The notes under the pieces: generated by a model
The model's input: the letters and a program-made list of their open reading frames with translations, nothing else
Database searches by the model: none
What the model was told of the DNA's origin: nothing
Assembly (NCBI GenBank): GCA_010405405.1
Contig: MU004238.1
Location: 1,251,530-1,315,529, forward strand
Direction: 5' to 3'
DNA length: 64,000 nt
Source of the DNA: Microthyrium microscopicum
Lineage: Eukaryota
Made by a program: the position numbers and the translations under genes
Shown here: positions 1 to 64,000 of the stretch, piece after piece
How positions within the stretch are numbered: the stretch's first letter is position 1
Layout: the number at the start of each line of letters is the position of its first letter

Positions 1-522
1 GCAGAAATCAGCGATGCTTTCGCCCTCTTCGCCACATCCTCCGACTCCGACGCAACCAACGGCACCCTCCCCACAACCCACCTGCAAAAGAGCCTTGTGT
101 ACACATTGCCAGCCGTCCCTTCCATACCGTACATAACTGACAACTATAGCGCACTCAACATATCAATCCCACGTGCCGAACTCACCGAACTACGCGCAAC
201 TCTCGACCCTGACGAAGAAGGCGAAATCAGTTACACACATTTCCTTGCGTACGCAGCACTACGGCTAAACGAAGCAGCGGATGACGCGGACCAGGAGCAG
301 AAAGCGGAGGAGGTGAGGGAAGCATACGGGCTATTCACGCGTGGCGGCGAAGGGCCGATTACGATTGCGCATTTGAGACGGGTGGCGGGGTTGGTTAAGG
401 AGGAGGTCGATGATGCGACGTTGAAGGATATGATTGCGGAGGCGAATGGGAAGGGGTGGAAGGATGGTGTGAATGCGAGGGAGTTTGAAACGATGCTGAG
501 GAGGGCGGGGGTGTTTACTTGA
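1..522 (+). CDS. EF-hand calcium-binding protein, centrin/calmodulin-like (5' end lies outside the window)
   Basis: Translation contains EF-hand-like loops (LDPDEEGEISYTHF; FTRGGEGPITIAHLRRVA; DMIAEANG..GVNAREF). Intron about 99-149 (GTACAC...CTGAC...TAG). Confidence 0.8.
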   Translation, partial: AEISDAFALFATSSDSDATNGTLPTTHLQKSLVYTLPAVPSIPYITDNYSALNISIPRAELTELRATLDPDEEGEISYTHFLAYAALRLNEAADDADQEQKAEEVREAYGLFTRGGEGPITIAHLRRVAGLVKEEVDDATLKDMIAEANGKGWKDGVNAREFETMLRRAGVFT

Positions 523-767
523 TAGTTGCGTTTTATGGAGTGCAGACATGACCTATTTGATGATTTATGATATACCCAACGTAGATTTAGTAGATGATTG
601 AATGTGAATGGATAATTCATGCTATTATATTGCTGGGGATATTCGATTACTAAATTTCAGCCCATTGACCATTCCAAAGGTCGTAACTCCAAAGATATGC
701 TTTCATCGTCAACCATTAAATCTTCTCAAATGCTATCGCAAGTTCTTTGCTCAGATCTGCAAGTTTT

Positions 768-1618
768 CTATCGCTGATCCTCAATCGGCGTCACATTGGT
801 CGTGATTGGAGTCGCATTCGAGGACGTCGGCGTCGGACCGGCAATTGACTCTGGTGCCTTAAAACCAGCATGCTCTGAATGAGCCTTATAGTAGTACATG
901 TTCTCTCGTGGCTGTAGCTCCGGCGGAAGTTCAGTAAGAACTGTCTCCAGAATGCGCTGCTTTCCCTCCGTATGATTGGCATCCCGATTCCAGATTGTGA
1001 TCAAATAGGACGTGAACCGCACACTCAATGAAACACCGCAAATATCGTCAATAAACGCTACAACATCTTATTAGTCATATCCTACCAATGTCAAGATCCA
1101 TACATACTTATCCGCTTACTCGCCACAGCCGCCTGTAGCTTCTCTCCTACTGCCATCAATGCGACATTCTTCCAGAACTCCGCCGCCTTCTCCTTCGGCA
1201 CGCGAAATGTCCACGCTCCTCCCTTCATATTCCGCGGATCCTCCCACACCGGCTTCACACCCTTGTGGAACATATGGACCGAATCTCGTAGTGGCATGTT
1301 TCCAATGTCGAAGTTGTTGAACACCTCCCAGAACTCGCGAACATCCGACATGACGCTCAGCCTCACCAATCGATCCTCATAGTTGTCGTCCGCATCGCCA
1401 GTCGAGGCCGCTGGTTCAGGAGATGACGCCTTTTTGCGATCTTGTCGGTCGTGCCAAAACTCCCACTGATGAACGAGCGGTGGTGCGCGTAATTTGTTGA
1501 GCAGATTGGCTCGCATTTCTCTGCCGCGCGCAGGGGAGGCTGTGGATGCTAGGTCGGCTTCTGAGATACCGGGTAGACTGCCGGTTTGGAGGGGAAGGCG
1601 GGGGCGCTGGGAGGCCAT
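768..1618 (-). CDS. eIF4E-family cap-binding protein (non-canonical paralogue)
   Basis: Motifs HQWEFWHD, VREFW, HMFHKGVKPVWEDPRN, GGAW and DDICGVSLSVR. Intron 1058-1107 (GTATGT...TAG) joins the two ORF-track pieces in frame. Confidence 0.9.
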
Positions 1619-2494
1619 AATGTGTATAGATTGTAGGAGGAAGATCTGAAGGTAGAGTCAGTTGGGATATATTAAAAGATGGAAGATATACGGCGGTTGA
1701 GGGGTGAAAAGGGGCGCAAACAAATCGTGTTGGATGGAATAGTCACTCGAGTAGCCAACAAGGAGCTATGATGTAAACAGCATTAAATGCACTGTCCCAT
1801 GAATGCTCCAGGGCTAGCAGCAGAAGCTATGGTGAAGTTGAATAGTATAAGATGTATAGCGGGAATGAGACTGCAATGAGACGCAGGCGGCTAGGAATAT
1901 AGATTTACCTTTTGTGAGGTTTCAAACAATGGTGAAATGGGCTGGCGCCGTAGTCGAGATGATCTGATACAGGTGAACCAATGGGAGATGTATATAGAAA
2001 AGTCTGAGCTAGATAAGAGGATAAGTAGAGCAAACTGGCAAGCAAAATCAGGTCCAGAGATAGAAAAGAAGGAGTTGAGTTGGATGGTGGAGGATGTTGA
2101 AGTTGGTGTCGCATTCAGCCTCTTTGATCATTTGCACTTGTCCAATTGCATTCCTTCATCCCACCAACATCCCAAACCAGGGTCCAGAGCGATGTTTAGA
2201 GGAGACGTGCACGGATAAAGCGAAAGTCCCGATTTGTAGTGCGCGACAAGCCCACCTTTGGTGTAATTTTGTCTCTACTTTAGTCGGGCCCAAAGTGGGG
2301 AAAATGCGTGCAAGGATCAAGTTTCCTTCTCCAAACCTGCCCTGAACTAAAACCATGACTAAACATCTCTCTCGAAAATAACCTTTAGTATCTACTAGCG
2401 CTCTAAGTCTGCATCTGCATCATATCCCAAAAAGCTAACCATCTCTCGTCTTACAAGTTCCACCCGTCCTCCAATCACCCTACCATTCTTCACC

Positions 2495-3229
2495 ATGAAG
2501 CGCAAAGCCTCCCCCACCACCAACGAAGCCGAATCTAGCACCCGCCTCGTGCGCCGCAGAATCCAAGTACTTGACGACGCCCCCGAAGAACCAGAAACAG
2601 ACTCCTCCTCTGGCCTGGACACCACCTCCACCGATGAAGATTCCTCCGATCTCAGCTCTTCCTCCGACGAGAGCTCCGACACCAGCAGCCAAGACGATGA
2701 TGACGATATGGAGACAGACGAGCAAGCCAGCTCACCTTTTATAAGTCCGCCGCTCACAGTGGGCACGAGTATACATACCGATGCGCATAGTGGAGTGACG
2801 ACACTTCGCATGGGCCAGAAACCACGCATAGAGAGTCCGCTACCGAGTGATCGGTCTTCGATCTTACGGAGATTGCAGAACTTTTTGCCGAGGATGGAGG
2901 ATGCGAATCGGCTGTTGGATGTTGAGCGGGAGGCGGGGACGTTGGCGAGTCGGGTCATTGATGCGGATGTTGATATGACTGATCAGTCAGATGATGGGAA
3001 GCAAGGGCAGTATATTGAGATGGTAGGTGTTGCTCATAATGGAGCTGTTCTTTGGACTAACAACGATTAGGATCTCGGGCTCGGTGTTTGGGAAGAACAA
3101 GACGAAGATGTCGCCAAAGACCCCGATGTCCAAGCACGACAAGAAGCCGAGGAAAAGATCAAGGCTGCACTCTTTCAAGATACAAAGGCCGGAGCCATCC
3201 AAGTGGTGCAAGAAGATGGTGACATATGA
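2495..3229 (+). CDS. DUF4598 / NOPCHAP1-like acidic protein
   Basis: Motifs RLQNFLPRMEDANRLL and YIEM|DLGLGV, joined across intron 3022-3070. Stop TGA at 3227-3229. Confidence 0.7.
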
Positions 3230-3327
3230 TCTATGTGACGTCCAAACGCGACCGGGAGCATATGTTGCTCCACCCTGATGATACATGTCTAATTATACAA
3301 ATGATACCCGCTATTATATGCAATATC

Positions 3328-5191
3328 TCAATGCTCCGTAATTCTACAGTGCCAGCCCGACGTTTGTTCGAGTAGCGGTAAACTAAACAACATGTTAGCA
3401 TATGCGTACAGAGTGCAGTCGGATCATGAACATACCTGGCTCCCAAGCACCAACCCAATTCATTACCCTTGATCTTCTTTGCAATCTTGACTTCTCGGTC
3501 AATTGGCATCTCATATCCAAGATGCAACAACGCAAACATAAAATTAAGATCCAAACATGTCTCCGGTCGTCCATTCAATTCATCCATAGCGCCTTCAATG
3601 CTGTGGAAAACATCCCAAGACTTCTTGCCATTGCACACCCGTTGGGCTAGCTCCTTCAACTCGCGTAGTGTAAAACTCTCTGGTACACCTAGTGGCTTCA
3701 CTCGATCATAGAAGTAGCTGAACAGGTATACATCCTCAACTGAAAAGGTCTTTTCGAGCGATGGCTGATGCACTCCATCAAATGCACATGGGTGTAGTTT
3801 GCACTCAGTATCTTTACGCAGTGTACGTTCAGCAATGGCTTGACATTGCACCGGGGCACCCTCTGTTGGACCGACCATCTTGACTTTGACACTAGAGCCT
3901 AGTGCGTGGCCGTCGGGCATCTTGACTTCGACTTCGCGGGTCATGCCTGGGATGATGCATGGATTGGTGATGGGTTCCGAGAGCCAAGCTCGGTCTTCGC
4001 CTTTCTCTTTGTACAGTGCCTCGACAACAGCGGTATGTATGTTCTCACGTGCGGCCATGAGGCCATACCCAAGATACGAATGTTGGTAAAGGTCAAATTG
4101 GCGACCACCAAAGTCGAGCTCATATTTGTGATCGCCAGGAGCCAATTTCTCGGGCATACCGCCGTTCGGCTTCTTGAAGTTTGGTTGGAAGACAATCTGC
4201 GTAGAGCCACCACCGAGGTCAAAGACAGCAGCAGTGGGGGAATCGTCCGGTCCACCGATCTTGCCGAGTAAATAGTTGGTTGTGATCCAGGCATAGACAC
4301 CTTCGTATTTGCCATCCATGACTTCCACACCGCCTTTCTCTTCGGAGAGAACGGGGAAGGGGTATTCGGTTTCGAGGCGATGGCGGACAGCTTTGAGGAT
4401 GGCGTTGCTAAGTTCTGGGCCGAGTTTTCGGAGACCTGCTGTTGCTTTGACTGCTACTGGCGTACATCCCTTCAACTTATCTGGGACATGAGCCATGGCT
4501 TCTTCCATTAGTGTGTCCAAACTCTTCGCAGCGCCCTCAGCGTCTTCTTTATATGAACTGAGCCCAGAGCCTCCCTCTCGCTTAGGTGTCTGCTTGAAGA
4601 TCTCCTCCTCAAGCTCAGGCGTTGACCCGCAATTATTGAATCTGTAAACATGGATACGCGACCCCGTACTGCCCGCGTCGATCATTAAAACATATTGTAT
4701 GATGGGTTTATTCGCAGCAAACGATTTGTTGCATTTCTTCGTGCCCGTCGTTGGATCTGTAGCAACATCGCCACCCTTCTTGAAGGATGGAGTATGATCT
4801 AAAACCCATAATTAGTCCTGATCAAGAATTTCGCTTGAATTGCAAACTCACCGCCTACATATTTCTCGACCGCCTGACGCTCCCCTGGCGCGAAAAGGAA
4901 CAACACAAATAACACAAATGCAATGACTCCACCCGCCTTGAGATACCGTAACCTTTGGCGGTGATTCATGTGAGCCTGTCTCCCCTCGTATGCGTGGCCA
5001 GACCGGCCTGTGAATGTATTTCGCGCGTAGCGATCCGACGGCCGATACGGCTCGTCGAGGTTGCGTGTAGGTAGCGTGACGGAGGAGGTGCGGCGATTGC
5101 GGGTATTAGAAGTAGCGGAGGGGTTGGTATTATTGAAGCCAAAGTAGGACCAGATTCCAGCTCGTTGGCGAACGTCGACGCTGCTGGACAT
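3328..5191 (-). CDS. GDA1: Golgi guanosine diphosphatase (GDA1/CD39 family)
   Basis: Apyrase conserved regions IDAGSTGSR, ATAGLR and DLGGGSTQ, N-terminal TM helix, and LGWCLGA. Introns about 4798-4849 and 3385-3435. Last exon ends GWHCRITEH*. Confidence 0.93.
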
Positions 5192-5785
5192 TGGAAGGTG
5201 ATAAGAAGATTATGTGTTGTTCGTGATGGCTGTGTAACAGGGACTTGAGGACATTGGTCGTTGTGCTACCGGTACAGGGAAAGACTCGAGGCGCGCCAGA
5301 ATGAGGAACGAGGCTGTGAAAAGAAAGTGCGGTCTATAATGAAGAAGGTGTCAAGACTATTTTCAAGTCTTGAAATGCGCAGATCTAAGGAGAGATGATG
5401 GTTTAGAAAAAAAGGTTAGGAGGTGCAACCAGTAGCACTTTGAGAATCACAGATTGGCCAAAAGCCGCTTTGATAATCTTTCCCTTAAAACCCCTAAAAT
5501 TAAAAAGAGGCCAAAATTACATTGACTTTTAGCGTAGGACTAGCGCTACTTAATCAAGAATTCGTACATAAAATCAACCTCCAGTATTTGATCTTCTTCA
5601 CTTCGCGCAATTGCGCATGCAACATAAAAGTACCGGCGATCCTCCACTTGGTTGGTACCTCCCTATGAACAGAATTCTGTCATCCAATGCTATGGAGGTT
5701 TTTTTTTTTCGTACCACGCCATAGTCGCTTGCTGCATATCCAGGTGGTGAATCCTGTCGATTTGCATGCCCATCCAGTCCACTCT

Positions 5786-6817
5786 TCATGCAACCATCTC
5801 AACGTCAGTGTTCATGCCAAACCCGGACTCAATTCCGCATGACTCCAGTCTGTTGATTTCTTGCCGCGCCGTCCAGTTCTTCCAAACCGGTGCTGTCACC
5901 ACCTGTGCTCGCGGCGTCCAGGCCTTCACTTGCCGTTTAATAGTAGAGTTGCCACTACCCCAGCCGCCGGCCGATTCATGGTTCGGGTCGAACAGGTCTG
6001 CGTTACTATACTTTCGTTTGGATGCCTTCTGCGGAACCGGAGCATACAATATGGGCGTTTGGCAACCGATTATGTTCTCTTGTGCAGTAGTGCCAACGTC
6101 CATCTGAACATCATCATTCATGCTTACGACAGTCTGGGTGAACGTCTCCTTGACGTTACGAGCTGGATCGAGTATCGATTCTGGTACGTTGAGTTGAGGA
6201 CTGGAAGCTCGGATGATGGCTGTATCATTGGCAATTTGCTGTAACCTGGCTTGGTTCATACGCAGAATGGGATGAATATGCGCTATGGATTCCCTAGGAC
6301 TGGTCAGTCAGCGTGTTCAAAGGCAGTTATCTAAGTCTTCTTACAGTTGGAGACACTGAAGCAGCCAATTGAACGTGGTGACTTGACAAGTCAACTTTGT
6401 CAAGATATCTTCCATCAAGCTCTCGTTCCAAGCAACCCATAACAGTTTCGCGGCCCAGTCACCGCAAAGCTTTTGCACCTCATCTTCTATGAGACCGGTA
6501 AGCGATTTGCTTCCAACGAGAGCAATGTCGAAGGCTTCGAACAGAGCGCTGTCCTTGGAGCCAAGCTTGGCTGCAAATTCAGTTGGGTTGAGCAGAAGAA
6601 GTTCCTGAATGTGGTGAAGTGCGTTTGTCGTCAGGTTGATTTGCGCAGTGATTGCAATGATAGTGAATTTGGCATTCTTGTATTTCTCCTTCAATTCATT
6701 GAATTGACTGTAGAGTTTGGCACAACTCGACAAGGTGTCGGACTGGGGACATCAGTGAGCATTGGAACGGGGAGCCGAAGTATTCGCATAACTTACCACA
6801 GCGGCTATGGACTCCAT
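5786..6817 (-). CDS. Protein with fungal N-terminal (HeLo-like / STAND N-terminal) helical domain, ~300 aa, no NTPase domain
   Basis: Spliced model MESIAAV|SDTLSSCAKLYSQFNELKEKYKNAKFTIIAITAQ...KLLWVAWNESLMEDILTKLTCQVTTFNWLLQCLQL|ESIAHIH. Introns 6743-6796 and 6294-6344 are canonical and preserve frame. Confidence 0.65.
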
Positions 6818-7654
6818 CTTCGTGAAAGCAAACCCTAGCGAAGGATAAATTGATCGTCGGAACAAGACGATAAAAAAAGAGAAGAGAGAGGGTCCTCTTT
6901 ATCTTTAAAACGGTAAACCCACTGAACGCCTTCGCAAGCCTTTGTACAAACTTAGGTGAGCCGGCTGAGGACCATGTTGCACGAGCAACGCCTCCAGATT
7001 CCGGCTCCATAAATAGTCGTCAGATTCAGGTCCCTTGGCTTGGCCACCGGGTGCAACAAGCTTGAAATCATGATCTTTGAGACGCTTTCTCAGAAGAGGT
7101 GCTTAGTTTCCAGGTTGTCAACACACGATGTTCCAGGTTTCTGCATGTGTGTGCACATCAAACCAGCCTGGTCGTTAGAGACTTGTAGAGCTCCGTACTA
7201 GTGGCAAGTCAAGGTGGCAACCAAAATGAGATCTCAAACCCAAATACAGGTCTGTACATTCTGGATTTGTCAAATCCGATCTGTACTGTCTGAGATGTTA
7301 ATATGAGCTACAGGAATACTAGAGGTTAGGACACTATTACTAGTGCAAGTATCTATATCTATACATGCAAGACATGCAGATCAAGCTCTAGAGAGTACTA
7401 CTTTGTAATAGAAGGAGCGATGGCGCTAAGCCCAAAAGGTCAGGGCAATGCAACTGCGACGACGATGGCGAGTTTACGTGCCTGCAGCAGCCTACAGCCT
7501 ACAGCATCATTTACAGTACAAGAAGTACCTTAAAAGCAGATACTTGAATCTGCCATCAAACACCTACATCTTCCACATATCAATATCCTTAGCATTGTCT
7601 CTGCATTAGACCATAATTCAAACGCCCGCGTTTTGGCCATATTCTCACTGCATC

Positions 7655-9604
7655 ATGGATGTACAGCTTTATGTCTATGACCTCTCACAGGTAGATCTAA
7701 GTCTAGCATTCAAACAGTAAAGGAAACTAACATATCCAGGGTCTTGCTCGACAGGTATAGCGCCTGAACAGATCAGCTAGATGTACGCAAGCTAAACTAA
7801 GCCATAGTTCTCTCAACAGTTCATAGGAACTCAAATAGGTAGATTCAGTACTGCCTCAGAGGTCATCGAATCAGTTGCTAATACACATAAGATGCCGTTT
7901 ACCATACTTCAATCGTACTGGAAGGCATAGAGTACTTCTATGGTGCCGGCATTCAGTCAACTCAAGCTGGCAGCACTCACCATGGTCGTCCAATGGAAAC
8001 CGTTTCGCTTGGACGAACTGAACTTCCTATCGAACTCGTACTTGAGTACTTGGACAGCTTGAGAAGCATATACACCCAAGAGGTGAACCTCCTCCAAAGC
8101 ATATACAAAACGCGTACGCTAACTCTGGTCTTTAGTCTTATGATCTCTTCTTACACAACTGTAACAACTTGTAAGAAATCATACAATCTTGAAATTCGAA
8201 CCTAATTGAAGTAGCTCCAATGACTTTGCAATGTTCTTGGTTGGAAAGAATATTCCTATTCACATAACATCTCTTCCACAAACGGTCATGAACACGCCAT
8301 TTGGTATGATGCTGAAACCATATCTTGATCAAGCCATGAGACCTATTACACAAGCTCCTGTTCAATCTACTATACCGTCTCAGCCTTCGGCGACCCGATC
8401 TACAGACTCTGGGGCAGTACGAAACATCACTTCAATATCAGAACTAGAGAAGGCCTTGGCTTCAGCAAAGAACTCTTGTTCTATCATCTTCTTTACCAGC
8501 TCAACCTGTGGGCCGTGCAAGATCCTCTATGGCCCCTTTGACCAAGCAGCTCGTGAAACAGGCGACAGAGCCGTCTTCATCAAAGTCGATATCAACTTAG
8601 CCCAAGCCATAGCCGAGCAATACAGGATCTCCGCGACACCAACATTCATGACCTTCCTCAAAGGCGCAAAACAAGAACAATGGGCTGGTGCTGACCTGCA
8701 ACGCCTACAATCTTCCCTCAAATACCTCCTGGCCGCCGCCTACCCAGCACATCCTCACACTTCCCTTCCCGTCTCCGCCCTTGTAGCCGCTGGCCGAACA
8801 CCAATCCGCTACACCAAACTCCCTCCTTTGGACAAGCTCATCCCCAAACTCGGCTCTCTCGCAACAGACCCTTCCGTTCTCGCCATGAAAACATTCCTCC
8901 CAAACATCTCCTCCGCCAACGCCGCAGACAATCCACTCCCCTCCCTCCCAGACTTTGCCACCTTCCTCACCCACGCCCTATCTGCTCTCCCCAACGATGC
9001 GCTCTTTGCAGCCTACGACCTCTTCCGCGCAGCCCTAATCGACGCCCGAGTCGCCGCGTTCTTCGCAGACTCTGCCCGCCATACAACACTCCTGACGCTA
9101 CTGCACTACGTCACAGATGCAGACACAGAAGCGCCGTACCCGCTACGCATTGTTGCGCTACATCTTGCATGTAACGTGCTTGCGGGCGCTCTCCCGCACA
9201 GTCTCGAGCAATCTGTACTTGCGGCGCTTGTCAGTTTGGCTGCCGCAGGCTTATTGGACGCTGAACACGCGAATGTGCGTGTTGCGGCAGCGAGTTTGGC
9301 GTTCAATCTGAGTTCGTTGGCGCAGCGTGGTGCGATAGCGCTGAGTGATGATTCGCGCGTAGAGCTCGTAGCGGCGACGGCCGAAGCGTTAGGTCGTGAA
9401 ACGGAGAGTGTTGAATGTGCCACCGGACTGGTATTGGCACTCGGATTGGCGATTTATATGGCCGATATGGATGGAGAAGTCGTAGATTTATGTCGTGCGA
9501 TTGATGTAGCTGGTACAGTGAAGAGCAAGAAGGAGCTATTGCAGAAGACAGCGGCGAGCCAAGAAGCAGTGATGTTGGTTACGAAAGGATTGGAAAGATC
9601 CTGA
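7655..9604 (+). CDS. PPPDE/DeSI peptidase - thioredoxin - PUL domain protein
   Basis: Spliced N-terminus MDVQLYVYDLSQGLARQ...DAVYHTSIV...YDLFLHNCNNF (catalytic His/Cys), followed by a CGPC thioredoxin and a helical PUL-like C-terminus. Five short introns in the 5' part. Confidence 0.88.
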
Positions 9605-9625
9605 GGATACCTTGGATAATAGATT

Positions 9626-9847
9626 CTAGTCGTAATGTATGTGGTTGTCATATCTTTCTGCCGCTGCAACACGCCAGGATTCTCGATATTGATATGGTAA
9701 CCCGACCCACTTCGTGTAGTCGGCCGCAAGCTTGACGAAAACGAATAATGCTACGAACATTGCTGCTGCTGCGGCTGCAAAGAAGCATTCGAGTCGAGTC
9801 CATGGTCGACCAAGTTGGAATCGATTGACTCCCTGTAAATTCTCCAT
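9626..9847 (-). CDS. Possible 73-aa single-pass membrane microprotein
   Basis: ATG in ACAATGG context and one hydrophobic stretch (FFAAAAAAMFVALFVFV). No homology recognised. Convergent with, and very close to, the PUL gene. Confidence 0.3.
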   Translation of the reverse strand: MENLQGVNRFQLGRPWTRLECFFAAAAAAMFVALFVFVKLAADYTKWVGLPYQYRESWRVAAAERYDNHIHYD

Positions 9848-10210
9848 TGTAAAATTTTCAATGTGTGACAACGGAATGTAAAGTTAAGCAAGGTAAATCT
9901 GATGAGAACATGGAAATGAACAAGTGTTTATCGTTAGACGTGTGTGGTGTTGTCTGCTAGCGTACCGCTCAGATTATCAATAGTAGCTGGACGCAATGCA
10001 TACGCTGGACATGCAATAGAGAACCATCATCTGAAGTACAACGGTCGACCCGTGAGTACATTGTAAGAGAATGGCTTCCACAGCAGAAGCTCTGGGAATA
10101 GATACAGCCAGTATACTTCGGATATGACTTTGAACCAACAACATGTATATCATCACAAGCCCTTTCCATTCGGAACGTTCCATACTAGGTAGCCAACTGT
10201 TCCAATCCTT

Positions 10211-11578
10211 TTATCCCCAGTACTTGAGCAAACCATTCGCATCTCCTGTCACTGCCCTGCTCGGTTCCCTCGGATGCCATTGGCAAGCCAGCACCGGACT
10301 ATCACCAGCCTGAATCTTATGCAACATCTTACAACTCTTCCAGCTCCACCAGCACACATATCCGCCAGTATCACCACTCATCACCAGTTCTCCATCCGCA
10401 CTAACATCCACATCAATAGCATAGCCCGCATTGTTATGCCCCCGAAAGCTCTTTTTACGATTCTGCCTAAACCGTTCCGTCGACGCATACACAACGATCT
10501 GATTGTCACTGCTTTGTAACGCAATAAATGGTTTTGTTGGGTGGTGTACGGCACGGTTCATGCTATACATATGCGGTTCCGCAATAAACTTGATCGGTAC
10601 GGGAATGCCGTACTCCCATGCGCGTAGACTCTTGTCGTCAGACGTACTGACGAACCGGCGGTCTTCGTCGCAGAATGTGAGGGTATTGACGGGGCCAAGA
10701 TGGTGGTCGTATTCCTGGACGAGTTCGCGGGTACGTGTGTCGAATTGGACGATCTTCTTATCGGCCATGCCGGCGATGAATTCGTGGGGTTGGGAGGGAT
10801 TGAAACGGACGACGTGGGGTGTTTTGCCGGTGGTGAATTTTGCTTTGCAGGCGCCGGTTTCCGTGTCCCAGAGCTTCATTGTGCGATCGTATGAGGCGGT
10901 GAGGAATTCGACTCCAGAGGGGTTGAACGTTACGTCGTTGGTGCTCTTGGTGTGGCCAGAATATGTGCGGAGTAGCTCGCGATCGTGGTATACGTCGAAG
11001 AGTTTGACTTTGCCGCTGGCGGAGGCTGTTAGGAGAAGGTGGCCAGAGTCGGGGAAAAAGCGCATTTGCGTTATGGCGGCGCCTTGTTGTTCTTTCCAGG
11101 TGTGCACTAGTTTCTTCGGTACGTAGTTCTTGATGCCACTGTTGTCGCCGCGAAGATCGATATTCAGATCTAGTGGGACATGCATATATGTTCGACCTTG
11201 ATAGTCGTGCATCTGACTGCCATGGAATTCGGATGTCTCTGCCTCATCGGCGGGCGCATAGTCGGTTGCCATCTTAAATGGCACAACTGCCTGCTCTTGC
11301 TCCTCTTCCTCCTCTGTATCATTGTCGGTCACTTCGATCTCTTCCTCGGATCCATCGCTAACCTCGGGCGTCTTTTGCTTGAACTTTGCCCATGGCCCTT
11401 TGTATGCGCCTGGTCCGTACACGACACTGGCGTCCCCCCTCTCTTCCCGCTTCCGTTTCTTGGATTGTTGGCTCTCGACGGCGCGGTGGGCAGAGCGGAA
11501 CGTGCTTTCGCTAATCACAATCTCGGAGGCAAATCCGGTCGGTACGGAGCCTTTCGTGGAGGTAGGTTTTTGGGCCAT
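10211..11578 (-). CDS. CDC40: Pre-mRNA splicing factor Prp17/Cdc40 (WD40)
   Basis: Intronless 455 aa with GPWA, HDYQGRTYM and WD40 repeats (QEYDHHLGPVN, FRGHNNAGYA). Confidence 0.95.
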   Translation of the reverse strand: MAQKPTSTKGSVPTGFASEIVISESTFRSAHRAVESQQSKKRKREERGDASVVYGPGAYKGPWAKFKQKTPEVSDGSEEEIEVTDNDTEEEEEQEQAVVPFKMATDYAPADEAETSEFHGSQMHDYQGRTYMHVPLDLNIDLRGDNSGIKNYVPKKLVHTWKEQQGAAITQMRFFPDSGHLLLTASASGKVKLFDVYHDRELLRTYSGHTKSTNDVTFNPSGVEFLTASYDRTMKLWDTETGACKAKFTTGKTPHVVRFNPSQPHEFIAGMADKKIVQFDTRTRELVQEYDHHLGPVNTLTFCDEDRRFVSTSDDKSLRAWEYGIPVPIKFIAEPHMYSMNRAVHHPTKPFIALQSSDNQIVVYASTERFRQNRKKSFRGHNNAGYAIDVDVSADGELVMSGDTGGYVCWWSWKSCKMLHKIQAGDSPVLACQWHPREPSRAVTGDANGLLKYWG

Positions 11579-12296
11579 GGTTTAGGAGGTGTGGGTTGTA
11601 AAACTAGAAATGTTCTGTTCAAAAAGTTGGGTTGGAGAAGTGATGGTAGTAGCCCTAGCCCTCATAGGCATCAAGCTATCATGTGAAATTGTCACCTCAA
11701 AAAATCAGGTCATTTGACAATTTTGGAATTTGTCAGAAGTTGCTATAAAGATCTGCGATATCGAGGAAGCTTTTTTGAACAACGGAGGTATCAAATCTTA
11801 TGGACGTGGGGTGAAGGCTGGCAGTGCTTGAATGAAAGCCATCACCAAGCAAGCGAAGCTCACAGTTACCACTCAACAATTCTATGTATCGTCGTCCAGA
11901 CATTATCAACATTGAATTTGTAAAAAATGCTCCCTAGGCTAAGACTTGGCAAACGAACGCCAATGACACTTATAATATCGCACATCACCACCGTATACCA
12001 AGCTTGGTTCGTGTGAGATTACTACGTCAAGGTTTTCCACTCGTCCAAGCATTCTGCTTCATTTCGCTTTGCGCAATCATTGACCTCAGCTCATGGTCTA
12101 TTTTCCAAGATCACAAGTACCCGGCCTCATTCGCAAAGACCATTAAACTAATATGCCACTCCGCCAAAACACTCTCCTCCTGGGGGTATATCGCTCGTAG
12201 GCTCTTCTCAGCCGCGCATAGGATGGGGTGAGAGGGTGCGTCGTTAAACCAGTCGTAATTACTATTCGAGATATACGATGAAGAAGGTGTTCACAT

Positions 12297-12955
12297 CTAG
12301 TTACCCTCCTCCTTGATCAGAGCAACGATCATGCTTGAAAGTGTTAGTAGTGACAAAAAGAACTGGAGAGGATGGCTTACCTATAAAGGTAGAAGAAGAA
12401 CATCAGGAGGTGGAAACCAAGTTTAATGAAAGATTCCTAACAATGTTAGATTGGCTCAAGGATGATCGCATCCATCTCATACCTTCTTGTGGACGTTAAG
12501 CTTTCGGAAGATCTCAGTGGCATCGAGTAAGTGCTGGTTATCAAGGATCCTAATGGGCCCGTTAGTTTACCACGCTTGCATACGTCCATTTCAGCTACTC
12601 ACTTCTTCGCGTTCCAGGCCAATAGAGGAATGTTCAGAACAAAAGCGAGGAAGTAACCGTTGAGCAAGAACAAGACAGTCAAGAAGGCGTGAACTCCGGC
12701 TTCTGGGATGATGTATGTGTTGAGGCGGTTGCAGAGATCGATTGGGTTGATGTAATCACTGATCGCGAAGCTGTTAGCAAATGTACCTCCAATAATCGCA
12801 ACATGCGCAACTAAGACAGTAGCTTCTATTCGTGTAGCTTCAAGGAAAACTTACCATTCTAGATCGCTATACATAATGGTGAAGAACACCTGGAGGAAGA
12901 GATTGACGGCATTTATGAGCACGGCAAAGAGATAGAGCCACGCTTCGCCCGACAT
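12297..12955 (-). CDS. ERV14: Cornichon-family ER cargo receptor Erv14
   Basis: Five exons give [47 protein letters not shown]...[47 protein letters not shown]. Not present in the ORF track. Confidence 0.95.
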
Positions 12956-13660
12956 CATGGATGTATGTGTAAGGGAAAAGTTAAGATAGAGTTGTTAAAG
13001 CTACAAGCTTATCGTCACTTTACTGCCACGCGAAAGTGTGGTGTCCTGATGGCTGGGACGCGCGAAAAAAGTTGAAGGGGGGCGGGCTCAAGGAGAACGC
13101 GGACGTGGAGATAGGCGGGCAGGAAATGGCTCGGAAACGTATTGACGAAGGTATCCAGGTGGTATAGGCTGATGACAGGCGGAGGAGTGAAGGCTGTAAA
13201 GCGGCGATATAAGGGCGGAGTGGACAGCTGTTGATTTCGGTTTTGATGAAATGGAGATCAGAAGCAAAGGTGTCGATGAATGAAGAACAAGGCACTGGAG
13301 GCAGGAGCGTTGAGGTCTTGGCTTTGCAAAGATGCACTGTGGAAGGGACGCTGGTGGTTGGCTGTAGCTCTCCAACCCCTGCCAACTCTTGCCTTTTGTC
13401 GTGACGCAATCCAACAGCTGCCTTTTTGACCAAGACACCGTTTGAATCATTAAGAACTTGATATTTCTTGAGAGAAAGATATATGTACGGGATTAGGTAG
13501 TATCAGACGTCTTATCATCATTTTTTTGGATTATGTAAGATCCAATATGCTATTCATGCGACGCTTGTTCCACGCTTCAGTCAGCCTTGCGCTCAGCCTC
13601 ATGCCCTTTTCGTGAAACCAACGCTTAGGGAAAAGTATCCGCATATCAGTCAAGCCTTGA

Positions 13661-15214
13661 CTACTTTTTGTCACTTCCACCCTCAGTGTCGGCATTAGCT
13701 GTCGGCATCGGTACTGCACCACCAGGCGAGTCTGGCAATCGAGCCGTTAACACCTCAACGCCGTCTTCCGTTACAAGCAAAGTATGCTCTGTACACGATT
13801 AGCGAATATACACCTTGAGGTATACAACAGGTCGGGAAAATAAATGGCGCGTTCCCATGAGCCTTGTTGGCTCCCAAACGCTACGCTCTTTTATCGAGTG
13901 CTTTATTTGCCATGAAGCATGTTGGGATTCGATTTTTTAAGAGCGTTGGTGGCAGCCATCAGAGCTGATGGGAGAACGCCATTCATTTTGTCATGCCGGT
14001 TGGCAGAGAAACTGGACTCACCAAACTGTGCTGTCATTTTACCATCCGCCGTTGCGCTCGTCCAATTGTCTGGCCACGTCTTGTCTCGATATGTACCACT
14101 AGCGATCATCGGTTCAATGGTAAAGCAGATGCCTGGCTTAGCCTCCCCTACAGTCTTGTTCTTACCATAATGTGGCACATTCGGCGCACAATGGAAGAGT
14201 TCGTTGATGCCATGGCCACAATACGTTCGAACCACACTGAGACTTTTTGCCTTGGCATACTTCTCAATAATATTACCCGCATCGCGAATAAGCATTCCCG
14301 GCTTGACAATCTTGATGGCCTCATCGAGCGCTTCCCGAGTTGTTTCCACCAGTTTAACTGTCTCTGGGTTTTGTTTTGCTTTCTCGCCCACGTAGTATGT
14401 CTCGTTCAGATCGCCGTGGAATCCACCGTGGTATAAAGATACGTCAATGTTGACAATATCGCCGTCTTTGAGGACGTATTGATCGGGTATACCGTGGCAT
14501 ATAATCTCGTTGACAGATGTGCAGACTGACTTGGGGAAGCTGCCGTAGTTTAGAGGAGATGGATAGCTCTAGAAATTGTATTAGTCGCGGTAGGTGTAGC
14601 CGATGATGAGCTCACGTTTCTCTCTATGCATGCCTTGTGTACCACTTCGTCGAGATAGTCGGTGGTTATACCAGGTCGAACTTCTTTTGCTGCGATGTCC
14701 AAAACCTCGCGTGTATACCGGCAGACTTTGCGCATGGCAGCTTGCTGCTCCTTGTTCAGAACAGTAATCTTGTTCTTCTTGATATAGTTCTGTTCTGACT
14801 TTGGTATACCGGTTTCCCAATAATCTGGCTTTACGATATGGTCTGGTATCTTTCGTCGCGGAGATAGAGGATATACAGCCCTCAGAGGACCTGTGTAGGG
14901 ATAGGTAGGATATGGATCGTATAAGCCTGTGATAGGATCGGGTTTAGATATGACTTTCGGCGTAATGAAACGGTGGAGGAAATTACTCTGATTCTTGTGC
15001 TCCTTCTTATGCTCGCCCTAACATCATCAACTTAGCAAACTGACAGGAAGATGGCGGAGAGAACACTATGTACCCAATTCCGTTTGAAGCAGTCTTGACC
15101 GCAGAAGAAGCTGCTTTTGCCTAACTTTTGGCATGTTGGGCATTGTAGAGACTGAGCGTCTTGGTCGCAGTCTGATCCCGCGCACTTGCGCTTCACCTCT
15201 TCAATAGCCGTCAT
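13661..15214 (-). CDS. MAP1: Methionine aminopeptidase 1
   Basis: N-terminal zinc finger (CPTC...[12 protein letters not shown]), [35 protein letters not shown] and AQF|EHTLLVT. Three introns; the last is 13789-14021 (233 nt). Confidence 0.95.
13825..14002 (-). ncRNA. Long imperfect RNA hairpin within MAP1 intron 3 (candidate cis-regulatory structure or small-RNA precursor)
   Basis: Transcript-strand arm AAAAUGAAUGGCG-UUCUCCCAUCAGC-UCUGAUGGCU pairs in register with AGCCAACAAG-GCUCAUGGGAACG-CGCCAUUUAUUUU. Inner stems ACGCUCUU/AAGAGCGU and AUCGA/UCGAU. Confidence 0.6.
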
Positions 15215-15875
15215 GTTTGACGATGATTACACACTGCCGCTCTATGGAATTGAATGAGAAGGAAGATAGGATGGCTCGCACAGCCCGTCAACAGAGTATA
15301 GCGCTATATTAAGTGACTTGGCGATAGCTGCGGTTTGCGTGTCTTGTGTCTTCACTCTTGTTCTTTTCGTTCAAATGTGGAGGTGGTGGCGTGTGTGCAA
15401 AGAAATAGAGGCTCTGGATGTCGTGAAACTTCCAAAATGCGCACCGCAGACTGCCCCACTTCAACCAATCATGTTCAAATTCTCGGCAATTCCTTCCACT
15501 TTCGGGTCCTCAAAGCATTTCAACTGCTTGAGCTCTAATCTTTCCTTTCTTACTTCACATGCAACCTTACGAAGTTACGAGCCATTACTTTCATGGAAGA
15601 TCGACGTAGTGCTCTACAGGCGGAATGGACTCATAACCAGGAAACGACACTCTCTTTTATACCAGGCCAGACAAGAAGTACACTTTGCACATGGAAACCA
15701 TCAGTAACCACGGGCAAATAGCAGGTCACTCCAAACTTTAGGATGTGAATTGGTAATATCTACATCTCAAAGTCACTGTGCCAGAAGTTTCGGAACATGA
15801 TCCATTTATCAGGAAAGGATACATCCGAATGGCAACCCGTAGTTTCTCTGGGAGCATTGTAATCATCATGACTGC

Positions 15876-16169
15876 TCAAACTTTCCTCCCTGGTGGAAAG
15901 TCCTTAGGGAAGCTATATCCACCTAAACAATCGTCCATTGACGGCGACTTTCCAGCTGGGTAGCATTCGAAGTTGAAGTTCAGCTTAGCTACACTGCACG
16001 GAATGAGTGTACATGAGCTTCCTTGCGGGCAGGTGTTTATCCCAGTGCCTGGATTGCATTTCTACATGAAAATCAGTGGGAAATGGATTTTCGATATATC
16101 CAACTGACGAACCTGGTAAGATAGTACGCTTTGTGCAAGAGCGCCAACTATCAACGAGGTGAAAAGCAT
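15876..16169 (-). CDS. Small secreted cysteine-rich protein (80 aa, 6 Cys), effector candidate
   Basis: Exon 1 16169-16113 encodes signal-peptide-like MLFTSLIVGALAQSVLSYQ. Intron 16062-16112 (GTTCGT...CTGAT...TAG, 51 nt). Exon 2 encodes KCNPGTGINTCPQGSSCTLIPCSVAKLNFNFECYPAGKSPSMDDCLGGYSFPKDFPPGRKV*. Confidence 0.75.
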
Positions 16170-16642
16170 ATTGATGAAGACCGATGGAGATGTCAGATAT
16201 GAACTGGAACAGCGAGGCTTGCAAACAAGAGTAAAAGAAAGTTCTGAAGAGTCGTGAATAGATCGGCAGAATAGGACTTGAGCTGCTTCCTTGGTGTTAA
16301 GCTTTGATGTGGTATGAGGTCTGTTAGATGCTTCTTGTGAAAATAACTAGGCGAGAGATACTTAGAAGAGATAATATCCCCAACCAGAGAAAAGCAGGGA
16401 AACTTAAATTTGTTCATTTACATATGGTCCGTGGAAGCAATCTCGAATTCTGAGTAGGCTCACACGAAGTCTGGTGATACCCTACTTTGTAGTTTGTATC
16501 ATTGGAGTCAAAAAAATCGACAACATAGAGGCATCTCACATCAAGTGCGATATCTACCACCGCACCTTATGAAGACCGTACTCTCTGATGTCCATCCGAT
16601 CCAACAAATCACGGATTTTCCTTCAAATGCACAATCATTGCA

Positions 16643-17041
16643 CTATCCCAACCATCCTAACAATCCAGACCCTACGGCAATCGCGAATGGAACAAAAGGG
16701 AGATGGTTCAAAGTCCCTCCTCCTATCCAATCCAAGCTCACGAGTCCGTCAACAAGTGCAGTCATACTCATGATAATCGTTGCCGCGCCAAGAAGCTGCC
16801 GATCTCCTCGGTATCTGATTGAGAACATAAGTGATGCAATGACAACATTTCGGACCGCAAATAATCGTGTGAGTGAGTCGTCGGCTTTTTGAGCTTCGGG
16901 TGTTGAGCCTAATGGAAAGTTGACGAGAGGAAGTAGATGTCTTCCACGGATCAGGCCAAGGATGCCGGCTCCGAGAGGTATGACTGCGATACCGCAGGCG
17001 ATATTTGGTAGAAAGCTGGATTGGGGCGAGAGGATTGACAT
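16643..17041 (-). CDS. DUF4267-like small four-helix membrane protein
   Basis: 132 aa hydrophobic ORF with LFAVRNV, DRQLLG, ALVDG and NHLPF motifs. Confidence 0.75.
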   Translation of the reverse strand: MSILSPQSSFLPNIACGIAVIPLGAGILGLIRGRHLLPLVNFPLGSTPEAQKADDSLTRLFAVRNVVIASLMFSIRYRGDRQLLGAATIIMSMTALVDGLVSLDWIGGGTLNHLPFVPFAIAVGSGLLGWLG

Positions 17042-17623
17042 TGTTTATATCTTTTTGTTGTAATGTGAATTGGAAAAGGTGAGCGAGCTTGAATAATGGA
17101 GAAGGTACAGAACACCTGAAGCAATTGAAGACTTATTGCTTTTAGCGTGCTGACGCGGCCAAAGAAAGGTTAGTGCTGACGGACTCAAAAGCAAGTTTCA
17201 ATGCAATATCGGTACAATACGGTAATACAAGGGAAATAATTGTATTGACAGCAGAGCTCGCTAAAACAATTGGACATACAAGATTTGACACGCTTAATTC
17301 TATTTACCTAATGTTAGAACTTTCCCTCCCGAGTAATGCATGTGATGTATTTGTACGCATTATATACAGACCACCAAGTTCGATCTACTCTTACTTGAAA
17401 TGTGGCTATAGTAATTTCATTATAAGTGCGTTGATCAGTATTGCTCTGAAGCTTGCAAGCGTCTGACTACTACCTATGTAGAGAGGAGCAGCCAATGCGT
17501 CAGGGAGATATTCGAACAAAATATTCACATCCTCTGCTTCATGGGGGCGAATTCGCCAGCAGACCTAGGTCATCGGGACTCGGGTATCTCCCAGAACATT
17601 TATCCAAAGGCGAGCTTGAATCA

Positions 17624-18876
17624 TCAGTGGCTGGTGATATTCCACTGCCCATTTCGAGGATTATAATCGAGTTCATATATGCTGTGTTGGGCCTCCTCCC
17701 CACTGAAACCATGGCCGATGATCAGATTGGGCTCGCCATAGTGGCCCATGAACTCCAGTTCTAGATTCAGTTTCGATCCTGGCTCTAACTTGTCGCGGAT
17801 GTTGAATATGAAGGGCTCCGATTTTGCCGGACGCCTGCTGTTTTCTAGCTTGACTGATTGTAGAAACGATACTGGTGTCTGGTCGACGTCTACTCCATAA
17901 ATCTTTAGTTGATGTTGTTCCTTGGCTTGAGTTGTCATTTCAACCACTAGTTGACGGCGAAGAATAAAATCTGGAATTGGAATGTCGAGCTTGTCCATTA
18001 AGCAAATCATAAGGTCATCCACCTTGGTATGAATGCGAAGCTGCGCATTCTCATCAATTGGTGTCTTCTGCAAGTTGCAAATCGCCAGATTAGCATTCTT
18101 GTTCTTGCCAACAATTTTGGGAATGGAGTTGGCTGGAGACACCATGAGTGATGAGCCAAGAGCAAGACAGAGATCTGCTTTTCGGGCGTGTTTCAATGCT
18201 AATTTTAAGGCTTGTGGTGGGAGATCCTCGCCAAAGTTAATGATCGTATCGTGCAAAGCACCTCCGCATCGAGTACATTTGCGACCTGTACGATGATCTG
18301 TGGCCGATTTCTCATACGTCGCGACTGCTCGGAAATCTAATGAAAATCAGAATATACTTGGACCTCACTTATCGTAGACACGTACCTCGAATGAATTCCT
18401 TTCCGCAGTCCTTACAATGCTCCCGATTGCTATTGCCATGAAGTTCGGATATTCTGTCCTGCATTTTTGATATAGTTAGACCATAACTTCACTACTGATC
18501 AATAGAGAGGTAGACCGAAACTCACAGGTAATATGCCACTGCGCCTGTGTAGGCCGTCGCAATTCTGACTGATGAGATACTTCAGAAGCCCCCTATCTTG
18601 TAGCTCTACCAGAGCCATGTGAGTTGGTGATGGAACTGCTTGTAACGTTGTCGTGTGTTTGAAATCCAGTTGTCTCCCTTGGGCACGCGCTGTCCAGGCA
18701 CCTTCTGGCCCTCTGAAGTCTGGTATTCCTGCAGAAGTTGAGACCCCGGCGCCTGTAAATGCAATAAAATGCTTTCCATTTTTTATCTGATTCGCGAGTT
18801 CTGTCGCAAAGCTGTCAACTCTGTCTGGTGGATCAAATTGCTCCAACTCGGCTATCTTGGGTGCAGTGAGATCCAT
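17624..18876 (-). CDS. Sir2-family NAD-dependent deacylase, class IV (SIRT6/7-like)
   Basis: FTGAGVSTSAGIPDFRGPEGAWT, SQNCDGLH, ELHGN, two CxxC pairs, DTIINFGEDLP, LGSSL and NLQKT. Two introns (~18459-18525 and ~18337-18384). Confidence 0.9.
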
Positions 18877-19620
18877 TGGAGTACGCAATCAAATCCGCGT
18901 TTTGTATTCAGCTGTATTAGTCTATGGATGGAATAGAGCCAACAAGACGTGAACGATTCCTTCGCAAGCTTCGAAACGTCTCCGCTGATCAGCTTTGGTT
19001 TCTGATAGGAAATGAAATACAAAAATAATGGTGAGCTTATGCATCAGGCAACAGAGCAAGGCAGAAGCACAGCGATTAAAGTACGACTGCAAGAGAAACG
19101 GATGGTGATCTCGTCCCTTTTGGTAACCTGAGCAACCACGGATAATTGATGAGCTGCAAACCTCGACATGATGGCAACCTTAGCAGCTCTCTAAAAATCA
19201 CTCTGTATTCAGACAGAAGCAACCTCTGTGATCATGAACAGTGGGTGAATGGAACTGAATTCTCGACCGGAGCAGTAAGAGAGGAATGGCTTTAGCAAGA
19301 TGCGAGTGCTTTGATTGCGCACCCATGGAGAAGCCAATAGCTTGAAGGGTGAAGTATGTTTGGAGAGCTGCTTTGATCAAAAGCGTGCTCTACATTTCAT
19401 TTTATATGCCGATGCACAAGGAAAGCTCTAGGTCATCACGAACTCCACAGTCACAGTGACGATTGAAGTTGAAGGTTTAGGAAAAAATGTAGCGGGAAAG
19501 AATTGGTTAGCGTCGTGGTAATCCCTGCACGTGGCCTGTGCGAGGAGCTCCCCAACCTTCAAAAAAAATTCTGGAACTTTTTCAACTTCACATCGTACAC
19601 AATTACCATTATTACGAAAT

Positions 19621-20325
19621 ATGGGTTCCGAAACACCCAAGAAAGAGAAGAAGGAGAAGAAGGAGAAGAGCTCTAAACACTCTAGTGATGGTGTGAAAAA
19701 ATCAAAGTCCGAGAAAAAGGACAAGAAGGAGCGCAAGGAGAAGAAAGAGAAAAAGAGAGTCGAAGAGCTCATCAAGGCCGACTCGGACTCGGACGACATC
19801 ACAGACCTACAACTTGCGCCTGTTGCTCTCGTTCCTTTCGCAAACCCTTTGGCATCTGCTTCGGAAACTAAATTGGTATTGGCGGCTACAACAAGAGGTA
19901 TATACAGCGGGTTTCGTTGATAACATCTGCTAATTTCAGTAGCTGCGAAAAATCAGTCACTCAAGCGCGGCGTCAAAGAAGTCCAGAAAACCCTTCGCAA
20001 AATCGTCGACAATAACCCAGCCTCAAGCGGAAAGACCGATCCAGAAGGTGTCGTAATAATTGCGGCCGATATTTCCCCAATGGACGTCATCTCTCACCTA
20101 CCCGTACTCTGCGAAGACCACAATATCCCATACATCTACATCACTTCCCGAGCAAGTCTCGGCGCAGCTGCAGAAACAAAGCGCTCCACCAGTGTTGTCA
20201 TGATCATGCGCGAGCGGTTTGGCAAAGCTGCTAGCAAGGTCAAAGATGACGACGGCTCATATGACGAAGAATTCAAGAAGGTGGTCAAGCAAGTCAAAAA
20301 CGCGAATCGTTCTGTTTTGATTTAA
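19621..20325 (+). CDS. NHP2: H/ACA snoRNP L7Ae protein Nhp2
   Basis: LVPFANPL, LKRGVKEVQK, AADISPMDVISHLPVLCEDHNIPYIY and TKRSTSVV, with a Lys-rich N-terminus. Intron ~19898-19940. Confidence 0.93.
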
Positions 20326-21035
20326 TGATACCATGATTTCTCTGGGCAACGTAATGGCGAATGGTGCATTGGGAAGGACAGGGTCTCTATTTCTACGCCT
20401 ATTCTGAGATTCCGGGGCTCTGAATTTTTATGAAAGTGATCAGTCTCTGATTGCCACTCTATGTTACAATTACTACTGAGCGCTGACAGTCAATACTTAT
20501 TCAGATCTTCGTTCGTTCAGTATATTACTCAACTCTTTGACTATAAGATGATGGATGGCCCAAGCGTGAACCAAATCGCCAGTCCAACTCTGAGTAATTT
20601 GTTCTTGATAATTTTTTTGAAATTAAGACACTATGATGGCTTGACTGGCTGGTTATTGCGATGTGTTGGTAGGTTGGTTCTGGTTTATGAGATGAGCTTG
20701 ATTACCTCCCGTCTCTACCATTTGAATTGGAGAAGCGACATCATGAGAACATCCAATCTACTTGATTTCATGTGCGTACTCTTCCATGCGATCAAGTGTG
20801 ATTGTTGCTTCCGTGGGGACAGTGAGTTGTGGAAACTATGGCATCAGATCAGGTAGAAGTTCGTCAGTTTACTGCTCATTAATGATATCGCGAGAGCTTC
20901 ATGACTAGTTGAAAACCATTTCCGAGATAACTGGTCCACAGAGAACAGCTACTGAGCAGAAAACGGTCGGCAGAAAGCAGGGTCAGGTTGTGATCCTAAA
21001 TATATCATTATGTAGATTATATTATTATGATTAGA

Positions 21036-21966
21036 TTAGTTAAGCTTGCTCGCGCGAAGGCTGTTCGTAAAACTCGTCATTGCGAAATCCCAGCTCACTT
21101 CTAGCTCAGAAGTATCAACATTGAATGTAATCTGCTTCCTGTATGTGGCTCCCTTGATGCTTTCCACTGATATCTCACTTTTGGTATCAAAGCTTCGAAA
21201 GGTCTCGGGCGTTGACGAATTGGTGCTGTCAAGATCAGGATCTAGCCCGTCCAGTTCTGCAATCGGCCCAAGCCCAGGCATGCTGGATGCTAATGATGAG
21301 AGATTGCCATAGCTGTTACGGGCCATGCCTTTTGATCCACGGTAGCTGTAGTAAAGGATGCTGCGGTGCCTTGGTATGACTTTGTTGTTAGATTGGGATT
21401 GGTTGTCCCACTCGGAGAGGTTGGTGTTGATGTGTACGTGGAATTCGGGTTTCTCAAATTCTTGCGGTGGAACGTAGGAGCGTCTGCTGAAGGACTTTCC
21501 GGTATTGCGACTTGAGAATGATGCAAGCGTTGACTGGGATGTTATGGATGGGTTTCTTTGATTCTCATGTCAGTGATGGTGCGTTAACTAATTGCAAAGA
21601 TGGTTCTTACCGACTCCCTATCAGATACAAAGCAAGCCGGCGCTTTGTTGACTCGAGATCGTTCGACAATGTTTGTAGTTTACGCTTGGAGCTAATCCAT
21701 CGTAGGCGAATGTAGCTACTTGATGACAGTTTCTTGAGCTCATGGTTATAGTTTTTAGCTGCGACCTTGCAGTATTCCAAGCAGTGATCGAATCCTGGAG
21801 AGAGCCTCAAGGTACGCTGTATTTCCAGAAGTAGGTCGCGAAGAGATCGAACGGTAGGCAATTGAGATCGAATTTCCCCAACAACGCCAACAAGTTTGGT
21901 GATTCTGCTTATGACATCTTTGAGGACAGCAACAACGTCTATCACCTCCTCGGACATGTCGGTCAT
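21036..21966 (-). CDS. Protein with fungal N-terminal helical (HeLo-like) domain and Ser-rich C-terminus; 3' end uncertain
   Basis: Exon 1 encodes IDVVAVLKDVISRITKLV...RLRWISSKRKLQTLSNDLESTKRRLALYL. Intron 21556-21610 (GTAAGA...CTGAC...AAG). Exon 2 is open to 21036, with a possible further intron from ~21098. Confidence 0.55.
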
Positions 21967-24266
21967 CGTGGTCTTTCGGAGGGAAGAGAGCTGTTTGACT
22001 TTGGGCTAAAGTGACCTCTTGAAGCAGTGTCAAAAAGTGGTTAGGAAAGAGATAATTAAATCAAAAGAAATCACCAAAGCAGTCGTAGGGAGACATTGGC
22101 AATAGTGGCAGTAAACGTCGTATTTGTTAAAGCTCCGAAAGAACAACCGATATGCGCAGAGCAAACCAAGCTTTTTACCTTGTTACCATACTTGGTAGGC
22201 AGGCGCCGCAGGCATGTTTGAGCCTTTTTCTGCTTGTCTCGATTCACGAAGCACGGAGCTTTGATCCCAGAAGCTTGGGTAAACCAAGTTGCGAAAGAAT
22301 AGGCGCATATCAGGCGGAGGTCTTGCCATGCATCTGTTGCCAAGCCCAGACCAACTCTCCTATATCATAAGCGACCAAATGATTGATACGATAGCATTGG
22401 AAAGACGCCATGAATTCGTCGTAGTAGCGCCTGCCAGAGTCTCGGTCTAAGCGGGTATCAGAGCCATTCGATTCCAGCCTTGCCAGTGGTGAGAAAAAAG
22501 GAGCCTAGGAGAAGTTGAGAAAACAAGTCAAAAAAGGCGCAAACCAACGTGTCGACTCTGGAGTGACGGCGGCGCAAGACGTTACCCCGAGCGAGTCAGC
22601 CAGGAGCCAACCATTGGGTTACCCGCATCAGGCTGAGAGAAACTATTGGTGCCACACTCGACAGCTGGGGTCTGGAACCGTCAAGTTCATTCTTGGTTGA
22701 TTTTGCTATTCTTTTCTTTTTCGATTGTAAATGGTGATAGTAATTTGATCTTTTACAGTATTTACTGGGCACTCATCCTATACATCATTTACCTTTGATA
22801 AGAACCCTCAATCAAGGGCTTTGATAAGTAGGTAGTTTCCAAAAACAAACATTCCGATAGGAATAGATGAATGCGCTCTGAGCTATCTGGTCTTCGCTTT
22901 TTCCTTCTAGAAAACTTGGCAGTGAACCCACGGAAATAAAAATGTGGCTTTCCTCAACGTACGGGGATTTAGCAAGAACTTTGTTGCAATTTCCAAGGTT
23001 GTAAACATCTTCAGAAATCATGATTCAACCCGCCACAGCCCACGCAAACTGCTTTTACCTTGTCAGTGAGTGGAGACCAATTCGTGAGTTCACTACTCCG
23101 TATTCACAAGGAATTGAGCTTACATAGTTTAAGCTGCCAGCGAAACAAAAACTTCAGTCTATGAAAGCAACTACTGTATGTACAGAGCTGCTCAGTGCTG
23201 ACAGCCTTAAGCCTCGTGGTTCCCCAGAAACGAAACGGCCCCAGACGTGGCACAACGCGACAACCCAGGAACATGAATTTTGGCGGCGGCAGGTGCCGTG
23301 CTGCTAACTGCTAGCTCACACGCCTATCAACTCCTTGGGCATTTTCTGACAACCTCAAATGATTCAGCTTGCCGCTCTAAACTTGTACCTTAGTAACTTT
23401 GAATGTACAAAGAAGCTATTCAACTTTATGAACGTCTTCAAAACGCACCCGGCTCAGTTGTGGTCAGTATGTGCGTACTGCGTACAGGTGAAATCGTCCT
23501 CAGCTGAGCGAAAGATGGTTTCAAGGCGTCGTTTGTAGAAAACCGAGCCACACCGCGACTCTCGCTAATGCACGATGAAATCGGAATTTTCATTCCCAAA
23601 TTCTCGGCACCAGACGCGATTAGTGACTGTCTTTTGACAAGCGAATACCGCAGAAAATTGGCATGATGCTGTTGAGTCTTGTGTTATAGGTACTGTTCGT
23701 TGCATCATGATTCATGGTTGGTTGGCTGATTATCGATGAGGCTTTTGAGATCTTGCAAGTTGCAACCCTTTGACAACTAGTAGATGATGAGATAGAGACA
23801 TGCACGCAGTTGCAAGTAGTCGACGAACTACCGAAGCAACGTCTTTAGGAGTGGGCCCATTTCGAAAGTGCTCTTCATCAGGAAGGGCAGCTATCAAGAG
23901 TACTCGATGTGATTTCTAGTACTCAATTCAGCGCTCCATAACAAGTTTACCACGAGGCAATCAAGGCAATCTGAGAAGTGTACAGCTATCGATTCGCATT
24001 GATGACTATCTCCGTATGGTACAAACTTAACACAAGGTCCCATAAGCCTGGCTACTTATACAGCCAAAGTTCCAACAGTGGAACTAACAAACACCTCAAA
24101 CGCCGTCATCCAGCCATTCCGACCGTCAATACACACATGAGCCCATCAATGAGCTACAAGCAGACCACCTGGCCCGCAAAGGTTTCCGCATCCCGAGAAT
24201 AAAGTATACAGCACAAAGCCACCACCATCAAAAGGCTTCTAGTCCCTCCACTATAAGGAATCATAA

Positions 24267-26784
24267 TCAATACACACCATCATCAGCCCACTCCTCTTCA
24301 CCGCCATTACGCAGCCGCTTTCCTTCTACGCCTGCCTGCCAGCCGTCTGGACTCATACGTTTGTGCGCTGTTACTTGCGGCGCCAAACCTGCTGCATATC
24401 GCGCTTGTTGCGCGCGCACTTTGGCGTAGTATGCATCTGTCGCATCGGCTTCCTCTACGCTCACGTCTTCGTCAAAAGTCTCCCAGTTCTCGCTGCCGCT
24501 CACCACACTAGCGCTTTGATTGCTCGCTGCACTCTGTGTGCTGGCAGCACTCTGTTGGCTGATCTGACGGCTCTGCGGGCGACTAGCGGCTGGAGGAGCG
24601 TGCGTGTAGGAACGTTCGCCTGTGTGGGCTGACGACGCAAGGCTATGGCTGTTGCCGTACGGGTTGGAGATGGTGGATGAAGCGGAACTGGCATATGAAC
24701 GAACGGAAGCGTTGGACGAGCCGTAGAAATCGGAGCGGGAGATGTTGGTGCTGCGAAGGGAGGGATCGTCATATGGATCCTCGGGTGCGGTTTGGCGGAT
24801 GATGGAAGCGGAGCGCTCCAGGTCGGGAGTGGGGCGGGAGTATGTTGGTGTGGATTGCGGTTGTGGTGGATTGAAGAGATCTTTCATCTTAGGAGGAGGG
24901 AGGCGTGGTGGGCCCATGGTGTTTGAGGAGTGAGCATTGGACATATTGGGCTTGGAGCCCAGGGTCATGTACTTGCGCTCGGGTGAGTTGTTGCCATGAG
25001 TATTTGATAGTGGTGCCCGAGCTGGGATTCGCGATGGGCTGGTGGCTTTTGAGGTACTGGTGGTGCTTTTGTGAGCAACAGATTGTGAGAGAGGATTGCC
25101 GCGGATCGTGGCAAAGTTAGTGGGTGTTTTGGATCGGAGGTTTGATTGAGGAGCGGCTTTGACAGTGCCATTCTTGACCACCGAATTGGTCGGTTTGGAC
25201 TGTGATCTAGAATGACCAGAGGGAGTTTTGGATCGTGGTGGAGGTGCCTTAGCTTGTGCTGCTGCGAGTTCTTCGAGATAGTCAATACCATGTACCAAGA
25301 ATGGACGACCATATTCTTGATCATATTTCTCCAAAACTTTCTTCAGCTCAACTTCGACCTTTGGAAGATCCTTGGCGATTCGTTTACGCATCTTTTCTTC
25401 TCGAAGAAGACGAGTAGGATCCCGCTTTTCTCCTTTCTGTCCTCGCAGCATAAGTCGTGAAGCATCTTGACTCGAAGCAGCCAGCTCATTACGCTCGTTG
25501 ATAAGTGTCCGATGTTTGTCAATCATATCCAGGATAGGCTGACGTTGTTCTCGCAGATTCTCCAGTCTTTCAATCTCACTCTCGTGAGCTGCAAGAAGCG
25601 CATCGCTATAGACATCTGTAACATGTCGAGTTAGTGGTCTGACTAGGATTAATGACTCTCTTATCTTACCTGAAAAGGCCGGGGTAAAGTTTAACATCTC
25701 TTCCTCAGAGAAGTAAAGTGAATCCCACAGGTCCTGAAGCCGTATCCGAGACTCTTCGACAAAGAGTCCAAGGTTTTGCTTCTTGAGCTCGGTCAAACGA
25801 CCCAATTCATCCTCAAACTCATTAATTGTGCGCATCCCACAGCCTCTATTTCGCGCAAGAAATTGTCGCTTATCATCTTCAGGAATGCACAGTCTCTCCC
25901 ATAATTGCTCAATCTGATTTCCAATATCTCGTAGGCGGTTTTCTCGAGCTTTCTTCTCGTCGCTGAGTCTATCGCGCTTTGCTCGCAAACGTCCAATATC
26001 ATCAGAGTGTAGACCAAGTTGCTCGGGAGCTTCGCGCGCCAACTCAACAATGTTGCTGTCAGTTTGCGCTTGTGGGGTTCCCAACTCGGCCCAGAAATTG
26101 ATGATTTCTCCGCAGAGAGATCTGATTGTATCGAGTCGGCGTTGGTATTCTTCGTAAACACGTGTGAATTCATCGTCAAGAGCGGCAAAGTAGGTATGTG
26201 AGAGATCGAACGTTGGAGGGCAGGTCGCGTTGTTGTCGAGAGGAGGGAGAGGGACCTTGCAGAAAGTAGGTTCAAGATGTGAGGAGTAAGAGTCAATGGC
26301 TAGTGCAAGTTCTAAAACAGTTATTAAATTGACCATCATTGCATCTGGGCGGAGACGTACTCTTGACTTGTTCATATCGCTCGCGATGGACTTTGTTGAC
26401 AGCCTTGTGTCGCTCTTTAAGGGACTGAAGGCACGCTTTGAGGGGATAGGTAACTTTCAGGTCTTCGTCAAGCTCGTAATTCGCGTTTTTGCCCTCGAGG
26501 CTGATAGTCATATGTTTGATAGTGGTGATCAGCTTGTCCGCCTCTTCAGCTAGGGCGTGTTTTTCACTATTTAATCATGAGTATTTCTTTTCGCATTAGC
26601 TTTATGCACATTAAACGTACTTGGTAACTAGTTTGAGTTGGTTGTGCAAAGTCTCTGACAGCGCAGCAAAGAGCTCCGACTCTCTTGAATCGCGCTCATG
26701 GCTTGGGATACCGATCTCGTCGAAGAGTTCGTGGAGTTTGTTGACAATAGTCGAAACTTGTTTCTCAAGATATGAGGTGTCCAT
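24267..26784 (-). CDS. ASE1: Spindle midzone microtubule-bundling protein Ase1/PRC1
   Basis: MDTSYL start, ITYPL-like motif, LQDLWDSLYFSEEE and RDPTRLLREEKMRKRI, with a disordered tail. Three introns. Confidence 0.92.
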
Positions 26785-29700
26785 GGCGACTAGTCTGCTG
26801 CCTCCCAGCGGCGAGCTTGATATCAAAGAATCGTCATGCACAAACAAAGGGCTGTGGGAAGAAGGTGAACGCTCGGATATCGTGGTGGTGAGAATGATGA
26901 CAGACGGGTCAATGGTCGCAGCGTGTCAGATAAATGGGGTGGTAGGTTGAAGATCTTGTTGATTGGATCTTAGTCCAGTGTAAAGAAGACTTGGGAGTGA
27001 ACCGTTGGTAAAGGTGATAGCCAAAGTTGATCGAGCGTCCCAAAGAGGTTTAGGGCCATCACCATGACAACTCCCTCCTTTCCTGGCTAGCTACCACCCT
27101 TCTCCCGCATCTACATCCATCCTCTGTCTAGAAACCCCTTTCAAATCCCGAACCGCTGCTCTTTCGGAGTCTCATGCTTGTTTTCGTCGTACATGGCTTG
27201 TCCTTTATCGCCTGTTGCTTAGGAAGAATCAACTTTGTAAACTTATCGAGTACCACCAAACAACTCTGAGGAACTCTGGCCATGGTTCTTTCCCTAGCAA
27301 AGTTGGACATGAAACAACTACCTGGGGTACTTGCAATCAACAAACACAACATTCATATCTGAGAAGTAGCCTCGATGGCTTCCATTGTATTAATGCGACC
27401 TCTTCCGTCATTCCAGAGAGTCACTCAGCAGAAGAACTTGATCTTGCCTAGAGCTTGATCAAAAAAGGCTGTCAATCTTTCTCAATTGTTTGACATTGAT
27501 TCGATGTTTGTGACACTTGTGTAGATATTCGGCGGTACCGCTTCCTTGTTCCTATGGTACATTCACTCCTTGCCAAACAACCTCTTTCTATTACTATATG
27601 GATTGAAAGTCTTGGTATACCTTCCCTGGTCCGAAAGTCACTGCCGTTTGAGCAAGTGCGGTCCTTGCAGGTGTTAGGGTTTGCTCTAAGCTGCAAGCTT
27701 GCAACAGGCGATCATGAATGAAGCATCTCCGAGGAGCTTTACAAAGAAATAGCCAGGTCCACGGTTCAACGAGAGCACACACGAGTTGAATATCTCAAAA
27801 ATGCGTTGCTGAGCAAATCTGAAGATTCGTGGAAGCATAAAGAGATTGGGACAAATATGTTTCGTATGGCCTTTTCAAGTTCAGACAATCAGATCTATCT
27901 GGTTGATTATATCCATCGGATTAGCATTTTGGCTTATCTTACCTATTTCATCACCATAACCTTGAAGATGCCACCAGACCGAAACCTTAACTTATGGTGT
28001 CCCAAACCTTGCCTTATGGTGTCCGAGTAGACCCGCAACCACACCTTGAGGGTTCGCCGACGGCCACCTCAACCGCGCAAAACTAAAACACGTTATACTT
28101 AATGCACTTCCTCAAGGATGATTGCATAGTTGGGTTTGAGTCTTCAGCGATTGGATGCTCAAGGACAAGGAAGCGCACTAAGCGGCGGGCCAAAAACCAT
28201 GCGTCATGAAAGTGCCGAATTTCATCAGTGTGGCCTGACCGATGCCTCACACGCGACCTCGCCATACCGACTGGAAGATGAATCCGGGGATCCGCGTAGC
28301 GGTCTTTAGGAGATGACCAATTGACGTGAGACTAAAGGTATTACTCGCATTTAACCTTGTCGTCTGGAAGGATTAGGCGAGATCTTAGTACGTCTAATAA
28401 TGGACCCTCGCAGCCCGCAGGCCGGGGGACAGGTGCGCATATGAAATTCGATGTGCTGCCCCAGACACATGCTGGCGCACCTCGATTGCATATATTAAAG
28501 AAAACGCGCCCTTCTGTCTTGATATATTGAAGATGTGAATTTGAACTTTCTATCGCAGGAGTTGTTGCCACCTTGATGTATTGGCGCGGTTGTAGGCGGG
28601 GTCCGATAAAACATCTTGATATGCACGAGGACGAAGGGTGTCTTACAAGTTACCAGCCGGATGTATTCCGTAAGACGCGACAACCGAAGCTAGATCTCCC
28701 AAGACCTGAGAGAAGCGCAGTCAACAAATGATGAGCTGGTCATGGACAGCCATTTGCTATTTATTAGCAATTTTGAAGGGGACTCTCCTGCGCAATGCGC
28801 ATCACTATGATTGAGTGGTTCAAGTATGCCTCGGATGAGCCTACAAGCCCAGTACCTGGTGCTCAGTTACGTACAAGTACTTCAGAAGTACTAATTTTTA
28901 CGTACTTGCAGTCAGAGATTTTCGCTGGTGACCGTGTCCTCGTCGTGTGAACAATAAATGAAGCAAGGGAGCAGCTTGAATTGATGGAAATGATGAAACA
29001 TGTAACAAACCAGTGGCAATGCAAAGGCCATCATGAGAATAGTTGTTTGGTTGAGACTTGAAGATATCTCCGCAGAGTGGACATTTTGCTTCCGCATGCT
29101 TGGGAATGGGCGGCCAAGGCACGCGATCATCGCGCAGCTAAACAGGTAACCTTGCTATCGTGTGCCTCTCTCGTAACCTCATTGCTGTTGGATGATAAGG
29201 CCAGCAATCAATATCTAGATGGAAACAAGTAGCCTGAGTGCTTGGAAAAGGAGATAAAGGGAGGTGAACGGGTCCGATGCAGATGCAAACAATTATACAT
29301 ACTATGTATGGCTTGGAAAAGCAGTCACGATCGAGCCTTGCTTCCTTCGTTCCTTCCAAACTGCATTCCATGAAAGCCACGTTATTAATTCCAACTACAT
29401 GCCATGAATTCGTGGTACATACTATCTACTCTACCACAATTTCCTCCCTGTCTAATCTTGCACCACATACGGATATGGAAACATATTTGACTTTAACTGT
29501 TTGACAACGGAGTGCTCCGGTATTCCGTACAGCTAGCCTCTTTTCAGTCTTCGTATTGCAAACCTGCCAGCGTCGCACCTTGCGCGGTGTGCACATGCAG
29601 CACTTGAGCACACGCTCCTTTCCGGTCGGCGGATGCTGAGGCATTATTTGGTGTGGTGATTGATTTTGATCCACCCTGTCTTGCCTTATCTCTGCTTGCT

Positions 29701-30372
29701 TATCCCCACGCTCTCCCTCCTCTCTGGTTGGCTCATACGCTGTTGGGCGACCGTCTCTTCCAGGCAATCCGTCCATTCAGCCCCGTTGCTCCAGATTGAT
29801 CCATCTCCTATTGATCCGATCAAATCCACGTCCATCTGCATCGCTCCCTAAACAGAACTCCTCCACTCTCAACATTCAACATCTACCATTCTCCCTCTTT
29901 CCGCCTCTCCCGCCAGCAAATCAAACCTGCGCAACATCTCTTCACCCCGTGCTCAGCATTGTTTCACTGCCTCAGCAACGCCTGTATCACTAGGCTTACT
30001 GCTCATTTTGGGCCACGCCTTGCTAGTGCAAGGGGGATCATCTTCCACCGCCACGGATGCCTTTTCAAGAGCATACCTTAAATCGCTCCATCCCGCGGGC
30101 ATACACCTTTCAACAATCCCTAGAAAAAACCTTGCCAACACCGCTATTTGGACGCTCGTTCAGGTCCGCCGACCGAAAAAATTACCGCGCCCATGTTCAG
30201 TGTTAGCTGCCTTCCTCGGCACTAATCAGGTACTGCCAAATCATCACCCTTCGCCTACGGCCCGCATACAAGGCTTTAGACCCTTAAACCATACAACTGC
30301 CTGTGCGTCTGGGGTCGTCACTTGTAGTCTTTTGGGATTCTCTTCACCTGGCCAATATTCGAATTTCAAAAT

Positions 30373-31941
30373 ATGATGGTGCCACGGTCTTTTATGCGGC
30401 CCAGTGCCCTTTGCGACGTGTCTCCAAATCACTCCAACCGCCGGAAGGGTTTATCATCACCAAAGTCAAATCCATCAACTCCAAATCAATCGCGAAGTTC
30501 ATCACCAACCAAACTACCACCACCACAACGACGTCCTGTACAAAGCGAAAAGTCGATATCTGCTCCTATCATCACCTCTGTTTCAGGTTCAATCCACTCT
30601 ATACATGTAAATGATCGCAATACTTCGCCAAGAATTGAAAAGACCACGACGGCATCGCAAAAACAGCCGACCTCACAACCAATGAGCATACCAAATATCC
30701 GACGGAACACTAGTCCGCCGGTGGCTAAGTCGGTTCAGTCTAGGAGGGGGTCAAAGAGAACAGCAGAAGGCCACGATCCAGATGCAATTCCACCTGCTGT
30801 CGCAGCATTACTTGCGGTCACCGCCATTCCTCGACTTCCAAGGCGAAAGGCTAAAAATGGGCATTCTCTGCCTAGAAAAATATCAGTGGAGCGCTTAAGA
30901 GAAGAATGGAGAAAGGATGTGAGCGCAGCATCATCGCTTGGAAATGGGTCACCACTGGATTTCCTGCTAGAAGCGTCCGATGCGGATGAATCCATGTCTA
31001 TTGGAGATGACGACAAACAGAGCATGAGCATGACTTCGCGATCAGTATCCAGCGATTCTATAACCTCCACGCCATCTTTGGAAGTAGATTCGGGAACATT
31101 TTCTAGCCTGTACAGCTCACCCTCAACACCCATCGCATCGCTCCGACGATCTTCACGAACAGAACGCAAAGTATGCTCTCCACCTGCCGAAGAGGTTCAT
31201 GAACATCCCCTTCTGGACGTCGCCATTCCTGAAGACTCCGTAGAAACCGTCGCTATGCCAATCAGTCGACCTACACCAACGCCGTCAAAGTCGCGCTCTC
31301 TATTCAAATCAAATCTCACCGCATCATTTCAAGCAATTCGCTCTGCTGCGAAAGCCTTTTCCAACTTCACTGCGCCATCACTGCCATCTGACGACTTTCT
31401 CACTCGCAGTCTCTTCAACTCGCAGCGATTTAGCCCGGAAATGCGCCCACGCAACTTTGGCGCAGTACCAGATCCTGCATTACGACGCTATCTCAACCCC
31501 ACACCCGCGCTTAGCAGCCCGGACTTCCACAGCATGTTGACCGATGCTCTTGGTGCACGCGATCCTGATCCACTTGCGCCCGCTAGTGGCGAGGCCGCAC
31601 CTATGATACAGATGCAGACATATAGTCGGGGAGGTCGCAGCAAGTCACGACGTGGAAGTGCCGCATCCGACCGCTCAGACGTAACGATTACACCCAATGG
31701 ACTACCCGCCACTCGGCAACGTGAGCCGCGCGAGAACAGCGATTTCCTTCGTGTTATTGTTTTGGAGATGAATATGCGACGCACCGGCAAACTGGACCCA
31801 CGAGCAGCGGGACGAGCGCGAGTGTGGCTTCCACCTAGAAAGATGGCAGAAGGAAGCGAGCCAGCAGCGGCAGAAGATGGTATTGTGAAAAGAACTGTTC
31901 CTACGAGGTGGATTGGTGTCACTACCAACGAATTGGGCTAG
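30373..31941 (+). CDS. Ser/Pro-rich fungal protein of unknown function (522 aa)
   Basis: Long intronless ORF with conserved-looking islands (VAALLAVTAIP, FKSNLTASFQAIRSAA, RQREPRENSDFLRVIVLEMNMRR). Confidence 0.8.
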   Translation: MMVPRSFMRPSALCDVSPNHSNRRKGLSSPKSNPSTPNQSRSSSPTKLPPPQRRPVQSEKSISAPIITSVSGSIHSIHVNDRNTSPRIEKTTTASQKQPTSQPMSIPNIRRNTSPPVAKSVQSRRGSKRTAEGHDPDAIPPAVAALLAVTAIPRLPRRKAKNGHSLPRKISVERLREEWRKDVSAASSLGNGSPLDFLLEASDADESMSIGDDDKQSMSMTSRSVSSDSITSTPSLEVDSGTFSSLYSSPSTPIASLRRSSRTERKVCSPPAEEVHEHPLLDVAIPEDSVETVAMPISRPTPTPSKSRSLFKSNLTASFQAIRSAAKAFSNFTAPSLPSDDFLTRSLFNSQRFSPEMRPRNFGAVPDPALRRYLNPTPALSSPDFHSMLTDALGARDPDPLAPASGEAAPMIQMQTYSRGGRSKSRRGSAASDRSDVTITPNGLPATRQREPRENSDFLRVIVLEMNMRRTGKLDPRAAGRARVWLPPRKMAEGSEPAAAEDGIVKRTVPTRWIGVTTNELG

Positions 31942-32412
31942 TGAGGTCCACGGAAAGAAGGCGCATTTTGTTGAGCGAAGACATGTTGAGCGAGCATTAT
32001 GACCCGTGCTTTTGATATTTTAAACAGCATTCTTGTTTTATACCCCCTGATCCAAGCAACACGCACTTTCATTTTCATTTATTTATTGTTGTAACAATAT
32101 TAGCACATCACAGCGAGGCGGTCGGCATTGGTAGCATAGTATGCCCCTATTCTACAAGTAGCTGGTATAGAGGCATAGAGAGTTCGAATTGCAAAGACAA
32201 AGCTCAGGACGTATCAATTGGCAGGGTGGCCATTGATTGTATCTGCCGCAAGTAGTACATAGTATCTAATGGCCTCAACGGCTCAATGAAGAAATTGTAC
32301 AAAACTAAATATTATCATATCGCTCTTTGACTAGTACTACACACAGATCCAATCATGGGGTATCATTTTTTACAAAATCGCAATCATCTCATCATCACTG
32401 CAACAATTACAC

Positions 32413-33167
32413 TCACGAGCTTTCCTTCTCAGCCATAACGCCCATTAACCACTCTCGCCCCGTCTCCTGCTTCCCTCCATCCCCGTCGCCATACATTTCC
32501 TCATCACTATCCTCCTCCTCTCCTTCCATGATCCCTTGCACTGCGACCGCACAAGCATCTTTCCACTCCTCCACCCCAAACGACCCCTCACTTTTTGCTA
32601 GTATCACCTTTCCTTCACCTGTGATCCCAAAGACATGCGTCCCATCCCACTCGCCTTCATACTCTGTCACGTCATCCACCAGCACCGCTCCTTGTCCGCG
32701 CGCCGTCACTGCCAGCGCAGGCACGACTGTCGTCCGCAGTGCTACACCACCATCTAGCAGCGCCAGCATCGCGGCGCCGAGTAGCGCGGGCACTTGCGTC
32801 AATGTGTTGGTTGAGCTTGATTCGGAGCGCAGGATTTGTAGCGTGAGTTGGATTAGAGTGCGTGGGTAGGTTTCTGTGCGGATTAGGCGGCGGATTGTGG
32901 GCTCGAGGAGCAGTTCGAGGGAGCGTTCGCGGATTGCTGGTTGAGACGCGTTAGTTTTGCGACAATTACATGAGATGTGAAGGGAACTTTACTGCTTATG
33001 CCAGTGGCGGGCCGGATGTGTAGTTCGACGGTGGCTTCTTCGGGGAGCTCGTCGCGGCGGGGGACTTCGAGGGGACCATTGACTGCTGCGGTGATGGTGT
33101 GGCCGTGGGCGGTGTGCGTCGCGGAGCCGTCGGGGGAGGAGAGCGGGTGGAGGATTGTTGTTGTCAT
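32413..33167 (-). CDS. RRP46: Exosome complex subunit Rrp46 (RNase PH family)
   Basis: LSSPDGSA, AAVNGPLEVPRRDELPEEATVE, YPRTLIQLTLQI and ALLDGGVAL. Intron ~32937-32992. Confidence 0.88.
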
Positions 33168-33412
33168 GGCTTTTTTGTGTGCGATTTATCGTTGCGCTGC
33201 GTGATTTCCTAGAGTGAGAAAAAAGTTTGGTGTTGAGTTTGGGGTGCCCGTGTAACAGAGCTAGTCCCTGTACCTGTTGCATCGGCTCGGTTTGCCATCC
33301 TAGCTGCCAGATGCATATGAATACCAGCCCGCCTTTTTTTCCAAGACAAACAAGCTCACCAACTGCACTGGAAGCCTTCGGGAGCATTTATCTTATTTGA
33401 GTATTTGGAAAC

Positions 33413-33959
33413 ATGGCAGCGACATCTGGAAGGACACAATCACCTGTTAAACGGCTACTTAACGAGCTACAAACATACCACTCGGAACCAAACGAGGCTC
33501 TCGACCGCCTCGGCCCCGTCAACGACGATGAATTGATGCACTGGACTGCTGTTCTACGCGGAGTACCCGGGACGCCCTATGAAGGTGAGCACTTCTGGAA
33601 TGATGAGCAAGCTTGTGAGAGCATGCTAACCACATATAGATGGCCGCTGGCTGCTCGATATTCAAATACCAAACAACTACCCTTTGGCGCCACCAACCGT
33701 AACGTTCACGACACCCATCTGCCACCCAAATGTGCATTTTCGGACTGGCGAGATCTGTCTGGATACGCTTAAGACTGCGTGGTCTCCAGCCCTACAAATC
33801 AGCTCGACAATGACGGTTGTGGCACAGCTATTACAGAGCCCGGAGCCGGATAGTCCGCTGAACATTGATATTGCGCAGATGGAGAGACAGGGCGACTGGC
33901 TAGGGGCAGAGAGTCTGATACGGTACTATACTTCGACGCTGAGATATGAAGGGCGGTGA
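33413..33959 (+). CDS. PEX4: Ubiquitin-conjugating enzyme E2, Pex4/Ubc10-like
   Basis: KRLLNEL, GTPYEG|GRW, HPNVHFRTGEICLD (catalytic Cys), WSPA and PEPDSPLN. One intron at ~33584-33639. Confidence 0.8.
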
Positions 33960-34296
33960 AGAGACCACGAGGAAACTCAGAGCCTGCAAGCTGCCTGTAG
34001 AAATAATGAGATGAATGAATAGGCTATGAGGAGGAAATCAGGTCATATGGTGAAGCATGCACATAACGAACTGAGTCGATTTGATGAAAGATTGATATGG
34101 ATTTTGGAGCTGGAATAATGGGCGCATTCAACGAATGCATGCCTGCAATAGGGCCATATACGTAGCATACAAAACGAGGTCTGACATCAGTTGGCACGCA
34201 ATCACAAATGGCTGTAACAACCTCTATTCGTACACTTGTTTTGTGCTGTACAATCTACTAAGTGTGTATCTTCAACATTGCTAGACCCAGGCGCAA

Positions 34297-34832
34297 CTAT
34301 TCCTCCTCATCAGCATATTCCAACCTTCCAGCTTTCGAGTTCAAGTAATGATTTCTAAACACAATTTAGCATGTGCTCCGTTTGCTCTTGAACTTTCGTT
34401 GTAATTACCGCTTGTTGGCCCAGTCAAGTAGGAAGTACATCCCGAGGAGAGGTGGCGCCCAGTATAGAACCTGATTCTTGGCTCGGCGGGATACATTGAA
34501 TATAGCAGCTCGAGCGGCACCGGCAAATGGTCGTTGTCTGTTGGGCGAGAGGGAGTATGTGGTGATACCCTTCTGCTTGGTGATTGCTGATTGCAATTAG
34601 CACGGTCCTTCCTTTATCATATCGTACAGGGCTCAAGAGCGTCGTTCAAGCTCGAATCGACTCGAGAGGGGATAGACATACAGCCGAGATCACCCCATTC
34701 GTGGCCAAGGTATCTATTGACTGGTTAGTCGTGTTCTTGAATCCTGATATATCCGTCTTGTGGCCTGCCGGAGAGCAATATAGCGAAGATAGGGGCGAAA
34801 ACGTACGTTCCGGGTTGCGTTTCGTGTACCAT
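34297..34832 (-). CDS. QCR8: Cytochrome bc1 complex subunit 8
   Basis: Four exons give MVHETQPGT|YLGHEWGDLG|SITKQKGITTYSLSPNRQRPFAG...QVLYWAPP...R|NHYLNSKAGRLEYADEEE*. Confidence 0.93.
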
Positions 34833-35080
34833 TGTGAATACTGAGCTCGAGAGCGTAATATTCAAATGTCTGAGGAGGGATTGAGGTCAATTGGTGGCGT
34901 GGACTGGCGAGGGAATAGCAAAAGTTGCAATGGAGTTGACGAGAGCTCAGTTACCCTAACCCGAATTTTAGCCGATCAATGATCTTTTTCTCCAACTCCA
35001 TTGCTCAGCCTTGACTTTCCGATATTTCCGACCACCATTTCCCAATCAACCAAATCCATCATACATAGCTATCCGGAGCT

Positions 35081-35971
35081 ATGGAAAGAATCCTTGGTAC
35101 AGCGTCCAAGTGGGCAGTCCCTCTTTTCATAGGAGTATCCGTTGCCCAATCCTCAATATACGATGTACGCGGCGGAAGTCGAGCCGTCATCTTCGACCGT
35201 CTGTCGGGTGTCAAGGATGAAGTCATGAATGAGGGTACACATTTCCTAATTCCATGGCTACAAAAGAGCATCATATTCGACGTGCGGACAAAGCCCAGGA
35301 ACATCTCAACGACGACTGGAAGCAAGGATTTACAGATGGTTAGCTTGACACTCAGAGTCTTGCATCGTCCGGAAGTCAAGGCATTGCCAAAGATTTATCA
35401 AGTATGGTTCCAACACCTCTAGCAGAAGTAATCCTCTAATTGAATGCAGAATCTCGGTCAAGATTATGACGAGCGTGTCCTCCCATCCATCGGCAACGAA
35501 GTCCTCAAGGCCATTGTCGCCCAATTCGATGCCGCCGAACTCATCACACAGCGAGAAGCCGTGTCCAACAGAATCCGCGCCGAACTCCTCAAGCGCGCAC
35601 AAGAATTCAACATTGCTCTAGAAGATGTGTCCATCACCCACATGACTTTTGGTAAAGAATTCACCAAAGCCGTTGAAGAGAAGCAAATCGCCCAACAGGA
35701 AGCTGAACGCGCACGATTCATCGTCGAAAAGGCCGAACAGGAACGACAAGCCAATGTCATTCGCGCCGAGGGTGAAGCAGAAGCTGCTGAGACGATTTCA
35801 AAGGCGGTGGCAAAGAGTGGCAATGGTCTGCTCATGATTCGTCGAATCGAAACACAAAAGGATATTGCACAAATGCTGGCGAACAATCCGAATGTATCGT
35901 ATCTGCCGGGTGGTTCTAATGGCGGCGATGGGAAGGGTAGCGGAGGAAACTTTTTGTTGGGCTTACGGTGA
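35081..35971 (+). CDS. PHB1: Prohibitin 1
   Basis: [38 protein letters not shown] and [13 protein letters not shown]. Intron 35402-35449. Confidence 0.96.
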
Positions 35972-37494
35972 AAACCGCGTTGAGGTTTTGTAGGTGCTCG
36001 AATGGAAAGGTCTGTAAGCATATTGTATAGCTCCTCTCTTATACCCATAATGAAATGCTCTTTTACAAACATGCCAGTCAGTGGTTTTTTAATCTCCAGA
36101 AGTTCAGTGCTCAAGAACTGTCCTTGCCGACCGAATATCCGATGGACAAAATATTGGCCTAGCGCTATCAGCGTCTTTGGTTCCCATTCACTACGTTCTC
36201 TTGTGGACTGTTCTTTCCCACGTCATGTACTTGGAACGACTCATGGAACCTCGAACACTGTACCATAGAGATGATGTTCTCTATAAGGACCGGTTGCAGA
36301 AGTCGCACTCAATGGCAGCCTTGTTGACGACCCGTTCCCAAACAATCAAACTGCTGCTGATACTTCTTTGACTATGGCGTACCATGTCTACCGGTCGCTG
36401 TCATTCAATATCCAGCGCCCGATGTCAAAAGGAAAAGGAGAGACTACTCAAGACTTGAAGTTAAAATTCTACCAAACGCAATGAACTCTGGCATAAATCT
36501 AATCAATAGCAGGCGCTACCGGCACATTCTTCAGACATCACATGGAATATTTCCCAGCGCGTCCGCAATATCCTGAACGTTGAGTACACTCTGTGAGAGA
36601 AAAAGCATTGGTTCGAATGCATGGAACAGAATGTATGACAAATATCGTATTCGTGGTTGATTGGATTTGGAGCACGCCAGCTAGTCTGCCCACCCTCAAA
36701 AAGCCCTTGCAGTCAAAAGTATGATATATGTAAGATACTTATCATTATCTTTGTTGGATATCTATCGGTCAAGAGAGAGCTACCCTCCCAATAATGAATG
36801 CTTTGAGGTCTAGACAGTGTGGATTCATGCAGTAAGGCCTCCACTCGTCAGGTCGTTTACTCTCTTAGTGTTATCAATCCATGCACCTTCGGCATAAGAG
36901 CGAGGCTGTGCTTACAATTAGTGGGCAGGATCTGAAAACCACTCAAGTTTTGAGTTTCAGCTGTAAATATTGGATGGTTCGTTCACATCTTACATTGTGA
37001 TGAATGGAATGAATGAGAATTGGTAGAGGTAGCAAAGGGATGTTCTTGAATCTTGATGCATATCAAGTCTAGACTCCAAGAAGAGGCTCTGTAAGCCATC
37101 AAAGTCCGGACCATGAATGTATGATGGATAAGTGGAAAGAGGCTTGCAGTAAATGTCGGTAATTGGTTCAAATTCCGGCTATAGATAACAATAGAACAGC
37201 AAAGCCTAAACTAAACGCTGGACTGCGGTTAACATCAAAGTATTTTGGTTATGGCGTTGACCCTGCCCCTTTTGGTAATTTACCCAACGCCAACAACGCC
37301 AAATGTAACCACATCCTTTAAGTGGTGAACATGTCTCCGGCCCGTTTTTTCTGATGATCCATCTTCAGTCGTGTTTTTGTGACAACAGTTCTCGCAACAC
37401 TTTGAAATAACTTCGTGAACAACTATCGTCGATTTCGCTATACCTTTTCGCCCATCGATTTTTATCGTCTATCACCAGGGCCAAAATAGCCGCC

Positions 37495-39097
37495 ATGGCT
37501 GAACATAATACTGGAGAGCATTTGACCCCTCCAACAGTTTACTCTTCAGCGCATACTACCCACGATTCCTCATATTCACCGTTATATCCTGTATATCCCG
37601 AGCAAGAACGAGGCATACCGGTCAGCCATACTGGATCTACTTATACCAATTCAGCCATCGGCTCTCCTGGACTAGAATCAGTAACGACCGTACAAGGACA
37701 TGACGACGGAAAAGAAGTTGTACACGACTCGACTCCCGCATATTCATACAAACAGGTCGTCCCCCCTCAGCCAGAATACTATGCAGCAGAAAAGCGCGAT
37801 CACGCAGGCGAAGCTGAAGCCCAACAAGTTGCTCCCACTGAATCACACAAAAAACAAAAACGGAGGATTTTCGGATGTATACCGCTATGGATATGTATAG
37901 GACTGGTTGTTGTATTAATAATTGCGCTGGCGCTGGGGGTCGGTCTGGGTGTGGGACTCAGCAAGAAGTACGTATTCGAGTTATTTAAGACCGGCATTGT
38001 GATCTAACAGTCTCAGGTCATCTTCGACGACAAGCAGTGGAGTCACATCACAGCCTGACAGCAATCCACGGTCACTTTCGACTACTGGTGCGTTCAATGG
38101 ATCTGGCTTCGCTACTGCGACTGCTTCAGGCGCGTCCGGAGAGCTGGATTTATACTTCCAGCACTACACTGGTCAACTGCGCAGACTTCAACTGAGTGGC
38201 ACTACTTGGTCTGGAGGTGATATCAATACTATTGTCGCAACAGATGCCAAGAACGCAACGCCAATCTCAGTGGTCGCCTATGCGCAAGGTACTGTCTCGA
38301 CAGTACGTTCTTCCCGAAGTCTTCTACCTTTGAATGTTTTCAACTAACCGTGATAGTGGCACTTGTTTTATATCGATAAAGCAAACACCGTTCGCCAGAA
38401 GATAAGCCAAGATAGCGGCAGTACCTGGCAAGACGGACCACTAGCAAGCCTAAACCTCAAGGCTCTGAACTCTTCCAGCGTCGCCCTTCAGGCCTGTTAC
38501 GGCAATTTCTACACAAGCGGTTCCACAACTTCATCCGTCGGTATACACCTCTTTTATGCGCAAGACGCGCAGACTATACAACAAGTGGACTGGACCGTCA
38601 ACGCCACCTCGTGGACCAAGGAAGACACATACACAGCCAACGGCCACGCTGGTATCGGATGCTACTCCTGGGGCCCAGGTACAGTCTGGTACGCCATGAT
38701 GGTAAATCTCGACAACGCTATAAACGTCGTCTACAAGGACGCAAAGAGCACAACACCTCAAGCATGGACCAACACGTCGGTTATTATTCCTGGAGCTATG
38801 CCGAATACATCATTGGGATATACGGATTACTTCTTTGCTCAACTCAATGATGGATCACTGGCGGGTTATAACATCACTTTTGATTCAGGGAATACCAAAT
38901 TGGTTGGTGGAGACTACCAGTTTAAGCTGTCGCAAAAGCCGATAGCTGGGTCACATTTTTCAGTCACGGGCGGCGTTAGTTCGGATGGCTCAGAACTTGC
39001 GGTGTTCAGTCAGGAGAATGGTACTGATATCTTAGAGAATTTGAAGGATGCATCGGGGAAATGGTCTTATACTGAACTTCCGGTTCCAAGCACCTGA
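37495..39097 (+). CDS. Single-pass membrane protein with fungal fucose-specific-lectin-like beta-propeller
   Basis: Disordered N-terminus, KKQKRR followed by a TM helix, then propeller-like repeats (LYFQHYTGQLR, DAKNATPISVV, HLFYID, HLFYA). Introns 37968-38016 and 38303-38356. Confidence 0.75.
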
Positions 39098-39325
39098 AGC
39101 GGTTACTATTTTTAATCATAATTTGATGACTTGTTACGTCCAAAAAGAGGTCAATTAATGAACATAAGGTGCAGTGAGTGAAAAGGCAAACTTTTCGTAT
39201 AAATATAATGCTAACAAGGGGTATCATAAAGAGCAAGAAAGACGAATCTAGGGGGTAAAGCGACCTTTTGTCATACGCGGAACGTCTGCTGTTGTTAGTA
39301 GAGATCATAAGACACATGCTGTAGA

Positions 39326-40702
39326 TCACTTACCAGCCAAGTACTCGACCACATCTGTCAACATCTCAATCGCTTCACCACGATTTCGCTCCAGAGCCTG
39401 TAGAGCGTCATCACTCATCTCGCGCTTATCCAACGGAGCAGCTACGGAAGCCCGCTTTCTCATACTCGCGAATGCCTCTTCAACTGGTAGATTTGTGCGC
39501 TCGCACATCTCCAGCATCGCATCCAGGCGGGTCAGATCCTCCTTCAAAGTCTTCCATTGTGCGTGACTTGCGACAGCTGGCATCATATCGTAGCCCATAT
39601 CCCACATGAAATTGTTTAGCTGATCTTGCGCAATGTCGCCTTGTCGAACATTCTTCAGGAAGTGTTGAATGGCCAGTCGCAGGTCTGTCAGCTGCTCCGC
39701 GCTTGTCAGTTCATACTTCTTCGGATTCAAGATATGAATGTTGAATGGTTGTTCTGAAAATCGCACTCGTCGGGTATCCTTTGGTGGAGCAGCAGGCTGG
39801 ATGCCAGGATTCGTTTGAGATGAAGGGCGAAGTGCTGCTGGAAGGATAGTGGGATGTTCGGCCTCGGACATGGCAATCAATGGGTGCATATCACCATTCT
39901 GTATTTGTTGAACATACTCGTTCCACTGTGGCATCTCATTGTCTTTGCCGATAAGCCCAAAGCGAGTCTTGGAAACATGGAAAGCGCGACTTGGAGTCAA
40001 CAGGGAACTCAGATCTGCGACAGCAGTGGACTGGTGGACAAATCCATTTGAGCTGCGGATGTAATCTGAGCCACTGGCTCGCGAGACAACTTGATCGCCA
40101 TTCGAGTGTCGTGATGGAGTATTAGCGTACGGAATCGATGATCCACGTTGTGTCTCTTCAGATTCAGGGATCTGAAGAGCTGTAGTCAGATCAATCAGTT
40201 GCTCCTCCTCATCTGGCTCGTCTTCAGGAACAGAGTCGAAAACACCTCCAGGCGCAGACATCACCGACCATCTTTTCTGACGAGCAGACTGGTACTCCAG
40301 AGTTGGCGCAGTCTGCTGGTTCTGGACTATACTGAAACCCAAACTGTGGCGTGTATCAGGCACAACAGCAGAATGCCGATGTGTAGTCTTAGGCGTATAT
40401 GTTGACCGAGACCGAGCTGGTAGAACCGCACTTGCAGACGAGGGTAAGATTCGATCAGAATGAGGGTACCAGTCCTTTCTCTGAGGCTCAATGGCGACTG
40501 TTCTTCGAGGCTCGATAACAGATGTCCGCCTAGGCTGGGCAAATGTTGGAGCCGGCGACATCTTAGGCGTTACAGTTGGTGATGGCGTAAAAGATTGGAC
40601 TCGCGGTTGACGTGGCGGCACAGGTATAGTGTGCTGCCATGTCGTCTTCGTTTTTGTTGGCTTTAGACTTGCCATGCTCTTGGAACGCTTGAAAAGACCC
40701 AT
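39326..40702 (-). CDS. Hypothetical protein with disordered N-terminus and helical C-terminal domain
   Basis: Long intronless ORF, probable start MGLFKRSKS at 40702 (in-frame ATG also at 40798). No family recognised. Confidence 0.7.
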   Translation of the reverse strand: MGLFKRSKSMASLKPTKTKTTWQHTIPVPPRQPRVQSFTPSPTVTPKMSPAPTFAQPRRTSVIEPRRTVAIEPQRKDWYPHSDRILPSSASAVLPARSRSTYTPKTTHRHSAVVPDTRHSLGFSIVQNQQTAPTLEYQSARQKRWSVMSAPGGVFDSVPEDEPDEEEQLIDLTTALQIPESEETQRGSSIPYANTPSRHSNGDQVVSRASGSDYIRSSNGFVHQSTAVADLSSLLTPSRAFHVSKTRFGLIGKDNEMPQWNEYVQQIQNGDMHPLIAMSEAEHPTILPAALRPSSQTNPGIQPAAPPKDTRRVRFSEQPFNIHILNPKKYELTSAEQLTDLRLAIQHFLKNVRQGDIAQDQLNNFMWDMGYDMMPAVASHAQWKTLKEDLTRLDAMLEMCERTNLPVEEAFASMRKRASVAAPLDKREMSDDALQALERNRGEAIEMLTDVVEYLAGK

Positions 40703-42131
40703 GATGAGCTCCCGTTTCGAGCTCGAGTCTTTGACTGGGACATCGCAGCCACACTGATTTAATTCGGTCTTTTGTGGTGTTATCGACTGTTTGCCCATAT
40801 TGAGGTAAGGTTCAGGTAAGCAAAGAGATTTATGAGAGAATAAGCTCAGAACGAGTGGCTGAGCGTGATGAACAAGACGGAGTAAGTTGGACTTTGGGAT
40901 GATTTTATACTGGCGTTGATCTGAACAAATTGGACAGCAGTCACTGAGTTATCATTTATTGAGAGTGATGATTTTATTAGCAAAGATTCTGCAGTATCAA
41001 TTAGTTCAGCAAGTAATTGCGGGGTTCGTCCACCTGAACAGGTTATTTGAGGTGTATGAAATGCTGGAATAGGCAATAAGGATGGCTTGATCTTTCTTCA
41101 CAGAGACTGACCCAATTTGCACATGACTGAATATGCACCAAAAAGCGATTCGCGATCCATTCTACGGCAGTTATTGAAGCTGGAAGTTTCCATATTCGCT
41201 TGACCATATGGCCAGCATGCCTATCTTGGGAATTTATATTGTGTGGTGACTAGAGGAAACATTTGCATGGACAGGCGAGCTGTCACTCTTCATATACGTG
41301 AAAACCACAGGTCTGGTCATGTTCAATTTTGCCGTAACTGGCAAAGACTTGTTGCTCCCTTCCAATAAAACAGCTCTTGCCTGGTGTTTGTGTATGGCTC
41401 ATCTGTCAATCATATGGATGAGATGATGAGAGAAAGGATGAAGGGTTAAGAATTTGTTGAAGGTGCCATATCAATACTACTGAACTAGATAACCCAGATC
41501 TCGTGAGGATAAAATTCATACGTGAATGGGAGTATATAAAGAGAGTAGTTGGGCATAGAGTGTGCACTTGTATCGCGAATGCAAGAGTTGAAGTTGGGCA
41601 TCTCGATCAAAAAGGAGTAGTCAGCAAATGCCAAGACTTGGGGAAATGAGATTTGTGGCAGGCACGCGCTAGGTCTGTATGCGATTGGCTCGTTTTCGGA
41701 AGGCGCGTCAGACAATTGGAGCAAGTGCAAAGTGTGCAGCAAGTCAGTCAACGGAAGAGAGCAACAACGACCGACCCCTGACCGTCTCCTTCCATTTTTG
41801 TGGCGGGTGGTCGTGCTTTCCAATTTAATCATTGCCAGCAAAAGCCTTGAAGCCTGAAGGTCTCCTTTATTGCTCTCGCTACCCATTGCTTGCTCTCGGT
41901 CATCAAGTCTTCATCACCTCATTCCCGGAGCTTCTCTCTTCTCCTACATCTCCATTTCTTCGCTGCTGTCTGCATTGGGCCAGAAATCTGCTTCAGTCAA
42001 GCTCCAGCCCTGGAAATTCTGCCATTGACACCTCTGCTTGTACTGCGCCACCCAACCGTTGCACATTCAGAACATTTTCCAACCCTCAACTCAGTGAAAC
42101 AAGTTTGACACTCCTATAATACAGATCGCAG

Positions 42132-42327
42132 GTGAGTCTATCCTCTAAACAATCTTTGAGACTCCACAGCCCTATGACAATTGCACTTTTCATCATCGCG
42201 ATTCTTGTATTGCCGGATCACGCCGGACCACAAGTCAGGCATGCATCCAACCATGCTCCGGCTTCACCGGCTCGCAAGCTGCATTTTCAGGAACCATTCC
42301 TATGCTGATAAGCTATTCTCCCCGCAG
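42132..42327 (+). promoter_or_regulatory. Probable 5'UTR intron of LCB2 containing a stem-loop and an alternative 3' splice site
   Basis: CAG|GTGAGT donor, GCTGAT branch and pyrimidine-rich CAG acceptor at 42327. A second acceptor-like TTTTCAG ends at 42290. Confidence 0.55.
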
Positions 42328-42434
42328 ATTCCAGCCCTCCGCTTTCTCTTCCACCAACTTCGCCTCCAAGCAAGCGTCCCTACCTAGTCATAATATCTCG
42401 TTAGCTTGGGGTTTCTACCCCAATACTCGTGGAC

Positions 42435-44390
42435 ATGGCGACCATGTACGCCACTGAGCTCCCGGAGATTTTCAACGAGAAGATTGAATATGCTCCAAAC
42501 CCTCCTAAGCGGACCGCTTTGCCTCGCATAAACAATCGATTCGCTCAATTCTTCAATACAGTCCCCAAACCAAGACCAGATACTGCAGACAATGAGCCAG
42601 CGGTCATAGAATTGCGCACCCCAAGCTCGCCATCCTCGATATCCTTACCTTCCATCTCATTGTCCACCGCCACCACGGAGCAAACCATACCTGATGATGA
42701 GCCCAAAGTTCTCTTTCAACCTCCAACCGCAGAAGAAGCAGAAAGAATTGCAAAAGTCGAGGCCCAGTTTGGACCCCTTAATTCATCGGAGCATCTCTAT
42801 CTTAGTCGACATGTACCTGGAACCGAATTACCTGAACCTATTGAGGATGAACCACCCTACTACTTCCTTCTCACCACTTACCTCAGTTACCTAATTCTTA
42901 TCATCTTCGGTCATGTTCGGGACTTTTTTGGCAAGCGTTTCCGTGAGGCGCACTACCAGCACTTGAAAGCTGTCAACGGTCTAGCACCATTGAACAGCGA
43001 TTTCGACAATTTTTATGTCCGTCGCTTGAAAATGCGTATCAACGATGTGTTCGCACGGCCTATCACTGGTGTTCCTGGACGGTACATTAACCTCATGGAA
43101 CGGTTCTCTGATGATCACAACGCAACGTTTCAGTTTACTGGAGAGACCGTCGAGACCTTAAACATGAGCTCATACAATTATCTGGGCTTTGCACAGTCGG
43201 AAGGCCCTTGCGCGGATGCAGTCGAGAACGCTATCAAAAAATACGGATTAAGTGTCTGTTCAAGCAGAGGCGATGCTGGTACTTCTGATCTCCATCTTGA
43301 TGTCGAAGATTTGGTGGCAAACTTCGTTGGCAAAAAGGCCGCCATGGTTTTCTCCATGGGATACGTGACCAACACCGGCGTTTTTCCTGCTCTAGCTGGG
43401 AAAGGTTCAGTGATCATCTCGGATGAGTTGAATCACAACTCTATCCGTACTGGTACCCGTCTGAGTGGCGCATTCATCCAAACATTCAAGCATAACGATA
43501 TGCAAAGCCTAGAGAAAGTTTTACGCGACAGCATCTCCCAAGGCCAACCACGAACACATCGCCCCTGGAAAAAGATCATTGTCGCTGTAGAAGGACTGTA
43601 CTCCATGGAAGGAACCATGTGCAACCTCCCTGGCCTAATCGAATTGAAAAAGAAGTACAAGTTCACACTGTTTGTTGATGAAGCTCATTCCATTGGAGCT
43701 ATTGGCCCTAGAGGTCGTGGTGTTTGCGACTACTTTGGAATTGATTCGGAAGAAGTTGATATCCTCATGGGAACCTTTACCAAATCTTTCGGTGCCAACG
43801 GTGGTTATATTGCTGCGGATAAACACATCATTGATAAACTACGAGCTACAAACGCTGCCCATACCTTCGGCGAAGCACCCACACCACCAGTTCTGATGCA
43901 AATCAAGTCGTCACTACAAATTATCAGTGGCGATCTCGCTCCAGGCGAGGGTGAAGAACGTCTCAAGCGTATCGCCTTTAACTCCCGATATCTCCGCCTT
44001 GGATTGAAGAGATTAGGATTTATTATCTATGGCCACGATGATTCTCCGATTATCCCACTCTTATTGTACCACCCAGCCAAAATGCCCGCCTTCTCCCATG
44101 AAATGCTTCGACGAAAAATCTCCATTGTTGTTGTTGGATACCCTGCCACCCCACTCATTTCCAGCCGTGCCCGTTTCTGCATCTCAGCTGCACACAACAA
44201 GGAGGACCTTGACCGTCTACTCACCGCATGTGACGAGATTGGCGATATCCTTCAACTCAAGTTCTCCAGCGGAATTGCGGGTGGCTTGGAAGAACCTCAC
44301 AAAGGAGATGCACCCATCACACCCCCCAGGTGGCGCATTGAGGATGTCATTGCGCGTGGTGTCGAGGACACGAAAAACCCCTTAATATGA
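42435..44390 (+). CDS. LCB2: Serine palmitoyltransferase subunit 2
   Basis: LNMSSYNYLGF, SDELNHNSI, EGLYSMEG, DEAHSIG and the GTFTKSFG PLP-lysine motif. Confidence 0.96.
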   Translation: MATMYATELPEIFNEKIEYAPNPPKRTALPRINNRFAQFFNTVPKPRPDTADNEPAVIELRTPSSPSSISLPSISLSTATTEQTIPDDEPKVLFQPPTAEEAERIAKVEAQFGPLNSSEHLYLSRHVPGTELPEPIEDEPPYYFLLTTYLSYLILIIFGHVRDFFGKRFREAHYQHLKAVNGLAPLNSDFDNFYVRRLKMRINDVFARPITGVPGRYINLMERFSDDHNATFQFTGETVETLNMSSYNYLGFAQSEGPCADAVENAIKKYGLSVCSSRGDAGTSDLHLDVEDLVANFVGKKAAMVFSMGYVTNTGVFPALAGKGSVIISDELNHNSIRTGTRLSGAFIQTFKHNDMQSLEKVLRDSISQGQPRTHRPWKKIIVAVEGLYSMEGTMCNLPGLIELKKKYKFTLFVDEAHSIGAIGPRGRGVCDYFGIDSEEVDILMGTFTKSFGANGGYIAADKHIIDKLRATNAAHTFGEAPTPPVLMQIKSSLQIISGDLAPGEGEERLKRIAFNSRYLRLGLKRLGFIIYGHDDSPIIPLLLYHPAKMPAFSHEMLRRKISIVVVGYPATPLISSRARFCISAAHNKEDLDRLLTACDEIGDILQLKFSSGIAGGLEEPHKGDAPITPPRWRIEDVIARGVEDTKNPLI

Positions 44391-44837
44391 GCGATCGAGA
44401 GACGTTATATGAGATCACAGCAGTGGTGTACGAAGAAGCGTTTCCTTTTTTACATTTCTTTGGTTGGACAGCTTGGCCGATCGTTTTATTGCATGGAACC
44501 GGAGTTTATTACACCTTCTAGACGGCAACAAACTGTCTTTCCGCATAATCATGGCGGCTTACATTCTTCTTGGGACTCCTACGATACGGCGAGCCCGGCA
44601 ATAGAGAGAAGACTCACGTCAGTCTGCTAGAGACTTGACTTCTGGACGCTAAACGCGTTCACATTTATCATAGAAACATAATCCTAGTATCATACATCAA
44701 GCTTCCTCATCTGTCTCTTTCTACCCACAAGCACTGGAATACAACAGCATGTAAATCTCAAAACATTGCTATTCGGAAAACTAACAATCACTATAAAAAG
44801 ACTTTTGTCATCTCAATTGCTTTTATCCATATTTTCA

Positions 44838-47060
44838 TCAGTACCTTCTCCGTCCGTCAAATCTATCCCACTCATAATCCTCTTCCAGCTCCTGATACCC
44901 ACCACCGCTCCCCCTTCGCCCACTCACACCCACCAAATTTTCTATGGTCCGACTACCTCTTCGCTCTCCATACATACCGCCATTACCGTCACTGCGCTTC
45001 CGCGGTATGCCTCGTGGCGATATATTCCTCTCTCCACCCCAACTTGACGACGCACGCGTACCTCGCCCTCCTTCCCAATTATAACCGCCTCCAAACTCAC
45101 TACTGTGCTCAGACATCATATCAAACTCATCACGCCTTCCCGCATGATACGCATTGCGCTCAAGGTGTTCCCGCATACTATCGATTTGCTCATGCATGCG
45201 TCCCTTTCGTCTAGAAGGATATTCCACCATGGGAACTGTTGGTGGCTGAGAACTCTTGCGCCGATTCGCACTCTGTTCTGCGTTCGCCAGCATACTTGCA
45301 CGTCTTGACGGTGGTCGACGCCCGGAGGATAGGGGTGGTGGATAGTCATCTTCATAGTCAGACAGCACTGGGCGGTCGTGGTGGTGATGGTGGTGGTTCT
45401 CGACGACACGTGTGGCTATTACTCTGGGTGCGGACTCGCGCGGTGAGGGTGGGTATATTGTGCTGTTGCGGCGGATTGTGCGGGTGGTTACTCGGCCTTC
45501 GCGCGGGCTTGCGCGCTCGAGAGAGTTCTGGCGTGGGTACTGGCGTGGGTAGGAGTTGTGTCGGGATTTGCTGCGTGCGTCGCGGAAGTTTTGGCTTTGG
45601 TGCTTGGATTGCTTTTGGTTGCGGCCGCGTTGGTAGGGGTGCGAGATGCTTCCTGAGTGTGAGGTTGGGGGGGTGCTGAAGTTGCTGCCTGAGTCGGCGT
45701 CGGAGGAGTATTGGTCGTCTACTTCGTAGCTGTCATCGGATCCAGAGCGGCGATGGCGGATGGTGCGGCGGTGATGGCGGGTATGGTGGTGGTCTGGGGA
45801 TGGGGAACGTAGGGCGCCAGACATGCGTGGGGAGAAGTTCTTGCCAGAACGACGCTTGTGGTTGTTGTTGGAGTCGTCTGAGTCGGTGCCATCAGAGAAG
45901 GATTTGGGCTTGCGGAGCTCATTGAGGAATTTGAGGATGTTGGGGTCCGTTTGCTGATTCTTCTGTTGGCCTTTCTGCTGGCCTTTGTTGTTGTTGTTCT
46001 TCTGGGGAGGCATATTCACAATGTTTTGGATCGTAGTGGGCTGAGGAGCCATATTCTGAGCTGGTTGGAGAGGCGGCATTTGCCCGAAGTTGAGTGGAGG
46101 AGGCCCGTTATGATGCATCATTGGTGGTGGAGGAGGAGCACCATGATGCATCATCGGTGGAGGCGGTGGTGGCATCTGTCCTCCCATGTTAAGGGGTGGA
46201 GGCGGAGGAGGAGCGCCGTTCCCTTTTGGTTGCTTTCCAGCATTCTGTTGATTCATATTGTTGTTGAGAGGACCATTCATATTTGCGTTTCCTGGGCCAT
46301 TCATGTTCTGTGGACCATTCTGGCCCATGTTCATCCCCTGTTGACCAGAAGCATTCAAGTTCATTTTAGCCATAGAGTGAGTGATGCTATGTTGCGGGCC
46401 ATCAGGATTCTCCGTTCGCTTGAGAATTACTCGAATCTGGATTGTTTCAACTCCTTTGACCTGATAGAAACCGCCCATGATCTCTTTGCGTGTAATGTCA
46501 AGCATAGCGAGATCCCACATGTAATTAGGATTCTTTTCATTGTCGTTTTGAGTTTGTACTGCCTCATCTACGGCGTCTCGCATGGAGTCGGAAGAAAGAC
46601 TATCGTACTGGGCCATAACCCCTTTTTTGTTGTTGTGCATGTTGTTTACTGCTGTCAAATCATCGGTAGACACTCTCTGGGGCGTCATTCGAGATCTACG
46701 CCATGTTGGTCTCTTACCGGGCTCTGCTGCAGCGCGGCGAAGAACGTATGCTTCATATCTATGTTGCGAATCTGAGTTTGAAGCCGTCTTCTGATTGAGA
46801 TCTTTGGGCCACTGTTGAGTAGTCTTGTTCTTGAGCTGCTGATTGTTACCAATGGGGAAAGATATGCCAGGACCGACGTTTCCACGCGGCTGCTGAGCGC
46901 CATCGTTGTTGCGTGGAAGGCTCATAGGCTGCAAAGAACCCATGGGCTGTGAAGGTCCCATAGGCTGTGGTTGAAATTGATGTGGAGGAAGTGGCATTCC
47001 AAATGGAGCTGGAGGAGGTGGTGGTGGTTGACCACCCGGATTACCCTTTTTGGTAGCCAT
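44838..47060 (-). CDS. Low-complexity Pro/Gln/Asn/Arg-rich protein with a small folded domain
   Basis: 740-aa intronless ORF. Ordered segment RYEAYVLRR...PTWRR...WDLAML...IRVILKR is flanked by P/Q/N/M- and R/S/H-rich tracts. Confidence 0.75.
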   Translation of the reverse strand: MATKKGNPGGQPPPPPPAPFGMPLPPHQFQPQPMGPSQPMGSLQPMSLPRNNDGAQQPRGNVGPGISFPIGNNQQLKNKTTQQWPKDLNQKTASNSDSQHRYEAYVLRRAAAEPGKRPTWRRSRMTPQRVSTDDLTAVNNMHNNKKGVMAQYDSLSSDSMRDAVDEAVQTQNDNEKNPNYMWDLAMLDITRKEIMGGFYQVKGVETIQIRVILKRTENPDGPQHSITHSMAKMNLNASGQQGMNMGQNGPQNMNGPGNANMNGPLNNNMNQQNAGKQPKGNGAPPPPPPLNMGGQMPPPPPPMMHHGAPPPPPMMHHNGPPPLNFGQMPPLQPAQNMAPQPTTIQNIVNMPPQKNNNNKGQQKGQQKNQQTDPNILKFLNELRKPKSFSDGTDSDDSNNNHKRRSGKNFSPRMSGALRSPSPDHHHTRHHRRTIRHRRSGSDDSYEVDDQYSSDADSGSNFSTPPTSHSGSISHPYQRGRNQKQSKHQSQNFRDARSKSRHNSYPRQYPRQNSLERASPREGRVTTRTIRRNSTIYPPSPRESAPRVIATRVVENHHHHHHDRPVLSDYEDDYPPPLSSGRRPPSRRASMLANAEQSANRRKSSQPPTVPMVEYPSRRKGRMHEQIDSMREHLERNAYHAGRRDEFDMMSEHSSEFGGGYNWEGGRGTRASSSWGGERNISPRGIPRKRSDGNGGMYGERRGSRTIENLVGVSGRRGSGGGYQELEEDYEWDRFDGRRRY

Positions 47061-49165
47061 GTTGACACTGTATGATATGAAGATGAGATACTCTCACGCT
47101 GAAGTTTAGCTTAGCGTAGGACAAAACTTTGAACTTATAAAATGTCAAGCAAGGTCAAGTATCAAGGCCAGATCAGGAATTCACAGGTGGACTCTTATTT
47201 ATACACTCTAACTTGTGATATTACACATGAAAGAGAAAGAGCCTGACTGCGCCCATTGTGAACTGCTTCCACCTACCATTGCCGGAATGTCGAGGAAATC
47301 GAAGTCCCGAGAATCATTTAGATATCCAAGCATTTACTGCAGCCTGCATGATACCGGCCAGGCGTTGCAGGCTTGAAGTTGCAGAACAGGGCGACGTATG
47401 AGACCGGTGAAGATATGCTGGAGGGCTCACCGAGAGGAAAAGGAGGGAAGAGTGCAGGATTTTGCCTAGATTTGCCTATTCTTAACATTCGGCCAATGGA
47501 TTCGAAAGTCTTGGTATAGCCATTGGCCAACTACATGAATTCCCAGATCTCGGTGAAGCACAGCAGACACTGCATCACTTGGATATCCTCAATTCTAGAC
47601 AACAACATTTGATTCTGCCATATTCGGCGCGGCTACTGTACGTCAGTTCCAGACTTGGTAAGCAATTGCGAAGTCCGATAGATTCTTAAATTGAAAACCA
47701 ACGACAAGATTTGGTCAATATGACCTCGTCTACATCAGTTCTATGGCCACAAGGCTGAAGCTGCAGCCACAGAGAGTAATACACAGCAGCTTGTTTGTAC
47801 TGGGAACGATTTTGACTGGAGGTTACGCGGCCGGGCGCTATCACTTTTGTCCACATGGGAAAGATAAACTGTGGAACCGATCAAGAATGCCTTGAACACA
47901 TAATTGATATTTCAAAGTACAGCAAATTATTTAGATCAATAGCATGTTGTATTACGCCAGACGAACTTCGCCACTTCCATACAATACCACAAGGTTGACC
48001 GGAGGTGTCAAGGGTTGGAACATGTGCAACCTTTATGCATCTAGTCAAGCTCGTATAACAAGCATTAGGAGGCCCTCGTGTAAATAGTACCACCAACTCG
48101 GGGCATTGTTATCTGCGCCGGATGGAGTTATGCTAACGAGAATCCAGCCAGAGGCGGAACCAGATCGATTGACGAACCATTGGAGCAGATCGAATGCGGC
48201 TACCAATGAAATGTTTTGTTTCATATGGTTGTTGCATAGTGATCAATGACCGGTAGCATAACTTACGATCTGGCATCCAGCCTGGTGGTGTGAAGAGTTG
48301 ACATCCGGCTAGAATGACTGTATCTTCTAAGCGTAGCCAAGTAAACGCTGCATTCGGCTTTAAGAATCCGTGCTTTAGAGGTAGAGGATGCGGCTCATGG
48401 TGAAAGTCCCAGATAGGTCTCTCTTGAAAGCAAATGATAGCAGCTTGGCAGCGTACTCGAGCAATGGCATACGCTCGAAACAGATGAGACAGGTCTCTTA
48501 TTTGCAGGCTTTTTCAGCCTGTCCAGGGCGTCGTCTTCCTGCTGTGATCATGTTGTTGCGATATTGGAAATGTCATACCTTGATGCGAGATAGAAGTAAG
48601 GAGTAAGGCAGACTTGCATATAACAAGTTCATTTGAAATCATGCAATCAGGGATACAAGCAAGAAAAAATATAGACTGATAGACTTTGTTACCCTTTCTT
48701 TTCTCATGACCCTCGTTGGTCATGAGGACCGATGCTGCAGAGCATCGTGATTCCTTTTTGCTAGTGTACATACTTTACCTCAGCTGGTAGTTCAATTCTA
48801 CCACGCAAAAGCTTTGTACCTCTGCTTCGTGCAACTCACCCGAGAGCTTACCCTGCTCTTAAAGTTACATAGGAGTAATAATACAAGTAAAGAAAAGAGA
48901 ATAAACAATGAGACATCCTCTGACTGGAAGGGTATTTGTAGATCTTGGCCATAATATGGAAGTGGTGAAAGCGTGGGTATTTAGAAAATGTCTGGGCTGT
49001 GCTCGCAGTATGTGAGATGAGGATGGTCGACGGAATGCGATGTTGCCAGGAAGCCTGATTTCGTAATAGTTTGATGAGACAGAATGACAATCTTACCCAT
49101 TGATGGTGAGAAGCAGGGGAGAGAAAGCGGCAATTACCTGGCAATTACCGTTGAAAATGATGTTC

Positions 49166-50508
49166 TTAGTATCTCCGTTTCGATCTCGAGTCGTCGTACT
49201 GGTCGCCTTCGTGCGGTCGCTTTCGGTGTTCATCCCGACCATACCCACCTTCACGATCGCGGTCGCGATAATTGCCACCGCTGCTGCCGCGAGGAGCAAC
49301 GGGCTCGCGATTGCTGCCACTTCCGCGGGCCCTATCATCGTAAGAGCGTCCGCCATTGCGATCCTCATACCTTCCATTGGCTCCTCGGTCTCCACGGTCG
49401 CTTCCACCCCTATCTCCGCCATAGCCACCTTCTCTCCGGGGTCCTCTAGGTCCAGATGGTGCGCCATCCGGGGCAATTGGAGGACCATTTCCGTTGGATT
49501 GGTAGCCCACTCCGTTTCTTCCGCCACCTCTATCTCCGCCAAATCCTCCACGGAAGCTGCCACCTCGATCCTGGAACCCACCTGCGCCTCCTCGAAAGCC
49601 TCCGCCACGGCCGCCGCGAAAGCCACCGCCAAAGTCGCGCTGTCCTCGAAATCCTCCTGGGCCAGCTGGAGGTCCATTAAATCCTCCGGGTCCCATAGGT
49701 CTGGAGGAAAGGGCTTTCGTGTATCCGCGGCCGCCAAGCCCACCCCCGAAGCGACGAGGGCGCCAGCCATTAACTGTTCGACCTCTCTCTACATCGACTA
49801 GAACACGACGATCTTTGATACGTATACCATCGGTTTCCTTGTACGCGGCTGTTTCGTGTCAGTTCTGAGCATTTACGCTTACCTGCAATGAGTTATTGGT
49901 TATATCTTACCCTTCATATCACTTTCACGTTCAAACACAACGAAAGCATAACCTTTCTGTTTCTTCTTTTTTGGGGCATCTTTATCAGCGAATGGGTTAG
50001 TGACGATCCGAATCTATGCAAGTTAGTACGGTTAATGGATAGAACACGAGATTGCATACTCTTTCAATAGGACCAAATCGTCCAAACTCGTTTTCAAGAT
50101 CTTTGACTTCAGTGTCATAGTTCAAACGAGCAACGAATAAGGTCTTGTAAGCATCGCCGAAACCGCGCTTCTTTCCCTCTTCTGTGGGATTGTCTACACC
50201 ATTGTGTTAGTACTAGATTTGTATCGAAAGATCCGGTAAAGCTTACACTCTTTGATATCTACTGTAAGCATTTTCTCCAGCTTTTCTTTGCGTTCCAGCT
50301 TGCGTCGATCGCGACGCTGTAGCCAGCTCTCAGTAGGGTTGTAAACATCAGTAGCTTTGTATTCTTCGAGAGCCTGCAGATATTGACCAACACCTTCTAC
50401 TGGAGCAGTGCGTCGCTCTCCGGGCGCATGATCGCAAGGAAGAAGGTAACGCAAGGGTGGCCGTGGAGTGAAGAGCGCAAGTAGATTCGGCGGAAGTTTG
50501 TCGGTCAT
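49166..50508 (-). CDS. SNP1: U1 snRNP 70 kDa protein
   Basis: [25 protein letters not shown] ([42 protein letters not shown]) and an RGG/RD tail. Three introns (~50194-50246, ~50014-50059, 49849-49910). Confidence 0.95.
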
Positions 50509-50865
50509 TGCTGCGGTCCGCGATGAATTGTACGGCGAATGGTCAAGTGTCGCTAGTTGTCCTGCATATCTCAGCGCTCAATAAAGATGCGCTGAAGTTC
50601 TTGGAGATGAAGGAGAGATGGATGGATGAGTATCAGGCAGCTGTCATCTGTCGCGTTGCAAAGGAGTTTTGGAGTTTCACCCTTTGAGCGCGCTAGATTC
50701 ATCACGTGCTAGCGTTTGACGCCTAAACTTTTTGCAACAGCCGCGGATCAGCAATGGAAAAAGGATCACATACGCCGACTCTTGTGACTTTACTCCAGGC
50801 CACCATTACAGCTCACTCCATGACATACACTCCAATCTCAGAACGATCGAGTCATTGAGGTAGAC

Positions 50866-51366
50866 ATGGTAGTGAGAGCAATTCACGCCGTGTCCAAGCC
50901 GCAGGTATGCTCTGTACAGAATGCGACAACAACTTCACTTTACTAACACTAGCAGAATGGCGTGGGCGCATTCGTGGTCCAATGCAAGAAACTCGAGTTT
51001 TACTACTGCGACTGGGCTGGCTCTTCCAAGGGAATGAATTCATTCATCCGCCATCAACTTCCCCTCTTCGCTCAACGAAATCCACAAGTCGAGATGACTG
51101 TCACGCCTAGGCCACGCAGACACCCGTTCGTACGAGCATCATACGTTAATGGTCAAGCAAAAGTCGTTTGCCTGCGAAATCTCGAGAAACTTCAGATACT
51201 CGACAAAGTCCGGCTGATGAAGAGCGACAACGGCGAAAAGCTAAAGCGAGTCAACAAGCCAGTCACCAGTATCAATGACGGCGTTCGAGGCATATTCAGT
51301 CATTTGCACAGCAACAAGTTGAGCATCGGTCTGGAGGGCATGGAGCTCAAGAAAAAGAAGAAATGA
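50866..51366 (+). CDS. MRPL51: Mitochondrial large-subunit ribosomal protein mL43 (yeast MRPL51)
   Basis: MVVRAI...PQ|NGVGAFVVQCKKLEFYYCDWAGSSKGM. Intron ~50905-50955. Confidence 0.92.
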
Positions 51367-51774
51367 AGGGCTGCTCAACTCCATCATGAAAGGTCGCACG
51401 CAGATGCAAGAATCACGAGCCTGACATACATCTGACCCTACGGGGGTATTTGTTGCATTATCCAAGGCCTTGGATGCCTACAGACAGTCACTGTGTATGG
51501 GCGAGCATATAATCCAGATATCTGGGCAATCAGAGGCCTATAAAAGCTCGGGTAAAGCGTTGATACCCAAAGCTCAAGCAGTGTATTATACTGTACAAAT
51601 AGAAGATCATATTACACGTCGCTTGACTGCCTTGTGTACTCGAGTTTCCCATGCAGGACGGTTCCAACAACAGTTGAACGGAAGATAGAATATCACGTAA
51701 GGATATCCACGGCCAACGAGTAACAGACTGTATGTATGTATGCATGGTATTATTCGCTTCAAATATTGTCTATT

Positions 51775-53374
51775 CTATGTTGATGATAGGGGCTCTTTCT
51801 TCATGGTTTGAACAAACGCCTGCAGAGCGATCTCAGGTTCTAGAGCCTCAATTAGCAACAAGATCAACAAACACGGATAGTGAATGTAACTTACGATATG
51901 CTGGTACCGTGTGACCAGCGTTATAAACCCGCAGGAACGCCAAATTCTTAACCGTCTTGAACGATCCCTTCTCCTTCCCATTGACCTTATACGGCTGCAA
52001 AGCTCTCGATTTGAATTCCGCCTGGCCTGGATATTTGACATCGTTCGCGGTATAGAAGTTGCCCATCCAATTACAGATCCAATCCGAATCGCCTGCCCAT
52101 ACCAAGACTTGTGCTCCACTATTCACAACTTCCTCCAAAGCGCCCAAGAAGTTCCTCGAATCTGCTAATACGTTAGAAACTGTTCTCCATCATCTCCGGC
52201 TCCATATTCAGACTTACCATCGCCTGTACTTTGGAACCTCGCTTGTATCTGTCTTGGACACTCATTGTACTTCTGCTTCGCTCCAATCATCGTCTGAACC
52301 GCCGGCTGCTGCAACCACTTCTCATATGTCTGCGGTGGCCACTTGCCACGCCTCCCCTTGCGCACATCATACACATCAAAGTCGCCCGCCATACTAATTG
52401 GGCTCTCTATGCCAATCTTGCAAGTATTCATTGCACTCCTACACGACGCGTCCGTCGAGTCCGCCCAGCATTTTTTCAGCGCTGGCGCACAACTCTGTTC
52501 CAACAGCTGCGTATACCGTCCCGCTGTAGTTGAGCTGATCAACGGCTTATGCGAATTGTTCGCCGCAAAGTCAATCATGCCCTTGTAGGCATCATACGGA
52601 TTGACCCACGCATTGTTTATGCCGAGGGCGGAGAAGTTTATCTTGGTGGCGTTGATTTTGCCAGAGGCTATGGCTTTGTTTTGGTCGAGAATGTATTTTG
52701 CGAAACCAGGACCGTAGTGGCCACCGTAAGACTCGGTCCAGATTGCAAACTCGCGGGAGGTGTATTCGGGGAATTTGGCGTAAAAAGCTTGTATCAGGTT
52801 CCAAATGAGTTTGGCGGCGCCCGTAGTTGAGTCGACGGTGCTGCTGCCGGTGCTGAAGCCGACGCCAATGGGTTGGTCAATGTAGAGCATATTGGCGTAA
52901 TCGTTCCAGGAGTATGGGTTGTTGGATGGCTTGTCCATGGCTTCGCCATTGTTCCAGGAGCAGGGGCCATGTTCCTGAAAAGCACATTGTCGGTGATGGC
53001 TATGAAGAGTGCTGAATTGGATAACGTACCTGGAATAGCCCGATCATGGACGAACAGCCAGGTCCGCCATTGAACCAGGCTGCCAAAGGTGCCTTCTCTG
53101 GATCTTTCCGCGCTTCAAAGAACCAGAACCACATGTTCATGTTCGCTCCCACTGACAGGTACCCACTGAACTGCTTAACCTGCTTATTCTCCTCACACAA
53201 GCCCGGATTCGAAGTAAACTCCAATGTAGAGCCCGTCTCCGCATGCTCAAATATCGTCACCGTCGCGCCATTTCGCTTGAATATCCGAGTCGTTGATCCC
53301 TCTGGCTGCTTCTTCTCAAATAGTCCACCCGCCGCCGCCAATCCCGCCAGTGCCAAAAGTCCAAGAACACGCAT
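51775..53374 (-). CDS. Secreted serine carboxypeptidase (S10 family)
   Basis: Signal peptide MRVLGLLALAGLAAA, WFNGGPGCSS, DQPIGVGFS, ESYGG (Ser), GDSDWICN (Asp) and AGHTVP (His). Three introns. Confidence 0.93.
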
Positions 53375-54710
53375 CCTGTAGACCTGCCCACGAAATGAAC
53401 TATGCAAGAAGGGTCGAGACGTGTCCAGTGGCAATGCAACGAACGTTTGAAGCGAACACACCGGAAATGAGAGACAAAGTTGAAAGTAAACCACCGCTAT
53501 CGTGCTCTCAGGGATTCCATTGAGCATTAATATCACCGCCACGCGCCGAGTACCCCAGCATTGGCTCTGTCGGAGCTTTTACAACTGTGCCTGCTTAAAC
53601 TCTACAGCACCAGGGTCCAGGGCCAATGCCCTTCTGGGGAGATTACGTACTGGCCAGTTTGCCATGGACTAGGCATAACTAGTTCGAAGAGGGACAATGC
53701 TTGGCTATCAAATGTACATTTGAGTATTTAGCAAAAGATGAGGACGCGGATGGTAGGGTAAGCTTGCTCGCCGCGTAGGATATTGATTGTGAGCTAGGGC
53801 AGAATCGCACTATTCCCCGAAGATTCAAGATTTCGATTGATATGTTCCCTTACGTTACGCAGATGAGGCGAGACGCCAAAAGATTGGAGTGGAAACTTGC
53901 CCAGAGATCGACTTTGGGAATCTAATTTATTCGCTATCTGATTATGGATCAGACGGAATATACCAAGCACTCTGGGGGACATGCTAGCGAGAGAAGCTGC
54001 GAGTAGGGGCAGGGCTTGTTGATACTAGAAGCTATGGTCTTATATAGATATCGGCCCGATCGCTGACCACTCGTGTACAGTTAGTTTGAGCTTCCTTTAA
54101 TGACAGATCCTGGAGCGCCACAAGATCAACACCAGTATGTGCCTATAAGCAGGCAAGGCACTGTCAGGGGCGCCGAATCTAGTTTTAGTATCCTTGCATT
54201 TTATACCACTGACATATCAGTAGTGAGGTGTAACTTACGCCTGTGGGAACATGGGAAGCCAACCTGAACGATAACTGAATTGCGAAAGGCAGTAATTATC
54301 AGACTTAGCTATCAACTAGCTATTTCGCGTAAGCCTTGTGTCCCTCATATTCCAGCTCCATCTTTTTACACCCTCCTTCGAGATGAGAATGATACTTGAC
54401 TATCGTCCCACGCCCGGCTAGCACTGCTGGCTCCACCGCTCCCAGTATGCAAGAAAAGAGAGAATTACCCCCTGAGATATAAAACACGTCAAAAACAAGG
54501 GTATCGTCGTATACGCGAACTCTAAAAGCCGAGATATTAGGAAAATCGTGAAGGAGTATCAATCGTGTGTATAAGAATGATGACAAGGTAAATATGTGAG
54601 TTGAGAATGGGAAGCGGCATGTTGCTGGCAGGCAAGTGTGCATTTGAGCAGCAAGTTTGACATAGTTTGTTTGTCGTTATTAAATTGTCGGAGTCGGAAG
54701 GTGTGAAAGG

Positions 54711-57700
54711 CTAGCGCTTCTCCGTGGGCTCTTCTAGCTCCTGGATTCTGTGAGGTAGACCACTAGGTATGTTCATGCGCTGGGATTTCTGAGAGACAGG
54801 CTCTGGTGTTCTATCCTGCGAAGTGTTTCGCTTGTCTGGAACACTCGAGTGTCCTGTGGTTGGAGTGGCAGAATTGGGTGTTATAGACTTTGTAGTCGCG
54901 AGGCTGGTGCTGCTCGTGTCCCGCTTCAAGGTTGCCGTCTCAGTGGCTTCTTTCATGGTGTTCAGGGGCGAATGAAAATTGTGAGAAGCTGGGGATTCAG
55001 AATCTTTGCTGGCTTGTGAGCCATCGGCTTGTGAGACAGTGTGTCGATCTGATGTTCGTGGGGAAAGTCGTCCTTGCTATGATATAAGTTAGTAACATGT
55101 GGAAAATCTTAGCACGCAATATATACCTGTTTGGCCCAGCGGAGACCACAGCTGTTGCAAAGATCACGATTTCCGCTTGGTCCTCTTCGCCATTCGGGCG
55201 TTGATATTGTATGACAGTTTGCGCAGTCTTTTTGCATCATGCCCGCGCCCCGACGTCTCTTGCGCTTTTTCTTTGAGGCCAAGAGCTGTTGCACTTCTTC
55301 TGCCAGAACGCGATTCCTCCTTTCCAGTTGGCGCAACTCAAACTGCCAGCTAGAGCTTTTGGTGGTCTTCAATTCGTCAAAGGCATTCTCTTCTGATGCC
55401 AAACTTTCGTCTTGGTGCCCTAGAGGAGTAGCGAGCGCACCGGCCCGTGAAACGATAACCCCCGTTGTGGTTCGGAACTTATCGTTCATAATAGTGGAAC
55501 TCATGGAGACTGGCGTGCTGCTACCCAGAGAAGGGCCATCTACAGATCGACCATGAGACGTCACCGAACCAGTTGATCTCATCGATTCAACTTTAAGTCC
55601 CGCTAAGGAAGGTCGACTTATGGAACGTTGATACTTTATGAGTCGAGTTTGGCCAATGACAAAGGTCGGCTTCTGTCCCTCCACAGCATCACCAGGATAG
55701 AGCCACGTGTGAGCCTGGAGTACCTGGCCCCTCCGGTTGATTGCTTCATGTCGTAGTGAGGCACTTTTGCCTGTGAGAACAAGAGTAAGAATCCTATCAA
55801 ACTCGGCTTTGGATTCTGCTCGCATTATGTTTTGCATGTTGGTGCCCATCAACTCATCGGGATGTTTGTCGAGTAATCCCTTGACGTGACTCGAGACATA
55901 GAGAAACATGCCCGTTGTTGACAGCTTGCTCCACATCTCGTGGTCACCTATGCCACCTGCCGTCATTATGATGGCTTTGCTCAATGTGTAGACAGGCCTC
56001 GTCCGGCCCACTAAAATGATGCACTTTTTGCCCTTGCCATGGTCGGTATGTAAGCAACCGTGACTCTCGAACCAGACGTAGCCGTTCTGCTTGCGACGAA
56101 TCCGGAACACTACGCTGACGGATGAGCCGCTCTGAGTGTCCTTGAGCTCTCTCGTGACTGGAACGATGTCGCTAGGGTGACAGACAGATGATAGTGCGGT
56201 ACCGACTAGTTCAGAGGGGTCGTATTCGAGAACTTTACCACATGCGGGCGATAAATACAGAAACAGTCCCTTCAACGATAAGACATGGATAACGTCATCA
56301 GAATTCTCGAGAATCATCTTCTCGACCATTCGCTTAGAGTAGTCATTGTCGCTTGAACCGAGAGTTGAGAGTATTGTAGACACTTCGTCACGAGATATTG
56401 ATTGACCTTGATCCATGATCGTTGCAGGATCAGGAGGTGCTAATGTATATGCTTGTAAATTTGGGTTGCGCTGATAATTCATTGAATAAGTTCCGTCTGG
56501 ATTTCGCGCAGACACTGCGGTCGGGTTTTCGACTAGATCAACTTGGAACCCCACGAACTGCAAAGCTTCTCCGTTTCCGTCCAAGAGAGGAATCATTGTC
56601 AGAAGGTTCATGAACGGTTGCCCTCCTTTGCGGTAGTTGATTAAGCTGATTTGTGCTTCAGTGCGAGTGGTGATGGAATTCTTCAGATAAAGCACTGAAT
56701 CATCATCACAATACTTGCGCTTGACACCGGATTCGACCTTTCCATCGGGAGACTGGAGAAATCGGCAGTTTTGACCTATGATTTCGTACTTGTTGTACCC
56801 AGTCAGTCTTTCAAAACTGTCAGAGCAGTAAATAATTGGATTATCGTGCGATCTGGCGTCGCATACTACGAAGGCGCAAGACAGATCAACAGCTCCGATT
56901 TGGATCTGTGGGTTCTTTCTGGTATGCACCCGAAACTAATAGCGTTAGCATGACTGGTTTAAGCGACGCCTGATCTGTTCCATTACCAATGTGTCCAAGA
57001 GATTGTAACCACTTGGCGCATATATATCTCGGTACTGATTTGTTTCCATGTGTGGTTTAGCACCTAACATTGTTGATGGCCATCCACCTATATGAGTTGT
57101 TAGAGCTCTGACTTTCTTGAAAAGGTAATTTTCAAACCTTCAGGTTCGCTCCAGGGTAATGATAACCCCCCTATAGTGGACATTTTAGGTGGCTGAGAGC
57201 TTTTGGTCTTCGTAGAAGCTGTACTGGTCGTTGCGGGCCGTTTATCGGCCGTTGATGCTATGGCGGAAGAGACAGTTACTGTTGTCAGAGGGGCGGCTTG
57301 CGAATAAGACGATGCCTGTGTAGTTATTGGCATCATTTGGAAGTCGCGTGAAGCGGTTGAAGTCAATATGGTGTCCAGTTGTGCCCCATTTTCCATATTT
57401 TCTCCTCCGATACTCTGTTGTTGTCCATAAACCGTATTATCAAAGGTCCCGTTCATAGGTGCTGTGAAAGTGGGAGAACCGAACTGTTGCGCTGAGAACA
57501 TATCGTTCATCCTACTGATGTCTGCATCACTCATCATGGTATTCATATCCAAACCCATGTTTCCCGGGTTGTCTGGAAAAGGATTGTTGAAATCGGTATC
57601 GTAAGGCGATGGAAAAACATCACTAGTGGCGGAGAGTTGGCCAAATGCCATGGCGCTTGGGTATTGTGTATTAACCGACAAGCCGGTCATTGATATATCC

Positions 57701-58110
57701 TTGGGTTCCATCTCGGGCATCTGATTGCTGTACTGATTGTTCATGGATTGCGCAAAATTGGGATTCATGGACGGGTCGAAGGTGAACTGGCTTAGCGAAC
57801 CGCTGGGTTGCTGGTTCATGTATTCAACCATAGATAAGCGGCGCATTCCTGGATCGACAGTATCAGATCCGCTGGAGAAAGCCATCGGAGGGACGCTTTG
57901 CCTTCGTGGTTCCTTGTGATTCTTTTGCAAGTCGACGTCGGGGTTCATGGTGGACTGCTGCCGCTCCGAGTCGGCTAGGTTTTGCATTGAGCCTCCCAAA
58001 TCCATGACTCCGAGGGCCATCTGCCGCTGGGCAGTCGATTGTTGTTGGACATTAAGAGATTGTTGTGAATTGTTTTGATAAGCGGGATCGAAAGGGTTGA
58101 AATTGTTCAT
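54711..58110 (-). CDS. wc-1: Blue-light photoreceptor White Collar-1 (LOV, PAS, PAS, GATA zinc finger)
   Basis: [11 protein letters not shown] motif, two further PAS domains, [11 protein letters not shown] and [33 protein letters not shown]-rich N-terminus and three introns. Confidence 0.96.
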
Positions 58111-58468
58111 TACGCGCAGAGGGAAGAAGGAGTGGTAGACGAGGGAACCACTGGGGAGAAAGGAAGGGAAGAGCGGCAACTAGGATGGATTCTGGAACTG
58201 CATTCGACCCTGGGTGCCTGGGTAGCGCAAAATAGAGGCAGCGTGCAGGGTGTCTTGGTATGGCCGACAGCGTGGGCCTTGGGCCTGGCTGCTAACAAAG
58301 TCTACTACTGTGTCGTAGCACCTGTTGGTCGCGAGCGGTCATGTGCTGGGATATCATAGAAAATACAGTACGGCTTCCAGACAGACAAAAAGGATCAAGC
58401 AAAACCTTTTGGGCTTGGAATTGACGATAGATGAAGATGGAGGTTGAAGGGATTGATGAGCCGATATT

Positions 58469-58716
58469 GAGTATGGTAGATGGAGTATGGTAGATGGAGT
58501 ATGGTAGATGGAGTATGGTAGATGGAGTATGGTAGATGGAGTATGGTAGATGGAGTATGNNNNNNNNNNNNNNNNNNNNGAGTATGGTAGATGGAGTATG
58601 GTAGATGGAGTATGGTAGATGGAGTATGGTAGATGGAGTATGGTAGATGGAGTATGGTAGATGGAGTATGATAGATGGAGTATGGTAGATGGAGTATGGT
58701 AGATGGAGTACGGTAG
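58469..58716. repeat. 14-bp minisatellite (GAGTATGGTAGATG)n, interrupted by an assembly gap of Ns (58560-58579)
   Basis: About 6.5 copies left and about 10 copies right of the gap, with rare variants (GAGTATGATAGATG, GAGTACGGTAGA). Confidence 0.95.
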
Positions 58717-59390
58717 AGTAGAGAGAGCAAAGTGGAGAGCACGAGATGGGTACCGGGCAGCGAGCGAGACTGGCGAATACCATAAGGCAAGAAGAACATG
58801 CGTGGTGAATAAGCGCGGAAAGGTCAATCATACACCCAATTCAGCACGCGACGAGGGGACCATAGCGACTAAACATGGTAGATTGGGTAGATTACCGACT
58901 GAACATCTTTTTAAGCTTTAGAGAACATTGAATTACACGAGCTGTAGCAGCTGGCAAGCATACAGTGCATAGTTCGTACCAAACCATTACGTTTTAATGA
59001 AGCAGATTATAAATATAGCTGTATGTACCTATTGTACGGAATTTATCGAGGGCGAGGCGAGCATCAAGATGGCAATCTCAATTGCCATCAATCAAACCAT
59101 ACGATCGTCATACATTAAATCCTCCTGTGCTCCTGTGCAAAAAGTAAGCAGGGCAGGCATCCAGGCATACCAGGCCCCAGGGTCAATTGAATTATTGTAA
59201 AGAAGCAAGTTTGCCTGTGCAAGCATTGATGAGCTCGTGAAAAGGCTTAAGCGCGCGACAATATCGTCAGGGTCTAGCGCTAGTATTTGCCAATCAGCAT
59301 GTGAATGCTCTTTTTCTTTGATCAGAACCACCAGTCAACTTTCTCGTGCTCAATTGAAAGCATGGTCTTGTAATCTCTAAATCAGAAACT

Positions 59391-60802
59391 ATGATAACCA
59401 GGCGCTGCTTGCTACGGCATGGTATGTCCGGTCAACTCTCCAAAACCTCACCTCTAACTTATTAGGCCGTACTGCCCTGCAATCAGGATCTGTTCGTTCT
59501 CTCCCCGAAAGACTTCCATCACCCGCCTATTATATTCAATCCCGATCGCTACGAACGCAAGATATCCAGCTGAACATTCCGGCCGCTGCTGTCGGCAAAT
59601 CCGCCCAAGAGCTGTTTCAAGATGGCTACGTCAATGAGAACGTAGCAAGGTGGCTGCGAGAACGCGAGATTCAAGATACAATAGGCACAGTTGGCGCCTC
59701 CATTGAACCTTCATACCAACCTCACCGTCTCCTTACCCATCCTTCCGCTGTAGAAGACGTCACACTCGAGCTTCTACTCGCCTCACAATGTCATCTTGGC
59801 CACGCGACTTCGTTATGGCATCCAGGCAATGCCCGTTATATCTTTGGTGTTCGAGAAGGAATACATATTATATCACTGGAACAAACAGCAGCATACCTTC
59901 GTCGGGCTGCTAAAATTGTACATAGTACAGCAGATCGTGCTGGTATCATACTATTTGTCGGGAACCGGAAAGGTCAAGAAAGAGCTGTTGTAAATGCGGC
60001 ATCTCGGGCGGGCGGGTATCATCTCTTTGATCGATGGATAGCAGGCACCCTGACCAATGGCGCACGAATATTGGCAAAGTGTGAAAAGAAGGTTGTGGAC
60101 CACATGGATCGAGAAATTCTTGGCTTTGAAGAACAGTTGGTGACAGTGACTGCCATGAAGCCTGATTTGGTCGTCTGTCTCAATCCTGTGGAAAACAAAG
60201 TGCTATTGCATGAATGCGCGCTAAACGACATTCCAACAATTGGTATCGTTGATACGAATTGTAATCCAGCATGCGTCACATACCCAATCCCAGCCAACGA
60301 TGACAGGTACGTTGGATCTGAACCTATTATGTGATCCTACTAATTTTCCCCAAGTCTTCGATCCATACAAGTCATTGCCGGTGTCCTAGGTCGTGCCGGG
60401 CAGGCCGGACGCAGTGAACGATTAGCTCGAGCTGCGGAGGGTGAAGTTCTACCCCACGAAGAGAGACGTCTCGTCATGCCGGATAGATATCAAGGAGAAG
60501 ACGATGAAGATGAGGACGTTGATGTCATTGACATGAGAGGAGATATTGATATTGGATCCGTTCGATTCGCAGTCCCACAACCATTGACGCCAGGTGCCAG
60601 GAAGGCAAAGCAGTCAGGAAAATCAGAGCCGGAGCGGCAACTCGAAGAGTTCTACGATGAACAACAGACCAGACAGCGCACTGAGAAGCTGGTCAAGGAA
60701 GGAGGTGGAGATGACAATTTCCGAACTCTTCAGTTCTCATCACCAGAAGTTTCCCAGCTCATGAAAGACGCGGGCGACCCTTCAGACGAGTCAAAGCACT
60801 AA
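59391..60802 (+). CDS. MRP4: Mitochondrial small-subunit ribosomal protein uS2m
   Basis: MITRRCLLRH|G presequence, TLELLLASQCHLGHATSLWHPGNARYIFG, RWIAGTLTN, PDLVVCLNP and IVDTN..YPIPANDD. Introns 59422-59466 and ~60308-60353. Confidence 0.92.
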
Positions 60803-61174
60803 AAGATTCACCATACTCTTTGGCATCAGAATGACCGGGCCGCACTTCAATGCTGGCTTCTTTATTTCCTATCGCATTCGATGGGAAATACAGCACTCGG
60901 TTATTTGCGTAGTGCATGATCAACAACGTACTTACTCGATAGGAGTCTCGGGTATCGCGGATCGCTTGCTTTGACACCAAAGCGTCATACCCATTGCATA
61001 TAATGTACAATACTGCGATCAATGTAAAAACATCTCTGCAAAACCATTGAATTCAGTTTTGATATACAACGCGGTTATTATCGGCATGCCGAACAGGGGC
61101 TCAAGCTTCCGATCACGCAATGCAGTGCGCGCCCAGCTTCCAACGACGAGGCTGGAAATTCAAAAGTGACCTTT

Positions 61175-61918
61175 ACCTATCCCTAAGACTAGACATCCCC
61201 GCCAGGGGATGCCCGCCAGCTTACCCGCCAGCCAGTTCACCCGCCAGAATGCTAAGAGAAACGTAGGTACTTAAATTTCTGTTGCTACACTACTAAAAGT
61301 AAAGTATTTATATTTTTAATTAAATATATTACTTAAAATACTTATTAGGTACGATTAGATCTTTAGAATCTTTATCTTATAATAGTATTAGTATTATAGG
61401 ATTCTTAACTTTAATTTATCCTTTAGTAGCCTTTTTTTTAGCTTCCCTTACTTTTTAACGACGTTAAGTAAGATCCTCTTTATCTTATCTTTTTATAACT
61501 ACTTCTTAAAGAGATCTAACTAGTATAATATAAGGCTTACTAACGAGCTTATTTATAGACTTCTTAGATCGCTTTATCTTAGCCTTTTTAGTATAAGCTA
61601 CTATTATATCTTTAATCTACTTCCTTAAGATTTAATGTTAAGTAAAGACAATATCTAACGCTTTTATATACTTCTAAAAAGCTTTAAAAGACTTATAGAT
61701 TTATATAGTTATTTCTTATTAAATTAAATTAACTTCTCGCTTTATTCTTAGTATTAAAAGTGTCTTAAAGTAGGCTTTATTAAGCTCTAGCTATTCTTCC
61801 TCTTTAGATATTTATTCTTCTATTAAATTATTTAGAACTATAGATAAATTAAAAGACTAGATTCTAGACTCTTTCTAGCCCTTTTTAATTATTCCTAACT
61901 TTATTATTTTATGGCAGA
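61175..61918 (-). mobile_element. RIP-inactivated pogo/Fot1-type (Tc1-mariner) DNA transposon, 3' part
   Basis: Minus strand ~61813-61893 reads IIKKG*KESRI*SFNLSIVLNNL, which de-RIPs to IIKKGWKESGIWPFNPSIVL. It is followed by a TPRTKREV-like motif and a K/E/R-rich tail. Four CCCGCCAG subterminal repeats lie at 61198-61247. CpA/TpG are nearly absent. The exact left end is uncertain. Confidence 0.75.
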
Positions 61919-64000
61919 TATTAGGAATCAAACCTAACGAACTCTCTAAGATAAGCATTATAGCCTAAGTACCTTAGCCTAATAGCTATTAGAAGCTAGT
62001 AGAGCTACTTCTTTAGCTTTAGTATATTCTATAGTTAAGAGAACTAATAAGTTTCTAACTATTATAATTAATAGCTAAGCATACCTCTAAAGTAGCTTAG
62101 CTTATAGATAGACTACTCTAGCTTAGAGAAGAACCTTAAAGATTCCTAGGCAATAAGATAAAGGCTAAGGAATTCCTTTATAGTTTCTTAGTAATTACTC
62201 CTATTTCTATTTTTATATACCTAATTTATTAAGTATCTTATAACCTTTTTACCTACTCTATAACCCTAATCTCTAATATTATAATTACTTCTTACTAATA
62301 AAGTACCTATAAAGCTTTTCCTTTAAAATATTATAATTAGTTATAAGTAACGAACTAATAAAACCTAAGGGTAAGGCTCTTAGAGTAAATCTAGTTATAC
62401 TAGATATAGCTATACTAACTCTAGTAGGACTAAGTAGCCTTATAGGCAATCCTAATAATATAGAATAAGCCTATCTAGAACTAGTAATAAATATAAAAAA
62501 AACACTAGAATAGCTATAAGCTAAAATATAGTAAATACGCAATATACTTAAGATTAAATAACTTAAAGTAATAAAAGTAGCCTATAAACGTAGAGAACTT
62601 TGCTTAGTTAAATAGATTAATAAATAGGGTTAATATAATACTAGCTTAGCTATTTTAGCTTATATTAAATATAATAGCTCTAAATTAGCTTATAGTAGTA
62701 ATAAATTATAGATATATAAAGCTAAAAGTCTATAAGAATATAAGAATTAGGTCTTTAATATAACTAATATACTTACTATAAAGAAATATAAGGAGGACCT
62801 ATACCTAGTAGTTCTCTAAGCCTATAATTACCTTAATAAAGAAGTTATATAACCTACTTAGAATAATTATATTAATTTCTAGACTTAGTTAGCTAAACTA
62901 GACTAATATAAACCTACGTAGGCCCTTATAGAATAATAGGCTCTTAAACTCCTTAGTTCGTTTATTAAGAGACGTTATAAAGCCTTCTAGAGCTTCTTAA
63001 TTACTATAATAGAAGAAAAGATCCCCTAAGAATACTTTAATAAGCTTATACTTCTCTTTTATAAGTATAAGATTAATAATATATTAATTTGCTTATTATT
63101 CTTTAGTAATAGACTATCTACTTGCCTTAGAAATAATATAATCTTTAACCTAGACTATATAGTTAAGATAGTTAAAGAAGCTTTATCTTAATATATTTTA
63201 AAGTACTTAAGACTTATTAGTAACTAGAAAATACTAACTACTTCTAAGAAAGATATTAGGAATAGTAAATCCTCTAAATAGCGTTTAATATCTATAGATT
63301 TAGAGGATAAGACTTAATAAGGTTTCTAGAAGAATAAGTTAAAAAAGTCTAGACTAAGCCCTCTTAATAGGGCTTTAAAGCTAGATAAACTAAAGAGTAA
63401 TATAACGCCTAGAGTTAAATAGTTATTCCTTAGTAACCTTAGTAAAAGTAAGTACTAGAACTATACTAAAATAAGCTATATAGCCTATAGCTACCCTAAC
63501 CTAAAGCTAAAGAAGTTAGAAAGAAAAGACTAAACTATAAGGTAGCTAACTAGGACCTTATAGCTTTTATTATAAATAATCTAGTCTTTAACCTCCTTAG
63601 TAACTTCTATAAAGTTATTATTACTTAAGTCCTAGAAGTAGTAAAGAATAAGAGGATTCTAAATAAGAAGGTATACTAATTAAAGAAATTATACTAAATT
63701 ATCTTATAAAAAACTACTTAGAATTAAGTAAGCTAAGATTATATACTATAAAGCATAATAATAGATAGTAAAGCTTATTTTAATATTATAGACTACGCCT
63801 TAGCTAAGAAGCTTTAATTAAAAATATATTATTTCTTAAAAGAGTTAGCTAAGTACCTAAATAGTATACTTATAGCTATTTATAGAGTAGTAACTACTAA
63901 AGTAATAGTAGTTAACTTTAATAAGATCCTAAAGACTAATAAAATATTATTTTATATTATAAACTTACTATACTATATAATTATTATAAGGATACTTTAG
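61919..64000 (+). mobile_element. RIP-inactivated Ty3/Gypsy-like LTR retrotransposon (LTR, gag region, protease), continuing out of the window
   Basis: Starts TATTAGG (RIP of TGTTAGG). 63755-63823 reads IIIDSKAYFNIIDYALAKKL*LK, which de-RIPs to an IDSGA..N aspartic protease motif. Extremely AT-rich with TpA excess. Confidence 0.65.

Follow-up and report, generated by a model that had tools for sequence, protein, structure and literature searches.

Donor-like motifs behind the stop codon of fungal U1-70K genes: a conserved candidate U1-binding element

The stretch of the Microthyrium microscopicum genome analysed here (64,000 nt; hereafter, the window) carries on its minus strand the gene for U1-70K (SNP1/SNRNP70), which has four exons and codes for a protein of 393 amino acids with a U1snRNP70_N domain (PF12220, E 1e-29) followed by an RRM (PF00076, E 2e-14) in Pfam searches. 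A protein identical to it is on record from a dothideomycete (P0003). Exon boundaries were taken from the sequence and from joints in X1, presumably an RNA run, the contigs of which are unstranded and drop rare spliced forms; a single X1 contig spans 50630 to 47551 and has joints at all three U1-70K introns. The parts of the gene that are needed below are as follows.

50508-50247, minus strand: exon 1, coding part (sequence and X1 joints)
50193-50060, minus strand: exon 2 (sequence and X1 joints)
50013-49911, minus strand: exon 3, ending after E-S-D-M-K (sequence and X1 joints)
49849..49910, minus strand: intron 3, 62 nt (sequence and X1 joints)
49848-49166, minus strand: last coding exon, to the stop codon (sequence)

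Between the U1-70K stop codon (49166) and position 47708, the X1 contig has no joints, although rare junctions could escape such contigs. It also lacks a plus-strand GT..AG intron of 51 nt (47657-47707) and must therefore be a fusion of two converging RNAs, so that it does not give the 3′ end of U1-70K; since it is both unstranded and fused, either of the two RNAs may carry the distal donor sites of the window. The spliced plus-strand RNA (47551-47708) converges on the U1-70K 3′ region and lies back-to-back with the gene at 47093. Its strand contains no ATG-initiated ORF longer than 72 aa lying wholly inside 47551-49100, and it is possible that this RNA is an antisense transcript overlapping the U1-70K 3′UTR. 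The neighbouring minus-strand open frame at 44838-47093 (about 740 aa, with many proline, glutamine and arginine residues, and present in X1) has no match in Pfam, while the plus-strand gene at 50769-51839, arranged head-to-head with U1-70K, has a 51-nt intron and a PF05047 (L51/S25/CI-B8) domain.

A sequence-only reading of this locus had pointed to a cluster of 5′ splice-site motifs downstream of the stop codon, and all nine GT motifs that it listed were found at their minus-strand coordinates. We scored GT sites by the number of matches to the 9-base complement of U1, with a cut-off of 6/9 that was fixed before any orthologue was viewed; the complement was derived from what we take to be the U1 5′ end, rather than from the source genome's own U1 snRNA. 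Scanning 12 of the 15 hits of a 5′-end pattern in the source genome yielded no U1 match, and an RF00003 search yielded no hit anywhere in that genome, with the controls likewise silent. Eight of the nine motifs score at least 6/9, AGG/GTAACA (48692) scoring lower, and a further site not listed before, TAT/GTAACT at 48868, brings the total to nine sites in 584 nt behind the stop codon. They are arranged as follows (the slash precedes the GT).

49132..49151, minus strand: proximal doublet, ACG/GTAATT and CAG/GTAATT, 11 nt apart
49091..49131, minus strand: pyrimidine-rich stretch, then TGG/GTAAGA; matches the conserved proximal module (tract plus GG/GTAAG)
48871..48908, minus strand: U-rich tract upstream of the distal donors
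48834..48871, minus strand: distal donors, TAT/GTAACT, then the doublet AGG/GTAAGC and CGG/GTGAGT, 12 nt apart
48768..48781, minus strand: overlapping donors GAG/GTAAAG and AAA/GTATGT
48743..48834, minus strand: two decamers resembling the loop of U1 stem-loop I, judged to lie outside the element
48573..48695, minus strand: outlying AGG/GTAACA (48692) and AAG/GTATGA (48578), of uncertain membership in the element

The repeat forming the proximal doublet is self-complementary, and its predicted hairpin is not significant (z -1.5). From 49165 to 48651 the minus strand has no CTRAY branch motif, and an Rfam scan of 46000-52000, carried up to E 5, gave no match within 48570-49150. Below the distal donors, the heptamer TGCTTGT occurs on the minus strand at 48655-48661; it is present in 7/29 of the orthologues described below (2.6 expected). 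Elsewhere in the source genome, a stretch unrelated to the donor cluster (L124:1592-1715) matches the TPP riboswitch above the gathering score.

At the 6/9 cut-off, these sites are denser than the local background. The antisense strand has three sites in the same 584 nt, none of 2000 shuffles reached nine, and in the window, divided into 1270 overlapping bins with an average of 1.98 sites, nine were reached solely in the U1-70K 3′ region. Among 142 3′ flanks of long ORFs in the source genome, with an average of 1.96, U1-70K alone reached nine, and the 3′ flanks of U1C and LUC7 showed no donor cluster on inspection. At a cut-off of 7/9, the excess is not significant (2 sites versus 0.39 expected, p ~0.054). 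In another 400 kb of the source genome, one of 1280 bins had nine sites, in an AT-rich stretch, and two unrelated places with 9-10 sites turned up among 30 loci selected by a single doublet pattern, which is not rare there (43 matches, with 121 for its reversed control). Seven further loci of these 30 were dense; five of them were read and resembled clusters antisense to ORFs, AT-rich repeats or intergenic chance clusters. Within this genome alone, then, the donor density is rare, not unique; since other dense spots exist, a single genome is insufficient, and the case against chance rests on conservation.

Orthologues were obtained from a metagenome scan, in which the best 80 of 449 confirmed stretches yielded 76 loci. 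Of these, 42 including the window had a fungal C-terminus and at least 400 nt past the stop codon, and removal of 12 near-duplicates left 29 plus the window. By best hit, the 29 are Dothideomycetes-, Sordariomycetes-, Leotiomycetes-, Eurotiomycetes- or Lecanoromycetes-like, with some unplaced. Their first 600 nt past the stop contain 196 donor sites, versus 74 on the antisense strand (p 7e-6 for sense versus antisense) and 71 after shuffling, so the excess on the transcript strand extends to the orthologous 3′ regions. The hexamer GGTAAG, which was picked after the sequences had been viewed, occurs in the same regions 76 times, versus three times in antisense and three in shuffled sequence, with at least one copy in 25/29 orthologues and none in 4/29. 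Three loci (L015, L016 and L028) have no more donor sites than their own antisense strand. An unbiased k-mer ranking of the orthologue 3′ regions placed donor words at the top and pyrimidine runs next, and the profile of sites peaks at 0-200 and 300-600 nt, falling to background beyond +700. The signal does not depend on the eight Pleosporales-like loci, as the remaining 21 have 127 sites versus 47, and 46 versus 2 copies of GGTAAG. It is also confined to this gene: 83 3′ flanks of neighbouring ORFs from 20 of the orthologue loci average 1.96 sites versus 6.76 for U1-70K, and 11 non-fungal U1-70K loci have 2.1 sites per 600 nt. What is conserved of the element is the arrangement of its motifs, the sequence around them having turned over, and the 3′ region of fungal U1-70K very probably contains a U1-binding element under selection. 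A divergent fungal U1-70K (L031:1383-1530) has four GTGAG-type donors after its stop codon, including a pair spaced by 13 nt, and could widen the range of the element to fungi outside the main classes.

The sites are not scattered at random within the arrays. Doublets spaced 9-14 nt apart number 36 pairs in the 29 orthologues, versus 12.7 expected and a maximum of 25 in 2000 draws, and are found in 20/29 orthologues versus 2/29 on the antisense strand; this spacing would seat two U1 particles abreast. The 40 nt upstream of the first GGTAAG are 70% pyrimidine, versus 53% region-wide (25 loci), and the distal pyrimidine tracts often end in YAG directly before GT. Site variants among orthologues comprise GTAAG, GTGAG, GTAGG and GTATG. 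Compared with 55 crudely predicted introns, the 97 GTAAG sites much more often have G at -1 (80/97 versus 20/55) and seldom T at +6 (12/97 versus 27/55), a combination predicted to pair well with U1, unlike that of donors in use.

A regular 3′UTR intron, a kind of element that the sequence-only reading mentioned, is unlikely. A branch point with an acceptor is found 0.24 times per region versus 0.32 in background and is absent within about 700 nt of the stop in 25/30 loci, the window among them, and X1 has no joint in the 3′UTR. Four orthologues (L002, L004, L005 and L074) are intronless loci of transcript type in which the sites are unspliced; transcript-type loci extend 496-841 nt beyond the stop codon and cover both modules. 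The donors fall in the last exon of these contigs, in which no poly(A) site was located. The clearest case is L074, which lacks the 74-nt intron 1 of the genomic locus L068 yet is ungapped and colinear with it for 496 nt after the stop. A further candidate transcript, L063, was dropped because it is colinear with the genomic locus L010.

A well-paired secondary structure is predicted in part of the set. In the eight Pleosporales-like loci, the last (distal) doublet lies within a 21-bp consensus hairpin that is 91.6% paired and whose 3′ arm corresponds to TGATCTT, found in 9/29 orthologues (1.6 expected). Changes in this hairpin are mostly one-sided, of the G-U kind, and covariation in it did not exceed that of shuffles (88/500). 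The distal sites open less readily than shuffled sequences (p 4e-5), and AGGGTAAG is kept in 19/29 orthologues. A proximal hairpin masking the donor was rejected, as it did not go beyond composition (p 0.21) and its consensus fold was weak. The two decamers that had been likened to the U1 stem-loop I loop are present as written, but the likeness is not conserved: CACGAA occurs in 1/29, TTGCAC in 0/29 and TCACGA in 4/29 orthologues, none above background, and in the predicted fold of the window neither decamer is placed in a closed loop. Mimics of stem-loop I or of the U1A loop were accordingly rejected as part of the element.

The last coding intron has peculiarities of its own. Intron 3 follows D-M-K/R, in a position that we take to be that of human intron 7, and has G at +5 in 2/25 distinct copies versus 27/30 for introns 1-2 (the intron 1 assigned in L043, which is part of this comparison set, may be misplaced). 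The window, with a strong intron 3 donor, is one of the two exceptions. An internal donor is present in 15/25 copies versus 1/30 of introns 1-2, 12-27 nt before the branch A, and has its counterpart in the window:

49877..49885, minus strand: internal decoy donor CAG/GTAAGC in intron 3, GT at 49882, 23 nt before the branch A

Use of this decoy in the window, or retention of intron 3, leads to a stop three codons after D-M-K (M-K-G-K-I, then stop). The conserved intron 3 decoy is new here, having been absent from the sequence-only reading. Seven Pleosporales-like genomic loci have no intron 3; these average 8.9 3′UTR sites versus 6.2 in 15 loci (p 0.02), a difference that comes from a single lineage and is given no weight here. 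Long versions of the intron (179-216 nt) were seen in L033, L035, L044, L060, L066, L069 and L070, and most of them contain, between the branch point and the acceptor, a GGCCCTCAAGCT-like motif together with a GC-rich inverted repeat; these features might represent an alternative acceptor or, as with exon 7a of vertebrates, a poison microexon. In L015, L026, L028 and L036, the loci with the weakest 3′UTR clusters, intron 3 has a second branch-like CTRAC upstream of the internal donor, mostly without a following AG.

We propose that decoy 5′ splice sites in the U1-70K pre-mRNA would sense how much intact U1 snRNP is present. What sequence and conservation show is a set of U1-complementary clusters and doublets in the 3′UTR, behind pyrimidine tracts and without branch point or acceptor, joined in most lineages by an extra decoy in the weak last coding intron, 12-27 nt ahead of its branch point. 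U1 would pair with these decoys through the exon-side G bases, while the rare T at +6 and the missing acceptor would prevent them from being spliced. By analogy with known systems, plentiful U1 would occupy the decoys, which would retain the transcript in the nucleus and/or delay 3′-end formation, leading to degradation, and would impede removal of intron 3, thereby introducing a premature stop; with little U1 available, more U1-70K mRNA would escape. That U1 binds the decoys without splicing and gives negative feedback on U1-70K seems probable, though by no means assured. Of the U1-sensing 3′UTR element put forward in the sequence-only reading, the cluster itself stands, being above background, strand-specific, within about 700 nt of the stop, conserved across several ascomycete classes and, as such an element would predict, unspliced in transcript contigs, while the feedback is what we infer. 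We favour a negative sign for it because the gene product is itself part of U1 and because regulation is negative in the known cases (PMC3798272, PMC5473595). Since the abundant mRNA keeps every site and the protein is a core part of the spliceosome, repression could only be partial.

As the effector step, direct inhibition of poly(A) polymerase (PAP) is doubtful. In BPV-1 and HPV-16 late mRNAs and in the mammalian U1A mRNA, U1 sites in the terminal exon are described as acting via contact of U1-70K with the C-terminal tail of mammalian PAP, a tail absent from yeast PAP, which resists U1A (PMC5071671). Since U1A cannot inhibit yeast PAP, we prefer the route by which human cells retain and degrade mRNAs whose donors are intact (PMC9074902), which would supply this step; a fission yeast homologue, Red1, exists according to the same paper. 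The route is presented there as quality control of misprocessed RNAs, not as built-in autoregulation. In Neurospora, exosome knock-down raises snp1 mRNA 2.3-fold and slows its decay, an effect that is not specific, as yhc1 and four other mRNAs respond alike (PMC4549623). U1C, the product of yhc1, has no cluster in the source genome.

The closest known systems each share part of this arrangement. In the cross-regulation of vertebrate U1-70K and U1C, through SNRNP70 intron 7 and exon 7a, the gene is the same and the cryptic donors are likewise clustered, conserved and largely unused, with a proposed role in homeostasis; they are bound by U1, as the fungal sites would be by complementarity, and in human, mouse and zebrafish they activate an upstream alternative 3′ splice site in the intron, leading to NMD (PMC3798272). 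In fungi, the introns of which are short, most sites lie past the stop codon and have no matching acceptor, and neither enrichment of branch point plus acceptor in the 3′UTRs nor an alternative joint in X1 was found that would correspond to the exon 7a type of 3′ splice site. The U11 USSE with its U1 site in the U11/U12-65K 3′UTR, a type of element also assigned to U11-48K, likewise consists of closely spaced tandem donors, unspliced, in the 3′UTR of a snRNP protein gene, and its bound donors cause retention and block cleavage and polyadenylation; it is, however, composed of minor-spliceosome U11 sites in animals, ultraconserved in sequence and tied to a choice of 3′UTR splicing (PMC5473595), unlike the U2-type GTAAG/GTGAG sites of U1-70K, which are not U12-type and are conserved as a motif arrangement. 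The element would thus work like the exon 7a switch and the USSE, but it fails a defining feature of each and is best described as a variant rather than a member. Self-limitation of a splicing factor, in filamentous fungi and animals alike, is also reported for Neurospora srp2 (SRSF5 in animals), an SR gene relying on intron retention and NMD, in an article whose main text mentions neither 70K nor UTRs (PMC4379411). Intronic pseudo-donors of animals are the subject of PMC13100119, and telescripting is named for human, mouse and fly (PMC5499120).

Other explanations of the cluster have to be weighed against this proposal. The donors might be used occasionally, either creating a 3′UTR intron junction that triggers NMD or undergoing first-step cleavage only, with the spliced form unseen at steady state. 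The YAG that often ends the distal tracts right before GT would fit such use, vertebrate exon 7a products become visible only under a block of NMD (PMC3798272), and NMD-coupled splicing acts on Neurospora srp2 (PMC4379411); yet the shortage of branch points with acceptors, the lack of X1 joints and the colinearity of L074 with L068 speak against it, and splicing does not need tandem doublets, so that we consider it unlikely. U1 binding might instead act positively, blocking early cleavage in favour of a long, stable or well-translated 3′UTR, or aiding the weak last intron, in a feed-forward coupling of U1-70K to U1 snRNA. The length of the transcript-type contigs, which pass through both modules, agrees with this, as does the setting of poly(A) choice by U1 concentration in animals (PMC5499120), but a decoy so close to the intron 3 branch point would be expected to impede splicing, and the snRNP self-regulation loops used for comparison are negative (PMC3798272, PMC5473595); we regard a positive role as quite unlikely.

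It is less probable still that GGUAAG serves to bind a protein or to form a structure and merely resembles a donor. The Pleosporales-like hairpin around the distal doublet, the resistance of distal sites to opening and the retention of AGGGTAAG could be read in this way, but the sites vary exactly as partners of U1 would, covariation and the proximal hairpin did not exceed their controls, and the same type of motif recurs within intron 3. That the cluster is a chance one spotted post hoc is extremely improbable: about 1 in 1300 bins does reach nine sites, other clusters exist in the source genome, and the test at 7/9 is marginal, but 29 other genomes showed the excess again under the score fixed beforehand, and clusters are missing from the neighbouring flanks and the non-fungal U1-70K loci. 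Chance is already refuted for the family, although individual outlying sites of the window may be due to it. Against the decoy reading count the four loci without GGTAAG, the three at antisense level and the window intron 3 donor, which is not weak. Returning to U1 decoys as the preferred reading, we tentatively extend it, as a possibility short of an even chance, to a splicing-independent U1 loop of filamentous ascomycetes, in which tandem, part-hairpin-masked 3′UTR decoys would cause nuclear retention or 3′-end failure, and in which the U1-70K sensor would share its origin with that of animals, sensing having moved from the intron to the 3′UTR, wholly so in the lineage without the intron.

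Full-text searches, covering few subscription papers, yielded no description of this element in fungi; supplementary gene lists (3′UTR introns, NMD targets) could name it. Work on a non-splicing role of U1 has so far concerned animals, animal viruses and plants. What the cluster points to is conserved fungal self-regulation of the U1 snRNP, for which we found no precedent in print, and, if the proposal is true, the cluster would be the first natural substrate of a non-splicing U1 role in this kingdom. It would also provide a short, mutable natural reporter for fungal U1 outside splicing, in retention or 3′-end control, and a case in which a regulatory element may have shifted between intron and 3′UTR.
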